Source of the DNA: Nitrospirota bacterium | GTDB lineage: Bacteria; Nitrospirota; UBA9217 | Assembly: GCA_963737155.1 (NCBI GenBank) | Contig: CAVTRN010000001.1 | Coordinates: 800,001-864,000, forward strand | Length of the DNA: 64,000 nucleotides | Direction: 5' to 3' | Shown here: positions 1 to 64,000 of the stretch, in pieces | How positions within the stretch are numbered: position 1 is the first letter of the stretch | Layout: each line of letters begins with the position of its first letter | Notes under the pieces: generated by a model | What the model saw: only the letters and a program-made list of their open reading frames with translations | The model's database searches: none | What the model was told of the DNA's origin: nothing | Translations under genes and position numbers: made by a program

Positions 1-1035
1 CGGGAAAAACCGCTGCCCAGCGACCCCGTGGGCGTATGACGTCAATGGGATTATTACGACAACGATATTGAGCACAAAGCGGAGTGCCAGGTACAACCAA
101 TATATTGTTGAGATCCCCCTCCTGTAGGTCATTAAAGTCCTCCGGATATAAAGAGAATCAGATGGCCGCAGTCTGACACACATCACAGCCTTGAACCGAA
201 CGCCTTGGAGACACGACCGAGATATTCATTGTTTACAAGAACGTATCCCATTCACCAGCATCTATCACATCTTCATCGATTCTGTGGAAGCATCTTATCG
301 AAAAGGTCTATGACTTTTCCTGCCGAAGCGCGATCTTGCGCCTGTCTGCCGTCATTGCTTGTTGCCGATAACACCGTTCGCATGCATTTCACTCATCGCA
401 TTGCCTATCAGGATTTCTGTCAATACGAAGCGGGCATCGGACAACATTATTTTTCTTATGTTCGATGGAATATTTGGCCAAATTCTCGGCATTCCCGCCC
501 TAGTGCAGGTGCTCGTGCATCACCGCCCGTGCCGTGCATCCTGCCGATGTCCTGGTGTTCCATTTCACCTATCATGCCGCCTTCTTGCATGCCCCCGCCT
601 TAATAACCATGCAACGGTACATCTGTGCCTGCGCAGTCCAAACTGACACCGCAATAAAGATGAACCTGGAGAGTGTACGGACCAGCCTTTTTCTTTTACA
701 CATACACGCCCTTAAATTTATATGCACATATGATCAATGGTAGCAGAGAGAAGAAACAAATACAATTCTTCGGTGCATATAGAAATTTCGGCTCATCTCC
801 AAGATGTTGTAGCACATGCTGGTGCACGTCCTGTTCTTGTATTCTCTGTCTCTGGTATACATAAATCCCCTTATCCGGGACTGAATGCGCTGGATTTATT
901 TATTCGCTATCCACTTCATCTGCTACCTGTATCAAATGCTACATGCACTACTGCAAATGCTCCACAATAATAATTATTCTTTGTTTTCCTGCCTATAAAA
1001 GCATGATTTATCGTAAGAAGTTGTAGCTGATAGGA

Positions 1036-1051
1036 TGGCATGGACATTGCT
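1036..1051 (+). promoter_or_regulatory. sigma54 (-24/-12) promoter of the cus operon
   Basis: TGGCATGGACATTGCT matches TGGCAC-N5-TTGCW with exact GG-N10-GC spacing, 25 bp before the cusC ATG and its GGAGG RBS. Confidence 0.8.
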
Positions 1052-1075
1052 ACTATTAAGAACGGGAGGTCAGTA

Positions 1076-2326
1076 ATGCGGATTCACGTGGTCATCTTCT
1101 TAATGGTGGTTCTCTTCATTCCTTCAGTTTCACTTGCTGATGATTCCCCCATCACCCTAAAAGACCTGGAGCAGGAGGCGCTAAACAATAACCCCGAAAT
1201 CCTCATGACGACAAAGAAGGTTGAGTCCGCTAAAGATAAGAAATCCCTTGCTTCGGCCCTGCCGGACCCCATGATCGGCTACATGGTGCAGAATGTCGGA
1301 TCTCCGGGGCCGTGGACCGTCGGCGTGCAAGACATGAGCATGGAGGGCGTGGTCTTCTCGCAAGAGATCCCATTTCCTGGCAAGCTGGGGACAAAAGGAC
1401 GCATTGCAGGTAAAGAAGAGGAACAGATAGAACAAGGAGCCCGCGAAACAAAGCTCGAAGTATTGAACAACCTAAGGTCAGCGTACTATGAATACTTTCT
1501 TGCGTTTAAATCCGCTGCGATTTTAGATCAGACCAAGGATCTCTTGAAAGATTTTCAGCATATTGCCGAAACACGCTATGCGACAGGCCAGGGAATTCAG
1601 CAAGATGTCATACGCGCCCAGCTTGAGGTCTCCTCGATCATGGACAGGCTTGCCGAAGAGGAACAAAAAAAAGAAGCACAAGCGGCGGTCATTAACAGCC
1701 TCATAGGCCGCAATCCGTTTGCGCCACTTGGCAGGCCTGATGAACTTCCCAGGACGACACCCGCCATCACAATCGACGAAATGGCCACCATGGCGATTGA
1801 GCATTCCCCGATGCTGCAAGGGACGAAACGGATGGTGGAGCAAAACAGGGAAGAGCTTTCCCTGAGTCGCAGGGAATACCTGCCGGACATGGTGGTCTCA
1901 GGCGGGTGGTTTACCCGGGGAGAAAAAACAGATGTATGGCAGGCAAGTGTGATGTTCAAAATTCCGCTCTACTTTTGGAATAAGTCAACGGGTGTGAAGG
2001 CCGCGTCAGCCGATCTCAGCGCCACGCGCTACGAATACGACGCTGAACGACTCGCGACGCTTGCCCGGGTGCGCGACCTCTATTCCATGGTGAAGACCGC
2101 GGAGCACCACATCCAGCTCTATGAGGCAGGGATTATTCCGCAGGCGAAGATGTCGCTTCAGTCTGCAACAACGAATTATCAAGTAGGGAAAACCGATTTC
2201 ATGTCGCTGCTAGAAAGCGAAAATATGCTCTTGAAGTATCAACTCATGGAGCAGGAGGAGCTCGTGAACCTGAACAAGACCATGTCCATGCTCGGCGAGA
2301 TAACGGGAGAAGAGCATGAAAATTAA
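1076..2326 (+). CDS. cusC: TolC-family outer membrane efflux protein (CusC-like)
   Basis: Signal peptide; OEP features (LPDPMI, QEIPFPGK, YQVGKTDF); RBS GGAGG before ATG 1076; first gene of RND operon. Confidence 0.85.
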   Translation: MRIHVVIFLMVVLFIPSVSLADDSPITLKDLEQEALNNNPEILMTTKKVESAKDKKSLASALPDPMIGYMVQNVGSPGPWTVGVQDMSMEGVVFSQEIPFPGKLGTKGRIAGKEEEQIEQGARETKLEVLNNLRSAYYEYFLAFKSAAILDQTKDLLKDFQHIAETRYATGQGIQQDVIRAQLEVSSIMDRLAEEEQKKEAQAAVINSLIGRNPFAPLGRPDELPRTTPAITIDEMATMAIEHSPMLQGTKRMVEQNREELSLSRREYLPDMVVSGGWFTRGEKTDVWQASVMFKIPLYFWNKSTGVKAASADLSATRYEYDAERLATLARVRDLYSMVKTAEHHIQLYEAGIIPQAKMSLQSATTNYQVGKTDFMSLLESENMLLKYQLMEQEELVNLNKTMSMLGEITGEEHEN

Positions 2327-3527
2327 GGATTGCTGGATGTTTCGCAAACGAAACGGGGGCCAAGCCAGCTGCCGGCGGGGAAAAGGATCGTCCATTCTTG
2401 CGGTATTTGGTGCCGCATGCGCTTTGTTTTTTATGAGCCTTACAGTGTCGGCCCAGGAGCACGCTGGCCACTCCGGACAACCATCGGGCGGCCAGGAACG
2501 GAATGCTGAAAGTGTGAAACAAGAGAATCCTCCCTTTATTACGATCAGTCCGGACAAGATCCAGCTCATCGGCGTGCGCACAACTGTTGCGGACTACCGA
2601 TCGCCGGACAAACAGATCCGCACAGTGGGCAAGATTGAGCCTGACGAGACCCGTCTCGCCTTCGTGAACACCAAGATCTCTGGCTGGGTGAAGAAGCTCT
2701 ACGTCGACTACACCGGCAAGGAGGTCGTGAAAGGCCAACCGCTGCTGTCGCTTTACAGTCCTGATCTCGTTACGGCACAGGAAGAATACCTTCTCGCGCT
2801 CCGGTCCGCCGGTTACGGCAAACATGAGACGGGTGACATGAAGGAGCTGGAAACTTCTCGCAACGAACTCCTTGAGTCCGCCAAACGACGACTACTACTG
2901 TGGGACATCACGGAAGCGCAGATTGCCGAACTTGGGAAAACCGGAAAACCCCAGACTGAGATGATCATCGAAGCACCCCTCAACGGGATTGTACTCGAAA
3001 AGATGGTGCTCGAAGGAGGCTATATTACGCCAGGCACGAACCTTTATAAAATAGCCGACCTTTCGTCGATCTGGATCATTGCCGATATCTACGAATATGA
3101 AGTACCTTTGGTGAAAGTAGGCCAGACCGCACTGGTGACCTTGCCGTACTATCCTGGCCAGCGCTATCGTGCAACCTTAAATTATATCTATCCGTCCTTG
3201 GATCCCGTTAGCCGGACAGTCAAGGTGCGGTTGTCCATGAAAAATCCCGGACTCATGCTGAAACCCGAAATGTTTGCAAATGTCCAGATCATGGTTTCCA
3301 CGGGCTCAAAACTGGTGATCCCACGCGAGGCAGTGATTGATTCGGGCAGGCGCCAGATCGTTTATGTCGAAAAAAAGGCGGGGGTGTACGAGATGCGCGA
3401 CGTGACCCTCGGGCAGCGTGGCGAGGATTATGTAGAAGTCCTGAAGGGCATTAAAAAAGGGGAGCGCATCGTTACTTCTGGCAATTTTCTCATCGATTCG
3501 GAGAGCCAGTTGAGGTTGGGGCAATAG
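2316..3527 (+). CDS. cusB: RND efflux periplasmic adaptor subunit (CusB-like)
   Basis: GWVKKLYVDYTG, YSPDLVTAQEEYL, LKPEMF, SGNFLIDSES motifs; overlaps cusC stop. Confidence 0.9.
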   Translation: MKIKDCWMFRKRNGGQASCRRGKGSSILAVFGAACALFFMSLTVSAQEHAGHSGQPSGGQERNAESVKQENPPFITISPDKIQLIGVRTTVADYRSPDKQIRTVGKIEPDETRLAFVNTKISGWVKKLYVDYTGKEVVKGQPLLSLYSPDLVTAQEEYLLALRSAGYGKHETGDMKELETSRNELLESAKRRLLLWDITEAQIAELGKTGKPQTEMIIEAPLNGIVLEKMVLEGGYITPGTNLYKIADLSSIWIIADIYEYEVPLVKVGQTALVTLPYYPGQRYRATLNYIYPSLDPVSRTVKVRLSMKNPGLMLKPEMFANVQIMVSTGSKLVIPREAVIDSGRRQIVYVEKKAGVYEMRDVTLGQRGEDYVEVLKGIKKGERIVTSGNFLIDSESQLRLGQ

Positions 3528-3631
3528 AATTCCTTATTGGAGTTTGCCAAATAGGTTGAGATAACAATAAAAGATGTAGAAATAACATTTCATGCGCAAT
3601 CAGATTGCAGAAATCGACGATCAGGTAACTT

Positions 3632-6600
3632 ATGCTGTCCAAAATCATAGAGTTTTCAGCTCGCAATAAATTTATCGTTTTACTCCTCGTAGGGTTCCTT
3701 ACCCTGTGGGGGATATGGGCAGTGTATAATACACCGCTTGACGCTATTCCTGACCTTTCGGACGTGCAGGTGATTGTGTACACTAATTGGGCGGGCAGGA
3801 GTCCGGATCTCGTTGAGGACCAGATCACCTATCCCATCGTCTCGACGCTGCTCGCGGCACCCAAAGTGCGCGTAGTCCGCGGAAAATCCTTTCTCGGCAC
3901 ATCCTTCGTCTATGTGATCTTTGAAGACGGCACTGACATCTACTGGGCAAGAAGCCGGGTGCTCGAATATCTCCAGGGCGTCCAAGGCAAACTGCCCGCG
4001 GGTGTGACTCCGCAGCTCGGTCCTGACGCAACTGGTGTGGGATGGGGGTTCCAGTATGCCCTGGAGGATGAAAGCGGAAAACACGACCTTTCCCAACTCC
4101 GATCACTTCAGGACTGGACCCTCAAGTATGCAATTGAATCAGTGCCCGGCGTTTCTGAGGTGGCGAGTATTGGCGGGTTTGTGAAACAATACCAGATCGC
4201 CGTGGATCCGAACCGGCTCGCGGCGTATAAGCTTCCACTGGCTAAGGTCATTGACGCCGTTATACGGAGTAACCGCGACGTGGAAGGCAGGGTCGTGGAA
4301 TGGTCCGGAAGGGAGTATATGGTACGCGGCCGCGGCTACATCCATGACAAGTCAGACATCGAGAAGATCGCCGTGGGCACTAACGAGCAAGGAACGCCCA
4401 TTTTGCTCAGCGATGTCAGCCAGGTCCAGCTCGGCCCGGAGATCCGGCGCGGTACCTCTGATCTGGACGGAAAAGGCGAGACCGTGGGCGGCATTGTTGT
4501 GGTCCGCTTCGGGGAGAACGTCCTCAACGTGATCGATCGGGTAAAAGCAAAGATTAAAGAGTTACAGCCCTCCCTGCCCGAAGGGGTCAAGATCACAACA
4601 ACCTACGACCGATCCGAGCTTATCCACGGCTCCGTGGACACTCTCCGCGAAGAAGTAATAAAACTTGGCATTGCCGTAGGCGTGGTTTGCATCGTTTTTC
4701 TCTTCCATCTTCCGAGCGCTCTCGTTGTTATTTTGACCTTGCCCGTGGCGATCCTGATCTCCTTTATCTGCATGTATTATCTCAAGATCAGTTCGAACAT
4801 CATGAGCCTGGGCGGCATCGCCATAGCCATAGGCGCTATGGTTGACGCCTCTATTATCATGGTCGAGAACGCGCATAAAAAGCTTGAAGAATGGGAGAAG
4901 GGCGGGATGGTCCACGGCTCGCGCGTCGATGTGATCATCAACGCTGCAAAAGAGGTCGGACCATCTCTCTTTTTTTCGCTCCTGGTGATCACGGTCGGTT
5001 TTTTGCCGATCTTCACCCTTGAGGAACAGGCAGGCAGACTGTTCAAACCCTTGGCGTACACCAAGACTTTTTCCATGCTTTTTGCGAGCTTTCTCGCGAT
5101 CACGCTGACGCCGGTCTTGATGACGCTTTTCATCAGGGGAAGGATCAGGCATGAGGACAACAATCCGATCAGTCATGTACTCACAAAAATTTACCACCCT
5201 GTTGCGGCCTTCGCACTCCGGTACCGGAAGTTCGTCATCATCGCAGCGATCATCATTGTTCTCATCACGGTTTTTCCTTTTACCAAACTGGGTTCGGAGT
5301 TTATGCCTCCGCTGTACGAGGGCACGCTTCTGTTCATGCCGTCATCAGTGCCCGGCGCCTCCATAACGACCATGAGCGGGGTGCTCCAGGCGGAGGACCG
5401 CATCATCAAAGAGTTCCCCGAGGTGGAGCACGTTTTCGGCAAAGCAGGCAGGGCCGAGACGTCGACCGATCCTGCGCCACTCGAGATGGTCGAGACCAAT
5501 GTGACTTTAAAGCCGATGAGCCAGTGGCGACCGCAGTACAAAAAATGGGAAGACCTCCGCGATGACATGGACAATGCCCTCACCATGCCAGGCGTGGCAA
5601 ACACCTGGACCATGCCGATCATCGGCAGGATTGACATGCTCGCGACGGGCATCCGGACGCCCTTGGGCATCAAGATATTTGGCCCCCATCTCGATGGAAT
5701 AGAACGCATTGGCCTGGATCTGGAACAGACTCTTCGCACCGTCTCCGGTACGCGCAGCGTCTACGCAGAGCGGGCCAACACGGGCTACTTTCTCGATTTC
5801 GATATCAACCGCGACGAAATCGGCAGATACGGCCTAACGGTCGAGGACGTGCAAGAAGTGATTGAGTCTGCCATCGGTGGCATGGACCTGACGACAACGG
5901 TCGAGGGCCGGGAGAGGTATCCCGTAAACATCCGCTACGGCCGGGAACTCCGGAATAATATCGAGGATCTCAAACAAGTGCTTGTACCGACGAGTGGTGG
6001 CGCCCAGGTCCCGTTGGGTCAGCTTGCGGACATCAAGGTGACGCGTGGCCCCGCTATGATCCAGAGTGAGGGTGGGATGCTGACTTCCGCGGTTACGCTA
6101 GGCATTGAAGGAAGTGATTATGGCGGCTACGTGGAGAGGGCCAACAGGGCAATTGCTGAAAAGATGAAGATCCCTCCAGGATACACAATCCAGTGGAGCG
6201 GTCAGTACGAATACATGGAGAATGTCAAAGCCAAACTCTTCTTCGTGATTCCGCTCACGCTGCTGATCATTGTGGTGCTGATTTATCTCAACACGGAATC
6301 GCTCACCAAGACTATGATTGTGCTGCTGGCAGTCCCCTTTTCGCTTGTGGGCACGGTCTGGTTCCTCTATCTCCTTGGCTACCACCTGAGCGCCGCGGTT
6401 TGGGTCGGCGTGATCGCCCTGGCGGGCCTCGACGCGGAGACTGGAATTGTGATGTTGCTTTATCTTGATTTGTCATATAACCGGTGGCATCAGGAAGGAA
6501 GGATCAATGCTCCCCAGGACATCGAGGACTCGGTGATGGAAGGAGCGGTGAAGAGAATCAGGCCAAAGATCATGACGGTGTCGGTAATCCTCGCGGGCCT

Positions 6601-6772
6601 CGTTCCGATCATGTTCTCGAGCGGCACCGGCGCGGACGTTATGAAGCGGATCGCAGCACCTATGATCGGCGGCGTGGTGACATCGACGATATTAGAATTG
6701 ATCATTTATCCCGCGATTTACGTGATCTGGAAGGAAAGAGAGCTGAGAAGGGCGGTAGACGGCCGTCTGTAA
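3632..6772 (+). CDS. cusA: CusA/CzcA heavy-metal efflux RND transporter (Cu/Ag type)
   Basis: 1046 aa; DAIPDLSDVQV, GPDATGVGW, FMPPLYEG, DPAPLEM, RIDMLATG motifs typical of CusA. Confidence 0.93.
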   Translation: MLSKIIEFSARNKFIVLLLVGFLTLWGIWAVYNTPLDAIPDLSDVQVIVYTNWAGRSPDLVEDQITYPIVSTLLAAPKVRVVRGKSFLGTSFVYVIFEDGTDIYWARSRVLEYLQGVQGKLPAGVTPQLGPDATGVGWGFQYALEDESGKHDLSQLRSLQDWTLKYAIESVPGVSEVASIGGFVKQYQIAVDPNRLAAYKLPLAKVIDAVIRSNRDVEGRVVEWSGREYMVRGRGYIHDKSDIEKIAVGTNEQGTPILLSDVSQVQLGPEIRRGTSDLDGKGETVGGIVVVRFGENVLNVIDRVKAKIKELQPSLPEGVKITTTYDRSELIHGSVDTLREEVIKLGIAVGVVCIVFLFHLPSALVVILTLPVAILISFICMYYLKISSNIMSLGGIAIAIGAMVDASIIMVENAHKKLEEWEKGGMVHGSRVDVIINAAKEVGPSLFFSLLVITVGFLPIFTLEEQAGRLFKPLAYTKTFSMLFASFLAITLTPVLMTLFIRGRIRHEDNNPISHVLTKIYHPVAAFALRYRKFVIIAAIIIVLITVFPFTKLGSEFMPPLYEGTLLFMPSSVPGASITTMSGVLQAEDRIIKEFPEVEHVFGKAGRAETSTDPAPLEMVETNVTLKPMSQWRPQYKKWEDLRDDMDNALTMPGVANTWTMPIIGRIDMLATGIRTPLGIKIFGPHLDGIERIGLDLEQTLRTVSGTRSVYAERANTGYFLDFDINRDEIGRYGLTVEDVQEVIESAIGGMDLTTTVEGRERYPVNIRYGRELRNNIEDLKQVLVPTSGGAQVPLGQLADIKVTRGPAMIQSEGGMLTSAVTLGIEGSDYGGYVERANRAIAEKMKIPPGYTIQWSGQYEYMENVKAKLFFVIPLTLLIIVVLIYLNTESLTKTMIVLLAVPFSLVGTVWFLYLLGYHLSAAVWVGVIALAGLDAETGIVMLLYLDLSYNRWHQEGRINAPQDIEDSVMEGAVKRIRPKIMTVSVILAGLVPIMFSSGTGADVMKRIAAPMIGGVVTSTILELIIYPAIYVIWKERELRRAVDGRL

Positions 6773-6984
6773 AGAGGATGCTGAATGCGCAGGAGAGAAT
6801 AAACCGGAGAAGGTCTGAGAATCAGGTGTCGTTGAATCCTGTAATTGTTCCCTTTGCTTTGTCTTTGGAACAGTGTCATAGCGTATCAAGTAGTCGCAGT
6901 TTACGCTTTTTGGCCTTCATCCCATCTTGTGAAGCGGCTAGAATCCACCGGTATCGCACAAAACAGATCTACAGGAGAGACTTC

Positions 6985-7290
6985 ATGGACCGGAAGCGTT
7001 TATTTACCTATATCTCAGGACCGGTCGACCAGACACTGCTTCTGCGTTATGAATACTTAACGGCAGAAAACAGCATTTTACGGCATCAATTCAAATGCCG
7101 CCTCCGGCTTACCGATGGCGAGCGTAAAACTTTGCTGAGATCGGAAAACGCTTGGGGAAGAAAGTGTCAGAAGAGGTCGCCAATAGTGTCAAGCCTGAGA
7201 CCATTTTGGCGTGGCGCCCGATCTGATCGCCTGCATGTTTGGCGGTTCCAAAACAGGGCCGCACGGGGCAGGCCCAAGATAGAAGCGAAA
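6985..7290 (+). pseudogene. Transposase/integrase-core N-terminal remnant
   Basis: MDRKRLFTYISGPVDQTLLLRYEYLTAENSILRHQ..RLRLTDGERKTL resembles N-termini of integrase-core transposases; frameshifts and truncates. Confidence 0.6.
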
Positions 7291-7406
7291 GGAAATATCG
7301 TTATCTTGGAACCATGTGATCTAACAAGAGGTAAAACCGGTACGCGAATTGCGATTGTGTATACGAGCAATGATTTGCAAATAAATTAAATCGAAGGAGG
7401 ACTGAA

Positions 7407-7808
7407 ATGATGAAAAAGTTTTTTTTGGTGGTTCTGGCAGGTTCAATGATGTTGTCGCTTATTGTAGGCTGTTCAAAAGGGTATGTCTCGCAAAAAACGG
7501 TGGACAGCACGACTATCACGCTCAAAGCAGAACAGTACCCACTGATAAAGGGCGACAACGCCTTGTCTGTTAAAGTGGCCGATTTGTCGGGAAAATCTGC
7601 GGGCGACGCCATGGTGATGGCACGTTACTATATGCCGCCCATGCCCGGGATGGCGCCTATGGAATACAAGACCATGGCCCAGGCGAAGGGCGAAGAATAT
7701 GTCTTAACCGCCAATATCCCGATGGAAGGCGGCTGGAAGATTGACGTGACGTCTACGCAGCCGGGGAAACCGGCGGTCACTGCAACGTTCAATGTCGATG
7801 CCAGGTAA
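7407..7808 (+). CDS. FixH/YtkA-like lipoprotein with Met-rich motif
   Basis: RBS GGAGG; lipobox LIVGC; YMPPMPGMAPM and PMEGGWKIDV motifs. Confidence 0.75.
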   Translation: MMKKFFLVVLAGSMMLSLIVGCSKGYVSQKTVDSTTITLKAEQYPLIKGDNALSVKVADLSGKSAGDAMVMARYYMPPMPGMAPMEYKTMAQAKGEEYVLTANIPMEGGWKIDVTSTQPGKPAVTATFNVDAR

Positions 7809-8293
7809 AGACACGGCAATTGGCATCTAAGAAGAATAGTCATGATGAGTTGGGGTATTTCAGATGGTGTCCGAGATAAAAGGCATCTGGGAAGAAGTTC
7901 CCCTTGCAGGTCGTACACGATACACAACGGATTCCGATCATCAAGGCTTATGAAGAGACCGATGAAGCAGCAAACATTTTCTTGGAATACGCTGCGATTG
8001 GGTCTTGCCGGCGATGGCATTGTTGCCGCACCGCCGATGGACCATGCGGTACGCGTCTAGACAAAGGAACCTCAAATTAACTAAAAAGCCGCCGAGCGCC
8101 TTGAAAAGCGGGGAAGAGAAGAGTAGGATGATGGGAAATATCTTTGAGGTAGCGAGTTGCCACCTGAATGATGAGTTTGATATATGGGAAAACCCCGTCC
8201 AGAACCTTTAATGTTGATGCACAAAGATAAAGATCCGGAGCCTGGGTCGGGTTCCAGAGATCATGCCGTGATTCGGCGTTCTTATTTCCCTGT

Positions 8294-9397
8294 ATGATCA
8301 TGTCAGCATTTAAACAAATCAATCATGTCAGAGTGTATGTGCTTGCGGGCCTGCTTGCGATCATCTCGCTCATGCATTACCTCGCGGGCGCGGCAGTAGA
8401 GGGCATGGTCCACGGTCTTCTCGGCCATCTCTACATCGTACCGATCATCCTCGGTGCCTACTGGTACGGGATGAAAGGCGGTGTGATCGTAGCCATAACA
8501 TCAGCCGTGTTGTTTTCGCCCCATCTTTTCCTGCACTGGCATGACCCATTCATGGAGGTTTTTAATTACGTCGAATTATTTCTATTTTTCCTGATCGGAG
8601 GAGTCACCGGCGTACTGAGCCAGATGGAGCGAAACCAGCGCATACGGTATGAAGAAGCGCTGCAGCGACTCGACGAATCCCACCGAAAACTCAAGGAACA
8701 GACCGACGTGCTGTTCCAGACTGAAGAACATCTGAGACGGGCCGATCGCCTGTCTGCGCTGGGCGAGCTGTCGGCGGGCATGGCTCACGAGATCCGAAAT
8801 CCGCTCGGCTCGATTAAAGGCGCAGTCGAGATTCTGAAGGATGATTATTCGCCCGACGATACCAAGTATGAGTTCATCCAGATCCTTCTGAAGGAAACGG
8901 ACCGGCTGAATACTATCGTGCAGGAGTTCCTCGGTTTTGCCCGTCCTAAACAGCCCGAATTCCAGCTATCGGATATAGACAAGACGATCGAGTCCGTGTT
9001 GACGCTGACGGCTCAGGAGGCCAGGAAGTCGGGAGTGAGGATCGAAAAGAAACTCGATTCCACCATCGGAAAAAGGAATCTTGATGCCGGGCTGCTCAAG
9101 CAGGCGTTCCTGAACATAGTTCTGAACGCAATCCAGGCAATGCCGGATGGCGGGCGGCTCATCGTGGAAACCAGTCTTCGAAATGAACTGTTGGAGGTGA
9201 AAATCGTTGACACGGGGAACGGTATCCCTGAGGAAAACCGGAAAAAGCTTTTCAGCCCCTTTTTCACGACGAAGAAAAATGGTACCGGCCTCGGCCTCGC
9301 GATCACCTATCGGATCATCGAAAATCACCGTGGGACAATCGATGTCGTAAGTGAACCAGGGAGGGGAACGACGATTACAGTGAAGATCCCGGCATGA
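8294..9397 (+). CDS. Membrane sensor histidine kinase
   Basis: N-terminal His-rich TM region; AHEIRNPL H-box; N, G1, F and G2 boxes (GTGLGL). Confidence 0.92.
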   Translation: MIMSAFKQINHVRVYVLAGLLAIISLMHYLAGAAVEGMVHGLLGHLYIVPIILGAYWYGMKGGVIVAITSAVLFSPHLFLHWHDPFMEVFNYVELFLFFLIGGVTGVLSQMERNQRIRYEEALQRLDESHRKLKEQTDVLFQTEEHLRRADRLSALGELSAGMAHEIRNPLGSIKGAVEILKDDYSPDDTKYEFIQILLKETDRLNTIVQEFLGFARPKQPEFQLSDIDKTIESVLTLTAQEARKSGVRIEKKLDSTIGKRNLDAGLLKQAFLNIVLNAIQAMPDGGRLIVETSLRNELLEVKIVDTGNGIPEENRKKLFSPFFTTKKNGTGLGLAITYRIIENHRGTIDVVSEPGRGTTITVKIPA

Positions 9398-9589
9398 GAA
9401 ATCAGTCGGAGAAGCTTGAGACGCGGAGACTAAAATTAAAGGAGAAATAAGGACGCGCATATATGCTGATAGATCGGGTCAAGAATTTGATCGCATAATT
9501 TGCAAGATTATCATGAGCGATCATTCACATACTGCGTTTGCTTCTGTTTCTCGCCATACCTCTGTGCCTTCGTGGTACAATTATCCATT

Positions 9590-10942
9590 ATGCAAAAAAA
9601 TTCAATCCTTCTCATAGACGATGATGACAGCCTGCGCCGAATCATGGAGTTCAGCCTGACTGAAGCGGGATACCGTGTCCAGATCGCGGCGAATGGAGAA
9701 GAAGGCCTGCGACTCTTGGAAAAGGACAGCTTTGACGCCGTCATTTCGGACATTACCATGCCTGGTATGGACGGCATGGAGGTCCTGATGAAGATTCGCG
9801 AGCAGGACGCTCAAATTCCGGTGGTCATGATAACAGCTTACGGTACGATCGAGAGTGCCGTTGATGCGATGAAACGGGGGGCATTCGATTATATCACCAA
9901 GCCGTTCAGCCGCGATGAACTCCGGCTCACACTTGACAGGGCGCTTAGGATGCGAAGACTCGAGAAGGAAAACATCGAGCTCAGGTCCGAAATCACGGAC
10001 CGCTACCGTTTCGATAGTATCATCGGCAGCAGTGAGAAAATTCGTGAAGTACTCGACTCGGCCGGTCGCGTGGCCGCAAGCGATGCCACGGTCCTGATCA
10101 CCGGTGAGCGAGGAACCGGGAAAGAGCTTCTCGCAAAAGGCATCCATTTCAACAGCTCCCGGGCGAAGGGCCCTTTCGTAGCGGTCAACTGCGCGGCCAT
10201 TCCGGAAACGCTGATCGAGAATGAGCTGTTCGGCCATGTGAAGGGAGCCTTTACCGGCGCAGGCAAGGACAAGGAAGGCAAGTTCGAGCTTGCCGACGGA
10301 GGAACAATTATGCTGGACGAGATCGGGGAGCTTCGCATCGATCTCCAGTCTAAACTACTCCGGGTCTTGCAGGAACGGAGTGTCGACCGGCTCGGAGACA
10401 GGAAATCCATTGCCGTGGATGTCCGGGTCATCGCTTCCACGAACCGGGACATTGAACAGGCGATCAAGGAAGGCAAATTCCGCGAAGATCTGTATGATCG
10501 CATTAACGTGGTGGGCCTTAGAATGCCGCCTCTCCGCGAGCGCAAGGAAGACATTCAGCTGCTCGCACAGTATTTTCTCAAAAAATTCAACAAGAGTGCA
10601 GCGGTTGGCATCGATCAAGAAGCGATGCCTGTGCTCCTGTCGTATGGCTGGCCAGGCAATGTGCGAGAACTCGAGAGCGTGATAGAACGAGCATCGGTGC
10701 TAAAACACGGGAACCTTGTAACGCCCGCCGATCTACCCGAGAAACTCAAAAAAGAAAAGAATAGCCTGGAGAATATCCTGTTGAACCTACCGGAAGAAGG
10801 TATTGCGCTTGAGGAACTGGAAAAGAGCCTCATCGTCAAGGCACTCGAAAAGAACAAAGGCAACCAGACCCGTACCGCCGAATATCTTGGTATCACAAGG
10901 CCGACGCTCATTTACCGAATGGAAAAATTCGATCTAAAATAA
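9590..10942 (+). CDS. Sigma54-dependent response regulator (NtrC/ZraR family)
   Basis: Receiver (IDDD, D-MPGMDG), AAA+ with GERGTGKE, GAFTGA, WPGNVREL, Fis HTH; ATG 9590 preferred over TTG 9500. Confidence 0.93.
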   Translation: MQKNSILLIDDDDSLRRIMEFSLTEAGYRVQIAANGEEGLRLLEKDSFDAVISDITMPGMDGMEVLMKIREQDAQIPVVMITAYGTIESAVDAMKRGAFDYITKPFSRDELRLTLDRALRMRRLEKENIELRSEITDRYRFDSIIGSSEKIREVLDSAGRVAASDATVLITGERGTGKELLAKGIHFNSSRAKGPFVAVNCAAIPETLIENELFGHVKGAFTGAGKDKEGKFELADGGTIMLDEIGELRIDLQSKLLRVLQERSVDRLGDRKSIAVDVRVIASTNRDIEQAIKEGKFREDLYDRINVVGLRMPPLRERKEDIQLLAQYFLKKFNKSAAVGIDQEAMPVLLSYGWPGNVRELESVIERASVLKHGNLVTPADLPEKLKKEKNSLENILLNLPEEGIALEELEKSLIVKALEKNKGNQTRTAEYLGITRPTLIYRMEKFDLK

Positions 10943-11717
10943 TGTAATGCACGATCCACGAAGGAGTATGGGATGGATATTGTTCAGAGAATCGATCTCT
11001 CGATGTTGAAGGGACATAGTGCTGTTTCGGAGTGTGTGGGCGGACAAGCAAAGTTGACTCCTTGCGTTGGTATATGATAACAAAATTGCTTGTGGACGCC
11101 TGAACTGCTCCGGAGTTCTCTGATCGGAATGCTCAGGTGGAGGAAGGTGGTTCTTGTGAACAGCAATTCCCTTCACACGTACATGCAAGGCTTTTTGTCT
11201 TTGCCTTTTCAAACGCTTCCTTTATGTTTGACATCAATGTAAACTGTCAGATCAATAGCGGGAGGCAATATGAACACAAGGTAATACAGCTGCCTATATA
11301 TTGCAAAAATTCTGACAGGTTAAACGGCGGTTGTTACAGCCAGTCATACAAAGTACAATATTAGAGCAATAATTATAACCCATATAAAATAGAAAAAAGT
11401 ATTAACGAAACGTGGGATAAAAAACTCTCTCCTATCCCAGCAGCTTGCATAGAATCATCATGGTGTAGTCTTGCGGATAAAATGGAAATTATCGTGAATG
11501 GTAAACAGATATGTTTTACTTCAGTCTATAATCTCCAGATTGGCCATTTTCATTGAAACAGAAATCCAAGTAGATGGCGCAATGATGTTATTACTTACTG
11601 AAGGCGATGCAGCAGGGGGTAGATATGTTTATTGATATGCATGAGCGAAGACCGGGGCTGCCGCCATCACTCTCCGGACAAGCCCCGCGCCGGTCAGGTC
11701 GGTGAGCAGAGATCATC

Positions 11718-12731
11718 ATGTTCATGCGGGCGTTCGAACGGGTGCGTACGAAAAAATCGAATAAACTTCTGGTGATCATCGGGGTTGCCCTCTTTTTACT
11801 GCCCGCGTCCGGCGGCGTCATCCTCTGTCAGAAGAACCGGATTCGCAGGATGACGAGTACGGCGGAGAACCTCTTTTACGCCATGAAGTCGCTGGAGCTT
11901 GAGATCGCAAAGGTTGAGGATACAGTGCTCCGGCAGGCCAATCCGGAACAGCTGGCCGAACTCCGAGCGAAGCGGGAGAAGCTTCTGAGCATGGAGAAGG
12001 ACTATGATCGGCTGGTAAAGGATCTGGGGATTTACAGGAAAATGAGCGAGGAGGACCGGCTCATCCTCAGGACGGCGCACGCGCTGCGAGAATGTGAACT
12101 GACCGTCCCCACGGGGTTCACGGACGAGGTCAAGAATTATATCCTCAAGTGGAAGTCCACAGACCGTCTTGAAACGGCCATCGATCGGGCAAAGTCGAAG
12201 GGATATGTCCCCATCGTTGAGCATGTGCTGGCGCATTACGGACTGTCTGCCCATTACTTCTTTCTGGCTGTCCGGGAAAGCGGATTCAAGTATCATGCCG
12301 TGGGGCCTTTTACGCGAGATGGATACGCCAAGGGCGTCTGGCAGCTGATTCCTACGACGGCCACTGCCTACGGACTCAAGCTGGGGCCGCTCGCTGCACA
12401 GCCATTGTATGACCCCCGCGATGAACGGTTCAATTTCGAAAGGGAGACGAAGGCCGCGGCCGAGTACATCAAGGACATCAGAGATATCGTGGCGCAGGCA
12501 TCCGGCCTTCTCGTATTGGTGACCTACAATTGGGGGGAGACCAATGCACAGAAAATTATCGATCAAATGCCAGAGAATCCGAGGGAGAGAAATTTTTGGC
12601 GGTTCATTGCGATAGAAAACATTCCTCAACAAGCATACGATTATGTGTTCTATGTCTTTTCCGCTGCCGTCATCTGCGAGAATCCACGGCTCTTTGGCTT
12701 TGATTTTGAATGCCCGGTGACGCTTCAATGA
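11718..12731 (+). CDS. Lytic transglycosylase (SLT/MltD-like), possibly N-terminally truncated
   Basis: RESGF catalytic Glu, AKGVWQLIPTTA, YNWGE motifs; TM anchor plus coiled coil. Confidence 0.75.
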   Translation: MFMRAFERVRTKKSNKLLVIIGVALFLLPASGGVILCQKNRIRRMTSTAENLFYAMKSLELEIAKVEDTVLRQANPEQLAELRAKREKLLSMEKDYDRLVKDLGIYRKMSEEDRLILRTAHALRECELTVPTGFTDEVKNYILKWKSTDRLETAIDRAKSKGYVPIVEHVLAHYGLSAHYFFLAVRESGFKYHAVGPFTRDGYAKGVWQLIPTTATAYGLKLGPLAAQPLYDPRDERFNFERETKAAAEYIKDIRDIVAQASGLLVLVTYNWGETNAQKIIDQMPENPRERNFWRFIAIENIPQQAYDYVFYVFSAAVICENPRLFGFDFECPVTLQ

Positions 12732-13135
12732 GGGGACGTCCGCCGCATGTATCGCGCGAATTGACCGGTTCGCTTTGTGATACATTCCGGTCATAGGAAG
12801 GATAAACCGGCTCTCATACATATGTGGCAAAAGGTCGCCGGCACTTTCGCGGTGAATACTTCCAACGAAGCGTTGGAGTTTCCATTCTTCATAACACATA
12901 AAGTTTCGATAGGTATTCTTCCATACATACCATTAAAATATCCATCTGCCATCGCTGACATCGTTATTAATCGAGCATATAGTCGTCCTAGTAGATAATA
13001 GGCATATTCTTTGCTAAATCCATTAAGGGTGTATTTGGGCAAGTTGAGGAAGGGACCTACTCAATCATTGGTATGTCGGATGCTGACGCGCAAAAATGAC
13101 AAAGATAAAGTGTAAACTGACAAATTGAAATGTAG

Positions 13136-15286
<2,151 letters not shown>

Positions 15287-15668
15287 CATTTCAATATTTC
15301 CGGTATTTGTCAATATTCCCTCAGCCAAATTTCTAAATTTCCAAGATATTCTAACAATGTATCATTCCTCGCTTATGTTATACTAAATATGACGAATTTT
15401 TTAAGATCGCCTTTTTTATATTTCAATGGCCTCCACGAGGCGGAAACCACAATTTTACGGAGGATGATGGGTATTCCGGTCCAAGCCGACCCATCATTCC
15501 GCTGATATCCGACCCCTGATTCCGATTTAATCCGACCCATTATTCCGCTGGTATTCGACCCATCATTCCGGTCTAATCCGGCCACCCGCTAAAAGCTAAT
15601 CGACGCTGGGTAAATTCTAAAAGGTCGTGTATCCTGAACCCTTAAAATTCGCTTTTAAGGAGAACTGG

Positions 15669-17210
15669 ATGACGAGAGAAAGAATGCCCATGCGAACAAT
15701 CAAAGAAGTGTTACGCCTCAAATGGTCTTGCGGCTTAGGCAACCGCGCCATAGCCAAAAGCTGCGGCATCGCAAAGAGCACTGTTACTGAGTATCTAAAA
15801 CGAGCAACCAAAGCCAACCTGTCCTGGCCTTTGCCTGATAAACTCGACGATTCTGCCATTGAGCATCTGCTCTTCCCGCCTGTCATCGTTTCAGATTCCC
15901 CACGACCACTTCCTGTATGGGCTGACATCCACCGAGAGCTTGCACGGAAGAGCGTTACCTTAATGCTTCTCTGGGACGAGTACAAAGCGCAATATCCCGA
16001 GGGCTATCAGTACAGCCATTTCGCGGACCTCTATCGAGCCTATGCAAAGAAACTTGATATCTCCATGCGACAAATTCATCATGCAGGAGAGAAGCTATTT
16101 GTTGATTACTGCGGCCAAACGGTTCCGGTCATCGATCAATCCACCGGCGAGGTGCATGCGTGCCAGATTTTTGTCGCCGTTCTAGGCGCCAGCAACTTCA
16201 CGTATGCTGAGGCAACGTATACGCAGAGCTTGCCAGATTGGATCGGCTCCCATGTCCGAGCTCTCGGGTTCATCGGTGGTGTTCCGGAACTTCTAATCCC
16301 CGACAATTTGTTGAGTGGCGTTACCAAGGTTTGTCGCTATGAGCCAGGCATCAATCGCACCTATCAGGAGTTGGCCGTTCATTATGGGGCCGCGGTTATT
16401 CCCGCCCGTGTCAGAAAGCCAAAAGATAAAGCCAAGGCAGAGGCCGGAGTTCAACTCGTGCAGCGATGGATTCTGGCGGCTCTCAGGAACCGCACTTTTT
16501 TCAGCCTCACGGAGCTCAATGAGGCAATCTGTGGACTGCTGGATAAACTCAATAACAAACTGTTCAAGAAGCTCTCCGGCAGCCGTATGAGCCGGTTTCT
16601 CGAGCTTGATAAACCGGCGTTACGGCCGCTCCCTGCTATAGCGTTCGAGTACGCGGAATGGCAAATCAAAAAACGGTCAGGTATCAATTACCACATCGAA
16701 GTTGATAACCACTATTACAGTGTCCCGTATCAACTCCGCAGAGAATATCTGGACGTTCGGCTCACAGGATCCATTGTGGAGGTTTTCTTTAACAACAAAC
16801 GGGTCGCCTCGCATCTCCGATCCTATATAAAGTGGGGCTATACGACGCTCGCCGAACACATGCCGAAGTCCCATCAGGCCCATGCGGGTTTTACCCCAGA
16901 GCGTCTGATACGATGGGCGTCGGAAACCGGCAAATCAACAGCCGAACTGGTTACTGCCATCCTCGAAACGAAGCTTCACCCGCAACAGGGGTATAACTCC
17001 TGCTTTGGACTCGTCACTCTAGACAAGAAGTTTGGCAAAGAACGTGTCGAGGCCGCATGCAAGCGGGCGCTCGCCATCGGGGGCATCAGCTACAAAAGCG
17101 TCAGGTCCATTCTCGAAACCGGTCTGGACAAAAAGCCCTTGCCGGAGCCGAGAACTGCCGCACCGAAGATCACGCACAGCAACATCCGGGGCAGCGAATA
17201 CTATATCTAA
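15669..17210 (+). CDS. istA: IS21 transposase IstA
   Basis: HTH; GEKLFVDYCG, PDNL, KPKDKAKAE, NHYYSVPY motifs. Confidence 0.93.
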   Translation: MTRERMPMRTIKEVLRLKWSCGLGNRAIAKSCGIAKSTVTEYLKRATKANLSWPLPDKLDDSAIEHLLFPPVIVSDSPRPLPVWADIHRELARKSVTLMLLWDEYKAQYPEGYQYSHFADLYRAYAKKLDISMRQIHHAGEKLFVDYCGQTVPVIDQSTGEVHACQIFVAVLGASNFTYAEATYTQSLPDWIGSHVRALGFIGGVPELLIPDNLLSGVTKVCRYEPGINRTYQELAVHYGAAVIPARVRKPKDKAKAEAGVQLVQRWILAALRNRTFFSLTELNEAICGLLDKLNNKLFKKLSGSRMSRFLELDKPALRPLPAIAFEYAEWQIKKRSGINYHIEVDNHYYSVPYQLRREYLDVRLTGSIVEVFFNNKRVASHLRSYIKWGYTTLAEHMPKSHQAHAGFTPERLIRWASETGKSTAELVTAILETKLHPQQGYNSCFGLVTLDKKFGKERVEAACKRALAIGGISYKSVRSILETGLDKKPLPEPRTAAPKITHSNIRGSEYYI

Positions 17211-17224
17211 AAAAGGAGACCAAT

Positions 17225-17968
17225 ATGTTAATACACCCTACACTCGACAAGATCGAACAGCTCCGATTGTTCGGTATGGCAAAAGCCCTGCGTGAACAGC
17301 TGCAGAATCAAGAAGCATCTGCTTTAAACTTCGAGGAACGCTTGGGGCTCCTCATTGACCGCGAAATGACGGAGCGGGAAAATAAGCGGCTTGCGACCCG
17401 CTTAAGAACAGCAAAACTGAGGATGTCGGCGTCCGTAGAAGACATCGACTTTCGTCAGCCCCGGGGGCTGGACAAATCGCTTATCCTGTCGCTTGCCTCG
17501 AATCAATGGATCACTGAACGTCACAACTTGCTCGTCATCGGCCCGACGGGTGCGGGCAAGAGCTATCTCGCCTGCGCCCTGTCCCACAAAGCCTGTCGCG
17601 ACGGGCATGTCGTCGTGTATCAAAGACTACCCCGGCTTCTGGAAGATCTGGCCCTTTCTCATCACGACGGACGATATCGAAAACTGATGAAATCCCTTCT
17701 CAAGGCAGATCTGCTTGTCCTCGACGACTTCGGGCTTGGTCCGCTTACATCGGAACAGCAAAGAGATCTTCTGGAAGTCATCGAAGACCGCTACGATCGC
17801 CGTTCAACACTCATAACCACTCAGCTAGCAGTGAAGCACTGGCATGATATCCTGGCTGATCCGACCTTGGCTGACGCAATCATGGATCGTTTGGTGCACA
17901 ATGCGTACAAAATCGAATTGAAGGGAGAGGACTCAATGAGAAAGATCAAATCAAAGATCAGGCGTTGA
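17225..17968 (+). CDS. istB: IS21 helper ATPase IstB
   Basis: GPTGAGKS Walker A, LLVLDDFG Walker B, DAIMDRLVH; RBS AAGGAG before ATG 17225. Confidence 0.93.
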   Translation: MLIHPTLDKIEQLRLFGMAKALREQLQNQEASALNFEERLGLLIDREMTERENKRLATRLRTAKLRMSASVEDIDFRQPRGLDKSLILSLASNQWITERHNLLVIGPTGAGKSYLACALSHKACRDGHVVVYQRLPRLLEDLALSHHDGRYRKLMKSLLKADLLVLDDFGLGPLTSEQQRDLLEVIEDRYDRRSTLITTQLAVKHWHDILADPTLADAIMDRLVHNAYKIELKGEDSMRKIKSKIRR

Positions 17969-18109
17969 CAAGACAAAATCCCTGTGAGATAGTAGTCGCA
18001 ACCTAGCGCTCGATCAGCCCTCAGCGGGAGGGGTCGGATTAAATCGGAACGCCGGGTCGGATAACTTCCGAATCAGGGGTCGAATTCAGTGGAATACCCA
18101 GGATGAGAC

Positions 18110-18757
18110 ATGAACGAAAAGAAAATCAGGAAAGTCACCATGATTCTCGTTGTACTCGCTTTGATCAGTCTTATGGCTTGTGCAGTCCGGAAAGGGCCGA
18201 TCCTCGTAGGAGCCAGCTATGAAGTTCACCAGGGGCTGGCACCATCCGCACAGAAGGTCGTGGTGGGATTGACCACCTTTCAGGATGCGCGGGGAGGGAA
18301 ACCATCGGTTGTAGGCGTTCGGGAAACCAAGTCGGGGCAGTTCGAAAACGACCTTGTCATTCAAGACAACGTAGCGGATCTGGTGACGGCAGCGTTTAGA
18401 AAAGCGCTCAAGGCGAGGAAAATCACGGTGAAGGACTTTCCCATCTGGGACCTGAACACCGAGAACATGAAGACGGATGACGTTGACATCGTCCTGGGGG
18501 GAACGGTTACGTCTCTGTGGACGAAAGTCGTCACAGAGCCGCTTAATGTCACTACACATGTGGACATTTCTGTCCATGCCGTCTTGGCTGATGCCAGAGA
18601 CAAAACAGTGATTCGCACGCTGGACATGAACGGAACTTACGACCGCCGGGACCTCACATTTGATCCGGACAGGGTTGGCCAGGCAATCTCCTCGGCGCTC
18701 TCATCAATGATCGACCAGCTTATGAATGATCCAGAGTTTAAGAAAAAAGTACAATAA
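18110..18757 (+). CDS. Putative lipoprotein (YajG-like)
   Basis: Signal peptide with LMAC lipobox; FQDAR motif. Confidence 0.6.
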   Translation: MNEKKIRKVTMILVVLALISLMACAVRKGPILVGASYEVHQGLAPSAQKVVVGLTTFQDARGGKPSVVGVRETKSGQFENDLVIQDNVADLVTAAFRKALKARKITVKDFPIWDLNTENMKTDDVDIVLGGTVTSLWTKVVTEPLNVTTHVDISVHAVLADARDKTVIRTLDMNGTYDRRDLTFDPDRVGQAISSALSSMIDQLMNDPEFKKKVQ

Positions 18758-18852
18758 ATTCAGATAACAGCTCTTCTGAAGAGATTCGATTGTCAGCACT
18801 TATGCTATTTTGCTGAGGACCGGAGGAAAGTTTCGACTGATGCGCGAAAGTT

Positions 18853-19674
18853 ATGGACAGAAAAGACTATTACAAGATACTGGGCGTAAGTGAGACTGCA
18901 ACTTCCGATGATTTAAAAAAAACCTATCGCAATCTTGCATTCCGCTATCATCCAGATAAAAATCCGAGCGGTCAGGAACTGATGAAGGAGATCAATGAAG
19001 CATATGCAGTTCTTTCGAGTCCGGAGAAGAGGCAGGAATATGATCGTCTGCGGCAGAATTTCGGTACCTTTGCTAGGGATCGCTTCAGACAGACCCATAC
19101 CGACGAGGATATCTTTCGGAATTCAGACATCAACCAGATCTTTGAAGAACTCAGCAGGATTTTCGGATTCAGTAGGCCGGAAGACATCTTCAGTCGCGAT
19201 AGCTTTTACGGTCACAATTACAGAGAGTTCAAATTCAAGGGCCCCGGTGTTTCCGGCAGCGGTTTTTTCTTTTTCGGGCCGATGGGAAGTGTCTATAGTT
19301 CAGATAAAGTTCACGCAGAAAAGTATTCGTTGGCCTCTAAACTCATGATCAAGGGACTCAGAATGTTCCAGAAGATGGCGGCAAAGAAGCTGGGCATAAT
19401 CCTGCCGGAAAAAGGGAGAGACCTCAGCGAATCGATTGTAGTGACGCCAAAGGAAGCCGCCTCCGGAGGAAAGGTCAGATACATCCTCAATCAGCCTAGG
19501 AAACCCAGGGAAATCCTGATCACCGTTCCGCCAGGAATCAGAGAGGGGCAGAGGATCAAGCTCAAGGGTTTGGGCGAACAGGGAAAGAACAGGGGCGAAG
19601 CTGGGGATCTTTTTCTCAAGGTCAGGATTCGTCGGCCCCTTATTGAAAGGGTGAAAGAAATCTTGAGGCGTTGA
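18853..19674 (+). CDS. DnaJ-domain protein (CbpA-like, no zinc finger)
   Basis: KDYYKILGV, HPD motif, C-terminal VPPGIREGQRIKLKG..GDLFL. Confidence 0.88.
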   Translation: MDRKDYYKILGVSETATSDDLKKTYRNLAFRYHPDKNPSGQELMKEINEAYAVLSSPEKRQEYDRLRQNFGTFARDRFRQTHTDEDIFRNSDINQIFEELSRIFGFSRPEDIFSRDSFYGHNYREFKFKGPGVSGSGFFFFGPMGSVYSSDKVHAEKYSLASKLMIKGLRMFQKMAAKKLGIILPEKGRDLSESIVVTPKEAASGGKVRYILNQPRKPREILITVPPGIREGQRIKLKGLGEQGKNRGEAGDLFLKVRIRRPLIERVKEILRR

Positions 19675-20412
19675 AAGATACATCAGAAAATTCGAGATGT
19701 GCTACCTCTATCAGATGATGCTGCGATCGTCGAACGGCTACGGGAAATATCGGCATAATCCGCACCGACTCGAAAAAGAGGATAATAATAAATTTGTTCT
19801 TGCTGCTTCAGGCAGTATCCCCTTGGTCGGTGACTTTTTAAGTGATACTGCTGCAAGCTCTTAGGCCGAGGAGGGATCGATAAAGCAGTATTTCACAGCC
19901 ATTTCAGCTGACCCTGGCTGCATATTAGGGGGTCGATCAGTCACAAATCTTCAATGTGTAAATTGAAGGCTGTGGATTGAAATATACAGTGCGCTGACCT
20001 TCCTGTTAAGTGCACCCGAGAATAATATGCTACCATTGCATGTTTCAACCAGTGTTCTGTATAGATGATTCGTCAACACGTTTGCATTCTCGTAGGTGAA
20101 GGCGAGTTTCACCTGTAAATCCTCCTCTTCTTAAGACACAACTTGGACATAGCCTCTCCGTTTTTAGCAGTGAGGTCTTTGATGTGTCTTCACTTTGTAG
20201 TTCTATTCCCGATGCAACAATCCCGCAATTTGCTCAAGATTATAAATGAGTGGCCGGTTTGAGATAAAAAATTTCACCTGCGTGCTCGTGGCAACATTCC
20301 TTTGTGCTTAGAACCGGCCTGGTCAGTTTCATATTCGGGGTCGTAACCACCAGTAACTCTCGACCTATATCTCACATAAATCTTACTTCAATCACGAGAT
20401 CTTATAAAACTC

Positions 20413-21630
20413 CTACGCAACTTGTTTTACAGTCACTTGGTACCCCAATGCGGTAAGCCGTTTGATATAGCTTCGCGTTATCTTATCCTTCTTCCGTTTA
20501 TCAAGATAATCAGCGCCAAGCTCTCGATACGGAGTTTTGTGCTTCAGCATCTCGTAACTCATGATGAGGATCTTATGACCCACGGCTACCAAGGCTCGTT
20601 TCTTTCCGCGGCGTCCCACAAAACTATGGTACTTGGCTTTCAAGTAGCAATCTTTCTTTCGAGAGGCTGCCCAGCCGCATTCCGTAAGCGTTGTTCTTAA
20701 AGCTTTGTTTCCATGGGTGGTCTTGGATGTTTTTTTTTACCCGCGCTCTCGTGGTTACCAGGGCTCATCCCAGCCCAAGACGTTAAATGCTCAGCGGTAG
20801 GAAACTGGCTCATATCCACACCGATTTCGGCAATAATGGACGCTGCGCCATATTCCTTGACCCCGGGTATCGTCTGGAGCAACTCATACTCTTCTGCGTA
20901 AGGTTTGAGCTTGGCGTCTACCTGTCGATCTACATCAACGATAAGCTTCTCGATCGACTTGATATGCTCAAGGGATGTTCGAATCATGAAAATATGGTGT
21001 CCGGTTACCCGTCCGACCAGCGCCTCGCGAATCGCGTCTTTCTTCTTCTTAAGTTTTCCCTTGGCAAGGTTGGTCATTTCCTCAATCGTCAGTTCATCCG
21101 TCAAAAGTGCATCGATGATCGCCGTGGCGCTTACACCAAAGGTGTCTGATACGACCGAGGAAAGTTTGATGTTGGCATCTTCCAGGGTCTTCTGCACCCG
21201 ATTCCTTTCGGCGGTAATAGACTGAATTAATTTTTTCCGATATCTCGTCAGGTCCCGTAGTTCCCGAATATCCTGCGGTGGAATGAAGCTGCCTTTCACC
21301 AAACCAGCTCGTAGAAGTTTGCACAACCATTCACTGTCGCTCACATCAGTCTTTCTGCCGGGCACATGCTTAATGTGACGGGCATTGACCAAAACTACTT
21401 CAAAATCCTCTTCCAGAATATTAAAAAACCGGTTTCCAGTAAATCCCGGTGCTCTCCATCGCCACGTGGGTGATGCCGTTCTCCTTGAGCCAGTCCCGCA
21501 GTCGATACAATTCGTTGGTTACCGTGCCGAAGGTTCGCGTCTCTTTTTTGATACCCACTCCATCAATAGTTGCGACTACCGTTTCCTGGTGTACATCCAA
21601 ACCCGCTCCACGTTCTACTACAATGTCCAT
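20413..21630 (-). mobile_element. IS110-family transposase in three frames (frameshifted)
   Basis: GLDVHQ, MESTGIYWKPV, GRKTDVSD, TIPGV, SPGNHESAGK, KKRALVAVGH; breaks at a T-run near 21423 and an A9 run at 20730-20738. Confidence 0.85.
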
Positions 21631-21987
21631 CGGTCAATCCTCCTTGGGTCTTTTTGACAAGTGTAGCAGCACTCTTGATCAAAAACAACTGCCCTGGAAT
21701 ATTGATGGCGGAACACGCTATCTATGCCTAATTTACATCTTCCCTTGTGAACGTCAGTTCATGAACGATTCATATAATATTAGCACAGGTACATAATACA
21801 TTTTGTATTATCGCATTTTGTGGTAAGGTTTTCTCTCATCGTTAACTTCCTGAAACACGCAACCGTTGCGTAATTTAGAAATTACATCTTTCATGTTGAA
21901 ATTGTCAATATCGGTTTGCATATGCACTCGAACTCGTCCCACGTAACCTTTCCCCGCAGAATGTAGTCCCCTTGGCGCACAGATCCC

Positions 21988-22139
21988 TTTTATAAAACAG
22001 TCCTGAAATACCCAGCAGCTTGCTGCTGGGATGAAAAGGACATCCTGGCGAAGCCAGGATAAGTCTTCAGCTTCTTTGTTGTGCTTTTTTAAGGTTTCAA
22101 GTTCCGATGCCCCGCAGCTTGCTGCGGGGTAATTCACTG
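21988..22139. mobile_element. IS200/IS605-derived MITE, copy 1
   Basis: Two hairpins (CCCAGCAGCTTGCTGCTGGG; CCCCGCAGCTTGCTGCGGGG); near-identical to 26734-26885. Confidence 0.75.
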
Positions 22140-22759
22140 CGGCTTATCTAATGTTTGAACGTGACGTTCGTATTGAAAATTGTGCTGAATTGTGATGTGC
22201 ATACTTTAGTATAATTGACATTAATTCAGGTTGCGATGGATAGCGTACAGCCACGCGACTGCGTGACATTCGAAGCAGACACCCTCGGCGACGTATCGGG
22301 ACTTTGGGTACATCCGGCGGACTGGTCAAGCGAGGCGATCGTCCACCTGCACGGTGGTTGGTTTAACTTTGGCTCCGCCAAAGCATACCGCTATCTTGTC
22401 GGGCATATATTGCTGCGAAAGCGGGCGCGAGGGCGTTTATCCCGGACTATCGGCTTGCTCCTGAACACCTATTTCCGGCGGCCACGGACGATGTGTTGGC
22501 ATGTTACCAAGGACTTGCCGAGAGGGACGTTCACCGGATTGCTCTTACGGGAGACTTTCGGTGGAGGCAATCTAGTACTCGTTCTTGCGTGGCGCGTTAC
22601 AGGCGAAGCCGCCTCCATCAACGCGACTCTTGTCGGAGTTGCCTTGTTGTCGCCGGTTACCGAACTAACTCTCTCGGGCGCGACCTACGAGACGCGCGCC
22701 GAAGCCGATCCCCTTTTTAATCGCCCGCAGGTCGCGGAACTCGTGCATTCCTACTTAGT

Positions 22760-24603
22760 CCCATCTTCTACAGTTGTAGCCGAGAAAAGGGCTATTTGCG
22801 TGAGTGAAGTTGTTTGATTTCGCAGAGTTACAAAAAGTTTTTTGGAAAAAGATCAAAATGTAGTGCCACGTTTATATATTAATTGCTTGCAATTAATAAT
22901 TATTATGATATATTTATGGTGCTATGTTCTTCCGGGTAAAACGCTCCGAATCGCGAGCATATCTCCAAATCGTTAATAACCGCCGCGACAAGGGCAAGGT
23001 AAAGCAGGAAGTCGTCGCCACGCTTGGACGACTCGATGCGCTCAAGGAAACAGGGGCATTGGACAGCCTGCTACGGTCAGGGCTCAAGTTCTCTGAACAG
23101 ATCGCTGTCATCGACGCGCATAAGCAGGGCGAAGCAATTGAGACGGATTCCAGGCGTATCGGCCTTCCGATGATATTCGGCCGGTTATGGAAAGAGCTGG
23201 GAATACAGGCGGTGCTTGCGACATTGGCCAAGGAGCGCAAGCATCAATTTTCCATCGAGCGGGCGATTTATCTTACGGTGCTGCACCGCTTGAGCGTATC
23301 GGGTTCAGATCGTGCCGCTGAACAATGGTGCCTTGGCTACAGGATAGAAGGGGCCGACGGAATCGATTTACATCATTTATACCGGGCTATGGCATGGCTC
23401 GGCGAACCCCTTGCCGATGCTGATCAGCACGGGGCCACCGGATTTTCTCCCCGCTGCACCAAGGATGTGATTGAGGAAGAGCTGTTCCGACGCAGACGGG
23501 ATTTATTCACCGATCTACGGCTGGTCTTTTTCGACACCACGAGCATTTACTTTGAAGGAGAGGGCGGCGAGGATATCGGTGCATATGGCCATTCCAAGGA
23601 CCACCGGCCCGATCTCAAACAGATGGTGGTCGGTGCAATCATCGATCATCACGGCAAGCCCCTTTGCTGTGAGTTATGGCCCGGCAACACAACCGACGTC
23701 AAGACGCTCGTGCCGATTATAGACCGGCTGAGGCTCCGCTTCGGCATCAATCAGGCGTGTGTAGTGGCCGACCGAGGGATGATCAGCGAAAAGACTCTGG
23801 CCGATTTGCAGGAGCGGAAGATCGATTACATTCTGGGCGCGCGGATGCGGCGGCAAATGGTAGGCGAGCGCCGCTACATCGTGTGTGTCAATGAGGACCA
23901 GCGGAAAAAAGACGCCGCTGATAGAGAAGCCATCATCGCATCCCTTCGAGAGAAGCTGAAGCAGGGAGGCAAGAGCCTGGTTGGCAACAAAGGGTATCGT
24001 AAATATGTGAAGAGCGCAGGCAGTGCTTTTGCCATTGATGAAGAGAAAGTTCAACAGGAATCACGATATGACGGTAAGTGGGTCCTCTCGACCTCGATGC
24101 CCATGCCTGCGCGCGAGGTTGCTCTCGCGTACAAGGAGCTGTGGATGGTGGAGCAGATCTTCAGGAGCACTAAAACGGTGCTGACGACGCGGCCGATTTA
24201 TCATAAATGCGATGAGACGATTCGCGGTCACGTTTTCTGCAGCTTTCTTGCGCTTGTTCTTATGAAGGAATTACAGGAGCGATTGGATAGCCGCAATGAG
24301 GAGAAGCTTGAGTGGGGCCAGATGCTCCGAGATCTTGAGGAATTGAAGCAGATCACAATTACAAGCGACAACAAGGAAATGATTTTACGGACCGAATTAA
24401 AAGGCGATACGGGAAAGGTGTTTCAGGCTGCGGGAGTGGCGATTCCGCCAAAGGTCTTGATACCGCAGAAGGGAAAGGATGCATGACGCTCATCAGCATG
24501 ATCGAATTGGAACGAGAGGGGAAAGTGTAGTGCCACGCCACCTTTCGACAGCCGTATCATATTGTTTAAGCGAAGTTATTTTTTGGCAGGTGTAGAAGAT
24601 GGG
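22760..24603 (+). mobile_element. IS1634-family insertion sequence (second type)
   Basis: IRs CCCATCTTCTACA / TGTAGAAGATGGG; 5-bp TSD TTAGT at 22755-22759 and 24604-24608. Confidence 0.9.
22924..24486 (+). CDS. IS1634-family DDE transposase
   Basis: FFDTTSIYFEG, GHSKDHRPD, VADRGM, VEQIFR, IRGHVFCSFL. Confidence 0.9.
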   Translation: MFFRVKRSESRAYLQIVNNRRDKGKVKQEVVATLGRLDALKETGALDSLLRSGLKFSEQIAVIDAHKQGEAIETDSRRIGLPMIFGRLWKELGIQAVLATLAKERKHQFSIERAIYLTVLHRLSVSGSDRAAEQWCLGYRIEGADGIDLHHLYRAMAWLGEPLADADQHGATGFSPRCTKDVIEEELFRRRRDLFTDLRLVFFDTTSIYFEGEGGEDIGAYGHSKDHRPDLKQMVVGAIIDHHGKPLCCELWPGNTTDVKTLVPIIDRLRLRFGINQACVVADRGMISEKTLADLQERKIDYILGARMRRQMVGERRYIVCVNEDQRKKDAADREAIIASLREKLKQGGKSLVGNKGYRKYVKSAGSAFAIDEEKVQQESRYDGKWVLSTSMPMPAREVALAYKELWMVEQIFRSTKTVLTTRPIYHKCDETIRGHVFCSFLALVLMKELQERLDSRNEEKLEWGQMLRDLEELKQITITSDNKEMILRTELKGDTGKVFQAAGVAIPPKVLIPQKGKDA

Positions 24604-25452
24604 TTAGTGGTTACCGACGCGAGCATTCACTGGCTTCGCCCCTTCACGGTCGACACTCCGGCATGCCTTCCACCCACATTCACGTCGGCGACGACGAAGT
24701 GCTGTTGGACGACTCGCTCCAATATGTTGAGCGTGCAGTTGCCGCAGGCGTCGATGCCCGAGCTGATGTGTGGATGGGGATGCCACACGGGTTTCTCGTA
24801 AGCATCGGAAGATTGAAGGCGGCAGCACAGGCGCAGGATGCCATCGGTGCTTTCCTCGCCGAGAGTTTGAAGGCGCACGAGAGTCCGTAATTGCGTCCCA
24901 TTGAGATCACGGCGAAGATCGCCGGGAACAACGGCTATATAAGCTACATTAAAGTCCTCGACGCCGAGCGTAGCCTTTTCAACGGAGAGCTCTCCTACGC
25001 TCAGACCCGGGACACACTGTTCCGTCGTTCGCGAACCATTACAAGGCCATGGGCATCGGCTGGATTACAGAAGCCGACTGCATAGCGACGATCCCGCCGA
25101 GGTAGTCCACGCAAGGGGTTAGCGTGTTCATATCTTTGTGTTTGCTAGAACAAATATGGAACGAGACTTCTTTATGAGACAAAAGATTGGAAAATGGGAA
25201 TTAAAATTCAGTAGACTTTCGGACGGGGTGCTCATCACATCCTACCCTACGTTGGTCCGGCCAAACGGAACCTGACGCTGCTGTAGCTTTGACTTCTGAC
25301 ACGTCGTCCGGCATGAAGCACGAGCTTGTCGTGTTGCCTGGCGTTTAGTCGACCTGCAAAATTGCTGTGCTTCCTGCGGTTACCTGCAATGACGACCTAG
25401 CAAGCCTTTTTGCACTCGAATTAGTAAACTCTTTTTTTGGAACGAACTCGGT

Positions 25453-26391
25453 TTATTCTTTCATCACCAGTTCTACGGGATAGCCATGATCGCGCCATGC
25501 GTGAAATCCACCCAGAAGCGGCCGAACATGCTTAACCCCCTTTTGCCGCAAAACCAGCGCCACCCGGGCGCTCGAGGCCTCGTTGGGTCACGTGCAATAA
25601 ACGACTGTCTCACGGTCGCTTGATAATGCAGGATAACTCTCTGCCTGGTCTAAAGACATGCGTAAAGCTCCAGGGATCACATAAGGGTCCGCTTCGAAAT
25701 CGAGAGAGTGGCGCACATCAATAATTAATACGTTTTCGCCGGTTTCTAATTTTTGTTTCAATTCATCCGGTGTTATGCGCGCCATGACAAGTTGCTTTAA
25801 AAAGCGCCGACGTAAAGAGTATTTCCAAAGGATATAAATGGTCAGTCCTCCAGCCACGAGCGCAAAGAGCGTTTTGCCCATGCTCCCGGCGTAGTCCAAG
25901 GCGCGATCAAGCTCTTCGCTGAAGATATATCCGAGAATAGAATATGTAGTGGTCCAAAGGAGTATTCCAAGAACATCGAATAGCACAAAGCGTGACAGGG
26001 GCATGCGGATGATACCAGCCAAAGGCGTTGACACGGCGCTCAGGCCGGGTAGAAATTTTGTTATCAGGAGGGACCGTGCGCCGTACACTCCAAAGATGCT
26101 CTCTGTGTGACGGACGCAGGAGTCTGGTTCGAGAGCAATACGGCAGATCATGGATAACACCTTGCTTCCGCGATTGCGGCCCACCGTATACCAGAAAATG
26201 TCACTCAGTAGTGCAGCACAGACTCCCAGACCGATACAGAGAAACAGATTCAGTTGCCCGGCACCAGCAAGGGCTCCCATCGTTATGAGGAGGGGAACGC
26301 TCGGCAGAGGAAGCCCCATTGTTTCCGCAAGGACCCATATAAACAGCACTGCGTACCCGTGTTGTATGAGAAACGGTATGATTTTATCCAT
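25453..26391 (-). CDS. DedA/VTT-rhodanese fusion, predicted selenoprotein (UGA at 25588-25590)
   Basis: DedA domain (ETMGLPLP, SDIFWY, KFLPGL), rhodanese IIDVR; YCT-TGA then in-frame PNEASSARVALVLRQKGVKHVRPLLGGFHAWRDHGYPV to TAA 25453. Confidence 0.85.
25556..25572 (-). promoter_or_regulatory. Candidate bacterial SECIS hairpin
   Basis: AGCGCC-CGGGT-GGCGCT stem-loop with G-rich loop about 15 nt 3' of the in-frame UGA. Confidence 0.65.
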
Positions 26392-26733
26392 AGTGAAATT
26401 GTTTTTACGATGACACTGCAAGGTGATTAAAAAAATCCTTGATAGTGACTCGTTGGTTTCCGTCTATTAAAGCATATCACAAATTCGAGTTTCAAACATT
26501 TAACAGAATAAACGTAATACTTAATCTGGTTTCCCGGGGAGCGATAAACTCAACGTAGGACTGAGGCCGCCTCCCAGCTCTATGTGCAAAGCCTTGTCGA
26601 GAATCAGTCCGGCGTTGTCATCGAAGCAAAAGTTTGAGTAATACTACATGTGGAATAAACTAAACAGGATAAAATCGTGATTCAAACACACTGTCGCCGG
26701 ATTGCTCGTTTCTGTAGTTCACGGAAGTTTCAT

Positions 26734-26885
26734 TTTTATAAAACAGTCCTGAAATACCCAGCAGCTTGCTGCTGGGATGAAAAGGACATCCTGGCGAAGC
26801 CAGGATAAGTCTTCAGCTTCTTTGTTGTGCTTTTTTAAGGTTTCAAGTTCCGATGCCCCGCAGCTTGCTGCGGGGTAATTCACTG
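26734..26885. mobile_element. IS200/IS605-derived MITE, copy 2
   Basis: Direct repeat of 21988-22139 with one extra T in a T-run. Confidence 0.75.
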
Positions 26886-27086
26886 AAATTGCTCACATCG
26901 AAGTTTTCTTTCCAAAGTTCTTTACATTGACATGCATTCCTAAAGAGTTTAAACTTTTGTCAAAACGCTGATGATCTCGAACTATGCTATAAGGCAGATG
27001 GACACGATTTGGCTGAAGAGACAGTTTGATACCCTGCGGGAATTGCGTCAAGAAAATAGCTGGGGTGTTCCAACAAGGAGGTGTTC

Positions 27087-27698
27087 ATGCCGCGCGTATT
27101 GATCGACATCAAAGGACAGGATTTTCGGAAGCCCGACCACGATATAGAAAGATATTTCCTGAACCGGTGGTCGCCGCGGGCAATGACTGGTGAAGAGATT
27201 ACGCGGGAGGAGCTGATGCGGATGTTCGAGGCGGCACGGTGGGCCATGTCGTCGTCCAATAACCAGCCGTGGCGGTTCCTGTTCGCCATGCGGAACACGC
27301 CGCACTGGGAAACCTTCTTCGACCTCATGGTGCCCGGTAATCAGATCTGGTGCAGGAACGCGGCGGTTTTGCTTGTCGTCGCATCGAAGACCACCTTTGA
27401 TCACAACAATAATCCTGCGCGCACCCATTCCTATGATGCCGGCGCTGCATGGTACAGCTTTGCGCTGCAGGGCGTGACGATGGGGCTCGTTGTTCACGGC
27501 ATGCAGGGGTTCGATTACGACCGGGCGAAAAGGGAGTTGGGCGTGCCCGACGATCACCAAGTCGAGGCCATGGCCGCAGTCGGTAGGCCCAGTGATATCA
27601 AGGACTTGCCCCAAGCCTTACAGGAACGGGAGAAACCCTCGCAGCGAAAAAAAGTGGAGGAGTTCACCTTCGAGGGAGGGTTCGGGACTGGTCAATAG
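27087..27698 (+). CDS. Nitroreductase family protein
   Basis: RWSPRAM, AARWAMSSSNNQPWRF, HGMQGFD; RBS AGGAGG. Confidence 0.9.
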   Translation: MPRVLIDIKGQDFRKPDHDIERYFLNRWSPRAMTGEEITREELMRMFEAARWAMSSSNNQPWRFLFAMRNTPHWETFFDLMVPGNQIWCRNAAVLLVVASKTTFDHNNNPARTHSYDAGAAWYSFALQGVTMGLVVHGMQGFDYDRAKRELGVPDDHQVEAMAAVGRPSDIKDLPQALQEREKPSQRKKVEEFTFEGGFGTGQ

Positions 27699-27971
27699 CG
27701 GAACGGCTATCAATTACTAACTCGCATACGTGGCAACCGTTTCCATCCTGACGCAGAATAAACGTCACTGGCTCAGGGTTTAGATAGTCAGCGGTGCGGC
27801 TGATGCTTGGCGCTGATGTGCAATTATCAATCAGTTATATATGAGTAGAGCATGAAGTTAATCTTCCCTATTTAATCATAAGGGATAGTGCACTTTCAAT
27901 CTACCCAAAATAGAAACCTCCTGCTAAGAATTAGTTTACTAGGAACTAAATTCAAGTGACAGGAGGCTTCT

Positions 27972-29242
27972 ATGAACTGCATTAATGATATCAGACTTGA
28001 GCAGTTCCATCAACTGAAGAACGAGATTCGCAGTTCTGCGGAGTATTTGGTCGTCGGTTTGGACATTGCCAAGGAGAAACACAATGCTTTCTTCGGTACA
28101 GCAAACGGTAAAACACTGCACAGGGGAATGTCCTTTGATAATACGTTAAAGGTTTTCGCAAGCTGCTTACGCAGGTAGAGGCACTCAAGACGCAATATGG
28201 TCTGCCGAAGGTGGTCTTTGGCATGGAGCCGACGGCTAATTACCATAAACCCTTGGCGGAACATCTCATAAAGTACAGCCACATGGTTGTTCTGGTATCT
28301 ATCGCATCGACAGCAAAGAACCGGGAGCTTTTGGACGGCCGATGGGACAAGCATGACACCAAGGATGCGGCGAACGTTGCTGACCTTGTCGCCCAAGGGA
28401 AATGCCTGTACTACGACTTTCCGGAAGCAGCTATACGTAATATGAGGGGCCTCCTTTCGTTCAAGAAGCGGCTCACGAAAGAAGAGCATGCACTGCAGGT
28501 CCGCATCCGCAATCAGCTGCTCGCACAGTACTTCCCGGAGATGGACCGCCATTTTCGCTCAGCAGTGAGCCTGGCCGTGATTCGGACCTGTCTTGATCCA
28601 TCGTTGATTGTTGGGATGGAATACGACGAGTTTTGCCGGACCGTAGCGCCAGGGAGGGTGAACTTTAGACAACAGAGTCTGCTCCAGCAGATCTGGCAAC
28701 TAGCTCACAAGTCTATCGGTTGTCGGGTAGATGAAACCGTATTGTTTGAAGCGCAAACGATGGTTCAGAGCCTCCACCATGTGCGGGAGACGATTAAAGC
28801 CGTTGATGATAAAACAAAGGATCTCTGTTTACCGTATCCCGAATACGCCTGTCTTTTAAGCATCCCGGGCTTTGGTCCAGATGTTTCTTCCACTGTATTG
28901 AGCGCGCTCGGCAATCCGTACTGGTTTTCCTGCAGTAAGCAGGTTCTAAAGATGGCCGGTTATGATTTGTGTGCTGATCGGAGCGGTAAAACAATATCAA
29001 ATGCCGTTCCGGTTATTTCCAAGATAGGCAAGGTTGGTCTGCGATCCGCCCTTTATCAGGCGGCGGTTATCGCTTCCAACAGCAATACTTTATTCATGGC
29101 CTATTACACCGATAAGCTTAAAGATCGAAGTTGGGAGAAAGGAATCGGAACCAAAATGCGGGTGAAGCTCGCCGCGAAACTCTTGATCGTTGCCTGGACA
29201 CTGATGAAGAAGAAAGAGGGCCTGGTTGGCCAGGGGTCATAA
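27972..29242 (+). mobile_element. IS110-family transposase, frameshifted near 28150
   Basis: VGLDIAKEKH, GMEPTANYH, DKHDTKDAAN, SIPGFG, DRSGK, VKLAAKLL. Confidence 0.82.
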
Positions 29243-29545
29243 ATTCAGATTCAAATATGCCATTATTTCGACTTCTGATAACTCGCGAGGTTCTTCCTTT
29301 AGTTGTTTAAGTTTATATTCTTAGCTTAATGTTTAAGCCTGTATCCGATAATATCTACCCATAAAATACATTACTTTTGTCCTTTTTCTAGCCGTATCTT
29401 TCCATATGCTTCTATGTATCGACTGATCGAGCGAATTACATGTTAACGAACGAATAGACAAATCCGGCCATTTGGAAGTTTTTAGGGCTCGATCAGAGCA
29501 GCCAGGTTCGCTATTAAATACCGCAGGAACACCCGTTTCTGCGTT

Positions 29546-29974
29546 TCAAATACAGGTAAAAGGCAACACCCTTTCTCGAGAGGCAAAGTTGAGATAGCGC
29601 GGCGACAAATAAGCATCCATAATCGTATGACTGCTAACAATACCTACGTATTTCTTGTTGTTAACAATCGGGATAATGGTATAGTTGCTGAGAAGCAGCA
29701 TCTCAATCACATCATCGCACAGTGTATTCATTTCGGCTATTGTCGGGTCCGTGCTCATGATCCTGCGCACTGTTATTTTTTCCAGGTCAAGGCCTTCTCG
29801 CATTGCGCCGAGCACATTAAATTCGGTAACGATCCCGATAACCTCCATATTTTCGTCGACAACTGGAAGCCCTGGTTGCCCGGTTGAAATTATTTTATGA
29901 GCTGCGTCTTTTACGTTCGCATCCGCTCCAACAGCAACTTTTCTTCTCATGATATGTTTAGCGCTGATAGTCAC
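29546..29974 (-). CDS. CBS-domain protein
   Basis: Tandem CBS motifs (GLPVVDE..GIVTE; IPIV..VGIVS); RBS AAGGAG. Confidence 0.85.
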   Translation of the reverse strand: MTISAKHIMRRKVAVGADANVKDAAHKIISTGQPGLPVVDENMEVIGIVTEFNVLGAMREGLDLEKITVRRIMSTDPTIAEMNTLCDDVIEMLLLSNYTIIPIVNNKKYVGIVSSHTIMDAYLSPRYLNFASRERVLPFTCI

Positions 29975-31275
29975 CTTTTTCTCCTTTCAATTAAATGAAT
30001 GAGAACTCCACACGTATAGATGGCCCACATTCATCTATTGGTGGCAATCACTACTGGTCGGGGTCTGTGGAGCGAAGTAGATACCCCCTTAACAAAAAAT
30101 CACTGCTGCTTAAGTAAAACTCAACTTACCGCACCGGATTGTCAAAACAGCGCGTTTTTTTTGAACAGAGTAGTGTCGATTTATTGAAAACGCTGCATTT
30201 AATACCTTTTAACTTGCTATTCCCAATAACTTAAGGGAAAAGTGAAAGAAACCAAAGGTTACTTATTGAGAAATCAAACAAAATACCCTGTGTCTGTTTG
30301 CTGCGTGTGTTCATTTATTACGTCAAACTTTTATAAATCCTGATACAAACTGTCTAATCAATAGAACGTCTCTCTGAAAATTGGTCTATATATTACATGA
30401 ATAACTTTTGTATCTTATCGGAAAATACTAAAATAACTTTAATTCTTTGGGCGAAGTCTTATGGTAAAACAAAGTAATTTCCAGGCTTGCTTTATGAGTT
30501 TGCAAAATCAACCACATTCTCGGGATTTTAAAACAGGATGCGAAGCCCAGAGAACTAAGATCAACAAGAAAAAGATAATTTCTGTGTGAATTTTTTAGTC
30601 AAACCTCTTTTTGGAAGCTGTTATAGTTGCATTTCCTTTAAACATGTCTGACTACATTCTGTCGCGCCAGGTCAAGCCTGGGAGAGGTGAACGACCAGAA
30701 ACCGAAACCTTTCGTAGTGATTCTGTAGGCAACCAATCCTACCTGACAAAGCCTGGTCAGCAGTCAGAAGCGAGTCTTGCATGCGCATAGGTGACTATGT
30801 GTGTGAAGCGTAGACAGCTACTGCAAAAGCCGTGTCATTGAGCCCCGAAATAGCCTTGTGAGAGTTTTCGTTTTCAGAATGACGGGAACAGCATCGATCG
30901 TGCAGTACCGACCTTACATGATCGGTCCCACCGGGGTCAAAGAGCAGGGCAAATGTAGAGAAGGGTCATCCAGGAACCTGGGAGGTCTTGCCAACTCCGT
31001 CTTTGAAACACCGGTGGGGATACGGAACGAATAACTCCAGGCCTCAAATGTCCGCGCTGAGACGTGTGAGGAGGTGCTGAAGGGCACGAAACGAAACGAT
31101 CAGCGCGAAGGACGGTATCGCCAACTGAAGGAAACGAAAGACGGCGAGATGGGAAGCAAGATGTCGTAGCGCCCTCATAGTACCGGTGAAGCAGGGGAAT
31201 GAATCCCATCGGACCCTGTCGAGGTAAGGGGGGCGTCGTATTGTAGAATCGTTGAGGGGAAAGACAGAGGATGCG

Positions 31276-32970
31276 ATGGAATCCGGAAATACAGTCTACA
31301 CGAAACAGCAACGGATAGCAGAACTCGCGAGGATTCACCCTGATGTGAGTTTTACGTCTCTAGCCCACCATATTGATTTAGGGTGGCTCTATGAAGCATT
31401 CGGGCGAACGCGAAAGGACGGAGCACCGGGAATAGATAAGCAGACCGCAGAAGAGTATGAGAAGGAGTTGAATGCGAATTTGCGGTCACTTCTGGAACGT
31501 GCCAAGTCGGGAAAATACGTCGCGCCGCCGGTGTTGCGGGCGCATATCCCGAAAGACCCGGCGAAGAATGAAACCCGTCCTATCGGTATACCGACGTTCG
31601 AGAATAAGGTGCTTCAGAGAGCTTGGCAGATGGTGCTGGAGCCATTATACGAACAGAAATTTCTGGACTGCTCATATGGGTTCCGGACGGGGCGTTCGGC
31701 CCACGACGCGCTGCAATCGTTGTGGACGCAGATGATGGACGTAGGCGGATGTTGGATCATCGATTTGGATATTCGGAATTTTTTCGATACGATGGTTCAC
31801 GAACACATCAGGAAAATTCTCAAGAGGCGGGTGAGTGACGGAGTAATAACGAGACTCATAGGGAAGTGGTTAAGGGCCGGTGTATGGGAGGCAGGAAACA
31901 TCAGTTACCCAGAAAAGGGTACTCCTCAAGGGTCGTTATGAGAAGCTTCTCATAAGCCGCCTTATCAGAAGTAATATGTTATCCGAAGTAAACACTGTAA
32001 CCGCTTAATATCTAAGCATGTTATCTTTATTTACTTCTGATAATACGACAGGCCGAAGTATTTATGAGAGATTGAAGAACCGATCTCACTAATGCAATTA
32101 GGCCCGTGCAGATGCTGAGCTGAACGATAAAACGTTAGAAAAGGTGTGTTTCCTACTTTTTGCGACCGTATTGCTTAGCCAAGTAATCTCTATCACACAC
32201 AGTATTATCCGAAGTAAATGAAACGCAAACGTAACCGTATCAAGTGTTTGCAGCTTTTACTTCGCATAATGTGATACTTCTGATAAGGCGGCGTGATTTC
32301 CCCCATGCTGAGTAATATTTATCTTCATGAGGTGCTGGACATGTGGTTTGAGAAGGAAGTAAAACCGCGCCTCCGCGGTAAAGCGTTTCTGATTCGTTAC
32401 GCAGATGATGCAGTGTTGGGGTTTGCGTTTGAAGCAGATGCCCGGAAAGTGATGGAAGTCCTTCCGAAGCGGTTTGGCCGATATGGCCTGACGATCCACC
32501 CGGAGAAGACCCGCGTGGTGAGGTTCGTCAAGCCGGATAATACGAACTCGGGAGGCCACAGCCAGGACAAGGACAACACGTTCAACTTTCTAGGATTTAC
32601 TCACTACTGGGCAAAGACCCGTAAAGGTACAATGGTAATCAAGCGAAGTACCGAGAAGAACCGGTTCGCGCGAGCGCTCCTGAAGATCAAGGAGTGGTGC
32701 AGGATCAATCGGCACAACCCCCTGAAGGAGCAGCATAGGACGCTGAACCAGAAACTTCGAGGCCACTACGCCTATTACGGGATCACAGGCAACAGCAAGA
32801 TGGTGGGGAGTTTCTACCACAGGGTGAGGCGGCTGTGGCGCAAATGGCTACAGCGAAGGTCGTGCGATGGCAGTATCCCGTGGGAGAACTTCGAACTGCT
32901 TGAGAAAGTCTATCCACTGGCACCAGCGAGAATCGTTCACTCTGCATACTTACGCAAAGCTACAGCATGA
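31276..32970 (+). pseudogene. ltrA: Group II intron RT/maturase split by a 357-bp insertion
   Basis: APGID, RPIGIP, SYGFR, DIRNFFD, GTPQG | GVISPMLSNIYLH, RYADD, FLGF, domain X; removing 31932-32288 restores a 445-aa ORF. Confidence 0.9.
31932..32288. mobile_element. Non-coding mini element with RIT-like ends (20-bp palindrome, 37-bp IRs, six repeated boxes)
   Basis: Palindrome TTATGAGAAGCTTCTCATAA 31936-31955; IR 31956-31992 vs 32256-32292; AAGG repeated at both junctions; no ORF. Confidence 0.75.
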
Positions 32971-33365
32971 AGAACCGAATGCGTGAATTACGCACGTTCG
33001 GGTCTGTGGGGGGCTGGGGCAAGTGACTGCCCTGGCCTACCTGGCTAGCATTGTATTTTGTTATAAAGATTTCTGTCAGCAACTCCTTTCCAGAGCAGTT
33101 GAAATTTCCATTAGCTGCAAATTCACTTTTCAACTCGAAAGCCATACGGTAAAAAACTCAAGTACACTATTTTATGAGCTTTTATAACGTTATTTTTTCT
33201 CTTTTCGGATGATTTTTTGACAATACGGGAACATTCCTGAGAGGAGGATCATCCCCCAGGTAATTACAAAGCGCCATTACTTGCATGGATTTTATGTTTC
33301 AGTTATCAGTCAAAAGGTCCTTCGTAATATGGATCCAATCATTGACAACCCATCTCCCGTTGTTT

Positions 33366-34838
33366 TCACTGCATGGTGTAAATCGGCATTTTCTTTTCCA
33401 CCATGTCTACAACTGGCAAGGTGGGGACCTTCTTCAAGCCATACGTGGCTTCCAGGATAATGTCCGGCGGAACATTTGAGAGCAGATCTTCAGCGACTTC
33501 CTGATCTGCCTGACGATAACGGAGCTTCGTCTCAATCATGATGCGCTGGGGACTTTTCATCGGGGGGACGCCGTAATAAATATCTTTATAACCGCGGGGT
33601 GGAATGGTCTCATGACGCGAGAAGGCCGTGATGACCCACGGATGTAAGGAAAAATGGAAATCCTTTCCCATCCCGTCCGAGTTGAAAATACGGGACTCAG
33701 GCATAAGCTTGCCATGTTCATCCAATTGACCGCTGCTCATAATCACCTTGCCTGTTTCATCTCGGGCGATGATCTCCAGCCACATTTCCCGGACGTTCGT
33801 GAGCGACGTAGGCAGGTTGTGCCCAGCCCTAATGTTCTTGACCCTGATCTTCACTTCCGTCAGCTCGTTGTTCTGGTAGACGGGGAAGATTTCCAGGTCC
33901 GCCGCTAATTTGAGCCGCTCAATAGACATCTCATATTTTTTTGTAAGATTGGCGGCCAATTCCTGATTTCCTGCTTTTTCCGCAGCGTTCTTCGCCAAGT
34001 AGTAGAGAAGATAGTTGGCACCGTTGAAGTAATGGTGATATTCCTCGCGAACCGGCTTCTGGAACGTATCTGCCGACCGCTTGAAGACATCAATCTCCAC
34101 CATGTGGCAATCCTGGCACATAATCCCTTTTTGGGCATAGGGCCCGTGCTTCCATTCATTGTATGTTGCTTCAATGGGGAACTGGTCGTCATAATGGTAC
34201 ACATTATGGCAGGAAGCGCACAAATCGGCCTTCATGTGGAGTGGGGACTCAATGCACACATGAAATCCCATGCCGCATCCGTCGTAAGGAGTAAGTGGCC
34301 CGCGCTTCGTGAGCTCGGTCCCTCCCGTTGCGTCCACTCCAGGCGTAAGGATAAAAGATCCGTTTTCCGCCTCGTGGGTCGGCGTCTGCCAATGGGTCAC
34401 TCCACTTATCGAATGACAGATATCGCAGGACACCCCTGCCATAGCCATGGCGGAGAGGCCTTTGAGCCCTGGACCCTTAATCTCGCCCGTCACCACCCCG
34501 GCAGGCGAATGACAACCCTCGCACTGGCGAGTTACCTCATGTCCCACGGCTTTGAACCCTTTATTCAGCTCGCCCTGGTAAACTGGGTCTTGAAAGGCCA
34601 TGGAATGCATCGAACCAGTCCATTCTTTGAATTTATCCGGATGGCATCCAGCGCAGACTTCGGGCTCGGTGAATGGGGTAGTTGATTTATCCCATTTTAT
34701 TAATGAAGGGTAGTAGGGGTAAAAATCATGATCAACCTCGAATTCCTTCGGTTGTGGCCATTGCGACCAGGAGATCCGGGACAGGCTGACCAGCAGAACA
34801 ATTGCAAGAAACAAAACCAATACCATATGTCGCTTCAT
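33366..34838 (-). CDS. Periplasmic multiheme cytochrome c (c554-like, 5 CxxCH)
   Basis: CAGCH, CEGCH, CDICH, CASCH, CQDCH; AGHNLPT motif; signal peptide; RBS AAGGAG before ATG 34838. Confidence 0.88.
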   Translation of the reverse strand: MKRHMVLVLFLAIVLLVSLSRISWSQWPQPKEFEVDHDFYPYYPSLIKWDKSTTPFTEPEVCAGCHPDKFKEWTGSMHSMAFQDPVYQGELNKGFKAVGHEVTRQCEGCHSPAGVVTGEIKGPGLKGLSAMAMAGVSCDICHSISGVTHWQTPTHEAENGSFILTPGVDATGGTELTKRGPLTPYDGCGMGFHVCIESPLHMKADLCASCHNVYHYDDQFPIEATYNEWKHGPYAQKGIMCQDCHMVEIDVFKRSADTFQKPVREEYHHYFNGANYLLYYLAKNAAEKAGNQELAANLTKKYEMSIERLKLAADLEIFPVYQNNELTEVKIRVKNIRAGHNLPTSLTNVREMWLEIIARDETGKVIMSSGQLDEHGKLMPESRIFNSDGMGKDFHFSLHPWVITAFSRHETIPPRGYKDIYYGVPPMKSPQRIMIETKLRYRQADQEVAEDLLSNVPPDIILEATYGLKKVPTLPVVDMVEKKMPIYTMQ

Positions 34839-35089
34839 AGATGGCTCCTTTCGAGTTGTGGTGAAAGCTTTCTGCATATAGGCAATATTATAGCAGAAAA
34901 AAATTTGGCTTATTCTGATGACATTTCGTTTACTGCTCTATTCTAAAAAACCTCTTGAGAAGTCGGCAAGTAACGGAATTTCTTGGCGGGGATAGCACTT
35001 TTTTTGAGGTAGAAAAGCACTCCTTCTGATAAGATTGGTTTGACAGCAAATCAAACAAAATGGAGTGCCGATGAATACGCTGTGAGAAA

Positions 35090-35375
35090 CTATACATGGT
35101 CGAAATCCAAAGTACCGGATGATCTTTCCCTACCTGCAATCATATTAACCGATCCGATGACGGACAAGCAGAAACAGCTTATAACTATTCTCGAGATTGT
35201 GCAGGTAGAAAATTATGTAAAAACTCGGATGTGGCAGTGGTTGCCAGTAACTGGTGAATCGCTACCCGATAGCGCGGGCTTTTGTAGCAAAGGCGGTGTA
35301 TAAGTTTCCCACGACGCGGGCTCTCCTGGAAGGGTTGTATTTCATGCCGAATCTGCGGACCATCTGCGGGTTCAG
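35090..35375 (+). pseudogene. Transposase N-terminal remnant (IS5/IS1182-like)
   Basis: PMTDKQKQLITILEIV, then in another frame IARAFVAKAVYKFPTTRALLE..LRTICGF. Confidence 0.65.
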
Positions 35376-36296
35376 CGGTAGCGGGTTCAATCTTGTCAGG
35401 CAAAGACCTTTCAATTGATATTTTTAACATTGCTTGCATATTTGCTTTATATATGGGTCATACATGTGCTTCTATAGAAACTATCAGAAGTTAATCAAAG
35501 CGACTAAAACTTTACAATAAAGGTCAGCCGCACATTTCTATGCACTATTCAAGTCGTATCCTGCATTTATCGCGTTTTGATTCTCTCATTTTGTATACGT
35601 CGTTGATAATTTTCTTATCGCGCTTATCAGTTTGGATCAAAATACTTAGATAAGCTACATCATCCAGATTACTTTCTGAACCAAACAATAATTACATTTT
35701 TTTACGAAATGATAGCACAAAAAATAATTCTCCTCGCGCTAGTTCGGTGTCTAACTCGTTTATGTAAAGACAATGTTGTGATTTAACCAATTTAAAGATT
35801 AAAACCCCAAAACACAATTCTCAAAACATTTAGTAGGTAAAAGGATAAAAAAAATATTTCGGGCAGAAAAATGGTTTTGCATCGTTTAGGTTGTTGTTAG
35901 ATTTAATAATAACGCCTATTTGCCTCGAATAAACGTAACAACAACGATAGAAAATGGGAAGGTATAAAATTTGCTACCAATTTTGTAGCATCTATAGAAT
36001 TTATCAATGAACCTCCCCGCAGCAAGCTGCGGTGTATCTATAAAAAAAAGACGATTATCGTTTGAGAAACCTGCGGTTTCTCAAACTCTTCCCTCTATGC
36101 GGTGCCCCTGTAGAAAGCTAGGGAATCGCGATTAAATAAGTCACCTTTTTTTGATGATAAAGCAAGTGATCGAATACACGCACATTAAGGAAAATATCAT
36201 AACGACTTTGGCAAAACGCACCTAACTCGGGTTGGCATTTTTGCCATTATGCTTCTTAGATTGTACGCATTCTTAACAGTTGCAAATGGAGGCGAA

Positions 36297-36488
36297 ATGC
36301 ATAATAACCAAGAGTCTAAGACCGACAAAGAAGAGCCAACAAAAAAGCTCAAGGAGTTGCTTACTGAGTTCAATAATATTGAAGCCAAGCTGAGATCGCT
36401 AGAACAGCATATAACCGAAATACGAAATGGAATGTCCATTTTAGTGTTGAACATGCGGAGCAAGGGAAACGGTGATCATACGCACTGA
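36297..36488 (+). CDS. Small coiled-coil hypothetical protein
   Basis: RBS GGAGG before ATG; heptad pattern LTEFNNIEAKLRSLEQHITEI. Confidence 0.35.
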   Translation: MHNNQESKTDKEEPTKKLKELLTEFNNIEAKLRSLEQHITEIRNGMSILVLNMRSKGNGDHTH

Positions 36489-36999
36489 GTCGCAGTAAGA
36501 CAGCGAATATGCGACAATTTCAGAAAACCATACTTTATTCAACAAACACGAGTATTTTAAGGGCAAACTGTGTCGAGGGGAGACAATAGGAAGAGACGAG
36601 CTGGTAACCGACTTACGAAGTTTTAGGAGATATCTTCGCGAGCGTAAAAAAATGACCCGTATATGTCATGCTTAGAATTGCAGAAATGGCAACAGGCACA
36701 CCCAACATCGGGCAACAAGATTGCAGGGGTTGATTAGTGAATTTTCTGTCAGTGATTTACAACTCAGGTATCCATGGCACGGCAACAGGATATACCGTCG
36801 GTGAAGGAAGTTGTGTTAAGGGAGCATGCGGCACAAGACCGCATCCGGGTCGTAGCAGAGAGTTCGCTGCGGCTCGACCTTTTTTAATCCCCATTACTTT
36901 ACAAGCGCTATTTCGCTCAACAGAACGTACTGATATCTATTCAAAGACTGAGAAAGGTAATTAGCATCGAGTTCTACCTTTCTGACAATGAATTTACGT

Positions 37000-37150
37000 C
37001 TACCTTTGTTGTTGGTCGATATGGAGGAGATGAGTTCATTATTCTTCCAGAGATGCGCAGCACCTTAATTGCAAATCTTGCCGAGAAACTCAGTCGAAGA
37101 GTAAGGATTACACCCTCGAGGGCCATTCAGTAACTATCAGAGTTGGTTAT
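37000..37150 (+). pseudogene. GGDEF diguanylate cyclase remnant
   Basis: GTTGGTCGATATGGAGGAGATGAGTTC encodes VGRYGGDEF; no intact ORF. Confidence 0.6.
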
Positions 37151-37307
37151 GCCAAAGAGACTCAGAAGAGCATCTGTACAACTTGCCGTTGCTTCTTAAA
37201 AAGCGGACATTTTTACTTTGCCTTGGCATACTCAGACAACGTCATTGACATAGATTAGCAGCAAGAATATATTCGTCTAATGAGGAGCTTGCTGTTATAA
37301 AGCAAAT

Positions 37308-37838
37308 ATGCGGATCGCTATATCAGGTACTCAATGTTCAGGAAAATCGACGCTCGTCGAGGCGTTGTCCGAAGCTCTCCCCCAGTATATGACCGTCGAC
37401 GAGCCCTACCATCTCTTGCAAGAGGAGGGGTACGAGTTTGCAGAGTTGCTCACCATCGAGGACTTCGAGATACAACTGGAGCGATCCATCGAGAGTCTGG
37501 ACGAAAAAGCTCCGAACATCATTTTCGACCGATGTCCAGCCGACATCCTAGGCTATCTTCTTTCGCATACCGACATTGAAGCGTTTGATCTCGAGGACTG
37601 GCTACCTCGCGTTCAAATTGCGATTAGGAAGCTTGATCTATTAGTCTTCTTACCAATCGAAGAGCCTGACCGGATAGTTCTACCATTGTCGGAGGACGCC
37701 GCGTACAGACAACGTGTGAACGAAAAACTCAAAGAGATTATTCTAGAGAATTCATTCGACTTCAAGGTGGACGTGCTGGAAGTCAAGGGTAGCGCGAAAA
37801 CGCGTCTTGAGCAGGTTTTAGCGCGTATCTACAATTAG
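37308..37838 (+). CDS. P-loop ATPase/kinase (NadR/Ttd14 AAA-like)
   Basis: MRIAISGTQCSGKST Walker A; IIFDRCPAD. Confidence 0.8.
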   Translation: MRIAISGTQCSGKSTLVEALSEALPQYMTVDEPYHLLQEEGYEFAELLTIEDFEIQLERSIESLDEKAPNIIFDRCPADILGYLLSHTDIEAFDLEDWLPRVQIAIRKLDLLVFLPIEEPDRIVLPLSEDAAYRQRVNEKLKEIILENSFDFKVDVLEVKGSAKTRLEQVLARIYN

Positions 37839-38294
37839 GGTGTCAGGCGTTATAAGAGAAACTCGGGAAGTCCAGACTCAGATTGTTTTTTGTATATAAA
37901 AACTTCCTGGTTTATTGTTGTCAAGTATTTTTGGAATAAAATAGAGTTTACTTGATTTATGGTTTTTGTTCTTGGTCACGATAAATATACCAGTAAGGGA
38001 TATCGCTCCAAAGTGATGGTTGAACAGGTTCTCAGTCCTTCGGGGCCAAAATTTTTTCTCACAAGTGCCCCAGTATCGGTTTCTCACTGGCAGTCCATAT
38101 CCTGATCACCCTAAACATTAATCTGTGCGGCACCTTGTCCAACCCTGGTAATTAGAGGGTCTCAAGAGAGTCCTGACCCTGCTTCATGGGGACAAAGGTG
38201 CAAGCGGGGATTATTGATTCTGTAGCCGAAGGTCGGCATGGCCGCCTTAGTGGAAGTTGAGATAATTTCCCCGCTTACACGCAAAGATTTTAAG

Positions 38295-39100
38295 TTATGC
38301 AGCCTCCTTGAACTGAAATGATGTCCTGGAGTAATCAAAAACACTATTATCTCGCACGATGGCAAATATGATCCGGAGAAGCTTACGAGCGACAGCGATC
38401 AAGGCCTTAGTTGATAACGTTCAGGACATCGTTTACTGATTTTATGCTCAGGACATCGTTTACCTTCAAGCATTTAGTACCTGGTGCTGAATGCTGAGTA
38501 GGTTATTATAGCCTTGTTAACACTGCTTAAAACTGATCGTTACATCAGTTAGCTAATTGTTTGCTAATACGCGATTAAACGATGTTGTGAGTGTTTTTTG
38601 AGTTAACGATGTCCTGAACGTTGTCACTTAGTCTTTAACATGCCCCGATCAAGGTATCTCTGATACTGATGTTCCATAACGCAACCTTGACGAACCATAT
38701 TCATCGCGGCAAAATATAAGAGTTTTCGCATCAGGGGGCGACCACGCTTGGAAATACGACGAGTCCCCCGGTATTTGCCGGAGCTGACTTCAAATAGATT
38801 CAGACCGGCGAGTTTCATAATTTCCCCGATGGTGCTGTACCTCCGAAAGTCGCCCACTTCACCGATGAGGCCAGCAGCGGTAACCTCACCTATTCCCTTG
38901 ATCGAAAGAAGAGAATTGCTGTAGGGAATCTGTTTAAGATGATGACTCATTCCCTTTTCCAGCCCTTCCGTAAACTTTTTAGAGGCTTCCATGGCAGCAA
39001 GTATCCCTTGGGTTTCGAGGAGGATGCTCGCTTGGCCCTCAACCACGCCTACGGACGCTTCCGCAAAGCCTCTATTCCTGTTTATATGCACTACCTCCCC
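38295..39100 (-). pseudogene. IS110-family transposase C-terminal remnant interrupted by a MITE
   Basis: LLSIKGIG, EVSSGKYRG..ISKRG; resumes after the MITE as KALIAVARKLLRIIFAIVRD to TAA 38295. Confidence 0.8.
38412..38626. mobile_element. 215-bp MITE with IS481-like ends
   Basis: IR TGATAACGTTCAGGACATCGTT / AACGATGTCCTGAACGTTGTCA; 6-bp TSD CTTAGT; internal repeat of CAGGACATCGTTTAC. Confidence 0.85.
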
Positions 39101-39172
39101 TCTGATGATCCTATAACCTTCGATCTGGGAGATTATATCAGTAACAGGTTCGACAGGATTGAGCAAGCTTAA

Positions 39173-39272
39173 GAGCCTGTTGCACAAATAGCCTTTTGGA
39201 TCATTTTGTAAAAAATATGTTCAATAAAATCAATGGTCGTATTTCACAAAAAATGGTTTGAGCAACAGGCTC
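39173..39272. mobile_element. 100-bp MITE (IS5/IS1182-like ends)
   Basis: IR GAGCCTGTTGC.CAAA / TTTG.GCAACAGGCTC flanked by TTAA on both sides. Confidence 0.8.
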
Positions 39273-39461
39273 TTAACATCGATAAATTAGATTAGCACGT
39301 AATTTTAGATGTTCTGCTGTCTGTCACGAATTCCTAGTCCGAGATTCACCCTCCGGCCAGAGCAGCATGATTATCGGTGCCAGTTATTGCCGCCATATTG
39401 ACTTTCCACAGGCGCAACTCTCAAAAAAAGAATTGATAGCTCGCCCCTGGACTATCAGCTT

Positions 39462-39905
39462 CTACGCAGTCTTGAGTTCCGCAGTACAGTGCGCACAACG
39501 GGTTGCTTTTATCGGGATGACCGACAAACAAAAAGGACACTCTTTCGTCGTGGGTGCTGCCGGGGCTTCGGTTTTCTTGAATTGGAGGCGGTTCGCCACG
39601 CGTATCATCAGGAAGATGACGAAGGCTATGATGACGAAATCAATGGCTGCATTGATGAACATCCCATATTTGATAATGGGCGCACCCGCTTTCTGTGCTT
39701 CTGCGAGGGTAGCGTAGGTTTCACCGGACAGATTCAGGTACAAACTGCCGAAGTCGACTTTCCCCACAAGAAGCCCGATCGGGGGCATAAGCACATCGTT
39801 GACCAGCGATGTGACGATCCTGCCGAAAGCCCCACCTATGATGACCGCTACAGCCAAATCAAGAACACTACCGCGCAAAACGAATTCTTTGAATTCTTTC
39901 AACAT
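39462..39905 (-). CDS. mscL: Large-conductance mechanosensitive channel with C-terminal Cys cluster
   Basis: [28 protein letters not shown]; tail ECPFC..RCAHC. Confidence 0.93.
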
Positions 39906-40661
39906 GGCTTGACCTACCTTCACAATGTAGATGAATAGTTCATCTACTTATTCTGCTGGTTTTTTTAATTCCTTAGTATGAAGACAATTTATTGGAGGAG
40001 GGCCTCTTGCTGTGATACTAGTGGAATTATATCAGAACCGTTGCATTATTGCAGCTCCAATTCTAAAAAGCGCAATAGTCGTGAATCGTAGTTTTATTTT
40101 ATGCATGATTCATAATTTGGAAGTTTAATCGATATGATTCCATAACATAAAAACATTTGAAGATTTTACATTGCCCTCTGGGCAACCATCCGCCATTTCT
40201 TTCCCAATCAGTTAAGCCAATAGTACATAAATTCTATGCCAGAATTCAGTGGATTTTACCCATTAAAGCTATTTTTTACTGTCTTGACATAGAATAATTA
40301 TTTTAGGTATGTTATTTTTCATAGGAGTCATCAAAAAGCGATAATTATACCCAAACGAGTTTTGCTGAGGGTCCCGCTCGGGGAGCCATCGCCACAAAAA
40401 GGACCGACTTCTTAGGAGATTGGCCATTTTTACATTTTATTCCATGGATATGGTCTTATGGATTAAATCAGAATTAGAGTTAGATAACTCCGGAAACTCG
40501 TCGATTAAACCACATTTACTGAATAGCAGTCAAACTCTAGGTATCGATTACATTACTACGGTATTAGTGAGAACACACCGGTACGTAGAGTTAGACCATA
40601 TATCTGCATATTCGATTAAGCAATTTTGTGTCACGATCATCACCTGGGTGCGCTATACCGA

Positions 40662-41213
40662 TCATGGTTTGGCGATATAAAAGTAATATTTGGCTTTGTA
40701 GGACGCCCTCGACTCTTTGCCTATCTGCGATTGGTTACAGCCTTCCGTAGGCGCTTTGCCACCGGAAGTATTTATACGCAGGATACTTAGCGTCTTACTG
40801 AAGATGCCGTTTCCCGAAGTTGATTTCGCACTCAGCAGTAACCATGGGATGGCATTGGGATCCGGACCATTGTCGCGCGCTCTAACCTCGCCGACCACTT
40901 TGCTTCCATCGTTCGACTCCCAAGTAGGGCCAGCGTAGTGCCTACCGATTTTTTTCCCAGCGCTATCGAACAGTTCAGCTTCCGGCGCTTTGAAGACCCA
41001 CTCGAACCGCGTCGGGTCGTCTTTACGGGCCTCGCACTCGTAAATCTGTACTCCGGCGGCTTTGATCTCAAGCGATAATACTTGAGTTGCTGGAACCCTG
41101 AGAGCTTCAGGAACCTCAGGCAACGTTCCAGCTTTAGTAGTTGAGAAACCCGCAATAAGCGGGACGAGTGAAACTCCGGCAATTGCCAATACGTATACAT
41201 ATCTTAGTTTCAT
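40662..41213 (-). CDS. DUF3455-like secreted protein
   Basis: Signal peptide; GVQIYEC, GRHYAGPTWE..DGS, AIPWLLL, TSGGKAP. Confidence 0.82.
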   Translation of the reverse strand: MKLRYVYVLAIAGVSLVPLIAGFSTTKAGTLPEVPEALRVPATQVLSLEIKAAGVQIYECEARKDDPTRFEWVFKAPEAELFDSAGKKIGRHYAGPTWESNDGSKVVGEVRARDNGPDPNAIPWLLLSAKSTSGNGIFSKTLSILRINTSGGKAPTEGCNQSQIGKESRASYKAKYYFYIAKP

Positions 41214-41546
41214 TGCTACAGGCCTCCGGTATTAAGAAGTTTATAGTTACAGCTCCTTACCATATTATTGAGCAGTTCTGGTTAACACGCTAAAAAGCGC
41301 GAAGTCCGACAATTAGATTGATTGTTTACATGTGTTGTTATGAATACATGACTGATTCGAATCTATGTCAATGTCTTCTAAAGGGGATGAATGGGCCTGT
41401 CAAATGGATTATTTAAATGTATATCGCTAATAAATATATAGACATAATGGTTGACAGTTGAAAAAGTGACCTGCCCCTTGTCACCGTGGGTTATACTTGG
41501 ATGCAATGGGTGTCCAAATACAGAGCCACAAACAAGGAGGCAGGTC

Positions 41547-42659
41547 ATGAAAGATTCTATCACAATCGTAGGACTCGATTCAGCAAAAAACTCCATAGCT
41601 GTAGCAACGGCCGAAATTGGCGGCAGCCAAGAGGTTCGCTACTACGGCAAAATCGGCGGCGACATGGCGTCATTGGACAAAATGGTCAGAAAGCTTGAAA
41701 GCAAAGGCTCAGAACTGCACTTCGTCTATGAAGCCGGGCCGTGTGGTTACGAAATATACCGCCATCTAACCAAGAGAGGTTACAAATGCACGGTTGTGGC
41801 ACCATCGCTGATTCCCAAGAAAAGCGGAGATCGCGTCAAGACCGATCGTCGTGACGCGCAAAGTCTAGCCAGGCTGTATCGGGCCGGAGAACTGACTCCT
41901 GTTTACGTGCCCCAAGAGGATGAGGAAGCCATGAGAGACCTGACCCGATGCCGCGAAGACGCAGTCAAGGCCCATCGCACTGCCCGGCAGAGGTTAGGCG
42001 CGATGCTCCTGCGGCATGGACACCGTTACTCTGGAGAAACCGCATGGACCCAAGCCCACATGCGCTGGTTGTCTGATATCAAGATGCCACACCCTGCACA
42101 GCAGATCACGCTGCAAGAGTACATCAACACGGTGAAGGAATGCGCAGAGCGTGTGGCCCGGCTTACGGAGCAGATTCAAACGCTTATGCCCACATGCCGA
42201 ACGGCCCCTGTTGCACTCGCAATCCAATCGTTACGCGGCATCGCGGATGTAACTGCCGCGACCACCATGGCCGAGATCGGAGACTTGGGACGTTTTGAAA
42301 ATCCCAAGCAGCTCATGGGATACCTTGGATTGGTCCCTTCCGAATACTCCAGCGGCGACAGCACCAGACGGGGTGCTATCACCAAAACCGGAAACACCCA
42401 CGTCAGGCGCGCATTGATTGAAGCGGCCCAAGCCTACAGTCTGCCGGCCCGAGTGAGCCGGGTAATCCTCAAGCGGCAGGAGGGGCTGCCGAAAAATATC
42501 TGTGATATCTCCTGGAAAGCCCAGGTGCGTCTCTGCGGACGGTTCCGTAAACTCACGGCCAAAGGGAAGCCCAGGAACAAGGTGGTAACCGCCATTGCCA
42601 GGGAACTATGCGGCTTCATATGGGCAATTGCCCGGGAAGTGAATCTCCAGAGCGCATAA
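41547..42659 (+). CDS. IS110-family DEDD recombinase/transposase
   Basis: VGLD, YEAGPCGY, KTDRRDA, SEYSSG, AIARELCGFIW; RBS AGGAGG. Confidence 0.93.
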   Translation: MKDSITIVGLDSAKNSIAVATAEIGGSQEVRYYGKIGGDMASLDKMVRKLESKGSELHFVYEAGPCGYEIYRHLTKRGYKCTVVAPSLIPKKSGDRVKTDRRDAQSLARLYRAGELTPVYVPQEDEEAMRDLTRCREDAVKAHRTARQRLGAMLLRHGHRYSGETAWTQAHMRWLSDIKMPHPAQQITLQEYINTVKECAERVARLTEQIQTLMPTCRTAPVALAIQSLRGIADVTAATTMAEIGDLGRFENPKQLMGYLGLVPSEYSSGDSTRRGAITKTGNTHVRRALIEAAQAYSLPARVSRVILKRQEGLPKNICDISWKAQVRLCGRFRKLTAKGKPRNKVVTAIARELCGFIWAIAREVNLQSA

Positions 42660-43170
42660 GAAGATTAACCCAAGAACAAGGCGTCACACAAAACTTGAGG
42701 GGGTATCTTGGCATGGACTGTCTCTGGAAAATCAATCCTGGGGCATTTATGAAAGAAAAAATCAACCCTCAAAGGTAAAAACCGCTCAAATCGTCAACAT
42801 AGGCGGAAGCATCGAGCTTTCCAAAGAACAGGATCAAAAACTTGAAGTCACCCGGTAACAATGGCGACTCAAACGACTGAGGCAAAACAAAGGAGGACGC
42901 AAGCAAACAATAAACAACCTCCAAGGCATAAGCGGGGACGCGGCCACGTTTACGGAGAATCCTCGTCCAAACTATGGAATAAGGCAATGCCGAACTTCCG
43001 TTAATAGAGCGAGGCAGCTCCGCGGCGAAGAAAGGTCTTGCGGTCAAACCCGCGAATATCAGAGTGATCAAACGTCGCACAAGTCGGCCCCGTCCCTCCT
43101 TACGCCTTGGAACATATTGAAACAACGAACCCTTTGAAAAAAAGGGGCAGGAGACTATTTTCCCTATTGA
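42660..43170 (+). ncRNA. Candidate bridge/seek RNA region of the IS1111-type element
   Basis: About 510-nt non-coding stretch between tnp stop and right IR, the location known for IS1111 guide RNAs; structure not verified. Confidence 0.5.
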
Positions 43171-43252
43171 CAACTGTCAACCATATCAGTTTGTTAACTT
43201 GATCGGTTTAAAGAACTGGCAACATCACTAGAAAAAGGATACACTTGCCGAA

Positions 43253-43873
43253 TTAAATTCGGCGCGCATTGTCATCAGGATAGACGTACTCCATGTGTTT
43301 GGCTGTCGCCCTGGCAACATTTTCCCCGTAATGGAGCGCCACTACCTTAAGTGCCATGTCGATGCCTGCAGAAATTCCAGCCGATGTAAACACGCGCCCG
43401 TCCACAACAACATGCTTGTCATATTCAACTTTTACAGAGGGAAATGAATCACGCATCCAATCCAATGAACGCCAATGCGTCGTAGCGTGGAGTCCGTTTA
43501 ACAACCCCGCGGACCCAAGAAGCATAGCCCCAGTACAAACTGATGATAACGTTTCAACCTCCGATGCACGATGCCGTAACCAATCAAGCATTGCGAGGTT
43601 CTGTAGTGCCTTCCGAGTGCCCCACCCGCCAGGAACTACAAGAATGTCCACTTTAGGGCAGCTGTCAAATGTATAGTCTGGAAGTACCCTCATACTCCCT
43701 GCTGTCACTACTTGAGATAATTTCTCCGCAACGAGTAATATTTCAAAAGGTGAATCCTCTTCGCGTCGTTTCTCTTCGTTTAATCGGGTTACGGAAAACA
43801 CCTCAAAGGGACCGCAGAAATCGAGTACTTCGACATCCTCAAACAATACAATGGCAACACGCTTTCTTTCCAT
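43253..43873 (-). CDS. DJ-1/PfpI family protein
   Basis: EVLDFCGPFEVF, VPGG, SVCTGA, ATTHW, TSAGISAGID. Confidence 0.92.
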   Translation of the reverse strand: MERKRVAIVLFEDVEVLDFCGPFEVFSVTRLNEEKRREEDSPFEILLVAEKLSQVVTAGSMRVLPDYTFDSCPKVDILVVPGGWGTRKALQNLAMLDWLRHRASEVETLSSVCTGAMLLGSAGLLNGLHATTHWRSLDWMRDSFPSVKVEYDKHVVVDGRVFTSAGISAGIDMALKVVALHYGENVARATAKHMEYVYPDDNARRI

Positions 43874-44575
43874 CAACTATGCCCTTTTAATTTTCCCCTT
43901 AGATTGATGTACAAGCATTCGTTTGGTTTTACACACATGTTTCAGTTGTCACATTTACCTGTGCCCACCATGCTCATGATGCAGTATATAGGAAGAAAAC
44001 TGCGCCGCATGTTTCAACCACGAAACTACACACCTTCTTAAACTATTTCTATTTCATGTCCACCTAAAAGGTAGCAATGTCACCCACTTGAAGGCGCACC
44101 GTCAAGAGAAACAGTCAACTTTTCTCAAGAGAAATGATATTTTCTTGTCGATGTTTTATCAGTCATCAACAGGCATACCATTGCTGTAGTTTCATTTAGT
44201 TTGTGTATCAGCAGTGCTGTACCACTTACCCATCTGGATTAAGGTCTTGTTGGTGATGAGCGGCTTTCAGCAGCACCCTTTCCCCGCTGAGCGGGGAGCA
44301 AAAAATCATCGGCTCCTTGCCGTGCCCATAAAAGATTATAACAATACTTGTGGTTTTTTTACCAGCCTCTGAGTGGTTCACGGCACGGGCAGTAACGATG
44401 CTGATGACCCTATAGTTTTGGGTGGAATGGTTTACCAATCAATTTTTTAGTCTTCCACCAGTGCACCTGGGTCCCGCTCCGGCCATCTTGTCATCATTAT
44501 AGACCTGCCCCCAAGATGGTGTTGCAAAGAAAGACGAGAACGGACCTGTCCCTAAGATGTTCCCTTCTAACCTCA

Positions 44576-44698
44576 CTACTTCGATCCAAACGTGTTCTTT
44601 GGCTGATGGTCCTTCTTCTGCTGTACTTCATGCTCATGCTTCATTATTTTCTGCTTCTGACTCTTATCTTTGCCCTTCTTGCCACCCTTGTCTCCCAT
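44576..44698 (-). CDS. Small Lys/Gln-rich protein (40 aa, MGDKGGKKGKDKSQKQK...)
   Basis: Strong RBS AAAGGAGG, ATG at 44698, TAG at 44576; below ORF-track cutoff. Confidence 0.6.
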   Translation of the reverse strand: MGDKGGKKGKDKSQKQKIMKHEHEVQQKKDHQPKNTFGSK

Positions 44699-44869
44699 CG
44701 TGCGCCTCCTTTTTACACCTGCATATAGTGCATGTAAGCAGTATACCATATTTATGCTTTCTAGTAGTTGCAGAGGACAGATTAGGGGACCTATTTCACG
44801 TCGCTTTTCTTGGCCCGCTTTTTTCGCTTTATTCTTCCTGCCTGCTAAGTACGCCTCCTCGGGCCTCCA

Positions 44870-45075
44870 TCTAAAAGAAATCCTGGCGAGCTGCTAGGGG
44901 AGGATTATATGCCTGATTACGGCTTAACAATATCAAGTTTGGCCGAGAAACTTGGGGTATCGCGTCAGACGATTAATGAACTGCTCCGTGAGCGGAGTTT
45001 GATTTCGCCCGCGATGGCACTACGGCTATCCCGGCTATTCGGCAATACGCCCAAATTTGGCTGAAGGCTTAGCAT
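44870..45075 (+). pseudogene. higA: HigA-family antitoxin remnant
   Basis: PGELLGEDYMPDYGLTISSLAEKLGVSRQTINELLRERS..MALRLSRLFGNT; no start, frameshifted end. Confidence 0.7.
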
Positions 45076-45220
45076 GCCGTTGATCTTTAGTATTCTCCGC
45101 TATTCTTTAAAGCGTCTATCCAATATGGAACTGTGGTGTGGCCGAGAAATATTGAAATTGTACCCGAGACGTTCTGGACCCGATAGGTGCACGAAGAGTC
45201 GGCCCTGTCCTCTATGCCAT

Positions 45221-47008
45221 TCAACCTTTGTTTGCGCTTTCTATTGTTGCCTTGATCCGCGCAAGCCTACTTTTTATTTCATCCAGCTTCCCCGTTGTCT
45301 CGGCCAACATCTGCTTTCGCACCTCGACATCATGTGCGCCCTTCGACCTCTGCACCATGCCTTTTTCGATCGCACTGGCAATCCCCTCTATAGTTGTGTC
45401 GATCTTCTGGAAAATTTCCCAGCGGAAGGCGAGCTTGCTTTTATCCAGGCGTTCTTCAAAATCGTTTCCTGCCCTGGCGGCCTGCATGGTCACAACTCTC
45501 TGGAGGTATTCCTTCATCTTCTTAAGGATAATTTTATCGCCAATGAATTTCGGCAGGGCAAGGGTTAAGGTTGAAGCAATGATCGCCATGCCCACAGGTT
45601 GTTCCTTAAACCTGTAGTAGAAGTCGGACTTGACGCTCCAGAGGGCTTCCGCCTTGACCGTATCGAAGGGTACGGAGAATAGCTCGGAGGAATAGTGCAG
45701 CAGCTCATCCACCGTTTCATTGATCTTGGTAATGAACCGTTTGCAGATGGCTTCAAAGGCCCTTGCGAGCCGTTCGTCTTCCATGGCGCGCCAGGTGATA
45801 AACGCCTGCTTGACATGAACAATGACAGCTTGCTCAAGGGTGCTACGAAGATCTTTGAGGGAAAGGCCCTTATTCTGTTCAAATTGCTCTGTGAGATGCT
45901 CATGTTCGCGAGTCATCAGGTCCCTGACGAATCCCTGCAGATCATCGTTCAGTTCGCCCTTGTCCAATCGTGAGACTTCGCCCTCTAGCAGGATCTCGAA
46001 GTCCCGCTTCACCTGCTCCACTTCGCCTTTTTTACTTTCAAATGCCCGCAATTTGTCTTTCAGTTGTTCGAGCGGTGATGTGAGCGACTTCAGTTCAAGT
46101 TCCAATTCGAGCTTTGCCTGAGAAATACTCCTGAGCAGGTTGTTTGTGACGGAGAGGATGAGTACATTTCCCTTCTCTTCCATCAAAAACCTATGTAAGT
46201 CTTTGGAAAAAGGGGGAAGCCTGCTTTTCTCCATCAGCTCCGCGGACTTCGCGGCCACCGCGTCAAGGGCGAGCCGCGCAGAGATAGGGAAGAGCTTTAC
46301 CTCAGAACGCATGACATCCTTCAGCCCATGCTTGGAAAATTCAATGGACTCCTTAAGATCGTTCTCCCGCAGGTAATCGGCCTTGTTCAGAACAAAGAAT
46401 ATTTTGTTTGAATACTCTTTCACGTCCCTCAAGAAGTCAAGCTCGGCCCTGCTCATTGGCTGATCCACAGAGAGAAGAAAGAGCGCGGCATCCGATTTTG
46501 GCAAATACTGGTACGCAACATCCGTATTGTGTTGATATATCGAGCCAACGCCAGGTGTATCGATAAGCCGTACACCGTCCTTAAGATAAGGTGAAGGGTA
46601 CGAGAGGATCACTTCGCGGACATCTTTTACATTTTTCGGATTGCCTTTTTCCGTAACATATTCCACGAGACTATCCGACTTGATTTCGGCGATTTTGCCG
46701 TCATTGAAATATACTTTGATCCTGAGCGCTTCGCCCCAGGTCATAATGGTCACGATGGAGGTAAGCGGAACGACCGCTACAGGTAGGATTTCGGCACCCA
46801 AGAGCGCATTTACGAGGCTTGTTTTTCCGCGCTTGAACTGGCCAACAACCACAAGATTGAAGGTGTTGCTCCTAACCTTTTCTTTCAGATCTTCGCAGGC
46901 GCAGCTCCGGATGTTCTCGATCATAAGCATTTCGTCCATGCACTGCAAGAGGCCGTTTTTCAGTTGGGCATATTTTGAGGTTGAAGATGGTTGCACTGCC
47001 GGATTCAC
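45221..47008 (-). CDS. Dynamin-like GTPase
   Basis: G1 GQFKRGKT, G2 PLT, G3 DTPG, G4 NKAD; long helical stalk. Confidence 0.9.
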   Translation of the reverse strand: MNPAVQPSSTSKYAQLKNGLLQCMDEMLMIENIRSCACEDLKEKVRSNTFNLVVVGQFKRGKTSLVNALLGAEILPVAVVPLTSIVTIMTWGEALRIKVYFNDGKIAEIKSDSLVEYVTEKGNPKNVKDVREVILSYPSPYLKDGVRLIDTPGVGSIYQHNTDVAYQYLPKSDAALFLLSVDQPMSRAELDFLRDVKEYSNKIFFVLNKADYLRENDLKESIEFSKHGLKDVMRSEVKLFPISARLALDAVAAKSAELMEKSRLPPFSKDLHRFLMEEKGNVLILSVTNNLLRSISQAKLELELELKSLTSPLEQLKDKLRAFESKKGEVEQVKRDFEILLEGEVSRLDKGELNDDLQGFVRDLMTREHEHLTEQFEQNKGLSLKDLRSTLEQAVIVHVKQAFITWRAMEDERLARAFEAICKRFITKINETVDELLHYSSELFSVPFDTVKAEALWSVKSDFYYRFKEQPVGMAIIASTLTLALPKFIGDKIILKKMKEYLQRVVTMQAARAGNDFEERLDKSKLAFRWEIFQKIDTTIEGIASAIEKGMVQRSKGAHDVEVRKQMLAETTGKLDEIKSRLARIKATIESANKG

Positions 47009-47029
47009 GCTATGGTCTCCTGTACATAG

Positions 47030-47065
47030 AAAAAACTCCTACCCTCAGGCTTAGAGAGTAGGAGT
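47030..47065 (-). terminator. Intrinsic terminator (riboswitch expression platform)
   Basis: CTCCTACTCTC..GAGGGTAGGAG-TTTTTT overlapping the aptamer 3' end. Confidence 0.85.
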
Positions 47066-47107
47066 CATCAGCTTCACAAGAAGCGGTTAATGGCGAACTC
47101 CATCACC
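47058..47107 (-). promoter_or_regulatory. Fluoride (crcB) riboswitch upstream of dynamin-like gene
   Basis: GGTGATGGAGTTCGCC-ATTAA-CCGCTTC..GAAGC-TGATGACTCCTAC matches the crcB consensus including pseudoknot pairing. Confidence 0.92.
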
Positions 47108-47168
47108 GTAATTCAAACCAATCACCTATTGGTCATGTTTGTCAAAAAAGGCCAGGGATTCTGTGCAA

Positions 47169-47414
47169 TCATTCGAAACCGCTTTCCTGATTTTCCTTAT
47201 TTTCCGCGCCTTCTTTTGCTTTTTCACCTTCGCTAGCAGCCTCTCCCTGTGAACTGTCTTCCTCTTCGGGTTCCTCGATCTCCTGCCCAGCATGCTTTGC
47301 TAATACGCTCCGTTCTGCATCGAGCCAATCATCAAGATCATGACCGCGGATATACCCTCTCGTCTCATATAGTTGATAGGCAACCGCTGCGATCTCACCA
47401 TGCAGATTCATCAC
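47169..47414 (-). CDS. DUF2934-like small protein
   Basis: IAAVAYQLYETRG..GHDLDDWLDAE with acidic tail. Confidence 0.8.
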   Translation of the reverse strand: MMNLHGEIAAVAYQLYETRGYIRGHDLDDWLDAERSVLAKHAGQEIEEPEEEDSSQGEAASEGEKAKEGAENKENQESGFE

Positions 47415-47508
47415 TTTTCTCCTTCATATCGCAATGAGACGGTCATTCTCGCAGGTGATACAGGTTGGACTCTATCGTGCAATGATTCAGCGAAATTGAC
47501 AGGCACTC

Positions 47509-48228
47509 TCAACCGTCAACCAGGCCAGCGGCGTCTCTATGGGTGTACTTTATCACATTCACGTCCGAAAGGACGACGATCCCTTCTCCCACCAGTTCAT
47601 CAAGGATGGGGATAACTTTATTGATTTTCTCTTCGCTGTCCATGACGGTGATCAGGATCGGAAGTTCGCCATGCATCGTCATGGTTTTCTTTTTGTGATA
47701 GCGCTTGTGCGGGCCGTACCCTGCGATGGCCTTGTAAACCGTTGCTCCCGCGATATCGGTCATGATAAGCCTTTTTACTATAGCTTCGTACAGCGGTTCG
47801 CCTTCCCACTTGTCATCCTCGCTGATTAAGATACGGAGCATTTTTGCCTTGCCTTCTAGCTTCATATGTTCTCCTTGTTTTTCGCGCTTCTCCTCCGCCT
47901 TCGGGCAGCACTTGATGACGTTCGTGTCTGCGATCTCCACCATGCCCTTTTCTACTACATGGTAAATGTCCGGGAGCACCTTGTTGATCATCTCCTCGGA
48001 TTCTACCACCTCGATCTTCATTGGCATGCTCGTGGACATTTCAAGCATCTTGGCCGTATGAAAGAGGCCGTCGCTTCCATAGCCCGCAATGCCACGGAAT
48101 ACACTAACGCCCACGATCTTTTTTTTGAAAAAGATATCGAGCAGTACTTCATAGACGGGCTTTCCGTGGAACTTGTCCGTCTCATCTACATAGACAGTCA
48201 GTTTTTTCGCCGGCCCATTGGTTACCAT
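47509..48228 (-). CDS. Tandem DUF190 (PII-like) protein
   Basis: Two repeats of E.DK..G.P.YE..GA/VTV..IAGYG..PI.I; directly downstream of crcB. Confidence 0.85.
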   Translation of the reverse strand: MVTNGPAKKLTVYVDETDKFHGKPVYEVLLDIFFKKKIVGVSVFRGIAGYGSDGLFHTAKMLEMSTSMPMKIEVVESEEMINKVLPDIYHVVEKGMVEIADTNVIKCCPKAEEKREKQGEHMKLEGKAKMLRILISEDDKWEGEPLYEAIVKRLIMTDIAGATVYKAIAGYGPHKRYHKKKTMTMHGELPILITVMDSEEKINKVIPILDELVGEGIVVLSDVNVIKYTHRDAAGLVDG

Positions 48229-48238
48229 GCTTTGTCTC

Positions 48239-48613
48239 CTATATCCCCTTTGCAATCACTTCACCCAGCTTCAAGGCCATGAATCCAACGACAACGCTTA
48301 AAACCATATTGAGCGCTGCGAAACCAAGTTCTCCGTCAATGACCAGTTTGCCGGTCTCATACTGAAATGTTGAGAATGTAGTGTAACCGCCCAGTCCCCC
48401 GACAACGAGAAGCAGTCTCCACTGCGGATTTTCCAGGAAGCGTTCCGCCATCAGAGTCATGAGAAAACCGATAAGAAAGCTTCCGCTGACGTTAATCAGA
48501 AAGGTCCCGAGGGGAAAGCTCCTTCCCCACCGTTGGCCGATCCAGGTTGCCAGCATGAAGCGCGCAACGGAGCCGATGCCACCGCCCGCGAAAACTACAA
48601 TATAGTTTATCAT
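48239..48613 (-). CDS. crcB: Fluoride channel CrcB/FluC
   Basis: GGGIGSVARF, FPLGTFLINVSGSF, GGYTTFSTF. Confidence 0.95.
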   Translation of the reverse strand: MINYIVVFAGGGIGSVARFMLATWIGQRWGRSFPLGTFLINVSGSFLIGFLMTLMAERFLENPQWRLLLVVGGLGGYTTFSTFQYETGKLVIDGELGFAALNMVLSVVVGFMALKLGEVIAKGI

Positions 48614-48634
48614 GGATAGTATGTCCCTTGATCG

Positions 48635-49059
48635 TTATTTTACGATTGCTACAGTGCACGGAGCATAGGTCGTCACGCGTTTTGATACCGATCCCAGAAG
48701 CCAGGTCGCTATTTTCGATTTGCCCCGCTGGCCTACAAAGACCATGTCGCGCTTTTTTTCGATGGCATATTTTATAATTTGATCCGCTGGATGGCCGACA
48801 ACGATCTCTGTTGTAATTTCAATATTATATGTCTTCGCTTTGTCCCTGAGTCCTTTGAACAGTCCTTCGTAATGCTCAGTAGCGCCGTCGATTATTGCAT
48901 CCATTTCGACAATATCGATAGGCTCTGGCGGCTGCGCCACCGATAAGACTGCAATCTTCGGTGATGCCCCGGTGCAAATCCGGGATATTTCAAGGCAAAG
49001 TCAAAAGCTTTATACGACTGCGGAGAGCCATCAAAGGCAACGAGTATCTTGATCAGCAT
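48635..49059 (-). pseudogene. Universal stress protein with a 1-nt frameshift near 48990
   Basis: ATG 49059 with RBS gives MLIKILVAFDGSPQSYKAF; C-half GHPADQI..GQRGKS..LLGSVS is in another frame (span 425 bp). Confidence 0.8.
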
Positions 49060-50273
49060 GGAAGCCTCCTCTTGGATAACTGCCAGGGTAATAAATTATT
49101 TCGGCGAAGCAGCAATTTTTCCCCCTTTTTCGGTAATAGATAACGAGGAACGAAGAAGGCATTCGCAATGAGGGTCGGCACAACGGCGCTCCCAATGACC
49201 GCTACGATCAGCAGGGAATACTGCACCTGATCGATGATCTTATGGGAAAGCCCGAAAAGCGCGGCAATGGAACCGAAAGTCAATCCAGTGGACATGAGAA
49301 GCGTGGTGTAGATGCCTTCCTTCTGCGCGTATTTGTACGCCTTCGTTGCTGGATACACGCCGATGATCTTCGTAATCATCTTTGTTACAAACAGCACGAG
49401 CAAAGCAACAGGCGCGGCGATAATCGCCGGGACCGACACATATGAACCGGCGCGGATGAAATAGAACGGCGTGAGCAGGCCGAATGTCAGCGTCCTGAGC
49501 CGCCTGATGAGGACGTGGTCCTTGCCCACGGTCCCAGCGAGCACCATGCCGATGATATATGCCGGCAGCACTGCTTCGCTGTCCGACCATACTGCGAGTG
49601 ACCCGAGGCCAAAAAGAACCATCAGGAGGTATTTAGCTTCGAGTTCCGACGGCCGGTCCCCGTATTTCTTGAAGAACCACGGCGTGAGATAAGGGAGAAT
49701 AAAAAATACGGCAGCTCCGACGCCGACAAAGATCAGTGTCCTCACCGTGAATGGCGCGAAGATCAGACCCAAGGCAAGGACTGCACCGAGGCCAGTGACA
49801 AAGCAAGCAGCAAGGACTGCCTTGCCGAAGTCGGTCTTGTTGAGCCCTAGTTCCAGCATCACCGCGTAGACCACGGCAACCGAGGTCGTGGAAAGGGCCA
49901 CGCCCGCCAACCAGCTTGCTTGCACGGTCCAGTGAAGGAGGTAGTACGCGGCCGCAGTGCAACCGAGAAGGTGCGAGAGAAATGAGATAAAGCCGATGGC
50001 AGTCGCTTCCTTGAGCTTAGCCTTGAACACCATAGGGTCAAGCTCCGCGCCTGCAAGAAAAGTAAGAACAATAGCACCAGTGCTGGACAGGAACTTGATC
50101 CATGGCTCGTTGGAGCCAAGTGTTGTTCCTATAAATGCGCCGATGATCAACTGGGCTACGGTGCCGACAACGATTTCCGAGAGTGCCATGGCAATTCTGA
50201 GCCAGATGGAAAACAGGGTGGCGAGCAAGGCCAGACCCAGCCAAAGCGCGGCCATTCCCCAAACCTCATGCAT
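49053..50273 (-). CDS. Cation:proton antiporter (CPA2/Kef-like)
   Basis: Many TM helices; FLAGAELD, LSTTSVAVVY, PFYFIRAG; ATG 50273 follows riboswitch terminator. Confidence 0.88.
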   Translation of the reverse strand: MHEVWGMAALWLGLALLATLFSIWLRIAMALSEIVVGTVAQLIIGAFIGTTLGSNEPWIKFLSSTGAIVLTFLAGAELDPMVFKAKLKEATAIGFISFLSHLLGCTAAAYYLLHWTVQASWLAGVALSTTSVAVVYAVMLELGLNKTDFGKAVLAACFVTGLGAVLALGLIFAPFTVRTLIFVGVGAAVFFILPYLTPWFFKKYGDRPSELEAKYLLMVLFGLGSLAVWSDSEAVLPAYIIGMVLAGTVGKDHVLIRRLRTLTFGLLTPFYFIRAGSYVSVPAIIAAPVALLVLFVTKMITKIIGVYPATKAYKYAQKEGIYTTLLMSTGLTFGSIAALFGLSHKIIDQVQYSLLIVAVIGSAVVPTLIANAFFVPRYLLPKKGEKLLLRRNNLLPWQLSKRRLPC

Positions 50274-50322
50274 CCTCTGTCCTTTCCGGGCATAAAAAAC
50301 TCCTGCCCTCATCATATTGAGA

Positions 50323-50373
50323 GTAGGAGTCATCAGCCCGAGAAACAGGGCGGTTTTGGCGAACTCCATCGCC
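50323..50373 (-). promoter_or_regulatory. Fluoride (crcB) riboswitch heading antiporter-usp-crcB-DUF190 operon
   Basis: GGCGATGGAGTTCGCC-AAAA-CCGCCC..GGGC-TGATGACTCCTAC followed by terminator hairpin and T6 (50294-50329). Confidence 0.93.
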
Positions 50374-50384
50374 TTCTTTTTTTA

Positions 50385-50413
50385 ATGGTATCAAAATAAG
50401 CTCTAACCGTCAA
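50385..50413 (-). promoter_or_regulatory. Sigma70 promoter for fluoride operon
   Basis: TTGACG-17 bp-TACCAT about 11 bp upstream of the aptamer. Confidence 0.7.
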
Positions 50414-50475
50414 TAGGAATATCGGGAATCGTAGAGGGTTAGACGTTTATGAGTTCTATCTTCGGCAACCTAAAT

Positions 50476-52098
50476 TTAGAGGAGTTTATAAATCAGTTCG
50501 TTGTCCGAGTAATCGATGGGCACGTCTATGATAACAGGTACCTCGCTGCTCAAGGCCTCCCGGAGCAGTGGCCCGAAGTCCTCGGCTGTCTGGAGTCTCA
50601 AGCCGATTGCACCGAAACCTTCAGCAACCTTGATAAAGTCGGGGTTCATGAAATCGACACCGTAGTACGTTCCAAACTTTTTCATGGATTTCCATTTAAT
50701 CAGGTTGTAGCTGCTGTCATTAAAGACGACGATTGCCATATTGAGCTTCATCCTGACCGCAGTCTCGAGGTCTTGCAAATTCATCAGGAAAGCACCGTCG
50801 CCACTGAGGGCGACCACCTTGCGGTCAGGATGCACGAGCTTGGCCACGGCGGCTGTAGGAATTGAAAATCCCATGGAGGCAAAACCGTTCGAAAGGATAA
50901 AGGTGTTGTTGTCATATACTGGAAAGAATTTTGCCGCCCAGAACTTGCAAGTTCCCACATCCGAGATCAAGATATCGGAATCGCCGAGCACCTTTCTGAT
51001 ATCATAAAGCACCTGCGGGGGACGGACGGGCCAGGTCTTCTCTACACCGATGCGTTCGAATTCATCACGGAAGTTGTTATGGAGATCAATGGCGCACTGA
51101 CTCTTCTTGTTCGTGCTGAGCATGCCTTCGAGGAGATCAAGGCTTTCTCTAATGTCTGAAACGATCTCGACTTCGGGCACGTAATGAAGATCAACCTCGC
51201 TCGAAGTAAAGTCAATATGAATGATCCGCTTGTTCAGTTTAGGGTTCCAGTTCTTCGGCGCATATTCGACAAGCCCGTACCCGACGGCAATGATAAGGTC
51301 GGCATGGCTGAAGACATCGTCGATCTGTCGATCGTTCTGGAGACCGATGGCACCGATGCAGGACTCGCTCTTAGCACTGACCGCACCCTTGCCCATAAAG
51401 GTTGTCACAACGGGAATGCAGAGCAGTTCGGCAAACTTCTGGAGTTGGGCGTTCGCACCCTTGCGGACAACGCCGTGGCCTGCTAGAATAACGGGAAAAG
51501 TCGCTGACTCTATCAAGTCAGCCGCCTTTCTGAGGGACTGCCGGTCAGGAGAGCTCCTGCGCGCCCTGATGGGCGGAATCATCGCAGCATACATCTCATA
51601 TGCGTTCATGGAGGCGATGTTCTCGGGAAGCTCCAGGTGTGTGGGACCCGGCTTTTCCGATTCAGCGAGCTTGAAGGCCTTGCGGACCATCTCGGGGATG
51701 ACCTCCGGTGTCTCGATCCGTCCATTCCACTTTGTCACACACTCGCACATTTCGACGATATTGATGTACTGGTGCGATTCCTTGTGAATCTGCTTGAGGT
51801 CCGCCTGGCCTGTGATCGCGACCATGGGGGAACCGTCAAGAAAAGCGTCGGCAACGCCAGTCAAAAGGTTGGTGGCGCCCGGTCCCAGCGTCGACATGCA
51901 GACGCCGGCTTTGCCGGTAAATCTGCCATAAGCGTCGGCCATAAAGGCCGCTGCCTGTTCATGGCGGGTGACGATGAATTTTATCTTCGAGGTCCGCAGC
52001 GACTCCATGAGGTCGAGCGTTTCTTCGCCGGGAATGCCGAAGATATACTCCACACCCTCATTTTCGAGACATTTAACAAGCAGCTCCGAGGCCTTCAT
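50476..52098 (-). CDS. Acetolactate synthase large subunit-like TPP enzyme
   Basis: FGIPGEE, RHEQAAAFMA, TLGPGATN, SNGFASMG, GDGAF..N TPP motif. Confidence 0.9.
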   Translation of the reverse strand: MKASELLVKCLENEGVEYIFGIPGEETLDLMESLRTSKIKFIVTRHEQAAAFMADAYGRFTGKAGVCMSTLGPGATNLLTGVADAFLDGSPMVAITGQADLKQIHKESHQYINIVEMCECVTKWNGRIETPEVIPEMVRKAFKLAESEKPGPTHLELPENIASMNAYEMYAAMIPPIRARRSSPDRQSLRKAADLIESATFPVILAGHGVVRKGANAQLQKFAELLCIPVVTTFMGKGAVSAKSESCIGAIGLQNDRQIDDVFSHADLIIAVGYGLVEYAPKNWNPKLNKRIIHIDFTSSEVDLHYVPEVEIVSDIRESLDLLEGMLSTNKKSQCAIDLHNNFRDEFERIGVEKTWPVRPPQVLYDIRKVLGDSDILISDVGTCKFWAAKFFPVYDNNTFILSNGFASMGFSIPTAAVAKLVHPDRKVVALSGDGAFLMNLQDLETAVRMKLNMAIVVFNDSSYNLIKWKSMKKFGTYYGVDFMNPDFIKVAEGFGAIGLRLQTAEDFGPLLREALSSEVPVIIDVPIDYSDNELIYKLL

Positions 52099-52565
52099 AA
52101 TATCGATACCTCCCTGGGTCAAAATGATAGGGACAGGCGAAGGCTGATACAAGGTTATCCTGAACGCCCTGTCCGAATTTGATTAATATCACATTCTGGC
52201 GAACAAATCAATTGCCTGGGCTGGCATTGTCAACCCAAAGTTAAAATGTCCGGTTTTGTGATACTGCCTGACGTTGACTTCGTGCTTTAGCCATTGCCCT
52301 CGCGGGAGACTTCCACAGACGAATTGCTGGCTGTTTGCGCACTCGAATGAGCCTCGATTTGTTTATTGGCGTCTCTTCTTTCGGTATTCGAACTTGAATC
52401 TTCTTAAACTTTGGCCGAAGGCTGTTATGAAGGATGCGCATGCTGCCGTCAGTTAAGGAGTTCTTGATGTTATAGAGAACATCCCCGGTTCATCTTCACC
52501 GGTTTGTCGCGAAGCTATGCCATATCGTCCTCTCCTGCCCCCGAAAAATTTTGTGAAAAAAATAG

Positions 52566-52612
52566 TTGACAAACCGGCACGGTTTGCTGCATAATGAGAA
52601 CGATTTTCATTA
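52566..52612 (+). promoter_or_regulatory. Sigma70 promoter with overlapping Fur-type box
   Basis: TTGACA-18-CATAAT overlapped by TAATGAGAACGATTTTCATTA (7-1-7 inverted repeat). Confidence 0.7.
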
Positions 52613-52636
52613 CTAATAAACATAACTGAAACCGAG

Positions 52637-53062
52637 ATGAAAGAAGCGAGAGACATTTTCATTGATTGCTTGAAAGAGCGTGGGCTGCGGTACACGAGCC
52701 AACGGGAGGCCATTTTAGAAGTATTTCTTTCGTCCAAGAAGCATATTACTGTTGAGGACCTGTATAATATCATCAGAAAGAAGAAGCCGAACATTGGATA
52801 TGCCACGGTTCACCGCAACCTGAAGTTTTTGGCCGAATGCGGCATCGCAGACGAGATCAAGATTGGCAACAACAGAGCGAGATTCGAGCAGCACTACGGA
52901 CAGGAACATCACGATCATCTGATCTGCCTCAACTGTGGAGCATTCATTGAGGTACACGATGAAAAAATAGAGATGCTACAGAATAAGCTTGCCGAGGCTA
53001 ACAACTTTACTCCCCAGCGACACAAGCTTGAGATTTACGGAATTTGCAGAAAATGCAGGTAA
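52637..53062 (+). CDS. fur: Fur-family transcriptional regulator
   Basis: RYTSQREAIL, ATVHRNL, HHDHLICLNCG, GICRKC. Confidence 0.92.
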   Translation: MKEARDIFIDCLKERGLRYTSQREAILEVFLSSKKHITVEDLYNIIRKKKPNIGYATVHRNLKFLAECGIADEIKIGNNRARFEQHYGQEHHDHLICLNCGAFIEVHDEKIEMLQNKLAEANNFTPQRHKLEIYGICRKCR

Positions 53063-53077
53063 ATTTTTTGTCACTAA

Positions 53078-53097
53078 GATGATAATGCATATCATTT
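53078..53097 (+). promoter_or_regulatory. Second Fur-type box upstream of czcB-like gene
   Basis: GATGATAATGCATATCATTT is close to the TGATAAT-N-ATTATCA consensus. Confidence 0.6.
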
Positions 53098-53289
53098 ACA
53101 AGAAGCAACGGGACGGTCAAGTATACCACTCTAACGGCAACGAGCCTTCCGCAGGGCGCGACTGAAGCCACAGCTGTCAATATCGGCACTCCCTATCAGT
53201 GATGAAGTTAAACCAGGATAAAATTCTCGGCGCATTTTGCTCTGACAATTATTTTGTCTGCAGACTTATCTTGCTTTAGGAGAGATCAC

Positions 53290-54453
53290 ATGTCTATTTT
53301 AAATAACCAAGCACGACAAAAGCGAGTCGCTTTAATAGGCGTCGCAATAATAATTTTCGTACTGGGCATTGGGTTGAGCATGCGCTTTTTCCACTCGTCC
53401 AGCCATGCTGCCGTGCAGGAGTCTACACCGCCCGCTCTTGTTCGTCAAGGCGACCAATTCATCATCCCCCAGGGTTCTGCACTTCGTTCACGGTTGCTCG
53501 TGCAACAGGTCGCTGTAAACAATAGCCCCCACACGCTCGAGTCGCCGGCTGTGGTGGAGGCTGATCCCGCGCGCACGGTCAATATCCTGCCGCCGGTTTC
53601 CGGCAGAGTGGTCAAACTTGGAGTCAGGCTTGGCGACCGTGTTGTAAAAGGCCAACTGCTCGCTGTGATCGAATCGGGCGACCTCGCGCAAGCTTATGCT
53701 GATGACGATAAAGCGCGCGACGCACTGCAACATGTCGAGCGAACCCTGGAGCGCGTACGCGGTCTGCATCAAGCCGGCTCTGGTTCCCTTAAGGACCTGG
53801 AGCAGGCCGAGAGTGATTATGCCCAGGCGAAAGCAGAGTTCAGCAGGGCTGAAGCGCGGCTTGAAGAAATCGGTGTTCCGTCACAGCCCAAAGACGGGTT
53901 GCGTCTCTTGACAATTACTGCGCCAACGACCGGAAGCGTCACCGCACTCATGACCGCTCCAGGCGCATTCGTTAATGATGTGACCGCATCGCTCATGACG
54001 ATTGCTAACCTCGATTCTGTCTGGGTCACGGCGAATGTGCCGGAGACTGATATCGCATACATTGCCAAAGGGCAGTCCGTCGACGTATCCTTTTCAGCCT
54101 ACCCTAAACACGTCTTTCACGGCACTGTCACGTTCGTAAGCGACGTGGTGGAACCGGATACGCGCCGCAACAAGGTGAGGATAGTTTTTCCCAACCCTGG
54201 CGGCAAGTTCAAACCCAATATGTTTGCCAATGTGAGCTTCAATATACCGCAGAAATCCGAGGTGTTCGTGCCGAATTCAGCCCTACTCATGGATAACGAC
54301 AACACTGTTGTGTTTGTCGAGGTTGCGCCCTGGATTTTCATCAAGCACCCGGTCATCCCCGGTTATAGTGAGGGCGAGGGCGCCCGTATTGACCAGGGGT
54401 TGAAGCCCGGCGACCGCATCATTGTCAAGGGCGGGGTGCTGCTCAATGATTAA
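53290..54453 (+). CDS. RND periplasmic adaptor (CzcB-like)
   Basis: N-terminal TM; GDRVVKGQLL, VWVTANVPE, FKPNMFA. Confidence 0.9.
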   Translation: MSILNNQARQKRVALIGVAIIIFVLGIGLSMRFFHSSSHAAVQESTPPALVRQGDQFIIPQGSALRSRLLVQQVAVNNSPHTLESPAVVEADPARTVNILPPVSGRVVKLGVRLGDRVVKGQLLAVIESGDLAQAYADDDKARDALQHVERTLERVRGLHQAGSGSLKDLEQAESDYAQAKAEFSRAEARLEEIGVPSQPKDGLRLLTITAPTTGSVTALMTAPGAFVNDVTASLMTIANLDSVWVTANVPETDIAYIAKGQSVDVSFSAYPKHVFHGTVTFVSDVVEPDTRRNKVRIVFPNPGGKFKPNMFANVSFNIPQKSEVFVPNSALLMDNDNTVVFVEVAPWIFIKHPVIPGYSEGEGARIDQGLKPGDRIIVKGGVLLND

Positions 54454-57400
54454 TCGAATCATCAGCATCTGCCTTCGCAAGCGGCTTGTTGCAATTCTGG
54501 TGGCGACCCTGCTCGCCGTTTTCGGCTATTATTCGTGGACAAAAATGGCGGTCGAGGCGTATCCGGAAATCGGCGATGTCACTGCGCAGGTTGTCACACA
54601 GACACCCGGACTCGCCTCCGAGGAAGTGGAGCAGCAGATTACAATCCCGCTAGAGCGTGCGCTGGCCGGCACTCCCGGCCTTGATTCCATGCGTTCAAGC
54701 AGCACGTTCGGTCTTTCTCTCATTACCCTGGTGTTCAGCGATGGCGCCGAAGACTACTGGTCGCGTCAACGCATCATGGACCGCATCAACCAGGTCAGCC
54801 TGCCTGCCGGCATCCAGCCGGGCCTCGATCCGGTAACAGGCGCGGTTGGTGAAATCTACCGATATACGCTGGAGTCTGATACCAGGAATCTGATGGAGCT
54901 TTCGGAAATCCAGCGCTGGATCGTTATCCCGGCACTGGAGCAGGTGCCCGGCGTGGTCAACGTCGACAACTTCGGCGGTTTCACCATGCAGTATCAAGTT
55001 GAGCTCGATCCTGCCCAGCTCCAGCGTTATGGCGTCGGCCTCGATGACGTGGTTACGGCTATCAACAACAACAGCTCGAATGCCGGCGGCAGCCGCATCT
55101 CGCGCGGCGAGCAGGGCTATGTTATCCGCGGCATCGGCATGGTACGTACCCTGGGAGATCTTGGCAATATCGTCGTCACTCAGCGAAACAGTGTGCCAAT
55201 TCTGGTGCGTGATCTCGGCAGGACGACGTACAGCCATCAGGAGCGCGAGGGCATCCTCGGCAAGGACAACAATCCGGATACCATAGAAGGCATCGTAGAT
55301 CTGCTCAAGTATCAAAATCCATCGGAAGTTCTGAAAGGCATCCATGCCAAGGTTGCGGAACTGAGCAAACAACTAGGGCCCATGGGTGTGCGCATAGTTC
55401 CCTATATCGACAGGGACGACCTGGTGCAGAATACGATTCACAAGGTTTCGCATACCGTCCTTTTAGGCATCGGGCTGGTGTGCATTGTGTTGATTTTGTT
55501 CCTCGGGAGCCCGCGCAGCGCCTTGATCGCAGCGGTTACCATCCCTTTTGCCCTGGTAGTCGTCTTTATCGTAATGCACCTCACAAAGATGCCTGCCAAC
55601 CTGTTCTCGCTTGGCGCTATCGATTTCGGCATTATCGTGGATGGCGCTATCGTCGTGACCGAGGCCATGCTGCGAAGGCGGGAGGCGGAACCCTCCGTCA
55701 CGTTGAGCGAGCATGATGTGTTTAACACAACGACACAGGTGGCGCGGCCGATTTTCTTTGCCACCCTCATCATCATCACAGCCTACCTACCGCTGTTTTC
55801 GTTCGAGCGGGCCGAAGCCAAGCTGTTCTTGCCCATGGCTTATACTGTGAGCTATGCCCTGTTCGGTGCACTTCTGTGTACCTTTACTCTGATTCCCGGC
55901 CTCGCCTATATCGCCTTCCGCAAACCCCGGCCGGCTTTCCACAACCTGCCGTTTCAATGGCTGCAAGATGGTTTCCGCCGGACACTGGAACGTATGCTGG
56001 GCGTTCCGAAAATTGCATATATAATAGGTGGAGTAGCGCTTATAGCCGTCATCGGGCTGGGCATGACCATCGGCCGGGAGTTCCTGCCCGAACTGGATGA
56101 GGGCGCCTTGTGGCTTCAAGTGCAATTGCCGACCGGCCTGTCGCTCGACAAGGCGAGCGAGATGGCCGGGGAACTGCGGCGCACGCTGCTCGAATTTCCC
56201 GAAGTATCTTACGCTATCACCCAGCTCGGGCGCAGTGATGACGGAACCGACCCATGGACGCCCTCCCACATAGAAGCGCCCGTCGGTCTGAAACCCTACA
56301 ACACCTGGCCCGAGGGCGAGACCAGGGCGGAGTTTCTTCGCCGACTCAACGCCCGCTTGCAGCAGCTGCCGGGGTTCCAGATCGGTATCAGCCAGCCAAT
56401 CATCGATATGGTCTACGATGCGATGGGCGGTTCGCACAGCCCGCTGGTCATCCGCATTGTCGGCAACGATCTCAATGAGTTGCGCCGCATCGGCGGCGAA
56501 ATCGTCAACGTGCTGCATGGTATTCGGGGCACAGCGGACGCCTCTGTCTTTCAGGAGCCTCCGATTCCACAGATCGCCATTAACATCGACCGCGAAGCGG
56601 CTGCCCGTTACGGCATAAACGTATCGGATATCACCAACCTGATCCAGACCGGGGTTGGCGGCGCACCGGTCAGCACTGTCTATGTTGCCGATCGGACGTA
56701 CAACGTTACCGTGCGGTTCCCGAAAAATACCCGCAACAATCCTGAGGCTCTTGGGAAGTTGGAACTGACTACCTCCAGTGGTGCACAAATCCCTCTTTCT
56801 GAGGTTGCACAGATCAAGCTGCAGACCGGCGAAAGCGACATCACGCACGAGATGGGCCGCCGCGTACTGCTCGTACGAATCGACAATCGGGATCGGGCCC
56901 TGTCCGATTACCTGGCGGAGGCACAGCGCAAGATCGCCCAGTCGGTGAGCTACGACCACACTAAATATCGCCTTGAATGGGGCGGTGAATTCGAGAACCA
57001 GCAGCGTGCCCAAGCCCGATTGACGGTGATTATGGGCATCGTGCTGGCGCTCATGGCCGTATTCCTGTTTGCCGAATTCGGCAAGATGCGTCAGACGGTG
57101 TTGATCCTCGGGGTAGTGCCGCTGGCGACCTTGGGAGGCCTGATCTCGCTCCACCTCACCGGCGAGACGCTGAATGTCGCTAGTGCTGTTGGCTTCATCG
57201 CACTATTTGGCGTGGCCGTGCAAAACGGCATCATTATGATCTCCAACATCAACCGGGTGCGCGAGCAGGGCGCGGCGCTGCGCGAGGCCGTCCTGTCTGG
57301 TGCGGTTGAGCGTTTCCGTCCGGTGCTCATGACCGCCACTGTGGCGAGCGTAGGCATGCTGCCCGCGGCATTGGCCACCGGCATCGGTACTGATGTGCAG

Positions 57401-57562
57401 CGCAACCTCGCTACCGTTGTGGTAGGCGGTCTGGGTCTTGCCACCCTGCTCACGCTGTTTATTCTACCGACCTACTACTTTGTCCTGGAAAGATGGGTGG
57501 AAAGTCATCCAACCACAAAACCCCAGGTGCTGGAGATGGAAACGAGGGATGGCGATGTTTAG
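54446..57562 (+). CDS. CusA/CzcA-family heavy-metal RND transporter
   Basis: EAYPEIGD, LGAIDFGIIVDG, FLPELDEG, RFRPVLMTA. Confidence 0.92.
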   Translation: MINRIISICLRKRLVAILVATLLAVFGYYSWTKMAVEAYPEIGDVTAQVVTQTPGLASEEVEQQITIPLERALAGTPGLDSMRSSSTFGLSLITLVFSDGAEDYWSRQRIMDRINQVSLPAGIQPGLDPVTGAVGEIYRYTLESDTRNLMELSEIQRWIVIPALEQVPGVVNVDNFGGFTMQYQVELDPAQLQRYGVGLDDVVTAINNNSSNAGGSRISRGEQGYVIRGIGMVRTLGDLGNIVVTQRNSVPILVRDLGRTTYSHQEREGILGKDNNPDTIEGIVDLLKYQNPSEVLKGIHAKVAELSKQLGPMGVRIVPYIDRDDLVQNTIHKVSHTVLLGIGLVCIVLILFLGSPRSALIAAVTIPFALVVVFIVMHLTKMPANLFSLGAIDFGIIVDGAIVVTEAMLRRREAEPSVTLSEHDVFNTTTQVARPIFFATLIIITAYLPLFSFERAEAKLFLPMAYTVSYALFGALLCTFTLIPGLAYIAFRKPRPAFHNLPFQWLQDGFRRTLERMLGVPKIAYIIGGVALIAVIGLGMTIGREFLPELDEGALWLQVQLPTGLSLDKASEMAGELRRTLLEFPEVSYAITQLGRSDDGTDPWTPSHIEAPVGLKPYNTWPEGETRAEFLRRLNARLQQLPGFQIGISQPIIDMVYDAMGGSHSPLVIRIVGNDLNELRRIGGEIVNVLHGIRGTADASVFQEPPIPQIAINIDREAAARYGINVSDITNLIQTGVGGAPVSTVYVADRTYNVTVRFPKNTRNNPEALGKLELTTSSGAQIPLSEVAQIKLQTGESDITHEMGRRVLLVRIDNRDRALSDYLAEAQRKIAQSVSYDHTKYRLEWGGEFENQQRAQARLTVIMGIVLALMAVFLFAEFGKMRQTVLILGVVPLATLGGLISLHLTGETLNVASAVGFIALFGVAVQNGIIMISNINRVREQGAALREAVLSGAVERFRPVLMTATVASVGMLPAALATGIGTDVQRNLATVVVGGLGLATLLTLFILPTYYFVLERWVESHPTTKPQVLEMETRDGDV

Positions 57563-59021
57563 ACTTATAAGCATCTTATGTATTTTCTTGGCCGGATGTG
57601 CTGTTGGACCGAATTTCCAGCGCCCGACCGCGCCCACTGTCGATCGCTACACACAGCAGCCACTGTCTGCGCTGACGGTATCGGCCGAGGTCAAGGGCGG
57701 CGAGGCGCAGCGCTTCGTGCAGGGCATGGACATCCCCGGTCAATGGTGGACACTATTTCATTCGAAACCGCTCAACGACCTGATTGAGCAAGCGCTCAAG
57801 GCCAACCCTGACCTGGAAGCCGCGCAAGCCGCACTAAGGGGCGCCTGGGAAAATGTCTATGCACAGCAGGGTGCGTTCTTTCCCAGTGTAGATGCCAGCT
57901 TCAATCCAACGCGTCAGAAGACTGCCGGAGTGTTGACTAGTCCGTTAGCAAGCGGCAGCAACATCTTTAGCCTTCATACCGCGCAGGTTTCTGTGGCCTA
58001 TGTACCCGATGTGTTCGGCGGCACACGACGGCAGGTGGAATCGCTGAAAGCGCAAGCCGATTCGCAACACTTCCAACTCGAAGCGACTTATCTTACGCTT
58101 ACCTCCAATGTGGTCACCGCTGCGATAGAAGAGGCGGCTTTGCGCGGGCAGATCGAGGCAACCGGGAAAATTATCGAGTTTCAGAGCAAATCTCTTGAAT
58201 TGCTGAAGCGTCAATATGAGCTTGGCCAGATTGCTACAGCGGACGTACTTGCGCAGGAAGCGACGCTGGCACAAGTGCAGACCATGCTGCCACCGCTGGA
58301 AAAGCAGTTGGCGCAACAGCGCGACTTGCTGGCCCGGCTTGCCGGCCGTTTCCCCAGCGAGACACTCGTAGAAGAATTCAAGCTCTCATCGCTGCAACTG
58401 CCGCAAGAGCTTCCCGTGAGCCTTCCTTCTACCCTCGTGGCGCAACGACCGGACGTGCGCTCAGCCGAGGAGCAATTGCACGCCGCCAGTGCAGAGATTG
58501 GTGTCAACGTAGCTAACCGACTGCCGAACATTACGCTGAGCGCCAACTTGGGCTCAAGCGCAACCGCGATCAATCAGTTGTTCACCTCCGGCACCGGCTT
58601 CTGGGCTTTGGCCGCGAATCTGACGCAGCCAATCTTCCAAGGGGGCACATTACTGCATCGGCAGCGTGCCGCTGAAGCGGCCTATGAGGAAGCGGCAGCG
58701 GAGTACCGTAGCGCCGTGCTTGCTGCTTTCCAGAACGTGGCCGACACGCTACATGCCATCCAAAGTGACGCAGATGCCCTGAAAGCGGCCGTCGCCGCCG
58801 AGAATGCTGCCGCCAGAAGTCTCACCATTGTGCAGAAGCAGTTGGAGTTGGGCGATGTCAGCTATTTGGAGCTTCTGAATGCCGAACAGACATATCAGCA
58901 GGCAAATATCAATCTCGTGCAGGCCCTCGCCAACCGTTACGCCGACACTGCGGCGCTGTTCCAGGCGCTGGGCGGCGGCTGGTGGAACCGATCCGATGTA
59001 CTCTCCACGTATGGCCAGTAA
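57555..59021 (+). CDS. NodT-type outer membrane efflux lipoprotein
   Basis: LAGC lipobox, VGPNF, QWW..F, QRPDVRSAE, LFQALGGGW. Confidence 0.9.
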   Translation: MFRLISILCIFLAGCAVGPNFQRPTAPTVDRYTQQPLSALTVSAEVKGGEAQRFVQGMDIPGQWWTLFHSKPLNDLIEQALKANPDLEAAQAALRGAWENVYAQQGAFFPSVDASFNPTRQKTAGVLTSPLASGSNIFSLHTAQVSVAYVPDVFGGTRRQVESLKAQADSQHFQLEATYLTLTSNVVTAAIEEAALRGQIEATGKIIEFQSKSLELLKRQYELGQIATADVLAQEATLAQVQTMLPPLEKQLAQQRDLLARLAGRFPSETLVEEFKLSSLQLPQELPVSLPSTLVAQRPDVRSAEEQLHAASAEIGVNVANRLPNITLSANLGSSATAINQLFTSGTGFWALAANLTQPIFQGGTLLHRQRAAEAAYEEAAAEYRSAVLAAFQNVADTLHAIQSDADALKAAVAAENAAARSLTIVQKQLELGDVSYLELLNAEQTYQQANINLVQALANRYADTAALFQALGGGWWNRSDVLSTYGQ

Positions 59022-59422
59022 GACCGGTCGGGGCACTCGCAACGAATGGATTTCTTCATTTTATTCGGTCCTATCTCCGGGCATCACCTACATGCGAGTA
59101 TGGCTCACTGTTTAAAATAATCGCCAAAATCAGTTTATAAATTGCATATGAATATTGATCTGAGGCGCGCCGTGGCAAGCACCTCCTTTCCGTGCTCAAC
59201 AGCTCCGAGGGCTTTATTGGCTTCGGCATAAAACTACGTACCGCGCCTCGTCATTGCACGGGTTTAAAGCTATGGGCGCGGAGCATAATTAGTCACACCA
59301 CTCTCGAAAATAGGTGCGACATTATGAAACGTCACTGAGCAGGAACCTTTGGTTGTCTCGCACAAAATAGTATTTTGTGCGAGTAACGGGCCCCCGCGTT
59401 CCTATCTGACATCGATATGCAG

Positions 59423-59863
59423 TCATGCCGCTTTTTTTAGATGTACGCCGAGCTGATCCAACATACCTATGACGCCACCACCCGGCACAGCATCGGTAAC
59501 AATTTCGCAGATTTTATCTCCACGTACCTTGATCGATAAGTGCTCCTCGGGAAGAATGAAGCATTTGTTGGTCGGAGGCAGCGCTTGCATACCTGGCATG
59601 ATCACCGGTAGTTTTCGGGTCTGCGTGCCTGTTATGCCGACTGTGACCTTGATTGTGTCGCCGAGTACTTTGAAGTCGCGGGCATGAAAATTCCAATCCG
59701 GGGACGCTCCTACTAGGTTCTTAATCAGCGTTACATACTCATCCTTTTTTATGGGCTGCGGCACCGGTCCGCTGAAGATCATGTCCTCGGTATAGGTAGA
59801 TGCATCAATAGTACCTTTTTCGATCTCCGCTAAAGCCTTTTTAACAATTTCTTGTGCATTCAT
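59423..59863 (-). CDS. NTF2/SnoaL-like protein
   Basis: YTED..FSGPVP, PDWNF, ITGTQT, GMLDQLG; RBS GGAGGAGG. Confidence 0.6.
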   Translation of the reverse strand: MNAQEIVKKALAEIEKGTIDASTYTEDMIFSGPVPQPIKKDEYVTLIKNLVGASPDWNFHARDFKVLGDTIKVTVGITGTQTRKLPVIMPGMQALPPTNKCFILPEEHLSIKVRGDKICEIVTDAVPGGGVIGMLDQLGVHLKKAA

Positions 59864-60355
59864 AGATTCCTCCTCCCATTCATGCTAAGTGCCTCTCGTC
59901 GCGAACAAACGCGACAGCAACTGAACTGTCGCCACATTAGCATTGAAACACGCATGAATTCGTATCCTCAATGCTAAGGATATCCACTATTATAAGTATA
60001 TCACCAGAAAAATGTCGGTATTTGGTAAGATCCCGAACAGCACCATCAACAATATCTAATGGGTAATCCGATAGCATTGTATGAAGTATATATTCGCGCA
60101 AAATGTGGTAATAATAATGTATGCTAAATATTAGGTTTCCCAAGCTCGCCATTGAGCTTAACTCTTCGTGGGGATTGCCGGGGCTATGAGACTATGCGTA
60201 GGAAGTTTATCACCTCTAAGGAGAATTCTTCAATGCGGCCAATCAAGTCCTTCGTCACTTAACCATCACTATTGTGCCATTCGCTTGATTCCTTGTCAGC
60301 CGCGCTATAATTGTAAAAAAGACGGGAATGACCTGAACGGGAAAGGAGCACGGAT

Positions 60356-60742
60356 ATGAGCTACTATTTTAGCAAAACGCTGCAGACAACCTTCGACGAC
60401 GCGGTGAGTCGGGTTAGTGAGGAACTGAAAAAGGAAGGCTTTGGCGTACTGACGGAGATTGATATAAAAGAGACTCTGAAGAAGAAACTGAACGTCGATT
60501 TCAGGAAATACCGTATCCTCGGTGCTTGTAACCCGCAGTACGCGCTCAAGGCCCTGGAAGTGGAGGACAAGGTCGGCACCATGCTCCCCTGCAATGTCAT
60601 CGTGCAGGAAATAGCAGGCGTCGGCGCGGAGATCGCCGCAATTGATCCGGTTGCTTCACTGCAGGCCATCAAAAACCCCGCACTTGAGGAGATCGCCAGG
60701 AAGGTGAGTGGTAAGCTTCGGGACGTCATCGAAAGGCTGTAA
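60356..60742 (+). CDS. DUF302-domain protein
   Basis: GFGVLTEID, ILGACNP, LPCNVIV. Confidence 0.9.
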   Translation: MSYYFSKTLQTTFDDAVSRVSEELKKEGFGVLTEIDIKETLKKKLNVDFRKYRILGACNPQYALKALEVEDKVGTMLPCNVIVQEIAGVGAEIAAIDPVASLQAIKNPALEEIARKVSGKLRDVIERL

Positions 60743-60966
60743 GAGGAAGTATTTATCTTAGCATAGATGACCATACTAAACAGATCCGTTTAAAAAGTTC
60801 GTTAATAGAGTCATTTTGTACACTGTGTAAAAACATTTTCTGATCCTGCAGATGTTTCCCGTGACATTATCAATCATGATAATACCCGCATCTCTTACCT
60901 GATCTAGAATATGGTTATGAAGAATTACTTGAGCGGTTTTACGATCTACGAGAACCGCATGGCGGT

Positions 60967-61600
60967 ATGGCTCATAGCTACTCAACATTCAGGCTTGGAA
61001 CCGACGAGGCCCATTATGTCCTTTATGCAAAGTTTCGTGACCTGAGCTACTTTGATCATCCACCCCTTGTCGGCCGGACCCACGCACTTTTTTTCAACAC
61101 GCTAGGTACGAATGAGTTCGTAGCGCGACTGCCCGCGATACTTTTTTTTGCCATCACATCATTTCTCTGCTATAGGTTCACACTTCCGATGGGAGGGAAG
61201 AGGCCTGTGCTGCTCGCAACTGCGGCACTGAACAGCTCGTTTCTTCTGAGTGGGCTTGGTCTTATGCTGTTCCTTGAGTCACTTTCCTACCACTCGTTTT
61301 TGCGCTCATGTATGCGGTCAGGAGGCTCGAACGCTCTCTTGAGTTCATGAACTTCATTTTACTCGGGCCGTTCCTGGGCTTCGCCGGTCTAGCCAAATAT
61401 ATGGCCATTTTGTTTGTCCTTGCAATTGCTCTTCACGTAGTGATTAAAAAGCGGTATAATCTACTTTTTAATCGCAGACTACTTATAACAGCGGCTGTTT
61501 CCTGTTATCATCATGCCCGTACTGTACCGGAATCAGAACGACTTTATGAGCTTCCGTTATCAGGTCGGCCATGTGGCCGCCACTCAAGACTTGCACAAAG
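60967..61600 (+). pseudogene. Glycosyltransferase family 39 (ArnT/PMT) fragment
   Basis: DEAHY, SYFDHPPLV, EFVARLP; GLAKY in a second frame; truncated. Confidence 0.75.
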
Positions 61601-62561
61601 TTTAAGACGATACCGGGTTTAGTATAGGTTATTACCACGTTATGTAGTGCTGACATTTGGCGACATCAACTAGGAGAAGCGATTGAGAATTAAAATAAAT
61701 CCCATACAGCCCGGGGTTCTGCTATATTTCTCATATTTATTTGGGGCTAGTCACACTCGTTCTGGAAGGACCAAGTTTAATAAACTCGAATAAACTCGTA
61801 AAAAAGCCGGTCGATCTGTTCATTTGACACTCAAAAATAAAAGTGGACTTGGCCAATCGCAATCAGATAAACTAACCGAAGACTACCGCATTCTTAAGTA
61901 TTCAGTATATTGTTTCCAATGGATACAGTATAAATCTTTAATTTCTTTAGATATATGTTTCCTTCAGAAACACATCTCGTTCAATAGTGGTTTTTGGACC
62001 ACACTGCTCACGAAAACAATGTAATAGGAGGTATTACTTTCCTTCTTGTAGTTCCGAAAGCCTGAAAAGAATCATAGAAATAGACGTTCTGAAATGATAT
62101 AAGTACTTGAAAAATTGTTTTAAAAAATTGTAATTGGGAGCTCGGCTTTTAAAGTGCTGGCAAATATTGTCGTTAACTGAGTCAAGGTGATGCACCCCTT
62201 TTAGATAATATAAAAGGGTATAAGCATTGCATGTAAACCTCAGAACGGTAGTTGTATATTGCTGATTTTGTCCAACAATACTGTCAAAAGTTTTATGAAA
62301 ACTAATGAGGCATGCATGAAACCACTGCGGGAACGGAGTGAAATTGCCTAAATGGCGTGCCTGATTTTTCAAAGACATACACTGTGCTTGTGTGGTTGAT
62401 AGGTTAAGAACGTTAAGAAAGGTTCAGAAGCGCTGGGTAATAAGGAGTAGCATAGAGGGGGAGAAATGACAATAAAGGATGTTCTCTCTGGATTCAATAT
62501 AGTTCTCTGTTTTTTATGCTTAATAGTTTGACAATACGTGTCCAAAAAGAGGAGGGTATTT

Positions 62562-64000
62562 ATGAAACGGATTTTCAACAGCTTGGTTCTTTTTGCAGTG
62601 GTGTTGCTTGCCGCCTGTAGCGGAGGCGGAGGTAGTACTACGCCGTCATCACCAAGTACATCAACAGGTACGGACTCTGTTGCAGTAGCCGTACAGAATC
62701 AAGCGCCAGCAGATGTTTGTCCATATGGTGGCATTACCGTACTGTCCGGAATTGTTACAAACAACACTGGCAGCCTCGATACGTCGGATGTTCAGAGCAC
62801 CCAGTATGTCTGCAATGGCGCGCCCGGCTCAACCGGCCCAACTGGCTCAACCGGCCCAACTGGAGCAACTGGAGCAACCGGCGCAACTGGAGCAACTGGA
62901 GCAACCGGTCCGGCGGGGAATAATGGTTCGAACGGTAAAAATACCCTTGTGTCCATCTCGAACGAACCGAGCGGCTCCATCTGTCCAACCGGAGGCGATA
63001 TTGTGAACGTAGGCCTGGATTCAGCGGGAACAGGTAGTCTTTTACCATCGGAAGTAATATCCACAAGTTATCTCTGCAACGGACCAGCCGGAGCAACTGG
63101 AGCAACTGGACCGACCGGAGCAACTGGACCGACCGGAGCAACTGGACCGACCGGAGCAACTGGACCGACCGGAGCAACTGGACCGACCGGAGCAACTGGA
63201 GCAACTGGAGCAACCGGAGCAACCGGAGCGACTGGAGCAACTGGAGCAACTGGAGCAACCGGCACGAACGGCTACAATACCTTGGTGACCATCACGTCCT
63301 TGACCTCGGGAACGTTTTGCCCTTACGGTGGGATTTTGATCAGCTCTGGAACTGATTCCAATAGAAATGGAATCCTCGATCCCAGTGAAGTTCAATACAC
63401 ATCCCATGTATGCAACAGTGCGACGATTATCGAGAGCATTTATATCTATCCACAGCCGGTTCTGACTTCTGCGAACCTTCTAGCGAGCGCCGTTGACCAG
63501 AACGGAGACTCCCTTACGTACTCCTGGACCATTGGAGGGACCAGTACGGCAACAGGAGCGAGCGCAATCTGGAATTCACCCGGCATCCCGGGCAATTATC
63601 TTGTGAATCTCGCGGTTAGCAATGGAACAGATACGGTAAACGGAACGAGCGGTGTAAGCGTTGGCAGCGCCAGCCCATGGCCTAAACGACACTGGGGTAT
63701 CCAATCAACCGGCTTAAGCCCGACAGATACGAGTGCTACGACAGGCACGACCGCAGAGAACATCATTACGCCAGGAGGTGTTTCCGCACTTGTCTCTTCC
63801 CCAGCCATCGGTGAAGACGGGACCGTGTACGTGGGGTCGACTAATGATATAGTCTATGCCATAAACCCGCATAATGGCGGGATCATATGGAGCTATCCGA
63901 CAGGAAGCTACGTGTGGTCTTCCCCGGCTGTTGGTGCTGATGGGACTGTGTACGTTGGGTCGTTTGATGGTAGCGTCTATGCCTTAATCTCGAATGGCAC
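62562..64000 (+). CDS. Surface lipoprotein with collagen-like repeats and PQQ-type beta-propeller (partial, runs off window)
   Basis: RBS GAGGAGG; [19 protein letters not shown] lipobox; three CPxGG..C modules; Gly-X-Thr tracts; [15 protein letters not shown] repeats in the same frame; absent from ORF track because no stop is in the window. Confidence 0.85.
63090..63262 (+). repeat. 9/18-bp tandem repeats encoding (GAT/GPT)n collagen-like tract
   Basis: GGAGCAACT / GGACCGACC units; a shorter tract lies at 62826-62910. Confidence 0.9.

Follow-up and report, generated by a model that had tools for sequence, protein, structure and literature searches.

What is a gene-less piece of DNA, built from mirrored repeats, doing in the middle of a group II intron reverse transcriptase (RT) gene, and how did it arrive there? 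The question is raised by a 64,000-nucleotide stretch of a Nitrospirota genome (here called the window), in which 357 bp of foreign sequence interrupts an otherwise recognisable RT reading frame. The original prediction, drawn from the letters of this stretch, was that the insert is a non-autonomous element of the RIT (recombinase-in-trio) type, aimed at a conserved RT motif and mobilised in trans. The presence of a palindromic, boxed insert in the intron RT is confirmed, and the interpretation placed on it is supported and has proved largely right. We consider it highly probable that the insert is a mini-RIT, that is, a non-autonomous internal-deletion derivative from a clade of RITs that integrates, by way of a circle, at the Gln-Gly-Gly codons of RT genes.

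A split reverse transcriptase gene

The host of the insert has both ribozyme domains and an RT/maturase ORF in domain IV, as befits a group II intron. The 5′ part of the intron RNA (domains 1–4 model) lies on the forward strand at 30733–30946 (Rfam RF02005, 134.3 bits, E 8.1e-39), and domains 5–6, the 3′ end of the intron, follow on the same strand at 32970–33045 (RF00029, E 5.5e-05, its 39.2 bits falling below the gathering score of 40). The RT gene is in two parts, both on the forward strand. The 5′ part (31252–31929, within an ORF spanning 31252–31941) ends with the codons G-T-P-Q, the last of them the CAA at 31927–31929, and matches positions 1–123 of the 205 in the RVT_1 profile (E 5.4e-17); the 3′ part (32293–32970) begins V-I-S-P-M-L-S-N, contains the YADD motif and the maturase domain, and matches RVT_1 positions 125–204 of 205 as well as GIIM. 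Read through the junctions, foreign DNA starts directly after the codons for G-T-P-Q-G and the frame picks up again at GGCGGC GTG ATT (G-G-V-I), bearing out the claim that the gene is split at Q-G-G. Removing the 357 bp yields one open frame of 453 codons from a TTG at 31252, or 445 amino acids counted from the first ATG, with YADD in place. Deletion of 31932–32288 therefore has the predicted effect, although cuts at 31930–32286 and 31936–32292 restore the frame equally well and the boundary of the insert is uncertain by a shared AAGG.

The uninterrupted state also exists in nature. A contig from a soil run (X5) joins position 31927 to 32285, leaving out the 357 bp and otherwise departing from the window at one letter of 267, and a sister species (G001) has an uninterrupted intron copy, 91% identical, reading CAAGGCGGCGTGATTTCC. 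The empty sites in the two read CAAGGCGGCGTG, and these are the intact copies and the empty-site junction for which the original prediction had suggested looking. Aligned with the sister-genome copy, the restored RT is identical at 402 of 453 residues.

Boxes, palindrome and spacers

The insert is laid out as a 6-bp spacer, a 20-bp palindrome, a 6-bp inverted spacer and a body of 325 bp from box to box. The left spacer, S_L (GGGTCG, 31930–31935, forward strand), differs from the empty-site hexamer GGCGGC at four of six positions; because it does not match that hexamer, it would seem to have come in with the element, much as a coupling sequence does. Next comes the perfect 20-bp palindrome (31936–31955, arms 31936–31945 and 31946–31955), which is made of two half-boxes set head to head about a central AAGCTT. 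As had been proposed, its arms are variants of the box, each half differing from the outer box that adjoins it. The insert had also been said to begin with the palindrome: the palindrome is indeed at that end, but the insert is better read with the 6-bp spacer ahead of it. Behind the palindrome stands the internal spacer, S_int (GCCGCC, 31956–31961, forward strand), the reverse complement of the target hexamer, and S_int, the palindrome half and the outer box together appear to form a second core-like site in inverted orientation.

Each arm of the body carries three boxes of 12 bp. Those of the left arm (31962–32043, forward strand) are at 31962–31973 and 31979–31990 in forward orientation and at 32032–32043 in reverse; those of the right arm are at 32205–32216 (forward), 32258–32269 (reverse) and 32275–32286 (reverse). 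The right spacer, S_R (GGCGGC, 32287–32292, forward strand), follows; it is identical to the empty-site hexamer and encodes the Gly-Gly of the RT. The positions of the six mirror-symmetric boxes and their 17/41-bp spacing are thus as first described, with a gap of 41 bp to the inner box at either end, but the consensus is exact in five of the six, the reverse box at 32258 having one mismatch. A repeat search returned box families at spacings of 17 and 226, together with an inverted repeat of 55 nt that is 80% complementary (31956–32010 with 32238–32292). Between the inner boxes is a core of 161 bp (32044–32204) that, as claimed, lacks an ORF, none of at least 40 amino acids lying wholly within it. 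Sigma-70-like promoter sites were likewise absent from 31850–32400 in a promoter scan.

Chance is a poor explanation for the boxes. Allowing up to one mismatch, the 64-kb window has eight matches where 0.45 are expected, and none of 100 shuffles reached eight; six of the eight are in the insert. The remaining one-mismatch boxes, at 29270 and 35021, were considered in connection with a neighbouring IS110-family gene and dropped, matches of this quality being at chance level genome-wide (56 in 4.8 Mb at up to one mismatch).

Full-length relatives

A scan of public genomes and metagenomes for the box pair identified 30 loci in genomes and 85 stretches in metagenomes (members of this collection carry the prefix L), with no matches among viral contigs. 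Several members, among them L005, L007, L029, L057, L077, L089 and L113, are elements of about 3.45 kb with two inverted ends 3.4 kb apart and the same box pair and 17/41-bp spacing as the window copy. Inside them are three tandem genes of about 427, 339 and 350 codons, every one of which matches Phage_integrase (E 1e-22 to 1e-29) and shows the R-H...G-H...Y motifs in translation. Since they encode three tandem tyrosine recombinases, these relatives are RIT elements, and they are the recombinase-bearing elements with matching ends whose existence had been forecast. The spacing of the arm is well conserved: the inner box is 41 bp in at 40 of the 46 evaluable RT-associated ends, 42 bp in at five and 40 bp in at one. 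The palindrome and its spacers form a perfect 32-bp palindrome in many copies (for example L019, L025, L057 and L079).

The link to classical RITs comes from the recombinases of these relatives, the window copy itself being gene-less. L007 RitA is 36.8% identical to RitA of the classical, RIT-rich plasmid pHG1 over 95% of its length (E 8e-68) and matches the pHG1 record at nine places; with RitA as the sole query, 712 plasmid records were matched. The annotated trios of pHG1 and of a Bacillus sp. S3 plasmid have short ORF overlaps, and in pHG1, too, a palindrome adjoins an inverted repeat, so that this arrangement, ascribed to RITs in the original prediction, is common to pHG1, the ~3.45-kb relatives and the window copy. 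In the 427-residue L007 RitA, a SAM-like domain at 132–208 is preceded by an N-terminal extension of about 130 residues; the accessible part of a published account gives RitA two core-binding domains and RitC an extra C-terminal helix (PMC8138268).

The anatomy of the insert does recall other kinds of element. Relics of IS200/IS605 elements have a subterminal palindrome, the ends of the serine transposon IS607 are flanked by GG, and Tn7- and Mu-like ends have multiple binding sites. An origin outside the RITs, whether as a MITE belonging to a DDE, HUH or serine-transposase family, as a nested intron fragment or by chance, is nevertheless extremely improbable. In every full-length element recovered with such ends, three tyrosine recombinases are the sole gene products, which led us to reject IS200/IS605, IS607 and Tn7/Mu-like partners and to drop the DDE, HUH and serine-transposase MITEs. 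Rfam finds intron RNA solely outside the insert, at 30733–30946 and 32970–33045, and the box count is far above chance. Ownership of the ends by a DDE insertion sequence and folding as a nested intron fragment were two of the outcomes that the original prediction had named as fatal to it, and neither was found.

Target sites of the clade

From the relatives we collected 133 ends, 118 of them distinct, and 53 of these, in 47 loci, abut RT sequence; the other 65 have different targets, are chance matches or have short flanks. The tabulation of insertion sites gave a clear division. All 23 RT-associated ends that bear the palindrome face the motif G[TV]PQG[GSA], and all 30 without it face G[GSA]xxS[PAT]; among the 118 distinct ends, those with a palindrome never meet the 3′ part of an RT and those lacking one never meet a 5′ part. 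To judge from these junctions, the clade aims at the codons for Gln-Gly-Gly in the RTs of group II introns, and the RT motif proposed as target for one insert holds clade-wide.

The palindrome is on the 5′ side of the target in every case, whichever way the body is oriented. It adjoins the ritA end in L057/L077, L060/L118, L079/L114, L069 and the window copy, and the ritC end in L089, L113, L095, L074, L115, L054, L098, L108 and L063. Some full-length members (L005/L053, L007, L067/L076 and the isolate plasmid in L132) are palindrome-less and have RT 3′ halves on both sides. These members count against the model of integration set out below, which can account for them only if the internal site recombined secondarily with another RT gene. 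Such an event should also leave a reciprocal product, in which a lone palindrome is enclosed by RT 5′ halves on both sides. This product was not found in a Bacillus plasmid or in five MAGs; nor was it found in the window's own genome or in any of the loci collected, a weak result in that the loci were chosen by their box pairs. Most relatives come from fragmented metagenome contigs, in which the pairing of flanks can be unreliable.

Origin of the window copy

Alignment with the full-length RITs indicates what the window copy has kept and what it has lost. The left 137 bp (31956–32092, forward strand) are homologous to the ritA-proximal end, with BLAST identities of 87–88% to L113 2–137 and L070 664–799, and the homology stops just ahead of the ritA ribosome-binding site and start codon. 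The right stretch of about 122 bp (32171–32292, forward strand), consisting of a remnant of the last ritC codons and then three boxes, is homologous to the ritC-distal end (80–84% to L113 3350–3470 and L095 3247–3369). The 78 bp between them (32093–32170) match no full-length RIT and, from the loss of homology in BLAST and in the alignments, appear to be a deletion junction or filler. The deletion has removed ritA, ritB and ritC, starting just 5′ of the ritA start codon and stopping a few codons short of the end of ritC. Every cis feature common to the full-length members is retained: the palindrome of 20 bp, the two three-box arms at 17/41-bp spacing and the spacers of 6 bp. We therefore read the window copy as a derivative and not as an autonomous RIT, since its core has no ORF of at least 40 amino acids and its relatives carry the trio of adjacent recombinase genes. 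Its terminal inverted repeats adjoin a palindrome, its ends share homology with those of autonomous members while the interior is deleted, and it occupies the clade's own target, for which a precise empty site exists; all of this agrees with the gene-less, non-autonomous mini-RIT that had been suggested.

Two histories could lead to such a copy and, for the window copy, are equally possible: arrival as a mini by trans-mobilisation, or integration of a full-length RIT followed by deletion of its three genes on the spot. The strict form of the latter, in which the copy is a fossil that never moved as a mini, merits serious consideration but is, in our judgement, rather doubtful. It would fit the singularity of the copy: the genome contains no second copy or second box cluster, and no further copy of the mini turned up in 60 relatives or among 400 other genomes sampled from the phylum. 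The genome also lacks a cognate RIT, having no trio but three single Xer-like loci of at most 30.5% identity, and no RitA match at E≤1e-25; the window copy is thus stranded, with neither dispersed copies nor a partner beside it. The unmatched 78-bp centre is what an untidy deletion would give. However, a random deletion need not have spared six boxes, palindrome and spacers at the exact spacing of the family. Against a fossil, too, is a contig from an independent run (X3) that holds 31960–32253 of the mini with 2 differences, though its flanks are out of view; in that run the RT 5′ half has no cover at 88% likeness or above even though the mini is covered, which says nothing on context.

Evidence bearing on mobility comes from another lineage. 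L069, a mini of 282 bp from box to box, lies inside an RT gene and is collinear with L063 through the centre, but their RT flanks differ, and the palindrome is next to the ritA end in L069 and the ritC end in L063. A shared internal structure thus recurs in two RT contexts and both orientations, which indicates that minis do move and counts against in-situ deletion. Support for trans-mobilisation comes solely from this L069/L063 lineage, and movement of the window copy in trans is an extension from it. That the insert might hitch-hike on the intron or reversibly switch it off, as was first imagined, is speculation.

A proposed mechanism of integration

The anatomy suggests how a mini-RIT of this kind might integrate. 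The free form would be a circle. A spacer, the palindrome and an inverted spacer would link its two arms, creating a two-fold symmetric junction region with two core sites like those of lox or dif, and each core site would consist of an outer box (12 bp), a spacer (6 bp) and one half of the palindrome (10 bp). Strand exchange by the Rit tyrosine recombinases would then take place between this 6-bp spacer and the GGNGGN hexamer in an RT gene. The two sites being equivalent, integration through either would place the palindrome 5′ of the target and leave the orientation of the body arbitrary. If wobble differences in the spacer are tolerated by the recombinases, an element could carry the hexamer of its last site, and in the window copy the outcome would be GGGTCG on the left, the target hexamer GGCGGC on the right and an otherwise intact RT broken between them. 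The mismatch of S_L at four of six positions counts against this model, many tyrosine recombinases being intolerant of such differences; later mutation could also account for it. The scheme is a reconstruction from static junctions, and for no member has a junction of a circle, an excised form or a transposition been seen.

In loxP and dif, two inverted 10–12-bp binding arms surround a 6-bp crossover spacer. The outer box, spacer and palindrome half of the window element have a geometry like that of these sites of Cre and XerCD, but here two such sites share one palindrome as mirror images, each is backed by two further boxes, and the arms of the target, which encode GTPQ and VISP, are unlike the boxes. 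A different chemistry can be imagined, in which the palindrome axis is cut and resealed as by a telomere resolvase, the mobile form being linear and hairpin-capped or folded back, with no circle. The many copies with a perfect 32-bp palindrome suit it, and the insert folds as single-stranded DNA far better than its shuffles (z = −7.15). We nonetheless judge it unlikely. A 6-bp spacer between inverted 10–12-bp arms is the classical core geometry of tyrosine recombinases, and the palindrome half, a box variant that differs from the adjoining outer box, is not the copy that the opening of a hairpin would make. The accessible part of one study describes RIT regions enriched in exonuclease-treated DNA and circle junctions that could not be mapped, and suggests hairpin intermediates (PMC5737581). 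Under the circle model, however, a symmetric circle junction reads like an integrated palindrome end, so that failure to map it is expected there as well.

A broader proposal follows on integration by circle, and we put it forward tentatively, at somewhat under even chances for the whole. RITs in general, whose movement is not known to have been reproduced, would be site-specific circles with a "double-lox" region whose 6-bp spacer sets the target, separate clades being tuned to invariant codon motifs in genes of other mobile elements (GGNGGN for the Gly-Gly of RT motif 4, GATGAA for the Walker-B Asp-Glu of IS21 istB), with inversion of copies and with gene-less minis. Were this true, the internal second site would make RITs inversion engines between copies of their host elements, and the minis would give tyrosine-recombinase transposons their first MITE-like, non-autonomous elements.

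Relation to known elements

The RITs of Cupriavidus metallidurans CH34 and C. necator pHG1 resemble the ~3.45-kb relatives in their tandem, overlapping ritA-ritB-ritC genes and in their terminal inverted repeats with abutting palindrome. They carry genes, unlike the window element, whose clade is further set apart from described RITs by its defined RT Q-G-G target and its three-box arm. As far as the accessible text of the two sources goes, the 2012 analysis of RITs gave an inverted repeat plus palindrome and no convincing binding sites (PMC3414803), and a table in a 2023 review lists target specificity, empty site and mode of movement of RITs as "not tested" (PMC10214605).

Tn554, SE and GInt are like RITs in having several tyrosine recombinases per element and inserting site-specifically, but they differ from the window element in lacking box-repeat terminal inverted repeats and a palindrome, and their accessory proteins are different (Tfp/Srap, TnpC). 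Another comparison for a carried-over spacer such as S_L is provided by the coupling sequences of Tn916-type elements. SE and Tn554, according to the part of the review available, carry over a 6-bp stretch from the donor site (PMC10214605), which resembles the foreign left hexamer of the window copy. MITEs are, like the window element, short, gene-less and presumed to be moved in trans, with the ends of an autonomous relative kept. Their ends are the inverted terminal repeats of DDE elements, however, whereas those of the window element are a recombinase core with accessory sites, and the window element has no fixed target-site duplication and a single copy in its genome. That single copy, and the failure to find the mini in 400 further genomes sampled from its phylum, mean that MITE-like amplification is not supported.

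Our literature search returned no paper joining RIT elements to group II introns and, by that wording, none on transposons with three tyrosine recombinases; among the titles and abstracts listed for tyrosine recombinases inserted in group II introns, none was relevant. One of these papers, 10.1101/214213, was set aside as irrelevant in its accessible content, and other searches yielded nothing beyond general papers on RITs. The target specificity of a RIT clade, the non-autonomous mini-RITs and the model of a symmetric double core site appear to be new, although part of this may already be in print. RITs are widespread, and the finding provides them with a specified target of about 12 bp at the RT Q-G-G codons, with the full set of cis sites (palindrome, 6-bp spacers and three boxes in each arm) and, in the 357-bp element, with a natural minimal substrate, so that their mechanism is directly testable. 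The locus is also a case of layered parasitism, a recombinase element sitting inside the gene that gives a retroelement its mobility.

As a separate observation from the relatives searched, three unrelated mobile elements have invaded this RT ORF.

Structure of the insert and its host intron

The host of the insert, a group II intron at 30733-33045, is recognised by its 5' ribozyme part (30733-30946; Rfam RF02005, 134 bits) and by domains 5-6 (32970-33045; Rfam RF00029, 39.2 bits, slightly below the gathering score of 40) and is single-copy in its own genome. The insert divides the intron reverse transcriptase (RT) gene into a first part (31252-31941), with the C-terminal end ...EKGTPQGSL before the stop codon, and a second part (32293-32970) that begins ...ISPMLSNIYLH and encodes the YADD motif and maturase domain. 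Removal of 357 bp yields a single RT frame of 453 codons (445 amino acids from the first ATG) with YADD present, as had been claimed from the sequence; this read-through protein shares 402 of 453 aligned residues with an uninterrupted copy from a sister genome. The frame is restored equally by three cuts (31932-32288, 31930-32286 and 31936-32292).

Repeat finding and a search for the 12-bp box TTATC(A/C)GAAGTA upheld all the structural statements of the original prediction: a perfect 20-bp palindrome (31936-31955), six boxes (five exact, one with a single mismatch), identical spacing at both ends (outer boxes 17 bp apart, start to start, and a 41-bp gap before the inner inverted box) and a 161-bp core with no ORF. 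Eight box matches are found in the window against 0.45 expected, a count reached in none of 100 shuffles. No second such element was found in the 4.84-Mb genome, making the window copy the sole one of its kind there. A one-mismatch box at 29270, which is at chance level, lies beside an IS110-family transposase ORF (28211-29242, + strand; Transposase_20 and partial DEDD_Tnp_IS110 matches) 1.5 kb upstream of the intron. The N-terminus of this ORF may be truncated, as the DEDD_Tnp_IS110 profile match begins at position 50 of 155.

Relatives encoding three recombinases

A scan with the outer pair of boxes (20 bases specified) identified 30 loci in 185,579 species genomes and 85 stretches in the metagenome collection, with zero matches in viral contigs. 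At many loci, two inverted box-pair matches ~3.4 kb apart enclose three tandem overlapping ORFs of ~427, 339 and 350 amino acids. All three encode Phage_integrase-family tyrosine recombinases (E values of 1e-22 to 1e-29) with R-H...G-H...Y motifs in their translations, and two of the three have SAM-like N-terminal domains; recombinase-encoding elements with the same ends, as the original prediction had anticipated, do therefore exist. The first protein of the trio matches 712 plasmid records, among them the RIT (recombinase-in-trio)-rich Cupriavidus necator megaplasmid pHG1 (36.8% identity across 95% of the protein, with matches at nine places in the record), in which three successive genes are annotated as integrases and an inverted repeat, adjoined by a palindrome, flanks them. 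The three recombinases, the pHG1 match and the shared end layout thus identify the full-length relatives as RIT elements as understood by Van Houdt et al. 2012 (PMC3414803), who describe elements of ~3.5 kb that have three recombinases together with an inverted repeat and palindrome. Distinctive domain additions are described for Rit sub-groups (PMC8138268).

The left 137 bp of the window copy (31956-32092) are 87–88% identical to the ritA-proximal ends of two relatives, L113 and L070, the homology ending directly before the ritA ribosome-binding site, whilst the right ~121 bp are 80–84% identical to the ritC-distal ends of L113 and L095, starting inside the last ritC codons. The central 78 bp have no match among the sequences compared. 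Comparison of these sequences supports the view that the window copy is a deletion derivative of a full-length RIT. Its inner box lies 41 bp in at both ends, matching the majority of relatives (40 of 46 evaluable ends, with 42 bp at five and 40 bp at one).

Target of the RIT clade

Every end was oriented inward and its outward flank classified, giving 133 ends in total, 118 of them distinct. A palindrome followed by the RT 5' part, G[TV]PQG[GSA], was seen at 23 distinct ends and a palindrome-less end abutting the RT 3' part, G[GSA]xxS[PAT], at 30; among the 118, palindrome ends never faced an RT 3' part, nor did palindrome-less ends ever face an RT 5' part. The remainder comprise four ends with a palindrome and ...DE, eight without a palindrome at DE..., six with a palindrome at other targets, 41 others (AT-rich chance matches and further sub-families) and six with too short a flank. 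The 53 RT-associated ends are spread over 47 loci in Geobacteraceae, Desulfuromonadales, Pedobacter, Chitinophagaceae, alphaproteobacterial MAGs and many metagenomes, and bear out the proposal that a conserved RT motif is the target. On a complete plasmid of the isolate Bacillus sp. S3, a trio adjoins an annotated group II intron maturase gene.

The DE-target sub-family (L105 (104-2180), L011, L083, L111, L010, L014, L021, L024, L041, L062 and L065) has boxes of the form TTATG(G/A/T)GAAGTA, a GATGAA or GATGAG spacer and the same palindrome architecture, and is located at Walker-B 'hhhhDE' codons. The gene broken in L105, behind a 516-aa IstA-like ORF, we take from its motifs to be an IS21-type istB (Walker A GSTGTGKT). 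Further loci (L038, L066, L078, L086, L106 and L084/L117) keep the spacer–palindrome–spacer layout with differing hexamers (CATTAT and TTGCCG, for example), the palindrome centre being GAGCTC instead of AAGCTT in L038, L066 and L078. Taken together, these sequences hint that each RIT sub-family has a 6-bp target of its own.

In the sources seen, RIT target specificity, empty site and movement are entered as 'NT' (Table 1 of PMC10214605), with the statement that 'No transposition of RITs ... has been reproduced' (PMC10214605). Our search found no literature joining RIT elements with group II introns; the end anatomy is perhaps partly covered in Ricker et al. 2013, which lay outside the search. 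What is new about the window element, the interpretation of which is supported, is that it is a gene-less, target-defined RIT of a known but mechanistically unsolved kind, and it gives RITs a testable model of mechanism.

Empty sites and a probably foreign hexamer

Uninterrupted intron copies were also found. The sister species G001 has a 91%-identical intron RT copy reading CAAGGCGGCGTGATTTCC, and one contig from a soil sequencing run (X5) passes directly from 31927 to 32285, omitting exactly 357 bp, and differs at one of 267 letters. From these empty sites, the target hexamer is GGCGGC, the same as the spacer on the right. On the left, the spacer GGGTCG departs from this at four of six positions and encodes Gly-Ser, as in the Q-G-S-type RTs occupied by L025, L071 and L098. 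We infer that GGGTCG was brought in by the element from its previous site, the alternative being later mutation of the spacer. Carriage from a previous site would have a counterpart in SE and Tn554, for which a carry-over of 6 bp is described (PMC10214605).

Junction anatomy and a possible mechanism

On the 5' side, complete junctions read target 5' part, CAR, a 6-bp left spacer, two 10-bp half-boxes, a 6-bp internal spacer and the outer box; on the 3' side, the body is followed by the outer box, a 6-bp right spacer and the target 3' part. The spacer of the RT clade is GGNGGN (GGNTCN in Q-G-S-type RTs) and the internal spacer approximates its reverse complement. Left spacer, palindrome and internal spacer together form a perfect 32-bp palindrome in several copies (L019, L025, L057 and L079). 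The palindrome is on the target's 5' side in all cases but on either side relative to the rit genes, adjoining ritA in L057/L077, L060/L118, L079/L114, L069 and the window copy, and ritC in L089, L113, L095, L074, L115, L054, L098, L108 and L063.

Tyrosine-recombinase core sites such as loxP and dif consist of two inverted binding arms around a crossover spacer. By analogy, the outer box, 6-bp spacer and palindrome half, with inverted arms of 10–12 bp, would have core-site geometry. If the right end were joined to the palindrome in a circular form, the resulting region would have two-fold symmetry and contain two core sites with the palindrome in common. Whichever site recombined with the target hexamer, the palindrome would come to lie on the 5' side with the body in either orientation, and an intact inverted site would stay within the element; these are exactly the features observed. 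A mobilome study reports RIT DNA as exonuclease-protected and circle junctions as unmappable (PMC5737581); a symmetric junction would read the same as an integrated palindrome end, accounting for the latter. A hairpin-type reaction instead of a circle remains a rival.

In the circle model, the leftover internal site could undergo secondary recombination with a second RT gene, which would explain palindrome-less elements with RT 3' halves on both flanks. Full-length, palindrome-less RITs between outward-reading RT 3' halves are seen at L005/L053, L007, L067/L076 and on a Bacillus plasmid (L132, NZ_CP039728.1), the L007 flanks being inverted over 576 nt at 95% identity (2448-3023 versus 6417-6992). 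As one case is in a complete isolate plasmid, the arrangement is not merely an assembly artefact, and it points to inversions or rearrangements between intron copies, mediated by RITs. The reciprocal product predicted by secondary recombination was looked for in the Bacillus plasmid, five MAGs, all retrieved loci and the window's own genome, and not found.

Possible mobilisation in trans

The original prediction of a non-autonomous mini-RIT mobilised in trans probably holds for the minis as a class and may hold for the window copy itself, which is single in a genome where no RIT trio was found. Two minis, L069 (282 bp box to box, within an RT) and L063, are collinear through their centres yet have different RT flanks and the palindrome at opposite ends. 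Minis of other sub-families are L064, L050 and probably also L055. G001 has at least five trios (L143-L147) of other sub-families, with 30–40% identity to the L007 proteins; in these five stretches TTAT..GAAG boxes do not cluster, L143 having a lone box-like match and L144-L147 zero. A contig from an independent run (X3) carries 31960-32253 with two differences but shows neither flank.

Other elements in the same RT gene

A 97–98% identical intron RT copy in G001 (L129, G001:C1:1030800-1035300) is interrupted 8 bp downstream from the RIT site, just past GTGATT. The insert there (~2.25 kb; ~1310-3562) is unrelated to RIT; it has one ORF for a large serine recombinase of 555 aa (Resolvase, Recombinase and Zn_ribbon_recom domains) and another of 112 aa, and at its right end the G-G-V-I codons are mimicked. 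A second recombinase family thus also targets this RT motif. Sequencing run X6 has a loose end at window position 31931. In G009, another member of the genus, the Q-G-G site is unoccupied; a nested group II intron that encodes an RT of its own interrupts this RT ORF farther upstream, after ...RKFF (L131, G009:C10:80000-84800; ~1095-3677).

Follow-up and report, generated by a model that had tools for sequence, protein, structure and literature searches.

A terminator-type fluoride riboswitch is predicted to gate a dynamin-like GTPase gene in a clade of Nitrospirota

The fluoride exporters CrcB and EriC-F were discovered through the genes that follow fluoride riboswitches (PMC5533749), and many crcB RNAs are described by Weinberg et al. 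as ON switches in which a terminator is set against the aptamer pseudoknot (PMC2864571, available portion). The genes named in the accessible parts of the riboswitch lists include transporters, mutS, formate hydrogen lyase, enolase, pyrophosphatase, Usp and phosphate genes, and dynamins are not named in these portions (PMC2864571, PMC9971707, PMC5533749). For the ppaC-uspA-eno-gpmA-crcB operon of E. cloacae FRM, joint action of CrcB, Usp, enolase and pyrophosphatase has been demonstrated (PMC5533749). The locus analyzed here shares with these crcB and eriC-F regulons the RF01734 leader, the terminator-type ON design and the companions CrcB, Usp, enolase, Na+/H+ antiporter and HAD, but differs in that the controlled gene encodes a dynamin-like GTPase. 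A link between a fluoride riboswitch or crcB and a dynamin was not found in a literature search whose scope stopped short of the gene table of Baker et al. 2012. Thus, while the riboswitch and the protein family are each known, their link, which is near-universal in one clade, appears to be new.

The structures of bacterial dynamins are well known, while their cellular tasks are, in the accessible literature, mostly unclear. IniA, a stress-induced BDLP acting on the membrane, and Bacillus subtilis DynA, which guards membrane integrity under antibiotics and phage, are described as proteins that protect or remodel the membrane when drugs, pore-formers or phage stress the cell (PMC6715688 for IniA; PMC8844932 and PMC12998192 for DynA). 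Partial texts further report that IniA and IniC mediate extracellular vesicle release in M. tuberculosis and that LeoA is tied to vesicle-associated secretion (PMC10240201, PMC4159319). Lysis by fluoride is reported in diverse bacteria in the accessible part of PMC12700350.

The window analyzed here is a 64,000-nucleotide stretch of a Nitrospirota genome (GCA_963737155.1, CAVTRN010000001.1:800001-864000), in which a 595-aa dynamin-like GTPase is encoded directly behind the second of two fluoride riboswitches (Table 1). An Rfam scan of the whole window returned three matches above threshold, namely the two riboswitches and one group II intron piece. The second aptamer is 65 nt long, covers model positions 1-64 of 64 (gathering score 34) and contains P1, P2 and a 6-bp pseudoknot (GGAGUU with GACUCC), the partner of its ACUCC strand being GGAGU in the P1 loop. 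Downstream of this aptamer, GACUCCUACUCUC-loop-GAGGGUAGGAGUU is followed by six U residues, and the dynamin leader folds with z = -3.99 relative to shuffled sequences. The ACUCC strand, the 3' strand of the pseudoknot, is also part of the terminator's 5' arm, and terminator and pseudoknot are therefore mutually exclusive. An initial annotation had described a canonical crcB aptamer with its own overlapping intrinsic terminator ahead of a 595-aa dynamin-like GTPase, separate from the riboswitch of the crcB operon; the full-length RF01734 match, the 13-pair hairpin with its shared strand and the two distinct riboswitch matches bear out this description. Its placement of the riboswitch just upstream of the gene also holds, although the gap between aptamer and GTG on the same strand is 43 nt rather than about 50, and the aptamer reaches to 47116 rather than 47107, 9 nt farther. 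Sequence and comparison thus support this leader as a true fluoride riboswitch, one of the 'ON' type that works through a transcription terminator.

Table 1. Features of the dynamin unit and of the upstream fluoride operon (coordinates counted from the first letter of the window).
Feature	Position	Strand	Evidence or remark
Bacterial dynamin-like GTPase gene, 595 aa	45221..47008	minus	GTG start; Pfam Dynamin_N
RBS AGGAG	47017..47021	minus	sequence; 8 nt 5' of the GTG start (47008)
Predicted intrinsic terminator, 13-bp stem (47066-47034) and U6 tract (47035-47030)	47030..47066	minus	hairpin scan, sequence
Second fluoride riboswitch aptamer, RF01734	47052..47116	minus	Rfam cmscan, 59.6 bits, E 5e-14
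Possible -35 box TTGACA of an own promoter, just past the DUF2934 stop codon	47140..47145	minus	sequence; inferred, weak
Upstream fluoride operon, whole	47169..50273	minus	ORF calls, family searches
DUF2934 protein	47169-47414	minus	upstream fluoride operon
Double DUF190 protein	47509-48255	minus	upstream fluoride operon
CrcB	48239-48613	minus	upstream fluoride operon
Usp, frameshifted in this assembly	48635 to about 49059	minus	upstream fluoride operon
CPA2 Na+/H+ antiporter	49053-50273	minus	upstream fluoride operon
First fluoride riboswitch, heading the antiporter-crcB operon	50317..50382	minus	Rfam, 65.7 bits, E 5e-16, full model

The first riboswitch carries the same kind of terminator platform and has beside it a promoter-like TTGACG-17-TACCAT at 50413-50385. 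Only two credible fluoride riboswitches are found in the whole genome, both in the window, so a chance juxtaposition of one of them with the dynamin gene is excluded, in agreement with its conservation in relatives. A third RF01734 match in the genome (26.4 bits) falls within a 474-aa ORF and was dismissed as a false hit.

Transcription of the dynamin gene may begin at its own promoter or farther upstream. A perfect TTGACA is found 24 nt upstream of the second aptamer, where it is accompanied by a weak -10 element (GATTGG or ATTGGT, spacer 16-17 nt), and the best hexamer pair of this candidate matches at 8/12 positions. The candidate is absent from a generic promoter scan of the window, in which promoter-like sites are about as numerous as in shuffled sequences. 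The -35-like box is retained in the closest relatives (L024, L026 and L028), and a sigma-70 match of at least 9/12 lies within 75 nt of the aptamer in 24 of 47 units with a directly attached riboswitch, which is suggestive only. Given the weak -10 element, read-through from the crcB operon may feed the dynamin riboswitch. At its 3' side the gene meets a convergent 51-aa HTH_3 gene and therefore forms a single-gene unit.

The 595-aa protein scores 103.6 bits with Pfam Dynamin_N (cut-off 27), in line with the initial annotation, and retains all GTPase motifs (G1-G4), among them G1 GQFKRGKT (56-63), G3 DTPG (150-153) and G4 NKAD (208-211); GQFKRGKT, DTPG and NKxD do not vary among 28 aligned sequences, the most distant of which has 46% identity. 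From this alignment an AlphaFold model of moderate confidence (pLDDT 73.7, pTM 0.68) was obtained; it shows a GTPase domain with long helices at 264-444 and 491-594, arranged into neck and trunk bundles like those of BDLP and IniA. A conserved hydrophobic stretch at about 470-490 lies between helices 384-444 and 491-554, the position expected for a membrane paddle, but pLDDT there falls below 50, and the putative membrane tip (456-489) that carries it is the worst-modeled part of the protein. The tip segment is only moderately hydrophobic (Kyte-Doolittle mean of about 1.6, calculated by hand), and the five 19-residue windows ranked as most hydrophobic do not include it. By sequence and model, the protein is probably an IniA/BDLP-type membrane GTPase.

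The nearest solved proteins by sequence are the Nostoc punctiforme BDLP (E 5e-21), Mycobacterium smegmatis IniA (E 1e-20) and the Campylobacter DLP pair, while Foldseek ranks IniA first (E 2.6e-16) and gives the highest TM-score to BDLP (TMq 0.65). The Nostoc BDLP (PDB 2j68/2j69) has the same layout of GTPase, neck, trunk and paddle at the tip, the tip being only putative in our model, but it is about 100 aa longer and lacks a riboswitch. IniA (PDB 6j72) is similar in length (606 versus 595 aa) and, as a stress-induced protein acting on the membrane, resembles the role proposed here, but shares only 17-18% identity and is induced by cell-wall drugs, whereas the sensor here would be a fluoride-binding RNA. 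The iniB and iniC neighbors are also missing, and membership in an IniBAC operon is ruled out by the actual neighbors, a DUF2934 gene upstream and the convergent HTH_3 gene downstream. DynA is a two-headed fusion, and the score of 88.7 bits against the DynA model (NCBIfam NF052648, cut-off 1600) shows that the 595-aa protein is not a DynA member.

To place the riboswitch-dynamin pairing in a wider context, we scanned prokaryote genomes, one for each species, by an alignment-based method and retained the best 80 (46-89% identity) of the 415 relatives found. Across these 80 orthologue loci, which are relatives and not independent trials, Rfam detects 80 fluoride riboswitches at the gathering threshold. 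A riboswitch lies on the same strand less than 200 nt from the start codon in 49/80 loci, typically at 42-58 nt, and farther upstream in another 12; by the same threshold, 19 have none. Most of the farther cases follow the order riboswitch, CPA2 antiporter (with or without Usp), dynamin, as judged by ORF clustering and Pfam, and the others have a DUF6062 gene between riboswitch and dynamin (L031), an ISAzo13 transposase inserted ahead of a 5'-truncated dynamin (L083) or a gap of 247 nt (L036).

A FastTree tree of the 73 full-length proteins separates two clades with 100% local support. One holds 11 Thermodesulfobacteriota rows, none with a riboswitch, and the other 62 Nitrospirota-type rows, which before re-examination comprised 45 direct, 12 operon-level and 5 riboswitch-less cases. 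Re-examination of these five reveals a direct riboswitch at 33.9 bits, barely below the cut-off (L039), an intact aptamer with an insert of about 180 nt in the P2 loop (L053), a riboswitch 2.87 kb upstream that heads an antiporter-Usp-DUF190-dynamin series (L046), and an irregular aptamer 52 nt 5' of the gene together with a riboswitch copy cut at the contig start (L087); the fifth (L034) has only 386 nt of upstream DNA before the contig ends and cannot be judged. A same-strand upstream riboswitch is thus present in 65 of 66 Nitrospirota-type loci, 52 direct and 13 heading a short operon, where three loci outside the tree (L082, L089 and L095) are assigned by neighbors and record labels to the riboswitch-less clade; otherwise the count is 65 of 69. 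In that Thermodesulfobacteriota sister clade, no riboswitch is detected (0/14 loci), either by Rfam or by a model derived from eight aptamers of the other loci, and the dynamin family as such is therefore not tied to fluoride.

The link has also persisted while its surroundings changed. Directly attached riboswitches stay with the dynamin while the upstream neighbors vary among Usp, DUF190, DUF2934, DUF5618, HIT, P-type ATPase, TauE and transposase genes, and on the tree the link outlasts at least five to seven rearrangements. When 88 aptamers of these loci are aligned, 98.5% of the cells form pairs, a figure biased toward structure as the alignment was fitted to a model from 8 of the same sequences; slid alignments reach 35-63%, and 0 of 500 shuffles attain the observed level. 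Changes on both sides occur at 10 of 14 aptamer pairs, including 3 of the 6 pseudoknot pairs, and this covariation indicates that the aptamer RNA is under selection. By a regular-expression search, a terminator hairpin that uses the pseudoknot strand and ends in a U-run is found in 46 of 50 direct units, and in two of the remaining four (L056 and L088) a terminator is visible at the edge of the stretch examined. The terminator stems vary in sequence among lineages, with their pairing kept. That a terminator-type fluoride riboswitch gates the dynamin gene, as these leaders predict, is therefore well supported by comparison. All members of the clade come from uncultured genomes, and the public sequencing runs that match a 5.2-kb stretch of the locus are of soil DNA only, with a word share of at most 0.26 and no RNA run among them.

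A sample of 151 genomes spread evenly across the phylum gives the same picture. The dynamin gene occurs in 10 of these genomes (11 copies) and a fluoride riboswitch in 54, and the 10 all fall within the 54, while none of the 97 sample genomes without a fluoride riboswitch has the gene; as the genomes are relatives, this association is not a statistical test. By coordinates, a same-strand upstream riboswitch is found at 11/11 dynamin copies, directly at eight (G000, G001, G003, G016, G079, G150 and both copies in G136) and 1.67-1.75 kb upstream at three (G036, G076 and G110). The initial annotation had proposed to check whether this dynamin clade and fluoride riboswitches occur together, and both samples strongly bear this out. 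With only 10 of 54 riboswitch-bearing genomes carrying the gene, the dynamin is accessory and dispensable for fluoride tolerance.

Around the dynamin gene lies a variable fluoride island, whose composition we counted on the same strand in 67 Nitrospirota-type loci, including the window. The most frequent members are the CPA2 antiporter (32/67), Usp (29/67) and the double DUF190 protein (25/67), followed by CrcB and a small HAD hydrolase (16/67 each), enolase (13/67), an MFS transporter, an AAA_16 NTPase and a Zn-ribbon/HEAT protein (12/67 each) and a HIT protein (7/67). CrcB, the Na+/H+ antiporter, Usp, enolase and HAD belong to known fluoride-regulon families. Queries with the AAA_16 NTPase and Zn-ribbon/HEAT protein, which lie 3' of the dynamin in relatives, gave no match in the window's genome, and downstream of the window dynamin the only island-gene remnant is the dynamin's own 3' end.

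From these comparisons we propose a model for the unit. Without fluoride, transcription would stop at the 13-bp hairpin and U-tract, 22 nt short of the start codon. Once fluoride is bound, the ACUCC strand would be held in the pseudoknot, the terminator would be blocked and the dynamin-like GTPase would be made. With the putative hydrophobic tip of its trunk helices, the protein may then attach to the cytoplasmic membrane, where GTP hydrolysis would drive the sealing, fusion or pinching off of membrane damaged in fluoride (HF/acid) stress. It would work alongside the island's CrcB exporter, CPA2 antiporter and spare enolase. Our best reading, to which we assign a probability of roughly 55%, is that of a fluoride-induced, IniA-like membrane-maintenance GTPase; the cellular role is one that we infer, its membrane side by homology alone. 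The broader proposal, that this entire clade of bacterial dynamin-like GTPases serves fluoride resistance as a dedicated effector, switched on only by a fluoride riboswitch, we advance tentatively, at somewhat less than even odds.

As riboswitch-linked genes have previously revealed fluoride exporters, a new regulon member with such tight linkage gives a strong lead to function, and this clade has a built-in, simple inducer in fluoride, which makes its function directly testable. If the dynamin protects membranes, a membrane arm would be added to models of fluoride toxicity that now center on exporters and inhibited enzymes, with relevance to fluoride-rich or acidic habitats and to the engineering of microbes that free fluoride from fluorinated chemicals. 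If the dedicated-effector proposal is true, membrane damage or HF permeation would be a primary fluoride lesion in these anaerobes, and for the first time a bacterial dynamin would have both its chemical inducer and its physiological task defined.

Other roles for a fluoride-induced dynamin have to be weighed against membrane maintenance. The protein may reshape or partition the membrane to cut HF entry, or assemble or cluster CrcB and the CPA2 antiporter, with no part in repair. The same-strand linkage to the antiporter, Usp and CrcB fits such a helper of the exporters, as do the 13 loci in which the dynamin is co-transcribed behind the antiporter or Usp under one riboswitch. However, the riboswitch-dynamin unit stands away from any transporter in many loci (for example L047, L057, L060, L062, L066, L080 and L088), and to our knowledge there is no precedent for a dynamin as a membrane-organizing helper of fluoride exporters, so we regard this role as unlikely. 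Dose compensation is a second option, suggested by the fact that metal fluorides (MgF3-, AlF4-), phosphate mimics formed by fluoride with Mg2+ or Al3+, trap dynamin-type GTPases; extra dynamin would then replace poisoned molecules, in the manner of the extra enolase copies of fluoride operons. Consistent with this, enolase, a classic fluoride target, occurs in the same islands, and a GDP-AlFx OPA1 structure is among the Foldseek matches of the protein. In the window's own genome and five relatives, however, no full Dynamin_N match exists besides the riboswitch-gated gene (6/6 genomes), the remaining matches being P-loop-only pieces of 20-28 bits, and there is no constitutive dynamin to compensate for; the absence of the gene from riboswitch-less genomes also speaks against replacement. 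Moreover, a terminator-type switch would keep the dynamin off without fluoride, which implies that it is not needed in normal growth. Of the two roles offered by the initial annotation, defense against fluoride or acid stress thus fits the data, while overproduction to offset inhibition is disfavored, as the gated copy is the only full dynamin, would be off by default and has no housekeeping dynamin to back up; we consider it quite unlikely.

Two further explanations appear still less probable. Membrane vesicles pinched off by the dynamin may remove damaged membrane or fluoride and metal-fluoride deposits, or the protein may itself soak up GDP-metal-fluoride. The vesicle-related activities of IniA, IniC and LeoA described above lend this some plausibility, but the locus bears no sign of cargo or secretion, and stoichiometric sequestration of a millimolar ion would presumably be inefficient, which leaves shedding or a sink highly unlikely. 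The gene could instead be a passenger of a mobile island, or a phage-defense dynamin of the Eleos/LeoA type with an incidental link to fluoride. PADLOC models for LeoA and LeoBC match the protein at 74 and 64 bits, which reflects family likeness, the gene is patchily distributed in the phylum sample and, counting the window's own genome, is present in 8 of 15 genomes searched from the same genus, and transposases or integrases lie near L041/L042, L073 and L083. Eleos (LeoA/LeoBC) is nevertheless ruled out, as it needs two adjacent dynamin-like genes and only one is present in locus and genome. Direct attachment of the riboswitch in 52 loci despite changing neighbors also weighs against a passenger, and a link that outlives such extensive rearrangement disfavors an incidental association with fluoride, making this explanation barely credible. 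Where one genome of the sample carries the gene twice (G136), each copy retains its own switch.

Both dynamin copies of G136, one genome in a 151-genome sample drawn evenly across Nitrospirota, share 64% identity with the window's dynamin-like GTPase (hereafter the query), and each has kept its own fluoride riboswitch. Among the orthologue loci of the dynamin (L-numbers; best 80 of 415 relatives), the P2 loop of the dynamin-linked aptamers accommodates large insertions (L028, L047, L052, L053, L059, L061, L064 and L103), which measure ~30-35 nt in several loci, ~80 nt in L028 and ~180 nt in L053, and which reduce or split the Rfam score. An additional riboswitch past the dynamin stop codon heads an enolase-HAD-MFS gene set in L073 and a DUF6062 gene in L074. 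In L083 a transposase separates the riboswitch from the dynamin, which is 5'-truncated.

Coordinates of features in the window and in related loci
Feature	Location	Strand	Evidence or remark
Riboswitch-dynamin unit, G136	contig C42: 2578-4459		
Riboswitch-dynamin unit, G136	contig C37: 72333-74206		
Region between the alternative dynamin starts	window 46939-47008	-	
Usp gene of crcB operon, frameshift-split	window 48635-49059	-	alignment to orthologue
HTH_3 protein, 51 aa	window 44909-45064	+	E 1.8e-10; convergent with dynamin 3' end
Group II intron domain D1-D4 (RF02005)	window 30733-30946	+	134.3 bits
Aptamer with long P2-loop insert	L053 2210-2440		
Aptamer with long P2-loop insert	L028 2307-2452		
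Extra fluoride riboswitch immediately 3' of dynamin stop codon	L073 4257-4327		
Extra fluoride riboswitch immediately 3' of dynamin stop codon	L074 4255-4325		
ISAzo13-family transposase	L083 1240-2226	-	E 1e-137

The database protein for the window's dynamin gene, P0001, comprises 572 aa at 96% query coverage and is thus ~23 residues shorter than the query. We infer that the absent residues are N-terminal and that P0001 starts near Met24. Judged from sequence, the GTG at 47008 is the likelier start, because conservation among the orthologues begins at approximately residue 10 and a GTG start, read as V, is also present in three close relatives (L027, L029 and L058). Two cysteines, C38 in the GCPCEE motif of the N-terminal helix region and C422 in the trunk, show no variation across the 28 aligned sequences (the dynamin and its relatives).

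A conserved gene pair lies 3' of the dynamin in 9-12 loci (including L030, L031, L040, L043, L049, L051, L059, L061 and L103), comprised of an AAA_16/NB-ARC-like NTPase (~267 aa) and a Zn-ribbon and HEAT-repeat protein (~129 aa), both of which are possible partners of the dynamin; a search of the window's own genome did not find the pair. Within the riboswitch-less Thermodesulfobacteriota clade, a divergent SLT_2 transglycosylase gene is often found 5' of the dynamin, and a membrane H+-pyrophosphatase gene follows it in six loci (L086, L090, L092, L100, L101 and L102), directly in two of the six.

Of the dynamin's neighbours in the window, the Usp gene is split such that residues 1-31 of its orthologue match one frame and residues 18-141 another, with a stop; the gene has decayed to a pseudogene or else the assembly is in error here. 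The HTH_3 protein is possibly an antitoxin-like regulator in short or truncated form. The group II intron match lies ~14 kb away from the fluoride island.
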